A stretch of 28,918 bases of DNA from a virus (IMGVR_UViG_3300020042_001812:1-28918), one strand, 5' to 3'. Counted from the first letter of the stretch, positions 1 through 28,918 are shown. The notes: a model not told the origin generated them from the sequence alone. Translations and numbers: made by a program.

Positions 1-1
1 T

Positions 2-2191
2 TGATGGATTCATCATCGGCGGCATCGGCTGCTGCTGCTGCTCAATAAACTGAGCCGCCTGCTGCTGGGCCAGTGCCGCCTGCTGACGAATTGCTTCACG
101 ATCAATATTCTGAGCCGCATCGATCTCAGCCGTACTGATCTGTGATTTGTACTTTAACTCAATTTCGTACTTTTTGAGGTACAAGTCTTGGGCCATCTTG
201 TCGCGCTGTAAATCGTCATCCATCATCATTTGCTGGCGCTTTAGCTCCAACTCTGCCGCCTTCTTCTGGATGTCGGCCTTGATGGACTCGGCTTGCACCT
301 GTGCCAGTAGCTCCTCCGGCGTGGCTTTGGGCTGCTGGACGGGGGCCACATAGTCAGCAGGGATGTTCTGAAAATAGCTGGACGCATCCTTAAAACCAGA
401 CAATTCGACAATCTTGCGCAGGGTATTACTAAACTGCTGCGGCGTGACCAGTGGATTCTGTGGGCCAAGCTGCTGCAAAATTTGCTCTTGCTTGGCCAAA
501 ATAGTCATCAGCGCTTGCATGCGCTCATTGGTGTCGCCATTGCCCAATCCGATATTGATATTGGCATCCATGCTGGCATCCCAATATCTTGGGTCAATTT
601 GCACCCACTCATTGCGCATACGCACCATGCGTGCTTTGTCTTGGTGCGTGGTGGCCAAGAACAAAATGCCTTTAAAGAGCTTTTTCATGCCCTCGGCCAG
701 AATTCGCGCCGTCAACTCAATGCGGCCTTGGCTGGCTGAAATTGTTGCATTGACTGCTGCCTTGGTGCTTGATTGCAATGCGTCAGCATTCAGACCCATC
801 GCCGCCTTGCTCATGCCGGTGCGGTCTTCCTTGATCTGATCCATGTATTCCAGCATCGGGAATGCGGCCTGACCCACAAATGGCGTGGTCAAAGGCTGCA
901 CCATCCCTGGCGCACGCATACGGATAATCGCGCCCGTCTCGTTGTTCAGCACATCGTCAATGTTGACTTGGCCCTCAACCACCGCCGTGCGCGGGTGGAT
1001 GGATTGCGCCAAGCTGTCCAGCGTATTGCGGAGAATCTCAGACTTGATCTCTTGCAGGTCGCGGGTAATGTCAAAAATTGACATGGCCTCAAGGGGGCTG
1101 GTGTGTGGCTCCGGATCGCAGGGAAAGTCAGCAAACGGGATGTAGCTGGCCGGCAAGTTTCTAACCACTTTGTAGCCACCGCCCATGCAGCAGACCTTGC
1201 GCAACTCGGCAATGCCGTCACCATCAAAGTCCACACGGGAATACGCCTCAATATACAGCGCCCTGCGCATCATTGGATTGGCAGCGTCATTCGTGCCAAA
1301 TGTTGTACTCAGTGGCTGACGCGCCAGATACTCATCATTGCTGTCCAAATCTGTGGTTGACAGATTCTCTTCAATCTCGTCTTCGTCATAGCCCATCGCA
1401 ATCAGGTCGGCCACAGTGGCCATCTGCCTGTGGGCAATGAGGCTTGAATCGTCAAAAGATCGGGCACGCCGATCAAGCAGCAATTCCTCTGGCGGCACGG
1501 CCATGATCCTGATCCGGCCATCCTTGGTGATGCGCTTGATCTGCACATCGTGGATCATCGGCGCAGGCATCGTCACTGGTTGACCCGTCATCGGGTCAAT
1601 AGTGGTCATCTGCATTTCGTCAATATTTGGGTCTGGGTAAGAGACAACAATTTTGACTTCAGCACCAGGCTCCTGCATCAGCATCTCTAGCGTCTGATCA
1701 TCAAGACCCGAATATTCTTCAATCCTTACCTTTTCTTCGTCTTCCCAAAAGAATTTGGCAATGCCGCATTTGCGTACCAAGGCATCCTTAAAGATGGCGT
1801 AAGTGGTTAAAAACCCGTTGTTGTCGTTCTGGAATACATAGTTGGCGTAATCGGTAGCCTGCTGCGCCATCTGGACATCTTCTGGCCCACGGGGCGCAAA
1901 CTCGACCACATTCTCAGAATTGAAAAACACCCGCATCAGGCTGGGCAGCATGGCGCTCACAGTGTCGCGCACCTCCATCGCCACCACTTTGCTGTTGCCA
2001 TCGACCTCATTTCCAAATGGGTCGCCTCGGTAGTATTCAGTCCCCCGCGCTCGGGTGGGCGACAGGTCGCTGTCCACATAGCTCACCGCATCGGTCAGGT
2101 CTTGCGTGATGATCGCTTGCAGTTCTGCATCGTCCATTGGCTCAGTGGCTGCAATGTCGGTGGATAAATTGTCGGTAATGTTTTCAATCAT
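2..2191 (-). CDS. Portal protein, P22-like (3' end runs off the window; absent from the ORF track)
   Basis: Manual translation from ATG at 2191 stays open to the window edge: MIENITDNLSTD...RARGTEYYRGDPFGNEVDGNSKVVAMEVRDTVSAMLPSLMRVFF...EFAPRGPEDVQMAQQATDYANYVF...FKDALVRKCGIAK. Q-rich coiled-coil C-terminus. Lies downstream of terL. Confidence 0.9.
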   Translation of the reverse strand, partial: MIENITDNLSTDIAATEPMDDAELQAIITQDLTDAVSYVDSDLSPTRARGTEYYRGDPFGNEVDGNSKVVAMEVRDTVSAMLPSLMRVFFNSENVVEFAPRGPEDVQMAQQATDYANYVFQNDNNGFLTTYAIFKDALVRKCGIAKFFWEDEEKVRIEEYSGLDDQTLEMLMQEPGAEVKIVVSYPDPNIDEMQMTTIDPMTGQPVTMPAPMIHDVQIKRITKDGRIRIMAVPPEELLLDRRARSFDDSSLIAHRQMATVADLIAMGYDEDEIEENLSTTDLDSNDEYLARQPLSTTFGTNDAANPMMRRALYIEAYSRVDFDGDGIAELRKVCCMGGGYKVVRNLPASYIPFADFPCDPEPHTSPLEAMSIFDITRDLQEIKSEILRNTLDSLAQSIHPRTAVVEGQVNIDDVLNNETGAIIRMRAPGMVQPLTTPFVGQAAFPMLEYMDQIKEDRTGMSKAAMGLNADALQSSTKAAVNATISASQGRIELTARILAEGMKKLFKGILFLATTHQDKARMVRMRNEWVQIDPRYWDASMDANINIGLGNGDTNERMQALMTILAKQEQILQQLGPQNPLVTPQQFSNTLRKIVELSGFKDASSYFQNIPADYVAPVQQPKATPEELLAQVQAESIKADIQKKAAELELKRQQMMMDDDLQRDKMAQDLYLKKYEIELKYKSQISTAEIDAAQNIDREAIRQQAALAQQQAAQFIEQQQQPMPPMMNPS

Positions 2192-2233
2192 GGCTGTGCC
2201 TTTAGGTAAACCGCATTGCCTGAATTTTAGTCT

Positions 2234-2929
2234 TTAAAAGCCAAACCAAGCCTTTGCATATTCTGGACGATTCTCCATGAGCCACGGCAGTGCGTCATCA
2301 TGCAATTTTTGGCCATTAAAGCCAATAGTGTTGCTGCCGATGTGATGGACATAGCTGGCGCTCACAAAATGTGAGTAGCCCTTTTCAATCAGATCTCTAC
2401 AATGCACATCATCTGAGTACCAATTCAGAGGGGGAAACTTTGCCTCCTCAAATGCATCGCTTGAGATCCACGCAAAGATCGGGCTGATCACCCCGACCAT
2501 CTTGATGTGGGCCTCAGACGGAAACTTATAAAAGTTCAGCTTCTCAGGTTTCTCAGTAATCCTCACATTTTGGTCAGCCGGAGCCGCATCAGTCCTTGAC
2601 GCCACCCAGCCAGCCTTGACGCCGTCCATTGTCCTAATGATTTCCACATCCTCAAGCATCATTTTCACGCTGGTTGGGGTCAGCACGATGTCATCGTTGG
2701 CCACGATGCATGATGACCAATCCTTGAGTGCCGCCTCAATCACCTCGTTGTAGTCATCGCCAAAGTTCCTTGGCTGGCCGTAGATCTTGTGGTCAGCCTC
2801 AAAGTTCTCAAGCACCGACTCCGGCCCCCGCAGGTAGACCGGACACTCTGGCGCGTACTGCTTGATCGACTCCAGCAGCACCGCCAGACCATGCCCCCTG
2901 ACTGTGGCAATGACAATCGGACTGATCAT
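2234..2929 (-). CDS. Glycosyltransferase family 2 (GT-A fold)-like protein
   Basis: N-terminal IVIAT strand, RNFGDDYN (cf. N-x-G-x3-N), DxD-like IVANDDIVL, WYSDD and C-terminal YVHHIGSNT motifs typical of GT2. Confidence 0.7.
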   Translation of the reverse strand: MISPIVIATVRGHGLAVLLESIKQYAPECPVYLRGPESVLENFEADHKIYGQPRNFGDDYNEVIEAALKDWSSCIVANDDIVLTPTSVKMMLEDVEIIRTMDGVKAGWVASRTDAAPADQNVRITEKPEKLNFYKFPSEAHIKMVGVISPIFAWISSDAFEEAKFPPLNWYSDDVHCRDLIEKGYSHFVSASYVHHIGSNTIGFNGQKLHDDALPWLMENRPEYAKAWFGF

Positions 2930-3222
2930 TTCTTGGCTTTGTTTCGGGCTGAAATGCTGGCCGACTTGCTTTTGGCGTCTGCCTTGGAGTTAGCGCCCCA
3001 TGCCTTCAGACTCAGCAGCAGCCTGGTCGGCTTGCCATCCTTGTATTCTGGGCCATCATTGCCGGCCATGCGTGCCAAAAAGCTGGCCCGTCTCGGGTTG
3101 TCGCCGGCCTTAACGGGTGGCTTGATGTCTTGGCCGGCAGCCTTCAGGCTGGCACGGCCAGCAGCGTTCAAACCACCTTTGGGGTTTTTACCCTCTTTGC
3201 GCTGCCATGCCGGCGTCTTCAT
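2926..3222 (-). CDS. Small basic conserved phage protein (DUF6321-like)
   Basis: WQRKEGKNPKGGLNAAGRAS...RRASFLARM...LSLKAW pattern recurrent in aquatic phages. ATGA overlaps on both sides. Confidence 0.75.
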   Translation of the reverse strand: MKTPAWQRKEGKNPKGGLNAAGRASLKAAGQDIKPPVKAGDNPRRASFLARMAGNDGPEYKDGKPTRLLLSLKAWGANSKADAKSKSASISARNKAKK

Positions 3223-3374
3223 TTCTTCTTTACTGGCTTGGCGGTTTTAGCCGCTGCTTTAAAGTCAGCAGCGCTTGGCGCACCTTTTGCACCAGGCTTT
3301 CGCATTTTCTCTTTAGACCCAGCAGCAATTCTTTCGCGTTTTGCATTAATGTTTGCATATAGTCCAGCTTTCAT
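3219..3374 (-). CDS. 51-aa Lys/Ala-rich protein (not in ORF track)
   Basis: MKAGLYANINAKRERIAAGSKEKMRKPGAKGAPSAADFKAAAKTAKPVKKK. Fills the gap exactly, with ATGA overlaps at both ends. Confidence 0.8.
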   Translation of the reverse strand: MKAGLYANINAKRERIAAGSKEKMRKPGAKGAPSAADFKAAAKTAKPVKKK

Positions 3375-3874
3375 TTTTTGGCTCCGATCTTAATTACCAG
3401 CATGGGCTTGTCATCCATGTCCTCGCCCTCCATCGCACTGTTTTCACCAGCCTCGTAATCCTCATCCTCGTCACTCTCCGTCACCCATGCATCGCATGTC
3501 CGGCTGGCCGCGCACTTGAAGTCAAAGATTTCGCAGTAGCCCAGATCAGCCTTGTCAATAACTTCCTCGGCATCACCCTCGCCCCCAATGCCCTTCTCAA
3601 TGCAGTCAAGCATTGACTCCTCTTGGTTAAACGCCGCGCAGTTACCGCACCGGCTCATCTTGGCATCCTCAATGCTCACCTCCCACTCGTCAGCCTTTTT
3701 CTTCCAAAAGGCAGTATTGGGCAGGTCGGGATTCTCAGGGCCGTAGTTGGCACTGTTAATCGCCTTGGCCCTGTTGCGCAGATTGATGGTGATGTCTTGT
3801 GTGGCCGTTGGACAACTCTCCCCAGCTTCCTCGTCACCCATCAATTGACTCATGGTTTCTTTAATCGTAGCCAT
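3371..3874 (-). CDS. Cys-rich acidic protein, possible metal/Fe-S binding
   Basis: CGNC...C...GYC...C...CDAW cysteine pattern. Coupled to both neighbours. Confidence 0.7.
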   Translation of the reverse strand: MATIKETMSQLMGDEEAGESCPTATQDITINLRNRAKAINSANYGPENPDLPNTAFWKKKADEWEVSIEDAKMSRCGNCAAFNQEESMLDCIEKGIGGEGDAEEVIDKADLGYCEIFDFKCAASRTCDAWVTESDEDEDYEAGENSAMEGEDMDDKPMLVIKIGAKK

Positions 3875-4059
3875 CAGCGCATCCCCTTTGTTTTCATGTT
3901 CTTTGCAGTTCTGCTGCCGCGCATAGGCAGCTTGGCAGTGGACAGCGCAATGGCCATTGCCTGCTGCGGACTCTTGACAGTCTTGCCGCTGGATGTCAGC
4001 TTGCCGGACTTGTACTCGCCCATCACCTTACCGACTTTTTTCTGGCCTTTGGTCATCAT
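3874..4059 (-). CDS. Small basic protein (DUF6496-like)
   Basis: KKVGKVMGEYKSGKLTSS..KSPQQAMAIALS motif. TGATG overlap with the next gene. Confidence 0.7.
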   Translation of the reverse strand: MMTKGQKKVGKVMGEYKSGKLTSSGKTVKSPQQAMAIALSTAKLPMRGSRTAKNMKTKGMR

Positions 4060-4090
4060 AGGATTTTCCCCGTTGGTTGCAAATGCCTAA

Positions 4091-5500
4091 TTATGCACCT
4101 CTTGATAGGTTTCGGCGCAGTGGCTGGCTCCACTTGCTGCTGGCCGAACTTCCGTACATCCCCGCAATGGCGTCACTTGCAAATGTCAAGACAAAGGCGT
4201 CAGCCTTGTCCGGACTCGGCAGCCCCCGCCTTTTGATCTCATCTTTGCCCTCAATGGCAATTTTGCCATTACTTGTGAAGGTGTAGCGCACTGTGGCCAA
4301 CTCACTGATCAGCACCTCATCCTTGGCCAGTTTGCAGTCCCGCGCCTCCAGCCACGCCTTGGCCTTGTACCAAAGTTCAGCCTTCAGATTCCTGTAAGTG
4401 CTGCCCATTGATGGGCTTTCCGACACATTAATCCCCCGCGCCGGCAGCCCTAATTCCCGCAACCGATCCACCACCCCAGCCCCCAGGCCAATGCTGTCCA
4501 CCAGTATTTCCCTTGGCTGCTCACTTGGCGCCAAAGCCTTGAACTCGGCCACCACCGCCCCCGTCAATTGCATCAAGTCCAGATTCTTCCAAGTGCGGAT
4601 GCTCTCCGTCACCACATTGCCCTGCCGCTTGCACAGCGCACTTCTGTCACTCCCAAACCGCGCCACATCCAGCCCCCAGACCATCGGCGCTGACTGACTC
4701 GGTGCAACATCCCTGTGCAGCGCACTCTCCAGCAAGTCCATCGGGATCACTGTATCGTCATCCCCCTTGGGAAACTCCCCGATCACCCTGATCCGGTAGA
4801 CATTGCTGTCCTCCCCATACCGCATGGCCATCTCATCAATGTACTCCTGCGATACCCGAGGTGAATCACTGCACGCCACCTGAAAGGTAGTCCACTCGCC
4901 GGCCAAGCGCGTATGCGTATCGTAGAAAAACCCGCTGCTGCGCACCGGATTGCCCAGCAACAGGGTCACAGCGTTATGCCCAGACATCGATCCCGCTGCC
5001 GCCTCAAACACCTGCTCCGGCACGCCGGACGCCTCATCGGCCACCAGCATCACATACTCAGAGTGAATACCCTGCAAAGCCTCGGGCTGCTCGGCCCTAG
5101 ATGTCCTGGCCGAAATAAACATCTCAGTCGGCGCAGCGTTAAATTCAATCCTCTCCTGCTTGACAGTCAGCAGCCCCTGCAATGGCACAGGCATCGCATT
5201 GATCCACCTCTTCAACTCCGCAAACATGGCGTCATAAAGCTGGCTACTTGTCGGCGCAGTCACCACCACCTTGACCGGACTTCGGGTCATAAAGTACCAG
5301 AGCATGGCCCAGCTACTGGCCGTACTCTTACCCACCCCGTGGCCGCTTCGCACGCTGATCTTTCGATCCCCCCGCGCAATCGCCCCCAAGAATTTCTCTT
5401 GCCACGGGTCGGGGTCAACCCCCAGCACCTCCTTGACAAACAGCACGGGGTCATCTCGGTATCGGTCAACCCACTCGGCAAAGACATTGTTTTTGATCAT
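4091..5500 (-). CDS. terL: Terminase large subunit
   Basis: Walker A SVRSGHGVGKS, Walker B LVADEAS, coupling motif LGNP, nuclease motifs GLDVARFGSD, VDSIGLGAGV and SPDKADA. Start re-called to ATG 5500 (ATGA overlap with upstream ORF). Confidence 0.95.
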   Translation of the reverse strand: MIKNNVFAEWVDRYRDDPVLFVKEVLGVDPDPWQEKFLGAIARGDRKISVRSGHGVGKSTASSWAMLWYFMTRSPVKVVVTAPTSSQLYDAMFAELKRWINAMPVPLQGLLTVKQERIEFNAAPTEMFISARTSRAEQPEALQGIHSEYVMLVADEASGVPEQVFEAAAGSMSGHNAVTLLLGNPVRSSGFFYDTHTRLAGEWTTFQVACSDSPRVSQEYIDEMAMRYGEDSNVYRIRVIGEFPKGDDDTVIPMDLLESALHRDVAPSQSAPMVWGLDVARFGSDRSALCKRQGNVVTESIRTWKNLDLMQLTGAVVAEFKALAPSEQPREILVDSIGLGAGVVDRLRELGLPARGINVSESPSMGSTYRNLKAELWYKAKAWLEARDCKLAKDEVLISELATVRYTFTSNGKIAIEGKDEIKRRGLPSPDKADAFVLTFASDAIAGMYGSSASSKWSQPLRRNLSRGA

Positions 5501-5679
5501 GTGGTGTTCAACTCCTTCAACATGGCTTGCACCGCCTTTGCAAACACTACTTGTCCCCAAGGCATAGGCGCACCTCGGTGTTCCGCTACCACCTCGTAGT
5601 AGATGGCTTCTAGTTGTGAATCACTCAGGTCTACCCACGGGCGCTTGTAGACCTGTGTGTCATCGTCTTCTTCAGTCAT
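5497..5679 (-). CDS. Hypothetical phage protein
   Basis: KRPWVDLSDSQL...FAKAVQAMLKELN pattern common in small phage proteins. ATGA overlaps. Confidence 0.65.
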   Translation of the reverse strand: MTEEDDDTQVYKRPWVDLSDSQLEAIYYEVVAEHRGAPMPWGQVVFAKAVQAMLKELNTT

Positions 5680-6143
5680 GCTTGTCCCCTTGATTGATTT
5701 TTTAATCTTTCTGTTTCAGCGTCGTATACTCGTTTACGTAGAGTTGAACTGCTGTATGGGTGATCTCTTAGGTGGTAATGCAGTTCAATACCATTGTCAA
5801 TGCACCACTGCTTACCAGTAAAATCTTTTGTCTTATACTCATCTCCTAAAAAACGAATATCAATATGTTGAGTTTTAAATATATTAAGTAACTCCTCTTC
5901 TGTCGAATACACTAAAACTTCATCAACATAAATACACGCAGCTACCTGACAATGCCTCTCGTAAATAGATTGCACTGGTTTATTTTTAGTATCCGGTCTA
6001 TCAATTGTTGGATCGGTTTGAAGAGCTATGATTAAATAATCACAAAACCGCTTTTCTTCTTTCAACATAGTCACGTGACCCGCATGAAAGAGATCAAACG
6101 AACTGCAATTAAAACCTACTTTATATTTGTCAAAGCGGGTCAT
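5676..6143 (-). CDS. Cytidylyltransferase (TagD/glycerol-3-phosphate cytidylyltransferase-like, HIGH superfamily)
   Basis: SSFDLFHAGH (HxGH), KNKPVQSIYER, GDEY and YSSSTLRKR motifs. Start re-called to ATG 6143. Visibly AT-rich. Confidence 0.85.
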   Translation of the reverse strand: MTRFDKYKVGFNCSSFDLFHAGHVTMLKEEKRFCDYLIIALQTDPTIDRPDTKNKPVQSIYERHCQVAACIYVDEVLVYSTEEELLNIFKTQHIDIRFLGDEYKTKDFTGKQWCIDNGIELHYHLRDHPYSSSTLRKRVYDAETERLKNQSRGQA

Positions 6144-6403
6144 ATCAGCAAGCTCCAAATCCAAGCGCCAGTGAAGAACAGCGCCAAGCAGATCGTCAAC
6201 AGCACTGCAAAAATACACCAAAGCATAAACGCTCCAATCTTGTGCCACACCTCCGGCATCGGCTCAATGTCCTCCGGCACTGCCGGATACGCCTTGACCT
6301 TGCGCACCACCTCCGGCTCCACCTCTGCATTGGTGAAGTGACAGAAATGCTCACACTGTGGCTTGTGAGGGCAAATCCCCCCTGCATCACAAACCCTGGT
6401 CAT
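6140..6403 (-). CDS. Small membrane protein with N-terminal Cys/His cluster
   Basis: CDAGGICPHKPQCEHFCH followed by a hydrophobic C-terminal helix. ATGA overlaps. Confidence 0.6.
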   Translation of the reverse strand: MTRVCDAGGICPHKPQCEHFCHFTNAEVEPEVVRKVKAYPAVPEDIEPMPEVWHKIGAFMLWCIFAVLLTICLALFFTGAWIWSLLI

Positions 6404-6615
6404 GCTGGCTCCTTCACTTCTTCAGTCTTATCCAGATAAGCCTTTAAGCGCTTGACTCGATTCTTGTTGTACGCCACCAGTGCGGAGGCATATTCGACCC
6501 CAGATTCAGCGGCCAGCAGCTCATGCTCCGCGTGCAACAGTTCGTGCGTCACAGCCTGTATCGGCGTCACGGTCTTGAGCATTAACCTCAATTCAGTCCA
6601 CAAATATTTCCACAT
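6400..6615 (-). CDS. Hypothetical coiled-coil protein
   Basis: 71-aa ORF with GGGAG RBS, coupled to its neighbours. Confidence 0.65.
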   Translation of the reverse strand: MWKYLWTELRLMLKTVTPIQAVTHELLHAEHELLAAESGVEYASALVAYNKNRVKRLKAYLDKTEEVKEPA

Positions 6616-6788
6616 TATTGTTTCTCCCTTTTAATAATTCGACTAATTGTCATTTCACTAACTTCAAATCTTCTGGCTATCTCTTTCTTAGTTACCCCCT
6701 CAGAGAATAACTTTAATACCCTAGATATAGATATATTAATTCTCGGCCTTCCGGCGCTTTTTCTCTTGCCGCCATGACCCTTGGTCAT
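6615..6788 (-). CDS. 57-aa Hin/resolvase-type helix-turn-helix protein (not in ORF track)
   Basis: MTKGHGGKRKSAGRPRINISISRVLKLFSEGVTKKEIARRFEVSEMTISRIIKREKQ: GRPR arm followed by an HTH. ATGA and TAATG overlaps. Confidence 0.75.
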   Translation of the reverse strand: MTKGHGGKRKSAGRPRINISISRVLKLFSEGVTKKEIARRFEVSEMTISRIIKREKQ

Positions 6789-7021
6789 TTATATCTATCT
6801 TCTCTAATTGCAATCTCAATAACATCTTTTAAATCATCACTAAGTAACTCAAATATATCCGCGCCATTTACCCATACCTCAACTAAATATACCAGTTCCG
6901 GTACAGCCGGCTCAATAACTACCCCAGCCTCTAATATCTCCGGCTCACTCGGCTCCCACTCGTACCAGCACTCCAGTGGCTGGCGGCAAAGGTCTGTAAT
7001 GTGTTCATGCATCAACTTCAT
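6785..7021 (-). CDS. Hypothetical acidic protein
   Basis: 78-aa ORF with ATGA overlaps on both sides. Confidence 0.65.
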   Translation of the reverse strand: MKLMHEHITDLCRQPLECWYEWEPSEPEILEAGVVIEPAVPELVYLVEVWVNGADIFELLSDDLKDVIEIAIREDRYK

Positions 7022-7686
7022 GCTGCTTCTCCTTGTAATGCCCTGCGGATTGCTTCGTGAGAAACAACTACCCCGTGGCTGGTTTTTAAAATACTCGAAA
7101 TCCCCCTAAACGAAATCCCTGTCGCCCTCATCTCTTTGGCGTATTTGAGTGCCGCCTGCTCCTCTGGCTTGGCCACCAGAATGGCTGCCTGACCAGCGCC
7201 CTGAATCACATACCCGAACTTGGCCGACCCACCCAGATGCCCTCCGGCCTTGCGCTTGGCCGCCTGACCCTGCTTCTGGCGCTCTTTGAGCACTCGGCGC
7301 TCATGGCCGGCAAAGCTGCACAAGATCTCCAGCATCAACTGCGCGTAGATGTTGCTTGAGTCAGTGACATCCCCGTGGCCGTTGATGATCAGCTTGACGC
7401 CAAGCTCCTTGCACCGCTTGATCGACTGAAGCGCATCCAGCAAATCACGGCTGAACCGATCCAGCTTCGCCACAATCACAGTGTCGCCCTGCTTGAGTGT
7501 CACTCCGTTGGCCTCCAGCCGTGCAAAGAAAGGGTCAGCGCCAGAGACGCCACCATCCTCAACAAACTGCTCGATCACCAGGTCGTGGCTCATCGCGTTA
7601 CCGCTGATCTGCCGCTTCTGCTCCTGCATGCTGGTGTTGTCCACCTGCTCCGTAGTAGAGACTCTTACATACCCATAGACTGTCAT
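7018..7686 (-). CDS. Small serine recombinase (resolvase/invertase, PinR-like)
   Basis: YGYVRVST catalytic Ser motif, EDGGVSGA, KLDRFSR, FAGHERRVLKER, short C-terminal HTH. AGGGAG RBS upstream of ATG 7686. Confidence 0.92.
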   Translation of the reverse strand: MTVYGYVRVSTTEQVDNTSMQEQKRQISGNAMSHDLVIEQFVEDGGVSGADPFFARLEANGVTLKQGDTVIVAKLDRFSRDLLDALQSIKRCKELGVKLIINGHGDVTDSSNIYAQLMLEILCSFAGHERRVLKERQKQGQAAKRKAGGHLGGSAKFGYVIQGAGQAAILVAKPEEQAALKYAKEMRATGISFRGISSILKTSHGVVVSHEAIRRALQGEAA

Positions 7687-7724
7687 TAGTTGCACTCCCT
7701 GTTAAATTATTGACTGACAAGGCA

Positions 7725-7752
7725 ATTATGTATCAGGTTGGCAGGTTGTCAA
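7725..7752 (-). promoter_or_regulatory. Sigma70-like promoter for the recombinase operon
   Basis: TTGACA-N16-CATAAT on the minus strand, preceded by an A/T tract (UP-element-like). Confidence 0.6.
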
Positions 7753-7760
7753 GTGGTTTT

Positions 7761-7778
7761 TAAAAAAAATTTTTTTTA
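7761..7778. repeat. Perfect 18-bp A/T palindrome
   Basis: TAAAAAAAATTTTTTTTA read directly from the sequence. Confidence 0.85.
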
Positions 7779-7877
7779 GGGATGTAGGTTGGTAGGTGAT
7801 TAGTGCCGCATCAGTCGCCCCCGCCAAGGCGCGGGACGGGGGGGTCGCGGCGCGGCGGCCAGCCGGCGGCCACAAAT

Positions 7878-7913
7878 CCTGTGAAAACAGCGCTGCCTAG
7901 CTGAATTCACAGG
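7878..7913. repeat. Imperfect inverted repeat just downstream of terS
   Basis: CCTGTGAA-AA-CAGC-[8 nt]-GCTG-AA-TTCACAGG. Confidence 0.7.
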
Positions 7914-7918
7914 CAGGG

Positions 7919-8428
7919 CTAACCCTCGTCAATCGTGTCTTTGTCAACCCCGTTTACGGGCGTGACAACTCGGTGACGCAATGCGTCCAGCGCCAGGCTT
8001 CCCAGATCGATGTTCACCAGTGGCGCAGGCTTGTCACTGTAGTCATCGTTCAGCTTGCTGGCCAGCCAACGCCTGGTGTCCACCCGCAGCTTGGCGACCT
8101 GCGCGTCTTGAGGCCGCGCAGCGTCTGCAATGTCGAGGGTTTGCTCTGCTAAACTCTGAGCGCCTCGCGTGCGCGCCTGCGCGTAGGCCGATCGGCGCGT
8201 CTCGCCGCCCCTGTCAAGCCACCGGTCAAAGGTAGCCGCACCCACCCCCAATGTCCTGCACAGTGCGGAAGTCGTGCCGCCGGATGCAATGAATTCAAGT
8301 GCGGCATCCTCACCACCAAATTTATGGATAGCCTTGTTGGCCCCGCTGATCTCAGCTTTTTTGCTTTGTGCTGCTGCAATGTTTGCAGCGCTTTGGTCTG
8401 CCATCTCGGCCAATGTGTCACGGCTCAT
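7919..8428 (-). CDS. terS: Terminase small subunit (Sf6 gp1-like)
   Basis: N-terminal HTH followed by YAQARTRGAQSLAEQTLDIAD...AKLRVDTRRWLASKL. AGGAG RBS before ATG 8428. Confidence 0.85.
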   Translation of the reverse strand: MSRDTLAEMADQSAANIAAAQSKKAEISGANKAIHKFGGEDAALEFIASGGTTSALCRTLGVGAATFDRWLDRGGETRRSAYAQARTRGAQSLAEQTLDIADAARPQDAQVAKLRVDTRRWLASKLNDDYSDKPAPLVNIDLGSLALDALRHRVVTPVNGVDKDTIDEG

Positions 8429-8792
8429 CCAAGTACTCCTCAATGATTTTGAAACCTTCTTCGGCTGATCGTGCGATAACGCACAGATAGCCTTCGCTGT
8501 TTAATTGCTTTGAAATGCAACCCTGCTCCTTGCTAACAACCCCGACCTTCGTCTTCATCTCCACAAACAACCCGCCAAAGCCCTTGCAGCGCTTCAGGAC
8601 GCACAGATCAGGCATTCCAGCCAGTACACCCTCACCATGCAGCCTAACGCGCTCTGAGGCCGTTCTATCGCCACCATTCGGTATTGCCGCAATCAGCACA
8701 TCGGGATAGAAAGCCCTGACCCGCTGCACCAGCCGCACCTGTTCCTTGTGTTCAATGCTCTGTCGTTTGCGTTTTAGGTCAATTCCCACCAT
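8418..8792 (-). CDS. VRR-NUC domain nuclease (putative junction resolvase)
   Basis: EHKEQ...AIPNGG...GVLAGMPDL...FVEMK...SKEQ PD-(D/E)xK pattern. Start re-called to ATG 8792. Confidence 0.85.
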   Translation of the reverse strand: MVGIDLKRKRQSIEHKEQVRLVQRVRAFYPDVLIAAIPNGGDRTASERVRLHGEGVLAGMPDLCVLKRCKGFGGLFVEMKTKVGVVSKEQGCISKQLNSEGYLCVIARSAEEGFKIIEEYLDEP

Positions 8793-9109
8793 GCTGGTGA
8801 TTCTACGGACTCGGCAGGCTTTGCGGCATCCTGATCCACGAACATGTGGCAGTGGTGCGGCACATCTGGAATGCAGTGCAGGTCTGTCTTTGTACAAAAG
8901 TCTTGGCTGAACGAAACCTTGGCCCATCCGTTCTTGACCAGCACGGCGCTGAACATCCATTGCCCAGGCTTTTCGTTGATGCGTCTGAACTTCTCAAACT
9001 CATCTGCCGTGAAGTTCCAGCGCTGTATCCTCGACTCCAGATTTGCGCACTTTTTGCACAAAACGCGCTCGTCATCTTTCCAATCACCTACCTGTGGATA
9101 ACTTTTCAC
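8774..9109 (-). CDS. Putative zinc-binding protein
   Basis: CKKC...C...HC...HHCHMF. Likely GTG start at 9109, 7 nt after AAGGGG. The longer ORF-track start would run through the repeat region. Confidence 0.6.
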   Translation of the reverse strand: MKSYPQVGDWKDDERVLCKKCANLESRIQRWNFTADEFEKFRRINEKPGQWMFSAVLVKNGWAKVSFSQDFCTKTDLHCIPDVPHHCHMFVDQDAAKPAESVESPAWWELT

Positions 9110-9307
9110 TGTCAAGCCCCTTAGTCGAGGATACCAAGTCGGAGATACCCCCCAAAGGAAAAATCCAAGGTATCTCCGACTTGTCAAGCTCATCAAAAAT
9201 CGCTGATTAGGCTGTGGATACCCTGTGGATAACTCCACAGGGGTATCCCCAAGCGCATCACTTTATCGAGGATACGTATCTTCGAGGTATCTCCGAGGTA
9301 TCTCCGA
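9093..9307. promoter_or_regulatory. Putative replication origin: iterons, inverted repeats and DnaA boxes
   Basis: TGTGGATAA at 9093-9101 and 9224-9232; TGTGGATAC at 9213-9221; GGTATCTCCGA at 9169, 9286 and 9297 plus inverted/variant copies. Directly downstream of the primase-helicase. Confidence 0.7.
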
Positions 9308-9334
9308 CCACCCGACTTGGTTGGGACACTAATT

Positions 9335-11494
9335 TCAGCCCTCATTACCAGCCCCTTGGCCCATTAAATTCCACGAATTGTTCTCCGCATCTGGTGCAAA
9401 TCGGCGCAGCACTGACAAGCCAATGGCCCGTTTAACATCGCCTTTTGATGATCCAGGCACGGCTGCATAAACCTCTGCCCAATCCAATTTATAGGCATCT
9501 GGGTGAGTGCGGCAGTCCTTCGGGGCGTTGGAGCCACGGCGAATCACCACCCCTTCGGGATGTTCATTGATGATGGACTGGACGAAAGCTGCCGCCGTGT
9601 CGCACTTATCCATGATCCTGAGCGACTTGTTGTCCTCGATTCGGGCGGCTGCCTCCTGCTTGCGTCTGGATTCAGATGTCGGGTATGGGATGACTGTGAT
9701 GCACTGGACATCCTGCATGTTGCCGTGACGGGTGAGGACAACCTCGTTGTGAATATGGGTCTGAAAGCTGATCTCTCTATGGATTGGCTCGTATCGGGTC
9801 TTGATTAGCCGCATAAACCTGTTCTTTTCCTCGTCCATGAACAGGATGGCAGTCAGGGTTGCATCACCTGTAAAGGCAGATGCGCCACGGGCCAGAGCGC
9901 TGTCGTCATTCGTTTGTGCGGTCTTGGCCGTGTGGGTGATGATCTTTATCGGGGTATTGAGTTGAGTGTAAATAGTCTGCTTGATGGCGGCCATATAACT
10001 GCCGACTTCAGAGTTATCATTCTCATTGTCTATTTCTAATGTTGCATTAGAAGTATCTATTATCAGGAATGGCCGTTCATTGGTTGTATGGCGTATGACA
10101 TTCTCTGCTAGGAGTAATATTTCCGGCACTTTGGAGCGTTTAGACTCAATCACAATAAACCAATGGGCGACTTCAATTGGGTCAAGATTCCAATACTTTA
10201 TATATGCATAAAGAGATTGTCTGACTTGATTGGCGTCTTCGGTGACATAGAGAATCTTTCTACGGGATTCTGTCTTTAATGGTGAGTCTGATAAGGTAAA
10301 TCCAGCGGCAATGAGGCAGACGGAGATAAGGGCTGTGGTTTTGCCCACACCAGGCTGCCCGGCTGTTACGGAAAAACTGTGGGCTAAGAATCCATCAATG
10401 AGATATTCAACGGGGTAGAGCTTGGTCAGGTCGAGGAAGAGTTCTTTCCAGTAGGGTAGGGGCTGGTCAGGTTGATCAACAGCGGCCTGCGCAGACTGGA
10501 TAAAGGTGGAGAAATCCTCGACTGCCGACTTGCGGTCAGCGGCCTTAGATGGTGGACTGTAGCCGCCAAGTTTTGCGTGATGGAACAGCGTGCCGATGGA
10601 GACGCCCTTACCTTGGTGGAATGATTTCCAGTGCGTGTCGATGTCCTGCTCGGACTTGTACTTCGCGCCTCGGATTGACCAGTTGTCCCACAGTTCGTAG
10701 CCTTGGGCGCCAAAGGCCGTGTGCAGCGCTTGGCCGATCTCAATCCAAGTGTCGTAGTCGCTGTCGGGGTTGATGAAGTACAAGGCCGCTGCAGCCTTGG
10801 AGTAATCATCAGTGGAGCTTGACAGGGTTGGCTGGTACTCTAGCTTTGGCCGTGGCACTTCAATTGGCTGGTTGGAGTTGTCCTGCTCAATGACCCCCCA
10901 CATGGTCAAGAGAGACAGCAGGTTGTCATGGGTTTCGTTGGACAGCTTGCCGGTCAGCTTGGAGCCTGAGAGTAAGACTGACTTGCCTGGTGATGTTGGC
11001 AGGCCAAACACCTCGATCTCTTGGCCGCCGCCTAATTTATATTTTGGCTTGATCTTGTCCAAGTCTTCATCAGCCACGAACAGAAAGACATGCCGGCCCC
11101 GTCCGGAGACGCTTACCTCCGTCAATTGATCCTGCTGCTTAACCCACTCAGCCATGCGCTTGATGGCAATGTTGGTGGCAGATGTGGAGTGCTTCATATC
11201 CACATCGAGGCAGACTAGGTACGCGCCTTGGCTCATGGCTGGGGTCTGCATCACGATGCCCAGATAGTTGCCGGCTGGCGCGGCGTTCATTGATAGCACC
11301 TCTGATGCGCTGTAAAGCTGATCTGGTGGAGTGTCACGCGCCACACCTTGGCCGCTTTTTTTGTATGGGATTTTCTTGCCATCGGCAGTGGTGGCGAATG
11401 TGCAGAACACTGCCTGTGGATGCTGCTCTATCAGCTTGACAGCAATGGCTTGTGAGTTTGAAAACTCGGTGTCGATTTTGGGTAAAATGCTCAT
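9335..11494 (-). CDS. Primase-helicase (AEP primase-polymerase, PriCT-2, AAA_25/RepA-like helicase)
   Basis: LVCLDVD and EVSVSGRGRHVF (AEP); DYDTWIEIGQALH...WDNWS...KY (PriCT-2); GQPGVGKTT Walker A, LIIDT Walker B, THTAK and RGASAFTGD. Confidence 0.9.
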   Translation of the reverse strand: MSILPKIDTEFSNSQAIAVKLIEQHPQAVFCTFATTADGKKIPYKKSGQGVARDTPPDQLYSASEVLSMNAAPAGNYLGIVMQTPAMSQGAYLVCLDVDMKHSTSATNIAIKRMAEWVKQQDQLTEVSVSGRGRHVFLFVADEDLDKIKPKYKLGGGQEIEVFGLPTSPGKSVLLSGSKLTGKLSNETHDNLLSLLTMWGVIEQDNSNQPIEVPRPKLEYQPTLSSSTDDYSKAAAALYFINPDSDYDTWIEIGQALHTAFGAQGYELWDNWSIRGAKYKSEQDIDTHWKSFHQGKGVSIGTLFHHAKLGGYSPPSKAADRKSAVEDFSTFIQSAQAAVDQPDQPLPYWKELFLDLTKLYPVEYLIDGFLAHSFSVTAGQPGVGKTTALISVCLIAAGFTLSDSPLKTESRRKILYVTEDANQVRQSLYAYIKYWNLDPIEVAHWFIVIESKRSKVPEILLLAENVIRHTTNERPFLIIDTSNATLEIDNENDNSEVGSYMAAIKQTIYTQLNTPIKIITHTAKTAQTNDDSALARGASAFTGDATLTAILFMDEEKNRFMRLIKTRYEPIHREISFQTHIHNEVVLTRHGNMQDVQCITVIPYPTSESRRKQEAAARIEDNKSLRIMDKCDTAAAFVQSIINEHPEGVVIRRGSNAPKDCRTHPDAYKLDWAEVYAAVPGSSKGDVKRAIGLSVLRRFAPDAENNSWNLMGQGAGNEG

Positions 11495-11520
11495 GTTGTT
11501 AACTTCGCAGTTGATGACAA
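11491..11520 (-). CDS. Putative 9-aa leader peptide (MSSTAKLTT) coupled to the primase
   Basis: AAGGAG 6 nt before TTG at 11520. TGA overlaps the primase ATG (ATGA). The primase ATG has no RBS of its own. Confidence 0.5.
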   Translation of the reverse strand: MSSTAKLTT

Positions 11521-11584
11521 ATTGTTCTCCTTCTGGAGTGATCCAGTTACCCCTGATGGTTCGCGCCGTCAGGGGTTTTTATTT
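11495..11584 (+). ncRNA. Predicted ~90-nt antisense RNA to the primase leader
   Basis: Plus-strand TAAAAT at 11483-11488 and a plus-strand terminator ending near 11584. Inference only. Confidence 0.35.
11549..11584 (+). terminator. Rho-independent terminator oriented opposite to the flanking genes
   Basis: ACCCCTGATGG-TTCGCG-CCGTCAGGGGT stem (one G-U pair on the plus strand) followed by TTTTATTT. Confidence 0.65.
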
Positions 11585-11596
11585 GGGAGGTTGATT

Positions 11597-12652
11597 CTAG
11601 TCCTTAGCCTTTTCCTTAACTAAGCTGGCAGCAGCATGCTTCTCACCGATCAGGTCATCGCTGATGGTGATGTCCAGCTTGGCAATGGCCGAAGGAGACT
11701 TCAGGTCAAATGCCTGTGGGTAGGATTTCAGAGCCTCGTAGGCCAAGGCATCACTCTTCCAAAACTTGGTTTTTCGCCCTGGGCGCAGTGTCCAGCCTTG
11801 GATGGTTGACCCCTCGGTGATCTGACGCTTGGCTGACTCCAGCACTGACTCAGACCACATGGCTGCAAGCTGGGCCAGTTCAATCATGTCAGGCGTAACG
11901 GCTGGCACGGCAATGGCGTCATCCTTGTCGGCCTGCTTCACGATGTCTGCAAACTCTTTGCGTGCGCTGTCTTGCACCTTCTGGCGCATGGACGGGCAGA
12001 TGGGCTTGGCCTTGCAGTAGCGGCAGGCACTGGTAGATGGGTTGGTCGGCGCATTATCGGTCAGGGCCAGGTTGGCGGCGGCCAGCAGGTCGTGGCCGTG
12101 CTTGATCAGGTCAGCACCGGAGACTGTCCACTTGCTGTGGCCGGCTCGGGGCTGGAATATGTGCATGGTGCATTGGATGGATGCAGGCGCATTCAACATG
12201 CGCATGACGCCGAGTGCGTAGGTCAGCATCTGCTTGTTGTCCTCGGCCTCGACCAGCACCCTGCCGGTTTTGAGATCGACCACATGGAGGTGGTCGCCGT
12301 CCACCAGCACGGCATCAGCAGTGCCGCCAAGGGCTTGGTGCAGGGGCTTGAGGCCGGCATCTACATTGACTTCGATCATGCGCTTACGGGGGTTTTCCAC
12401 CAGCGTGTTGATGAAGGTGGCGTATTCGTTGGCCATGTCAAAGTGATCGTCTGGGTAATCTTTGGGGTTGACTGCCTCGCCCCGTAGAATTTTTTCGGAT
12501 AGCTCATGGATGGCCGTGCCAATCGCGGCAGCCTCGCCGGCTGGCTCATAGGGCATCTTCTCTTCAAGCCGGTATGAGCCTGGACAGCTCATCACCCGAT
12601 CCATGCGGGATGCTGATAGACGGGCGTGTTTACGGATGGTGTGCTGAGTCAT
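11597..12652 (-). CDS. DUF2800 / Cas4-like PD-(D/E)xK exonuclease
   Basis: HARLSAS...CPGS, GTAIHE, GGTADA, VDLKTG, NKQMLTYALG, and a C-terminal CRYC...CP Fe-S staple pattern. Confidence 0.88.
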   Translation of the reverse strand: MTQHTIRKHARLSASRMDRVMSCPGSYRLEEKMPYEPAGEAAAIGTAIHELSEKILRGEAVNPKDYPDDHFDMANEYATFINTLVENPRKRMIEVNVDAGLKPLHQALGGTADAVLVDGDHLHVVDLKTGRVLVEAEDNKQMLTYALGVMRMLNAPASIQCTMHIFQPRAGHSKWTVSGADLIKHGHDLLAAANLALTDNAPTNPSTSACRYCKAKPICPSMRQKVQDSARKEFADIVKQADKDDAIAVPAVTPDMIELAQLAAMWSESVLESAKRQITEGSTIQGWTLRPGRKTKFWKSDALAYEALKSYPQAFDLKSPSAIAKLDITISDDLIGEKHAAASLVKEKAKD

Positions 12653-12852
12653 TGCTGGGCCTTTTTGTTTGTAAAAATTAATGCATTTGAAATGTTTGAA
12701 AGTGTGTATTCGTACACTTTTACATTTGATGCTCCATGATGCCTTGCGTAAGATTTAATGTCTTTTTGTACAGCCGTTTTACTGCTGTACTGTATTGATT
12801 GTTTTTGGCCAGAATAAGCAGAAACAAATTTGACAATGAAAAACTTTTTCAT
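12649..12852 (-). CDS. Hypothetical AT-rich basic protein
   Basis: AAGGA RBS, ATGA overlap with the downstream gene, much more AT-rich than its neighbours. Confidence 0.6.
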   Translation of the reverse strand: MKKFFIVKFVSAYSGQKQSIQYSSKTAVQKDIKSYARHHGASNVKVYEYTLSNISNALIFTNKKAQQ

Positions 12853-12861
12853 GGTTTTCCT

Positions 12862-14085
12862 TTAAATAATCTGATTCACGATGTTTTGCTTCTTCAGCAC
12901 CTTGGCCAGCACATTGTGGTCAAGTGATGCCCTGATCGTCAGCAGGTAGATTACCGGCTTGACCCCTGACTTGTTGATGTTCTCCACCCGACTGCTGGCC
13001 TGCTCCAGCGCGGAGGTTGACCAAGTGCATTCGACAAAGACGATGGTGTCGGCGGCACTCAGGTCAACACCCTCAGACATGGCGGCGATATTCCCGATGA
13101 TGCACTTGGTCTTGCCGCCTTGAAATGCCGCAATGTTGTCAACCCGCTTGGCACTCGGCGTGTCGCCCACCACCACCACGGGCTTGTGCAGCTTCAGTTC
13201 ACTCTCAAGGGCTTGGACTACATCCTTGTGGTGCGCAAATACGACAACAGGCTCACCGGCTTGCAGCAGGTCATCAATGAAGTCGGCGGCATATTGCACC
13301 TTACGCATGCCGGCCTCTTTCATAATCTCGGCCAGCCCCTCAAAGGCCATCAGGGCGTTTGGATTGGCCACCAAGGCATCGGCATCAAAGGATTGCTCAC
13401 GCTTGTCTACGGGCAGGTCAAAGGTCACCAGTGATACCTGTGGCTGCTTGTAGTCAATGAAGATGTCCTCCTTCTTCCTGCGCAGGACATGGGGACGCAT
13501 GAAGGCTTTGAGTTCGGGGATGTTGGACGCACCGGAGACATCCAAGCCCCACGGGGCTGTCCACATCTTGGCGTAGCGTGCAGCAAAGTCAAACCAGCCG
13601 CCCCTGTAGATGCCCAGACCGTGCAGGATGGGCCAAAGCTCGATGGGCCGGTTGGGGATGGGCGTGCCGGACAGTGCATAGACCCGATCAATCCTCTTCA
13701 TCATTAGCATGGCCGCCTTGGTGCGGATGGCCTTGTTGTTTTTGAGCCTGTGGCACTCATCAAACACCACCGTTTTAATTCCCGCAAAATCTGTAACACT
13801 GCTCAGGATGTCGTAGTTCACGATGGTCACGCCAGAGACGATTAGCTCACCAGCCTGCTTCTTTCCGGTGATGACCTTGACGGGGATAGACGGGTCTAGC
13901 TTGTTAAATGCCGCCTCCCAGACTGTCTTGGCAATGGCTGGGCAGACAATGATGGCCGGCAGGTGTTCGAGTGCCGCCGCCGCCGCTGGCAGGGTCTTGC
14001 CCACCCTCGGTTGGTCGGCAAGAATGCAGCGCCGTTTGGCCAATAAAAAGTCTTTGGCCTCTTCTTGATGTGGATACAGTTTCAT
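12862..14085 (-). CDS. SNF2-family (SF2) helicase
   Basis: LYPHQ Q-motif, LADQPRVGKT, FDECH, LSGTP, LRRKK, EGVDL and EQASSR. Start re-called to ATG 14085. Confidence 0.92.
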   Translation of the reverse strand: MKLYPHQEEAKDFLLAKRRCILADQPRVGKTLPAAAAALEHLPAIIVCPAIAKTVWEAAFNKLDPSIPVKVITGKKQAGELIVSGVTIVNYDILSSVTDFAGIKTVVFDECHRLKNNKAIRTKAAMLMMKRIDRVYALSGTPIPNRPIELWPILHGLGIYRGGWFDFAARYAKMWTAPWGLDVSGASNIPELKAFMRPHVLRRKKEDIFIDYKQPQVSLVTFDLPVDKREQSFDADALVANPNALMAFEGLAEIMKEAGMRKVQYAADFIDDLLQAGEPVVVFAHHKDVVQALESELKLHKPVVVVGDTPSAKRVDNIAAFQGGKTKCIIGNIAAMSEGVDLSAADTIVFVECTWSTSALEQASSRVENINKSGVKPVIYLLTIRASLDHNVLAKVLKKQNIVNQII

Positions 14086-14120
14086 CGGTTTCCTCGGTTT
14101 CAACGGTTTATGGAGCCTTG

Positions 14121-14168
14121 ATTGTGACCCAAAGAAAAAACACATGCAAGAATTATTTGTGCTAAAGT
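14121..14168. promoter_or_regulatory. Divergent promoters between the helicase and SSB genes
   Basis: Minus strand TTGCAT-N17-CACAAT (14149-14121). Plus strand extended -10 TGCTAAAGT (14160-14168). Confidence 0.45.
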
Positions 14169-14234
14169 GCAATTGCTTGGCCGTCTTGGTCAGGCTGAAA
14201 ACCTGAAAACGATCAACCAAAAGGAAACGATCAA

Positions 14235-14798
14235 ATGTCTACTAGAGTTACAACCGGCGAGGTACGCACCTCTTATTTCTCAGGCTTGCAGTCTCGTAAA
14301 AATGAGATGAATGGCAAGGATGAGTTCTCCACTCAAATCCTGATTCCCAAGACCGACAAAGAAACCCTGATCGCGCTGAAGGCTGCAGCCAAAGAGGCAC
14401 TTGTCGCCAAGTTTGGTGACAAAGTGCCAAAGAATGTACGCAACCCACTCCGTGATGGCGACACTGAAACAAAGTCGGATGGGTCAGCGTTGGGCAAAGA
14501 GTACGCTGGCCACTTCTTTTGCAATGTCAAAAGCACGACAAAGCCTGGTGCTATTGACGCCCACGGCAATGACCTGATTGGCTCTGACGATATTGTCAGC
14601 GGCGACTATGTGCGGGTATCGTTGAATGCCTATGCTTATTCGCAAGCTGGCAACAATGGCGTCTCGTTTGGCCTGAACAACATCTTGTTGCTCAAGAAGG
14701 GCCAGCCGCTGGGTGGAGCCAAGCCAAGTGCCGCTGATGACTTCGGCATCGGAAAGTCGGCTGCACCTGTTGCCGCCGCTGAGTCCTCAGACTGGTGA
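14235..14798 (+). CDS. Single-stranded DNA-binding protein (DUF2815, T7 gp2.5-like)
   Basis: PLRDGD, SGDYVRVSLNAYAY...GVSFGLNNI...GQPLGG...AADDF, and an acidic/aromatic tail ESSDW. Confidence 0.9.
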   Translation: MSTRVTTGEVRTSYFSGLQSRKNEMNGKDEFSTQILIPKTDKETLIALKAAAKEALVAKFGDKVPKNVRNPLRDGDTETKSDGSALGKEYAGHFFCNVKSTTKPGAIDAHGNDLIGSDDIVSGDYVRVSLNAYAYSQAGNNGVSFGLNNILLLKKGQPLGGAKPSAADDFGIGKSAAPVAAAESSDW

Positions 14799-14981
14799 TT
14801 TTTGCTCAATCAGCTTGAGCAGCGCCTGCTCTAGTTGATTGACAGAACACCACAGAGGTTTGACAGTACCAGACATCCAGCGGCTGACCTGTGGCTGCTG
14901 GATGCCAGCCTCACGACACAGGGCGTTCATCTTGATGCCATGCGCCCTGGCCTTATCTCTAATGTCTTGTACTGATTGCAT
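14787..14981 (-). CDS. Cro/cI-type HTH regulator
   Basis: IKMNALCREAGIQQPQVSRWMSGTVKP XRE-type HTH. Divergent from the early operon. Confidence 0.8.
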   Translation of the reverse strand: MQSVQDIRDKARAHGIKMNALCREAGIQQPQVSRWMSGTVKPLWCSVNQLEQALLKLIEQKSPV

Positions 14982-14987
14982 AGGTCT

Positions 14988-15028
14988 ATTTTAACAAATA
15001 ATTGACTACTTTGTAAATAGTGTACAAT
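14988..15028. promoter_or_regulatory. Overlapping divergent promoters
   Basis: Minus strand TTTACA(15017-15012)...TAAAAT(14993-14988), 6 nt from the HTH ATG. Plus strand TTGACT-N15-TACAAT. Confidence 0.5.
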
Positions 15029-15057
15029 TCCGCATTATCTGTTACACAAGGAACAAC

Positions 15058-15159
15058 ATGAACAAATTAAGCAACCGTGCCGATGCGGCACTGGACTACC
15101 TGCTGGTGCTAATCATCGGCGTTGGATTGGCCTTGGCCTTGGTGACGTGGTGGGTTTAG
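15058..15159 (+). CDS. 33-aa single-pass membrane protein (not in ORF track)
   Basis: AAGGA RBS. MNKLSNRADAALDYLLVLIIGVGLALALVTWWV. Confidence 0.65.
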   Translation: MNKLSNRADAALDYLLVLIIGVGLALALVTWWV

Positions 15160-15335
15160 ACTCAGAGCCGGCGCTTGTAGCGGCCATCGAGTTCATGGAC
15201 GATCTTCTCAGTCCAGAGGTGTATGGCCATGCAATACCCGCTGACGCGCATGCTCGTGCCTTCGTGGTGCGTGCAATGCTTCGCCGTGAGTTAATGCGCA
15301 GGATAAATGATGGCAGGAATCAAACCAATTTATAA
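15147..15335 (+). CDS. Hypothetical protein
   Basis: FMDDLLSPEVYGHAIP motif. Overlaps both neighbours in operon fashion. Confidence 0.6.
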   Translation: MVGLDSEPALVAAIEFMDDLLSPEVYGHAIPADAHARAFVVRAMLRRELMRRINDGRNQTNL

Positions 15336-15684
15336 GGCTGCCATCGTCCGGCTGCTGGGCAATGGCGACCTGAGTGTGGCCGACATAGCCCAGAGAGTGC
15401 CATGCTCTTTAAGAACAGCCTACGACATCGTGAGAGCCTTGCGCAAGACCGGACAGGTCTATGTGTCCGAGTACAAGCCCAACAAGACCAGGCCCATGAT
15501 GATCGTCCAGTTGGGCAGTGGGGTTGATGCGCTGCCGCTGCTGCCGTCATTGGGCCGAGTGGCCAAGCACAGGAAAAAGATGAGTGCTGACGATAAGGAC
15601 TTTTTAAATGCACGCCGCCGTCAGAGGAATCGAAAGATCAAGATCGACCCGCTGACAGCGGCATTTTTTGGGGGGATGAGATGA
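15307..15684 (+). CDS. Winged-helix DNA-binding protein
   Basis: LSVADIAQRVPCSLRTAYDIVRALRKTGQVYV, basic tail ending DPLTAAFFG. AGGA RBS. Confidence 0.7.
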   Translation: MMAGIKPIYKAAIVRLLGNGDLSVADIAQRVPCSLRTAYDIVRALRKTGQVYVSEYKPNKTRPMMIVQLGSGVDALPLLPSLGRVAKHRKKMSADDKDFLNARRRQRNRKIKIDPLTAAFFGGMR

Positions 15685-15881
15685 ACAACAAACAAATAAT
15701 TTTGATGCTTTCAAACCTAAAAGATTTGGCAGATCAAGTTGAATCTGAAACTGGAATCCAGCCCAGTGCGCAAGAGGCACTGGACTGGGCAATTTCATCT
15801 ATTCAGGATAAAACATATCTAAGCCAAACAGTCCAGCACCACCACCACCAGCCGCCGCTGCAATTGCAGCAGCCAAATTAG
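15681..15881 (+). CDS. Hypothetical protein (3' end overlaps the convergent gene)
   Basis: ATGA overlap with the upstream gene. Last 83 bp are antisense to 15799..17385. Confidence 0.45.
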   Translation: MNNKQIILMLSNLKDLADQVESETGIQPSAQEALDWAISSIQDKTYLSQTVQHHHHQPPLQLQQPN

Positions 15882-17385
15882 GATCAATTGTGCCGGCCTG
15901 CGCCCTGCCACGAATAATCATGTCTCGCGCTGTTTCAGGAGATACATTCATTCGTTTTGCGGCCTTCATAATTTGCTGTGAGAGAAGTTCAAGTTTGGGA
16001 GCGCCAATAGGTGATGTGACACCAGTGGCCCCAGATCCTGCACCCCAAACAATACCTTGGGCTGGGACTGCCTCAATGCCCATTGGCGCAGCAACTTCAT
16101 TTGCCCACCATGGGCCAAGAGCCGTCATTTCTGGGACAGACGCACTGGCATTTGGAACTGTTGGAACACCTTTTGATGTTGTTGCTCCACGAACATCAGG
16201 CAGACCCACAATCCTTGACCAGTGAGCATCACCAACAGGCCATTTGGTTTGGAATCCTGTTTGCGGAACACCAGATGCGTGTATGTAGCTCGGAACTTTT
16301 GCAGACCCCATGTCTAACAATCCAGTCTCAACATATTTGCCCATTGGGCCTGCTTGTGCAGTGCTGTGATATGGGTGGCCAATGATGGCCCTCATGTCCT
16401 GTGGGAAATCTGCTCCTCTACGAAATTCAGCAAGACCGCCAAATTTTTTGAAGTCTTCAAACCTGCCCTGTTTAGCAAGCCAGTTGGCCGCAGTACCACG
16501 ATTCAATTCAGTTAAAACCTCAGAGCCAGGGCTTGCCATCCCCGTCAAAGCATTAAATTGGTTGTATTCTTTGATCGCTCTTTTTGGGCCATATATTTGA
16601 GAAAATCGTTGAAACAATGGATCCATCGTGTACCACGATGCCATACCTTTATAAAGCTCTGGGGCTTGCTTTGACTCTTCAATTAGGTCTTGCATCCTTT
16701 GTCTGTTTCTTGGATTCATAACCTCACTGGCATGAGCCGCACCCGTTGCACCAGGCGCTGCCTTAAATGGTCGCTCTGTTATGTTTCCTGCGCGTGTGCC
16801 TTGTTGAGAGATATTGAACAAATCTTCTCGCGTCACACCAAACAACTGTTTCATTGCCGGATCTTCAGGTGCAACCCTAGAGGCTGCCTCTTGAACTAAA
16901 GATCTTGGGTCATCGTAAATGCCAGGGTATGCAATGCGCTGTGGACGCATTACTGTTGCAACTTTTTTAGGCACAACCCCAGGCATCAACCCTTGCTGCT
17001 GCAAATAGTTTTCTGCCATGTTGGCTGCTGTTGGGCCAAGAGTGCGGCCAGTGGCCACAGCACCACGCCCAGCAAGTCTTGCTGCTGGCCCAGCCATTGG
17101 AGCCACCGCTAGCGCGGCATCAAGTGCCTCTGGCCTCATGCGGGTTGTGCCGCCAAGGCCACCAGCACCAGTGAACAATGACCGGCCAGAAGGGTCGTAG
17201 GACAGACGATCCAAAGTCTGGCTTATTTCTGGGGCCATCAAAAACTTTGAGATGCCCTGCATCTGCTGAGTGCGCCGTGGGTCGTACCCCTGCGCAATAA
17301 AATCAGACAGCAGCCCCAAGATTTGATTTCTCGGGGTCGCGCTTATCGTTGACTTTAACAATTCTTCGTCATCAAGCAGGGCCAT
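15799..17385 (-). CDS. Putative ejection protein with C-terminal DNA glycosylase-like domain
   Basis: Last gene of the virion operon. A/G/L-rich N-terminus, then a globular region with SWY, MASP, KVPSY, GDAHWSR and AQGIVW. Confidence 0.55.
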   Translation of the reverse strand: MALLDDEELLKSTISATPRNQILGLLSDFIAQGYDPRRTQQMQGISKFLMAPEISQTLDRLSYDPSGRSLFTGAGGLGGTTRMRPEALDAALAVAPMAGPAARLAGRGAVATGRTLGPTAANMAENYLQQQGLMPGVVPKKVATVMRPQRIAYPGIYDDPRSLVQEAASRVAPEDPAMKQLFGVTREDLFNISQQGTRAGNITERPFKAAPGATGAAHASEVMNPRNRQRMQDLIEESKQAPELYKGMASWYTMDPLFQRFSQIYGPKRAIKEYNQFNALTGMASPGSEVLTELNRGTAANWLAKQGRFEDFKKFGGLAEFRRGADFPQDMRAIIGHPYHSTAQAGPMGKYVETGLLDMGSAKVPSYIHASGVPQTGFQTKWPVGDAHWSRIVGLPDVRGATTSKGVPTVPNASASVPEMTALGPWWANEVAAPMGIEAVPAQGIVWGAGSGATGVTSPIGAPKLELLSQQIMKAAKRMNVSPETARDMIIRGRAQAGTIDPNLAAAIAAAAGGGGAGLFGLDMFYPE

Positions 17386-17388
17386 GAG

Positions 17389-19242
17389 TTACTCCGGTGT
17401 CGCGCCGATTATTGATCCGTAGCCAAGCTGTTCAGCCTTGTTGCGCAGTGACTTGGCAAAAGGCTCGACCTTCATCATGTTTGCCTTGCTCATCATTGAT
17501 GCCGCCAGTTGCGGGTCAAGCATAGCCTCAACCAAGAGACGCTGCACCTGCTGATCTGGCAGCTTGTACAGCCAATCCAGTGGGCGGGTCATGGTTCGCA
17601 GTGTGGTGTTGTCTGCCATAGACTCGCTGAACACTCGGCCAATCAGGTTGCCCATGCTCATATTCTGGAATGTGTTGGAGCCTGGTGCGCGAACACCTGG
17701 CGCAGTTGCCGCTTGGCCCCTGTTAATCTCGTTGATGATGTTGTCAATTTTTCTTTGCGCAGCCGGCGACAGATCAGTGCCAAGTTCTTCCCGCTTGGCC
17801 GCCAATTGCGTGCGCAATTTACCCGCCGCCAGCACAGGCTCACCCGTCATTATGTTGGGCTGGCCTGTGGTCACTCTGCTCTGAATGGCTTGCAGCAATT
17901 CCATTTGGTCAATCGGTTTTGATGACTTGGCAAACTGCTGCATGTACTTGTTGAATCCTGGCGCACTGGATTCAATCGTTCTGTCAATGACCGGCAGCAA
18001 GTCAGCCAATTGCTTACGGGCCAAACGCAAGTTTGCCAAGTCGCCGGACAGCTTGCCGGCCATAGCATCGGTGATGTCCTTGCGCACGCTGTACAGCGCC
18101 ATCGGGTTGATGGTGTTTGTTTCAGGGTCTACCCGCTTTGTCAGCAGGTCGGTCACATACTTCATGGCCTGATCTACTGTCTGTCGCTGGGTTGCCGGAT
18201 TGCTGGTGATGCCAAGAATCGCTGCGGCAACCGGCTCCACGGATACGGGTGGAGCGTTCAAAAATGCTTGCTCACGCAATGGCGTTGTGATGCTAGACCG
18301 CTTGGCTTGGGCGTAAGGGATAGAGCCAGGCCGGCCAGCAGTACGCTGGAATGCGTCCATCAATGCCTGCTGGTTGGCAGACAATCTGGCGCCAAACAAG
18401 TTGGACGGGTCAAATGTCGCAGACCGCAGTGGCGACTCAAGGCCAGCAAGACCAGGATCACGCGCACCAGCGGCAGTGGTCAGTTGCACACCTGGCACTG
18501 TTGGCCTTGCGGCCTGCAAGTTGGCAATGGCTCGTTCTGGGTCTGTTGCAACATTGCGCAGCACATTGCCGACCATCACCTCGCGGCCCTGTTGGGTAAA
18601 GGGCTGCACCAGCGCCTTCGGCGCGGCCAATGCACGCTGGGTGGCTGGCAGGCTCGGGCCACCAGGTGCAATCATGCCAGCGCCCATTGCGCCGGCTAAT
18701 TGCAAAGCTGGTGAAAAGTCACCCTCGCGCAGCATCCCGCCAGCAGTGGAGGCCGCCAAGGCAGCAGATGTCTGGGCCTGTGGACTTTGTGAAAAGAATT
18801 GCGCAACATTGCGCCCCATCTCCGGCAGCATAGGTGCGACTGCTCCTGCAACTTTTGCCACACCAGCCGTGCCGTAACCTGCACCAGCAATGTCTTGGAC
18901 TACGCGCTCTTGCGCTGTTCTTGGCTCTGGGAAACCCAAGCGCCTGAGATTGGTCTGGGTGGCTTGCGTCATGGTTGGCACATTTGTGCCGGCGGCCAAG
19001 TTTAAAAAATTCACCAAAGGATCAACGGCCATAGGCAGTAACCCGCCAGCAGTCATGGCAGCTTGCGCTATCGGACGCACAGCCAAGCCAGCTTCACGGC
19101 CAAGTGTGCTTGGGGCTTGCACCCCAGCAATCTGCTTTAGCTGTTCAAGTGGCGTGCCGTTAACAAATGCAGCAATCTGATCATCTGTCGCCTCCGCTGG
19201 AAACTCAAGAGTTCCAATGCCTTCGATGTTGATTTTTTTCAT
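17389..19242 (-). CDS. DNA ejection/transfer protein (P22 gp16-like position)
   Basis: 617 aa, A/G/Q-rich and helical. N-terminal LEFPAEATDDQIAAFV module. Located in the ejection cluster. Confidence 0.65.
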   Translation of the reverse strand: MKKINIEGIGTLEFPAEATDDQIAAFVNGTPLEQLKQIAGVQAPSTLGREAGLAVRPIAQAAMTAGGLLPMAVDPLVNFLNLAAGTNVPTMTQATQTNLRRLGFPEPRTAQERVVQDIAGAGYGTAGVAKVAGAVAPMLPEMGRNVAQFFSQSPQAQTSAALAASTAGGMLREGDFSPALQLAGAMGAGMIAPGGPSLPATQRALAAPKALVQPFTQQGREVMVGNVLRNVATDPERAIANLQAARPTVPGVQLTTAAGARDPGLAGLESPLRSATFDPSNLFGARLSANQQALMDAFQRTAGRPGSIPYAQAKRSSITTPLREQAFLNAPPVSVEPVAAAILGITSNPATQRQTVDQAMKYVTDLLTKRVDPETNTINPMALYSVRKDITDAMAGKLSGDLANLRLARKQLADLLPVIDRTIESSAPGFNKYMQQFAKSSKPIDQMELLQAIQSRVTTGQPNIMTGEPVLAAGKLRTQLAAKREELGTDLSPAAQRKIDNIINEINRGQAATAPGVRAPGSNTFQNMSMGNLIGRVFSESMADNTTLRTMTRPLDWLYKLPDQQVQRLLVEAMLDPQLAASMMSKANMMKVEPFAKSLRNKAEQLGYGSIIGATPE

Positions 19243-19248
19243 ACGGCC

Positions 19249-20615
19249 TCATTCAAAGACAAATTTAGTTCCGTTCCAGCGCATAGTTTTAGCCGCACTA
19301 GCAGGTTGATTCTTCATAATTGATGGGGCAGTGGCCGGTGCGCCAAGTGCAGTGTCAAGGTTTTTAAATCCGTAAGCATTGCCAAACTGTTCGTACTCTC
19401 CACGCTTTTTGTTGTAAGCCTGACCTGCGGCAGAGTAAAGTTCGTTGGACAACTTCTGGAAATCATCACGCTGAGTAGGTGTCAGCTTTTGGCCAGTCAT
19501 AAAGTTGTTAAAGTAGTTCTGCAAACGATCCATGCGGCCAGCAGCGGCCATTGCAATGCCAAGTTCAGACTCGCGGACAACAGAGCCAGGGTCAAGCAGC
19601 TTCATCACCTTGGTTGCACCAGCGACATCACCGATTGGTGTGCCCTGTGCAAGTGAAGATACGACTTGGCCGTATGCAGACTTCATGTCGCTAAAGTCTT
19701 TGTAGATTGGCTCTTGCTTAAATGCAGCGCTAAGTTTCATCTCATTTTCAAAGCCCTTTTGGCCAACATCAATTGGTACTGTGACATTTGTCGCCCCAGA
19801 CCGCTTCAACCTCATAATGTTTTCAAAGGTGATAGGAACACCTGCAGCCTGCAAAGTCCTAATGACTTCTGGTGATGCCTCTGGTTTGTCAAGCAAGCGC
19901 AAGTTTGCCAAAGTAGGGGCTAAGCCCAAGGCGTTTAGAGTCTTAATGGCTTCTGGTGATGCCTCTGGCTTGTCAAGCTGGCGCAAGTTTGCCATAGTCA
20001 CCGGCAAGCCCAATGCCCTCAGTGTTTTGATGCTGTCTGGTGATGCCTCTGGCTTCATGGCGTCCAGCAAATACTGCGTGCCTTTTTCGCGGCCAAGGCT
20101 ACCAATTAGCGCACGCTGCTGTTGGCTCAAGTTGCCAAGAATATTGGGCGCAGCAGCAGGGCAGCCGCCGCTACTGGCATAGTCTCCGACATGAATCGCT
20201 CAACAGGCGGCACGGCCACACCTGTCAACGGCGCTGGTGGTGCTGATGGTGCAGCCGCAGCCGCGACTCCTTCTGGAGATTGCAAAAACTTCAAGAAACC
20301 AGCATCAGCCGTTGCGACCCGTTTCGCCTCTTCCAGCTTCTGACCCAGCAGCAGGTCTTGCAGTGACCCAGAACGCCCCTCTTGGTAGCTTTTCTGACCC
20401 GCTTGCAGTGCAGACCCAAAGGCTTGTCCCAATCCGATGGGGACTGCGCTGCGGCCACCAGCTTGCAGCAATGCAGCCGCCGCTGACAGCGCGGCATTAC
20501 GATTCATCAGCTTGCGCTGGTCTTCGCTTAATAGCGCATCAAGCCCTGATGGCGTAGCGCCCATACCGCCGCCAAATATGCTGCCAAGATTTGCAAAGTC
20601 AAATTGGGTTGCCAT
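19249..20615 (-). CDS. DNA ejection protein (gp20-like position), split by an apparent 1-nt frameshift near 20160
   Basis: ORFs 20127..20615 and 19249..20130 join into ...PVAAAAPAAAPNILGNLSQQQRAL... if one C is added. Contains a KLLDPGSVVRESE motif. Confidence 0.65.
19804..20055 (-). repeat. Three 84-bp (28-aa) tandem repeats
   Basis: GGTGATGCCTCTGG at 19871, 19955 and 20039; peptide KPEASPxxIxTLxAxGxxxTxxN. Confidence 0.9.
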
Positions 20616-20624
20616 TTTTATTCC

Positions 20625-21581
20625 TTAAAACAGACCAAGCAATGCGCCAATTGCTGCGCCAACTTCTCCGCTGACTGAGCCGCCAGTAAGTCCTGCTAAT
20701 TGAGAGCCAGCCGTAGCGCCGCCCAGAATACTAGCGCCGACATTCCGGCTGTATGGAGTCGTTGTGCTGGCTCCCAAGGAGGCAGGGTTAAAGCCAAGCG
20801 CCGACTGACTAATGCCCAGACGCTGGAGATCAACATTGCGCAATGCATCAAGCTGCTGCTGTTCAAAGGCTTGACGCGCACCGCCAGCACTCATTGCAGC
20901 CTGTGCGCCACCAAGGCGCAGGGCTTGCTGCTGTGCGCCAAGGTCGCCAAGCTGGTTAGCCGCACCAAGCCTGAATTGCGCACCCTGCAAACCCATTGCC
21001 TGATTGGCAAGACCTGCTTGCTGCTGCCGTGCCAAGTCTGCTGCCTGCAATTGCACAGCCTGATTGAATGCCGACTCGTTAAGCTGAGTGCCCAGAGTGC
21101 CGGCCTGCTTGGCAAACCCTTGGTTAGTCAAAGCCTCTGCCACACCTTGGCGTGAGCCACCGAATGCCCTAGCCGCAGTGGCACGCTCTCCGGTGTTTTG
21201 GATGGCCATGCGTCTTGAAGACTCCAGATCATCCAAAGCATTCTGGCGCACTAGGCTGGTGTACGGATTCATGTAACTGCCAAGTGAGCCTTGGCCACTC
21301 ATGCCCAGATTGGCCTGTGCCGCTTGCAATTCGGCAGGCTGGTATGTGCCACTGAGTGCGGCCATCTGGGCAGCGTAGTCGGTGCTGCTAATGCCTGGGC
21401 CACCCAAGCCGGTATTGATAAGCTGCTGCTCACCAGCAGTGTAGAAAGGGTTGTAACCTGCAAACTGTTGGACGGGCAATGCAGTTGCCACACCTTGAGC
21501 CGTTGCTATGTTTGAAAGAAACGCCCTCTTGATGTCAGGATCAATTGAGGTTGATGAGGTAGTGCTGCCGCCTTTTGACAT
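20625..21581 (-). CDS. Pilot/ejection protein (P22 gp7-like position)
   Basis: MSKGGSTTSSTS start, YMNPY, AFGGSRQGV, Q/A/G-rich, C-terminal GAAIGALLGLF glycine zipper. Confidence 0.65.
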   Translation of the reverse strand: MSKGGSTTSSTSIDPDIKRAFLSNIATAQGVATALPVQQFAGYNPFYTAGEQQLINTGLGGPGISSTDYAAQMAALSGTYQPAELQAAQANLGMSGQGSLGSYMNPYTSLVRQNALDDLESSRRMAIQNTGERATAARAFGGSRQGVAEALTNQGFAKQAGTLGTQLNESAFNQAVQLQAADLARQQQAGLANQAMGLQGAQFRLGAANQLGDLGAQQQALRLGGAQAAMSAGGARQAFEQQQLDALRNVDLQRLGISQSALGFNPASLGASTTTPYSRNVGASILGGATAGSQLAGLTGGSVSGEVGAAIGALLGLF

Positions 21582-21591
21582 TTTGTGCCCC

Positions 21592-22803
21592 TTATCCGAG
21601 TAGAGATTTCATTTTTTGCACAGGAATCTTGCCATCGTTAATCATGCCAAGCAGACCCTCGCCATACTTTTTGACCGCTGATTTTTTGATGACATACTCG
21701 CCGCTAAGTAGCGCACCATAGCCTTGGTCTGGGCCTTTAGGGTCTGGGCCTTTGAGCCGGTTTTTCGTGACCTTGCCGCCCTTGGCAAAGCCGTCATAGC
21801 CGCCGGAATAACCGCCGCCTGTGACGCCAGCGTCATCGCTAGGGCTGTAGCTATCGTTTTGAGAGGGCATACCGCCGCCTGTGATACCTGCATCATCACT
21901 AGGGCTGTAGCTATCACTGTCTGAAGGCATACCGCCACCAGAGATACCTGTATCAGTACCTGGGTCGTAGCTATCGCCGCCAAAGATGCCACCGCCACCA
22001 CCAAAGATGCCAGCATCTTGATTAGTTTGAAAATTAGACATTGCAGCAGCAAAGGCATCTTGTACTTCTTGGGCGCTTGGGCCTCTGGTCGCTGCATTTA
22101 TAGCGTTAATTGCTGCCGTGTCATCGTATAAAGCATTCTGCATGTTGGTCATGGAAACTGCTGTTGGCGAGGACATATTTGTTATTGCTGTATCTACGTT
22201 TGCTTGTGCCTGCGGCGAATATTCACTGGCCCTAAAAGATTCTTTTGCAGCTTGATAAGCCTGTGGATCAACACCCATTGCAATCAAACCCTGTTCAGCG
22301 ACAAAGCCAGGGTTAAAGTAGTTTTGCAATGCGCCGAGTGATGTTTTCCCAAAAATGCTTTGGCCAAATTGCGTTATCCCAGCTAATGTAGGATTTTCAG
22401 CATAAAACGCAGCTTTTTCAGCATCGGTCATGGTGTCCCATGCCGGTGTAAAGTCGCCACTTCCACCAGAGCCAGTGCCACCAGTGCCGCCAATGCCTCT
22501 TGTGGTAGCAGCACCAGGAACATAAGTGGTGCTTGTCCCGCCACCACCACCACCGCCAGAGCCGCTACCAGAGCCGCCACCAGAGCCGCCACCAGAGCCA
22601 CCACCAGCGCTATAAGTGCCCATAGAACCGCCGGTCACGGTACTGGTAGTGCTGCCAGGCTGCACCCTATAAGACCCCATCGTGCCGTATGGGTTGGCAA
22701 ATGGCGTCATTTGTGCCAACAATTCTTGATACCGATTTTGTGAGCCGCCACCACCAGGCTGGGTCAACAAATATTGACGATATAACTCTTCCATTGTTGC
22801 CAT
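21592..22803 (-). CDS. Gly/Ser-rich low-complexity virion protein
   Basis: GS repeats and C-terminal FAKGG...D...ALLSGEYVIKKSAVKKYG...IN motif seen in tape-measure/ejection proteins. Confidence 0.6.
   Translation of the reverse strand: MATMEELYRQYLLTQPGGGGSQNRYQELLAQMTPFANPYGTMGSYRVQPGSTTSTVTGGSMGTYSAGGGSGGGSGGGSGSGSGGGGGGGTSTTYVPGAATTRGIGGTGGTGSGGSGDFTPAWDTMTDAEKAAFYAENPTLAGITQFGQSIFGKTSLGALQNYFNPGFVAEQGLIAMGVDPQAYQAAKESFRASEYSPQAQANVDTAITNMSSPTAVSMTNMQNALYDDTAAINAINAATRGPSAQEVQDAFAAAMSNFQTNQDAGIFGGGGGIFGGDSYDPGTDTGISGGGMPSDSDSYSPSDDAGITGGGMPSQNDSYSPSDDAGVTGGGYSGGYDGFAKGGKVTKNRLKGPDPKGPDQGYGALLSGEYVIKKSAVKKYGEGLLGMINDGKIPVQKMKSLLG
21796..21975 (-). repeat. Three 60-bp (20-aa) tandem repeats
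   Basis: DSYDPGTDTGISGGGMPSDS / DSYSPSDDAGITGGGMPSQN / DSYSPSDDAGVTGGGYSGGY. Confidence 0.85.
22540..22606 (-). repeat. 12-bp GGSG-coding repeats
   Basis: ACCAGAGCCGCC tandem units encoding GGGSGGGSGGGSGSGSGGGGGGG. Confidence 0.8.
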
Positions 22804-22804
22804 G

Positions 22805-23173
22805 TCATAGCTCCTTTGCTAGTACAGCCCACTGTGGACTGTAGCCCTCATCCTTTAAAAATGTCTTTGCCCAGCCCTTGCGTCCGGCCAAAGTCACCCG
22901 TGTGCAGCCAATTGACTTGCCCCAAGACTCAATCAACGGCTGCATTCTTGAGATTTCATCTAGGTCGCCACCAGCTAAAAAGACATGCATGTTTTTCAGC
23001 CTTGGATAGACAATGATTTCTGTCAGTATTACCGAGTTTTGGGCTGGCCACAGTTGCAGCCTATTATCCAAAACCATCTCGGCAACATCATCAAAATAGT
23101 GTGTTCCACCAGAGTATTCTAAAGCAGCCTCCACATGATGGCGCAGCCTTTGCAAATGCTCTTGGTCGCTCAT
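22805..23173 (-). CDS. GNAT-fold-like virion assembly protein (P22 gp14-like position)
   Basis: HVFLAGGDL...WGKSIGCTRVTLAGRKGW. Follows the tail hub gene. Confidence 0.6.
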   Translation of the reverse strand: MSDQEHLQRLRHHVEAALEYSGGTHYFDDVAEMVLDNRLQLWPAQNSVILTEIIVYPRLKNMHVFLAGGDLDEISRMQPLIESWGKSIGCTRVTLAGRKGWAKTFLKDEGYSPQWAVLAKEL

Positions 23174-24648
23174 CTCTTACCGCTGGCCACCGCATCCAGC
23201 CGCATCACCCCAATGCGCCAATCTGCCAGCACATTGCCCGTCACCTTCATGTTGACCTGCCGGCCAGAAAACCTGACAGAAGTCGGGTTTGCTGCCGTGT
23301 ATGGCCCGAATGTGGATTCTGTACCCGTAGGGTAGAGCCTAGTCTTGAACGACACTACAGCCTCGCCCAAGGTCTGCTCATCCGGTATCACCTCGCGGAT
23401 ACTCATAACATTGTCGCCATTGCCAATCTGGATTGGCCCAGACTCAGCAAAGAGTGTTGCGCCGTCATAGTCAAAACCCACCTCATGCTCGTTGACTTCG
23501 CCGGCAGCATCCACCATCAATGGCAAGGTAAAGACGCCAGCGTCAGTGCCTGCTAACCTAGACAATGTGCCGATAGCCCAATGGCCTTCACGGTAGTTGT
23601 AGGTCACATAAGAGTCATTCTCAATGCCTGCATTGCTGGGATAAAACCACCAAATCTCACCAAACTTGCTGTTATGCACAGCATGCACCTTTGCACGCTG
23701 GTCTAGGTTGATATTGTTGAAAACGAAATCAGACACATCGCATGGCAGCGGTTTGGCGTAGCCGTCATAAATCCAAAAGCCCGATTTGCTCATCCAGATA
23801 GCTGCCGTATCAATAGCGGCCACAGCTTGGGCAGAAATCAGGCCGCACCCAGAGCCAGCCTTCTCAAACCCGTAGACAAATGGCGCACCCACATATTGGG
23901 CCGTGTGGACATCAACATCGGTAAACAGCAGGTTGATGCCCTTAACCCGTTTTCCAGCCATCAGTGTGCCAGAGCTTGTCAGTTCATAGTCACCGGCCAA
24001 GTTGTCTGTTGCTGGCGTCCAGAGGGTATTGTTCTCTTGGTCACACCACTGGACTTTGCGAGGGTTTCCACCAGCGCCAAGGGCAAACAGGAATCGCTCG
24101 GCGGTCACAAGAATAGCCTTGTTGGCAGTTGGTGCGTTGGTAATTACAGCCGCTAAAGTTGGGGTTGTAAAACCTAGCTGCCACTCGTAAATCTTGCCAT
24201 CGTAGTCTGAGCAGCCCACCAGGTATTCGCCCCAAGTGTCAAGGCTCCAAGTCGTTGCTATGTTTGCAAATCCAGTGTCTGGTCGCGGCACGCCGTATGC
24301 AAAACTGCCGTAAAGGTTTTTGCCGTAGCCAGTGGTGGATGTGGAGTCAACAAAGCCAGGCGTGAATCCAGTGGGCGTGATGTCCTTCAAGACGCCCAAA
24401 ACATCCATTGCAAACAGCTTGGAGTGAGTGCCAAGGCCAATGTAAGAGGCGGCAGAATTGTCACGCCAAGTGATGATCGCCCTGCAAGCGCCGGTCACAG
24501 TTGACGCCGACTTCGCCCTCCAGCCGTTGACGGGTCGGAGCGTGTTTTCGTACCAGCGCACAAGGTTGGCATCGTGCCACCGCCCAGCAGACTGATATTC
24601 AGTACCGTTGCGGTAGACGCCTGGTGGTAGTTTGATGGGTATGTACAT
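23170..24648 (-). CDS. Tail hub / packaged DNA stabilisation protein (P22 gp10-like)
   Basis: 492 aa, beta-rich: VQWCDQE, GSGCGLIS, WMSKSGFWIYDG, EIWWFYPS, YNYREGHW. Confidence 0.75.
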   Translation of the reverse strand: MYIPIKLPPGVYRNGTEYQSAGRWHDANLVRWYENTLRPVNGWRAKSASTVTGACRAIITWRDNSAASYIGLGTHSKLFAMDVLGVLKDITPTGFTPGFVDSTSTTGYGKNLYGSFAYGVPRPDTGFANIATTWSLDTWGEYLVGCSDYDGKIYEWQLGFTTPTLAAVITNAPTANKAILVTAERFLFALGAGGNPRKVQWCDQENNTLWTPATDNLAGDYELTSSGTLMAGKRVKGINLLFTDVDVHTAQYVGAPFVYGFEKAGSGCGLISAQAVAAIDTAAIWMSKSGFWIYDGYAKPLPCDVSDFVFNNINLDQRAKVHAVHNSKFGEIWWFYPSNAGIENDSYVTYNYREGHWAIGTLSRLAGTDAGVFTLPLMVDAAGEVNEHEVGFDYDGATLFAESGPIQIGNGDNVMSIREVIPDEQTLGEAVVSFKTRLYPTGTESTFGPYTAANPTSVRFSGRQVNMKVTGNVLADWRIGVMRLDAVASGKR

Positions 24649-24650
24649 GA

Positions 24651-25307
24651 TTAGATTGTCGGTAGGTTGGACACAAAGCTAATTGTCGCAATAGCCGATG
24701 GCACTGCTGGGCGTGTCGGGCTTGTTCCAGCAGCGTACTGCTCAATCGTAACGCCAACATCGGTTGGCCGCCACATGATTTCAACATAGTCGTTTGCATT
24801 CAATGTCAAAAAATAATTCATGGCCGCAATCGTGTGGTAAGGGTCACCAGCACCCTTTCTGGGTGCAAAGCCAAACCTACTATTTGAATTTGCTGCATTT
24901 GTTCCATTGACCCGAAACCAGATATCCACATCCTGTGAGGCATTAGTCGTATTTGTAAACTGAATGGAAAACTGTATGTTCCAGATACCGCTGTCAGCCA
25001 CAGTGATCCTAGAACCGCTGGCCATCGTCACGCCATTGCTGAAGTCTGTGGTGTTAAATGTTATTGGATAGGCCGTGGTTGTATTGGCCGCCACTTGGTT
25101 TGTTGAGTCCTGAAAAGCCCCGTGCGGGTTGTTCAAAAACTTACCACCCCTGATGCCAAACAATGCGCCCAGCGTGCTGATCAAATTTCTAAAATAGCCG
25201 TTTAGTGCGCCATTGATTTCCCCAAAGTAACGGCGTTCATACGCCTCTGGGGCAAAGCCCAAGCTGGGGATTGACGGGACTTCTAGTTGTTGCTTCTTAT
25301 TGGCCAT
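24651..25307 (-). CDS. Tail needle/spike-like protein with C-terminal jelly-roll (C1q/BclA-like) domain
   Basis: N-terminal helical segment, then ITFNTTD...RITVADSGIWNIQFSIQF...LNANDYVEIMW. Confidence 0.55.
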   Translation of the reverse strand: MANKKQQLEVPSIPSLGFAPEAYERRYFGEINGALNGYFRNLISTLGALFGIRGGKFLNNPHGAFQDSTNQVAANTTTAYPITFNTTDFSNGVTMASGSRITVADSGIWNIQFSIQFTNTTNASQDVDIWFRVNGTNAANSNSRFGFAPRKGAGDPYHTIAAMNYFLTLNANDYVEIMWRPTDVGVTIEQYAAGTSPTRPAVPSAIATISFVSNLPTI

Positions 25308-25323
25308 AGCATGATTATTTCAC

Positions 25324-25830
25324 TTATGCCATGTCTGCGCCTACTTTGCCAACTTCGGCAACCCTGCGGCCCCATCCCTTGCCAAAAGTCTCCCATGTTG
25401 GCAAGTCCATCAGAAATGACAGCCTGCGCTTGCCATAGTCATCAACCAGATCACCATCAAACGCCGCCACAGCAGCCAAAGTCTTTGGGCCAATGCCGCC
25501 ATCAGGCTCAACCCCCACGCACGCTTGCAGCCACTTTGCAGCCCGACCTGGGCCACTGTTGACAGCAGCATCAAAAACCACATAGTCCACGCCAGCCGGC
25601 AGATCATCGCCGCAAACCTTGTCCCAATACTTCTTCTTGTACATTGGGCCAACAGTCTCTGGTGTCAGGCCGCGCATGGTTTGTTCATCCACATCATGCC
25701 CGACCCACTCTTCCCAGACCTTCTTGGTCACGCCAAGGTTGGTCATGCCGCCAGGGTCTTTAGGATGGTTTACAAAGCCGCCTTCGTGGTGCAGCACTGC
25801 GGCCAGTGCTTGATCAAAGTTTTCTTTCAT
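25324..25830 (-). CDS. Endolysin, glycoside hydrolase family 108 with peptidoglycan-binding domain
   Basis: HEGGFVNHPKDPGGMTNLGVT, FDAAVNSG, DGGIGPKT, FGKGWGRR. Confidence 0.92.
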   Translation of the reverse strand: MKENFDQALAAVLHHEGGFVNHPKDPGGMTNLGVTKKVWEEWVGHDVDEQTMRGLTPETVGPMYKKKYWDKVCGDDLPAGVDYVVFDAAVNSGPGRAAKWLQACVGVEPDGGIGPKTLAAVAAFDGDLVDDYGKRRLSFLMDLPTWETFGKGWGRRVAEVGKVGADMA

Positions 25831-26324
25831 TTCACTGGCCCTGATTTAGAAAGCAAATCCGTTTTGGCTTGTGAGCCAGCGCTGGAGCCAAAATAGTACG
25901 CGATTATTCCAGTCCAAGCAGTCCCTAAGCTGCCCAACATCATCAAAATAGCGGGGTTGCTACTGTCTACTTTGCCAATAAACATCATCACCATAATGCC
26001 GAAAAATCCCACCGTGACCGTAGCAGCAAGGATTGGCGGCATCAAGCTGCGGGTGGTGGCTTGCATCTCCCGTGCTGACTTCCTGTCCTCGACCTCTAGC
26101 TTTTCAAAGTTAAGACCAAGCTCTTGCGCTTGCTTTTGCAACTCAATTTCAGCAATCTTGACTTGAGCAATCTGATCCGCTGTCAGTTTGTTGCCGGAGA
26201 TCAGGTCGCCCACCTTGTCAGGGTCAACCCCTATGGCTTTGCTGATTGCAGCCACAGCCATGCCGGCCAGTGGGCCACCCATTGCCGTGGCAATTGTCGG
26301 TGCAATTTGTTTTAGCCAATCCAT
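25827..26324 (-). CDS. Holin-like membrane protein
   Basis: Amphipathic N-terminus, DRKSAREMQ, two hydrophobic helices, YYFGSSAGS. Coupled to the endolysin. Confidence 0.7.
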   Translation of the reverse strand: MDWLKQIAPTIATAMGGPLAGMAVAAISKAIGVDPDKVGDLISGNKLTADQIAQVKIAEIELQKQAQELGLNFEKLEVEDRKSAREMQATTRSLMPPILAATVTVGFFGIMVMMFIGKVDSSNPAILMMLGSLGTAWTGIIAYYFGSSAGSQAKTDLLSKSGPVK

Positions 26325-26335
26325 GTTTAAGATTC

Positions 26336-26515
26336 CTACAAAGGGTTTTTAGAGATCAGAAAGTCAATGATTTTCTTGGATTCATTAGTTGGCAAAATGT
26401 ATAGCAAGTCTAGTAACCAGTTAATTGCAAGAACAGCAGCGCAGCACCTGATGAAACGATCAATGCCGAGTTTCCAGTCCTTGCCAACATCAAACCATTT
26501 AAGCAAACTGAACAC
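26336..26515 (-). CDS. 59-aa hydrophobic protein (not in ORF track)
   Basis: GTG-FSLLKWFDVGKDWKLGIDRFIRCCAAVLAINWLLDLLYILPTNESKKIIDFLISKNPL. Fills the gap on the operon strand. Confidence 0.55.
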   Translation of the reverse strand: MFSLLKWFDVGKDWKLGIDRFIRCCAAVLAINWLLDLLYILPTNESKKIIDFLISKNPL

Positions 26516-26516
26516 A

Positions 26517-27011
26517 TTAAATACAGCCTCTTGTTTTTTGGCAGAAATCTATTAACTCGTTTACGCCAACAAAGGCAAAGAACATCAAAAAGAAAACAAT
26601 AGCTATAACTAAAACAATCTCGGTCATTTCATCTGCTTTTTGTTTGGCCTTCTTTTCTTCGGCTTTCATTGCGCTAATCTCTTTGGCATCATCTCTATCC
26701 ATCTCAGCCTGACGTGCTTTGATCTTATTCCACACATCTATCTTGCCGGTCTGCATGAAGAGCATTTTTAGCTCTTCTTCAAAGACTTTGGCTTGATCCA
26801 GAGCCATCTCGATCTGGAGTGCCGTCCCCATGTTTGAGCCTTTTTTAGACCGCTTGGCTTCAAGCATGGCCTTTGTAGCTACGCTCTTGGCGTCAAACAT
26901 TTTTCCGATTATCGGAGCCAAGCTGCCGAGATCGTTGGCGACTTTCGCCGCCTTCTTGACTAGAGAGATGGCCGACTGTATGCCGGCAAGGGCTGTAATC
27001 GGATCAATCAT
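26517..27011 (-). CDS. Coiled-coil protein with C-terminal transmembrane helix
   Basis: MIDPITALAG start, coiled coil, IVLVIAIVFFLMFFAFVGV. Confidence 0.7.
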   Translation of the reverse strand: MIDPITALAGIQSAISLVKKAAKVANDLGSLAPIIGKMFDAKSVATKAMLEAKRSKKGSNMGTALQIEMALDQAKVFEEELKMLFMQTGKIDVWNKIKARQAEMDRDDAKEISAMKAEEKKAKQKADEMTEIVLVIAIVFFLMFFAFVGVNELIDFCQKTRGCI

Positions 27012-27156
27012 TTGTGGCCTCTGCTACTTTTTCGGGTTTGCCTTTTTCCCGCCATTTTAAGCACCAGACCAAGAGCCTATCAGATGACCATGACCATTTC
27101 ACACACTCAAATACGGGAGATTGTGCCGCTGGTGGCGGTGGCGGCAGAGCATCCAT
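27004..27156 (-). CDS. 50-aa Pro/Trp/Cys-containing protein (not in ORF track)
   Basis: MDALPPPPPAAQSPVFECVKWSWSSDRLLVWCLKWREKGKPEKVAEATND. Fills the gap. Confidence 0.55.
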   Translation of the reverse strand: MDALPPPPPAAQSPVFECVKWSWSSDRLLVWCLKWREKGKPEKVAEATND

Positions 27157-27158
27157 GA

Positions 27159-27359
27159 TTACATAAGCATTTTCTTAAGCATTTCAGCAGCAAAGCCTGG
27201 ACCAAGCAGCGTGACAGCAATCAGCGCGTATAGGATGTATTCAATGCGGCTCATGCGCTTGCTGCCTGACTCAAAAGATTTCTGGATAGCCTCATACCGC
27301 AGCGCACAAATTTCTTCATGCGTTGCTAGCTTGGCATCGGTTGCGTCTACTTGACTCAT
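27159..27359 (-). CDS. Small coiled-coil/membrane protein
   Basis: LATHEEICALRY...RMSRIEYILYALIAVTLLG. Start re-called to ATG 27359 (ATGA overlap). Confidence 0.7.
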   Translation of the reverse strand: MSQVDATDAKLATHEEICALRYEAIQKSFESGSKRMSRIEYILYALIAVTLLGPGFAAEMLKKMLM

Positions 27360-27865
27360 GGTGAAACAGGCCAAGTAATTGTCCACGGGAATCCTGTCTG
27401 TGTTGGGATGTCTCTAAGGGCTTGGCGATAAACTTCCCACGCACCAGGAATGTTAGCGTTTAACTCTAAGTTTTTGATGACAACCCAATCCGATTCTTTC
27501 AACTTGGTGTCTCTAGAAGAACGAACAGACACAGCCTGTTCTGCATCCTTGGTGGCCTTGTAAGCAGCTTCGTTCTCAGCGGCAGTCTTGGCTGGCTGGG
27601 TGTCTGTAGCAGCTGTAGCTGTGAACACAGGGCCAAGCACATGCTTGGTGTACCACTTGCCGTCAACTTGCTCAACACCAGCAGCTTGCGAGTACTGATA
27701 GACAGTGCCACCTGTTGCTTGTGGGCCTTCAAAGATGACATCAGCGCCCAAGGCTTCTAGCACCTCAGTTGTTGTTGTGTCCCATGTAGGGCCACCATTG
27801 GCTTTGGTGTATGCACGAAACTCTGCCTCGTACATTACTTGCCCGTCATTTGTTCGTATTTGCAT
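27356..27865 (-). CDS. Tail fibre assembly chaperone
   Basis: VRSSRDTKLKESDW...WEVYRQALRDIPTQTGFPWTITWP. GAGG RBS before ATG 27865. Confidence 0.85.
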   Translation of the reverse strand: MQIRTNDGQVMYEAEFRAYTKANGGPTWDTTTTEVLEALGADVIFEGPQATGGTVYQYSQAAGVEQVDGKWYTKHVLGPVFTATAATDTQPAKTAAENEAAYKATKDAEQAVSVRSSRDTKLKESDWVVIKNLELNANIPGAWEVYRQALRDIPTQTGFPWTITWPVSP

Positions 27866-27875
27866 TTTATTTTCC

Positions 27876-28916
27876 TCAAGCAATCGCTAAAAAGATGTAT
27901 GTACCAGAACTTACATTGACATTGGTTGCCGCCACTTGGTTGACCACAAAACCCGTGCTATTAGTGTCAATAGTGTCATCTGTTGTGACTTCCGCTGCTG
28001 TTGTGTTCAAACTCAAGTGCGGATCATTACCTGAAACAATGCCTCTAGCTGTGTCCCACACATACCAATCACCAATATCGTTGTTTCGCTTGATTAGGAC
28101 AAATCTTGCCCCTGCTGAGAATCCGCAGTCAATTGTCTGAGATGAGCCGTTGCCTGTGTATGAACCTACTTTAGAAACACCAGCGCACGTTGCAAAAAGA
28201 TAGGCAACGTAAAGATTGCTTGTGGCATTTACTTGCGCCCCAGTAAAAGTCATTGTTGTTGAAGTAGGGGCACTGCTAAACAAAGCACTGTTAGATCTTG
28301 CTGAATCTTCTTCTAAGTTAAACACCCAATTATTAGTATTAACAACACGCACATTTACAGCCCAATTGCTTGCAGAACCTCTGTTTTTTATTATTATCAA
28401 ATCAGGAACTACACCTAGATTATGATTAATAGTCGCCGCAGAACCCGTCCCTGTATAGCAAACCTCATCAAAGAAGCTGGGGGCGCGTTGATAGAAATAC
28501 CCAATAAAAGATGCACCATCTTTATTGTTTAAGTTATTAACCCCCAAAGTAATGCCACTCATGTTATAACTAACAATATTAGTTGCGCCAGTTGCTTCTG
28601 CGCCTGTACTTGTGCTTTGCAAATATGGGTCTGTTCCCCTTAATCTATCTTCAAAGTTTCCTTTTGGACTTGCTCTCCAATTTGCCATAAACAAATCAGG
28701 AGGAAACCCTACTCCAGTAATTGATTGATTTCCTGAGCTACCTGTGTATGTAACAGGGTAAAACACACTCGTCCCCACCGTAGGCACTTTCATCGGGCCA
28801 CGGCGTATGGCTATGTAGATGTAGGTTCTAGATGCGGCATGAGTAGTTACAGTAAAACCAGTTGCCGTAGGAACTATGTAAGCCCCGCCAACAGCAGATT
28901 CAGCCGCACTTGAGTT
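27876..28916 (-). CDS. Tail fibre / receptor-binding protein (5' end beyond the window)
   Basis: Frame stays open to the window edge (…TYIYIAIRRGPMKVPT…). Repeated YTGxG...(H/G)..P..(I/V)..K..W modules. Directly upstream of the chaperone. Confidence 0.8.
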   Translation of the reverse strand, partial: NSSAAESAVGGAYIVPTATGFTVTTHAASRTYIYIAIRRGPMKVPTVGTSVFYPVTYTGSSGNQSITGVGFPPDLFMANWRASPKGNFEDRLRGTDPYLQSTSTGAEATGATNIVSYNMSGITLGVNNLNNKDGASFIGYFYQRAPSFFDEVCYTGTGSAATINHNLGVVPDLIIIKNRGSASNWAVNVRVVNTNNWVFNLEEDSARSNSALFSSAPTSTTMTFTGAQVNATSNLYVAYLFATCAGVSKVGSYTGNGSSQTIDCGFSAGARFVLIKRNNDIGDWYVWDTARGIVSGNDPHLSLNTTAAEVTTDDTIDTNSTGFVVNQVAATNVNVSSGTYIFLAIA

Positions 28917-28918
28917 TG

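Follow-up and report, generated by a model that had tools for sequence, protein, structure and literature searches.

A conserved, portable cassette predicted to place an antisense RNA over the leaders of phage primase genes

Antisense control of the replication initiator is textbook plasmid biology. In plasmid R1, where CopA/tap/repA governs copy number and incompatibility, the ribosome site of the initiator is hidden in a stem that is opened by leader translation. In the IncI system Inc/repY/repZ, translation of the initiator requires a pseudoknot. In phages, the nearest precedent would be N15, a linear plasmid prophage with partition genes, in which a short counter-transcript, inc RNA, covers the leader of the primase-helicase gene repA. 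In the literature searched, with most subscription papers outside its scope, we found no antisense RNA repressing a phage primase. In R1 (CopA/tap/repA) and IncI2 (AS RNA/repR/repA), a small antisense RNA stems from the initiator-mRNA leader, a leader-peptide frame overlaps the initiator start and repression acts via the leader (PMC8053102, partial text). ColE2 RNAI is complementary to the 5' leader of the gene for the Rep primase, and in Pseudomonas a self-contained control module, REx-C, has moved between rep genes that are unrelated and may or may not include a leader peptide (PMC5304414, partial text). On the Synechocystis plasmid pSYSA, a three-hairpin antisense RNA (asRNA1) lies over a small ORF (ssr7036) upstream of the primase-helicase Rep gene CyRepA1 (PMC9978351, partial text). 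Among phages, the short antisense RNA sar of P22 blocks translation initiation of the antirepressor gene ant; the word "primase" is absent from the portion examined of the 2025 phage small-RNA review that describes it (PMC12197685). PAK_P3 produces a short sense 5'UTR RNA before a primase/helicase gene (PMC10914365, partial text; for further comparison see PMC5415839 and PMC4825925). The locus analyzed here resembles R1 and IncI2, as those excerpts present them, in combining a predicted antisense RNA from the initiator leader with a leader ORF that has its own ribosome-binding site and overlaps the initiator start.

The primase leader and its predicted elements

The window, a 28.9-kb virus record, encodes a portal protein, a terminase and a replication module. 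The studied region is the 102-nt gap separating a DUF2800 exonuclease gene from a primase-helicase gene (Table 1), and a DUF2800 gene adjoins the cassette in 75/112 cassettes among the matches listed. The bacterial genome collection yielded only three matches, one of them on a 13-kb contig binned as Burkholderiaceae, which is too weak for a host call. No integrase was seen among the window genes tested; a serine resolvase gene (7018–7752) is preceded by a near-consensus promoter (TTGACA-16-CATAAT). Of 46 loci, 25 have a resolvase within 2.3 kb, and the other 21 all belong to the distant clade. The complete relative MW202879 has a resolvase and no annotated integrase or partition gene. Elsewhere in the window (14787–15017, minus strand), a small gene for a Cro/C1-type HTH protein, preceded by an extended -10 promoter, converges on the gene of a ssDNA-binding protein.

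The initial annotation had described a primase ATG lacking a ribosome-binding site, a perfect AAGGAG serving a TTG-started 9-codon ORF, and an overlap of the TGA of this ORF with the primase ATG. All of these were found in place, and no Shine-Dalgarno site was seen directly before the primase ATG. The ATGA overlap carries no evidential weight of its own: it follows automatically because primase codon 2 begins with A, so that only the choice of frame is informative. A terminator with its U-tract on the plus strand, opposite to the flanking genes, was confirmed, the minus strand having no U-tract after the stem. Hairpins 1 and 2 add to the features described before. Within the window alone such motifs do not exceed chance (2 terminator-like sites vs 2.4 expected); support comes from folding and conservation.

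Table 1. Positions of annotated and predicted features in the window
Feature	Position	Strand	Remarks
Primase-helicase gene	9335..11494	-	719 aa; PriCT_2 + AAA_25, the only Pfam domains found; predicted target of the RNA
Predicted antisense promoter	11481..11488	+	-10 box TAAAAT at 11483-11488, G at -14 at 11481; inside primase codons 3-5
9-codon leader ORF	11491..11520	-	TTG start; TGA stop overlaps primase ATG (11494-11492)
Hairpin 1 of predicted RNA	11494..11519	+	G-U-rich; complementary to leader ORF; 97.7% of cells paired
Predicted antisense RNA, about 88-90 nt	11495..11584	+	5' hairpin, anti-Shine-Dalgarno linker, small hairpin, terminator
Shine-Dalgarno site AAGGAG of leader ORF	11527..11532	-	6 nt before TTG at 11520-11518
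Hairpin 2 of predicted RNA	11533..11546	+	Variable loop; two-sided change in 2/5 pairs
Intrinsic terminator	11549..11584	+	12-pair hairpin 11549-11576, then U-tract to 11584
Predicted sense -10 box TAGAAT for leader mRNA	11594..11599	-	Overlaps DUF2800 stop; no conserved -35
DUF2800 (PD-(D/E)XK) exonuclease gene	11597..12652	-	Upstream neighbor of primase gene

From this arrangement we infer transcription of both strands, pairing, repression and translational coupling, in which a cis-antisense RNA probably blocks translation of the leader and hence of the primase. The box in primase codons 3–4 would drive an opposite-strand RNA of ~90 nt ending at the terminator; by pairing with the primase leader, this RNA would occlude the Shine-Dalgarno site of the leader ORF, and primase synthesis, if dependent on re-initiation at the overlapping stop, would be shut off together with leader translation.

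Predicted promoter boxes and RNA folding across relatives

Viral contigs gave 152 matching stretches, of which the best 79 loci were taken; the 75 with upstream DNA fell into a close clade (80–94% identity, 40 loci) and a distant clade (50–58%, 35 loci). Adding metagenome loci (best 80 of 166), genome loci and a second primase family gave a census of 183 entries, of which 20 were dropped for missing upstream DNA, leaving 163 loci and 124 distinct cassettes. Because the loci share ancestry and some contigs occur in two collections, these counts overstate independence and do not represent 124 independent events.

The plus-strand TAAAAT, claimed earlier to lie within the first primase codons, is there, and comparison strongly supports it as a box. 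Primase codons 3–4 read ATT TTA in 29/29 close genes, while a single codon is kept in just 2/39 other invariant Leu columns and 7/32 Ile columns; in the distant clade, codon 4 alternates between Ile and Leu yet always ends in TA. The box is preserved at silent positions and across Ile/Leu swaps alike. TAnnnT occurs exactly 6 nt after the ATG or GTG start in 116/124 distinct cassettes among the matches listed, as six box sequences (TAAAAT, TATGAT, TATAGT, TAAGAT, TAGAAT and TAAACT), and 98 of these 116 listed box-bearing cassettes have G at -14. Among control ORFs, neither TAnnnT at this position (0/177) nor the terminator (0/177) was found, and the primase alone among the 42 window genes combines the box with an antisense terminator. 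Locus L201 keeps the box in another reading frame, and insert-bearing loci keep it though the ORF there is a short dead end. The TTGAAA put forward as the -35 element (11458–11463, 19-nt spacing) is present; we rejected it, as only 5/20 distinct close relatives retain it. No -35 consensus was found across relatives for either the antisense or the sense promoter, while G at -14 is common, pointing to a likely promoter of the extended -10 type.

For the leader mRNA itself, a minus-strand TAGAAT over the upstream stop codon had been suggested as promoter. Its position holds: it is kept in 34/98 cassettes where the TAG ends no long ORF, and close-clade leaders are conserved from TAGAAT onward despite differing upstream DNA. 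The sense and antisense boxes converge at a distance of about 105 nt and, with the terminator, are the most widely retained parts, as would be expected if the unit worked by polymerase collision or promoter interference, the RNA being incidental and the terminator merely shielding the DUF2800 gene. We regard this as quite unlikely: hairpins 1 and 2 are kept with G-U-tolerant and two-sided changes, and other lineages have a 5' hairpin too, built from unrelated sequence, which suggests selection on the RNA.

An antisense terminator lies within 700 nt in 163/163 loci among the matches listed, the weakest at -16 kcal/mol (the search span being 700 nt for primases and 130 nt for control ORFs), and its stem has two-sided changes in both clades, in line with the covariation anticipated for it. 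Folding z-scores are -5.3 on the plus strand (11494–11590) and -3.4 on the minus strand (11494–11600). Across 28 close-clade sequences, the three helices are paired in 97.6% of cells, with two-sided changes in 4 pairs; hairpin 1 accounts for 6 pairs with a one-sided and 1 with a two-sided change. In the distant clade, 96.5% of cells are paired and the terminator has 6 pairs with two-sided changes. In loci L285 and L291, unrelated sequence adopts the same fold: a 5' hairpin spanning the leader ORF is followed by an open anti-Shine-Dalgarno linker, then a small hairpin and the terminator. Across relatives, the predicted RNAs measure about 60–94 nt and obey an invariant rule, starting beside the start codon and spanning the Shine-Dalgarno site.

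Hairpins over a leader could instead belong to the sense mRNA as a stabilizer or attenuator, with no antisense RNA made. The sense strand does fold, as its z-score indicates; it folds equally well or better in 3/24 lineage representatives, and sense-strand predictions for the distant clade include a basal helix and a hairpin that takes in the start codon. However, the U-tract exists on the antisense side only, the conserved opposite-strand -10 box would go unexplained, and stem cells in the antisense reading give G-U against A-C counts of 128/8 in the close and 113/0 in the distant clade (total 241 vs 8). The antisense strand also folds better in 51/51 distinct predicted RNAs of the two main clades, to which G/U-rich composition contributes. 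We therefore consider a purely sense-strand role very unlikely. For RNA evidence, four sequencing runs contain a small share of the region, all as contigs in which strand, ends and level are unreadable.

An antisense RNA could also act at the DNA level, the RNA or its transcription priming or opening a replication origin in ColE1 fashion. The site adjoins a replication gene, and mycobacterial prophages are reported to have RNA-based origins (PMC7157519, partial text); yet this phage has a primase of its own, a strong terminator would end the RNA, and the RNA's position follows that of the ribosome entry site, making this highly improbable. For an RNA directed at the primase leader, the antisense box, its strand, the terminator and the position over the ribosome entry site all have strong comparative support, the RNA itself being predicted.

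Probable leader coupling, exchange of the cassette, and inserts

The proposed leader-peptide coupling finds support in this lineage and fails as a general rule. Among the 40 close loci (best 79 of 152), 36 keep the frame, starting with TTG in 34 and ATG in 2, and in the other 4 a one-base shift places an ATG in frame with the primase. The primase start, which lacks a Shine-Dalgarno site, has a mean predicted unpaired probability of 0.62 over 32 close leaders. More widely, the 124 distinct cassettes among the matches listed comprise 42 with a coupled leader ORF, 50 with a direct start, 12 with an in-frame upstream start, 18 with an insert and 2 that are mixed or truncated; a direct or in-frame start is thus used in 62/124 listed cassettes, and coupling is not general. 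Distant-clade cassettes have another 5' hairpin, which lies over a Shine-Dalgarno site used directly by the primase GTG. In these comparisons, the leader ORF is one among several ways of linking the Shine-Dalgarno site to the primase. In distant-clade loci L044–L079, primase codons 5–8 are invariant in DNA and can pair with the Shine-Dalgarno/start region of the sense strand; an ATG in the primase frame, 9 codons upstream, has no ribosome site.

A 28-row primase tree places coupled leader ORFs on three separate branches (the window clade, L285/L291 and L201), a spread that may reflect one origin with losses. A window-type cassette also heads an unrelated Prim-Pol/PriCT_2/VapE primase (L179/L203), and in L209–L222 a 15-codon leader overlaps the start of a Prim-Pol/VapE primase. 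Because the unit heads two different primase families it is portable, and its sequences identify it as a conserved predicted antisense cassette exchanged between them.

In 18/124 distinct cassettes among the matches listed, an insert bearing a -10-like box of its own puts about 230–520 nt between the unit and the primase. Of these cassettes, 17 were read out: the ORF beneath the RNA is 9–52 codons long and ends before the primase, 15–16 nt short of it in the five closest. Since the insert cuts the unit off, direct primase control is impossible in these 18, and since such loci retain the cassette, direct control is not the sole reason why it persists. This persistence is what an RNA acting mainly in trans would predict, as an anti-Shine-Dalgarno sRNA on host or other phage mRNAs for which the overlap with the primase leader is secondary. 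An anti-Shine-Dalgarno stretch between hairpins agrees with such a role, as do weak Rfam matches in two relatives, to the Betaproteobacteria toxic sRNA (29.8 bits, cut-off 50) and to suhB (28.5, cut-off 41). Against it, the window RNA matches neither family, the 5' part varies freely among lineages while the position beside the start codon is fixed, and no second target appeared in the window (4 matches with 2 mismatches vs 2.5 expected). Action chiefly in trans is, in our view, unlikely, and control of the adjoining leader is preferred.

Inserts contain a new sense -10-like site together with either an int-alpA RNA or another structured stretch and a small gene. The int-alpA motif (RF02996) lies between cassette and primase on the plus strand at 577–642 in L273, L275 and L276 and at 577–641 in L280 and L283, scoring 35.5–38.3 bits against a cut-off of 35.8, which 3/5 loci tested pass; inserts of this type have their own -10-like box, and a 33–35-codon ORF runs through the motif in six loci. 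The second type, just after the antisense -10 (L204–L208, L215, L217–L221, L274 and L282), consists of a -10-like box, a ~130-nt conserved structured stretch ending in a U-run and a small gene, several being Cys-rich, followed by the primase; no Rfam match was found in the 5 loci tested. Separately, a near-perfect long inverted repeat lies just behind the primase in L244 (2884–2963), L282 (2842–2920) and L283 (2845–2923); it gave spurious miRNA matches and is possibly an origin or a terminator.

Sequence patterns were also tried as markers. The SD-start-ATGA-ATTTTA pattern was rejected, since 24 of its 31 loci were unrelated and without antisense terminator, so that it is not diagnostic alone. 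The TAGAAT/A-tract pattern hit 120 loci, 68 of them matching this primase and the rest mostly chance matches. An unrelated GC-rich phage (L091, from position 601 on the plus strand) has a similar TAGAAT/A-tract/hairpin/Shine-Dalgarno unit in front of an ORF that is Cys-rich and nuclease-like. The cassette is absent from cultured phages with distant primases, 0/6 having both box and terminator, and no cultured model was found for this reason.

Possible replication control and comparison with known systems

Both the RNA and its target would scale with genome copies, and the unit would be expected to exert negative feedback on replication initiation and to act in trans on co-infecting phages sharing the cassette. 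Such feedback fits a lytic or carrier state, and plasmid-style copy control is possible. A more far-reaching idea is doubtful and offered tentatively: these small aquatic phages, rather than being repressor-controlled integrated prophages, might maintain a plasmid-like state or limit their own replication through an RNA-only copy-control module swapped between unrelated primases, with the cassette sequence defining incompatibility or superinfection-exclusion groups. If confirmed, the mechanism would mean that a widespread uncultured phage group meters DNA replication with a portable RNA switch, and could bring to light a life style that is plasmid-like or self-limiting; with 120+ natural variants among the matches listed, it is directly testable by reporters.

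Several systems share parts of this design. The R1-like antisense/leader logic suggested at the outset is borne out in layout and leader overlap, with no homology to CopA or to catalogued plasmid RNAs; no Rfam family, these included, reached gathering score in window positions 11000–12000. Unlike R1 and IncI2, the phage cassette has no Rfam match, targets a PriCT_2/AAA_25 primase-helicase, has its promoter inside the initiator gene and has a leader ORF that is dispensable in most relatives. With its promoter inside the initiator gene, the predicted RNA would extend over the entire leader ORF together with the Shine-Dalgarno site of this ORF. A portable module over the 5' leader of a primase-type initiator, with an RNA that is here predicted, also recalls the available accounts of ColE2 RNAI and REx-C; in contrast to these, the cassette resides in phage genomes with capsid and terminase genes and heads a gene with Pfam domains PriCT_2 and AAA_25 only. 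In the plasmid collection, no homologue covered more than 80% of the primase length.

With pSYSA asRNA1, the cassette has in common three hairpins, a small ORF and a downstream primase-helicase, whereas the partial text on pSYSA (PMC9978351) describes a plasmid, an RNA of ~150 nt and a proposed control of a primer, and shows no coupling. The resemblance to the excerpted description of P22 sar is that of a short phage antisense RNA, here predicted, at a translation start; the target differs in being a primase, and only the terminator hairpin matches the sar family (RF00262; 15.6 bits vs a cut-off of 43). The suhB and Betaproteobacteria toxic sRNA families leave the window unmatched, and their best relatives (28.5/41 and 29.8/50) fall below gathering score. 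The lack of an annotated partition gene sets MW202879 apart from N15. The cassette is a member of none of CopA/tap, IncI2, ColE2 RNAI or REx-C by homology tests, but its predicted mode of action is like theirs.
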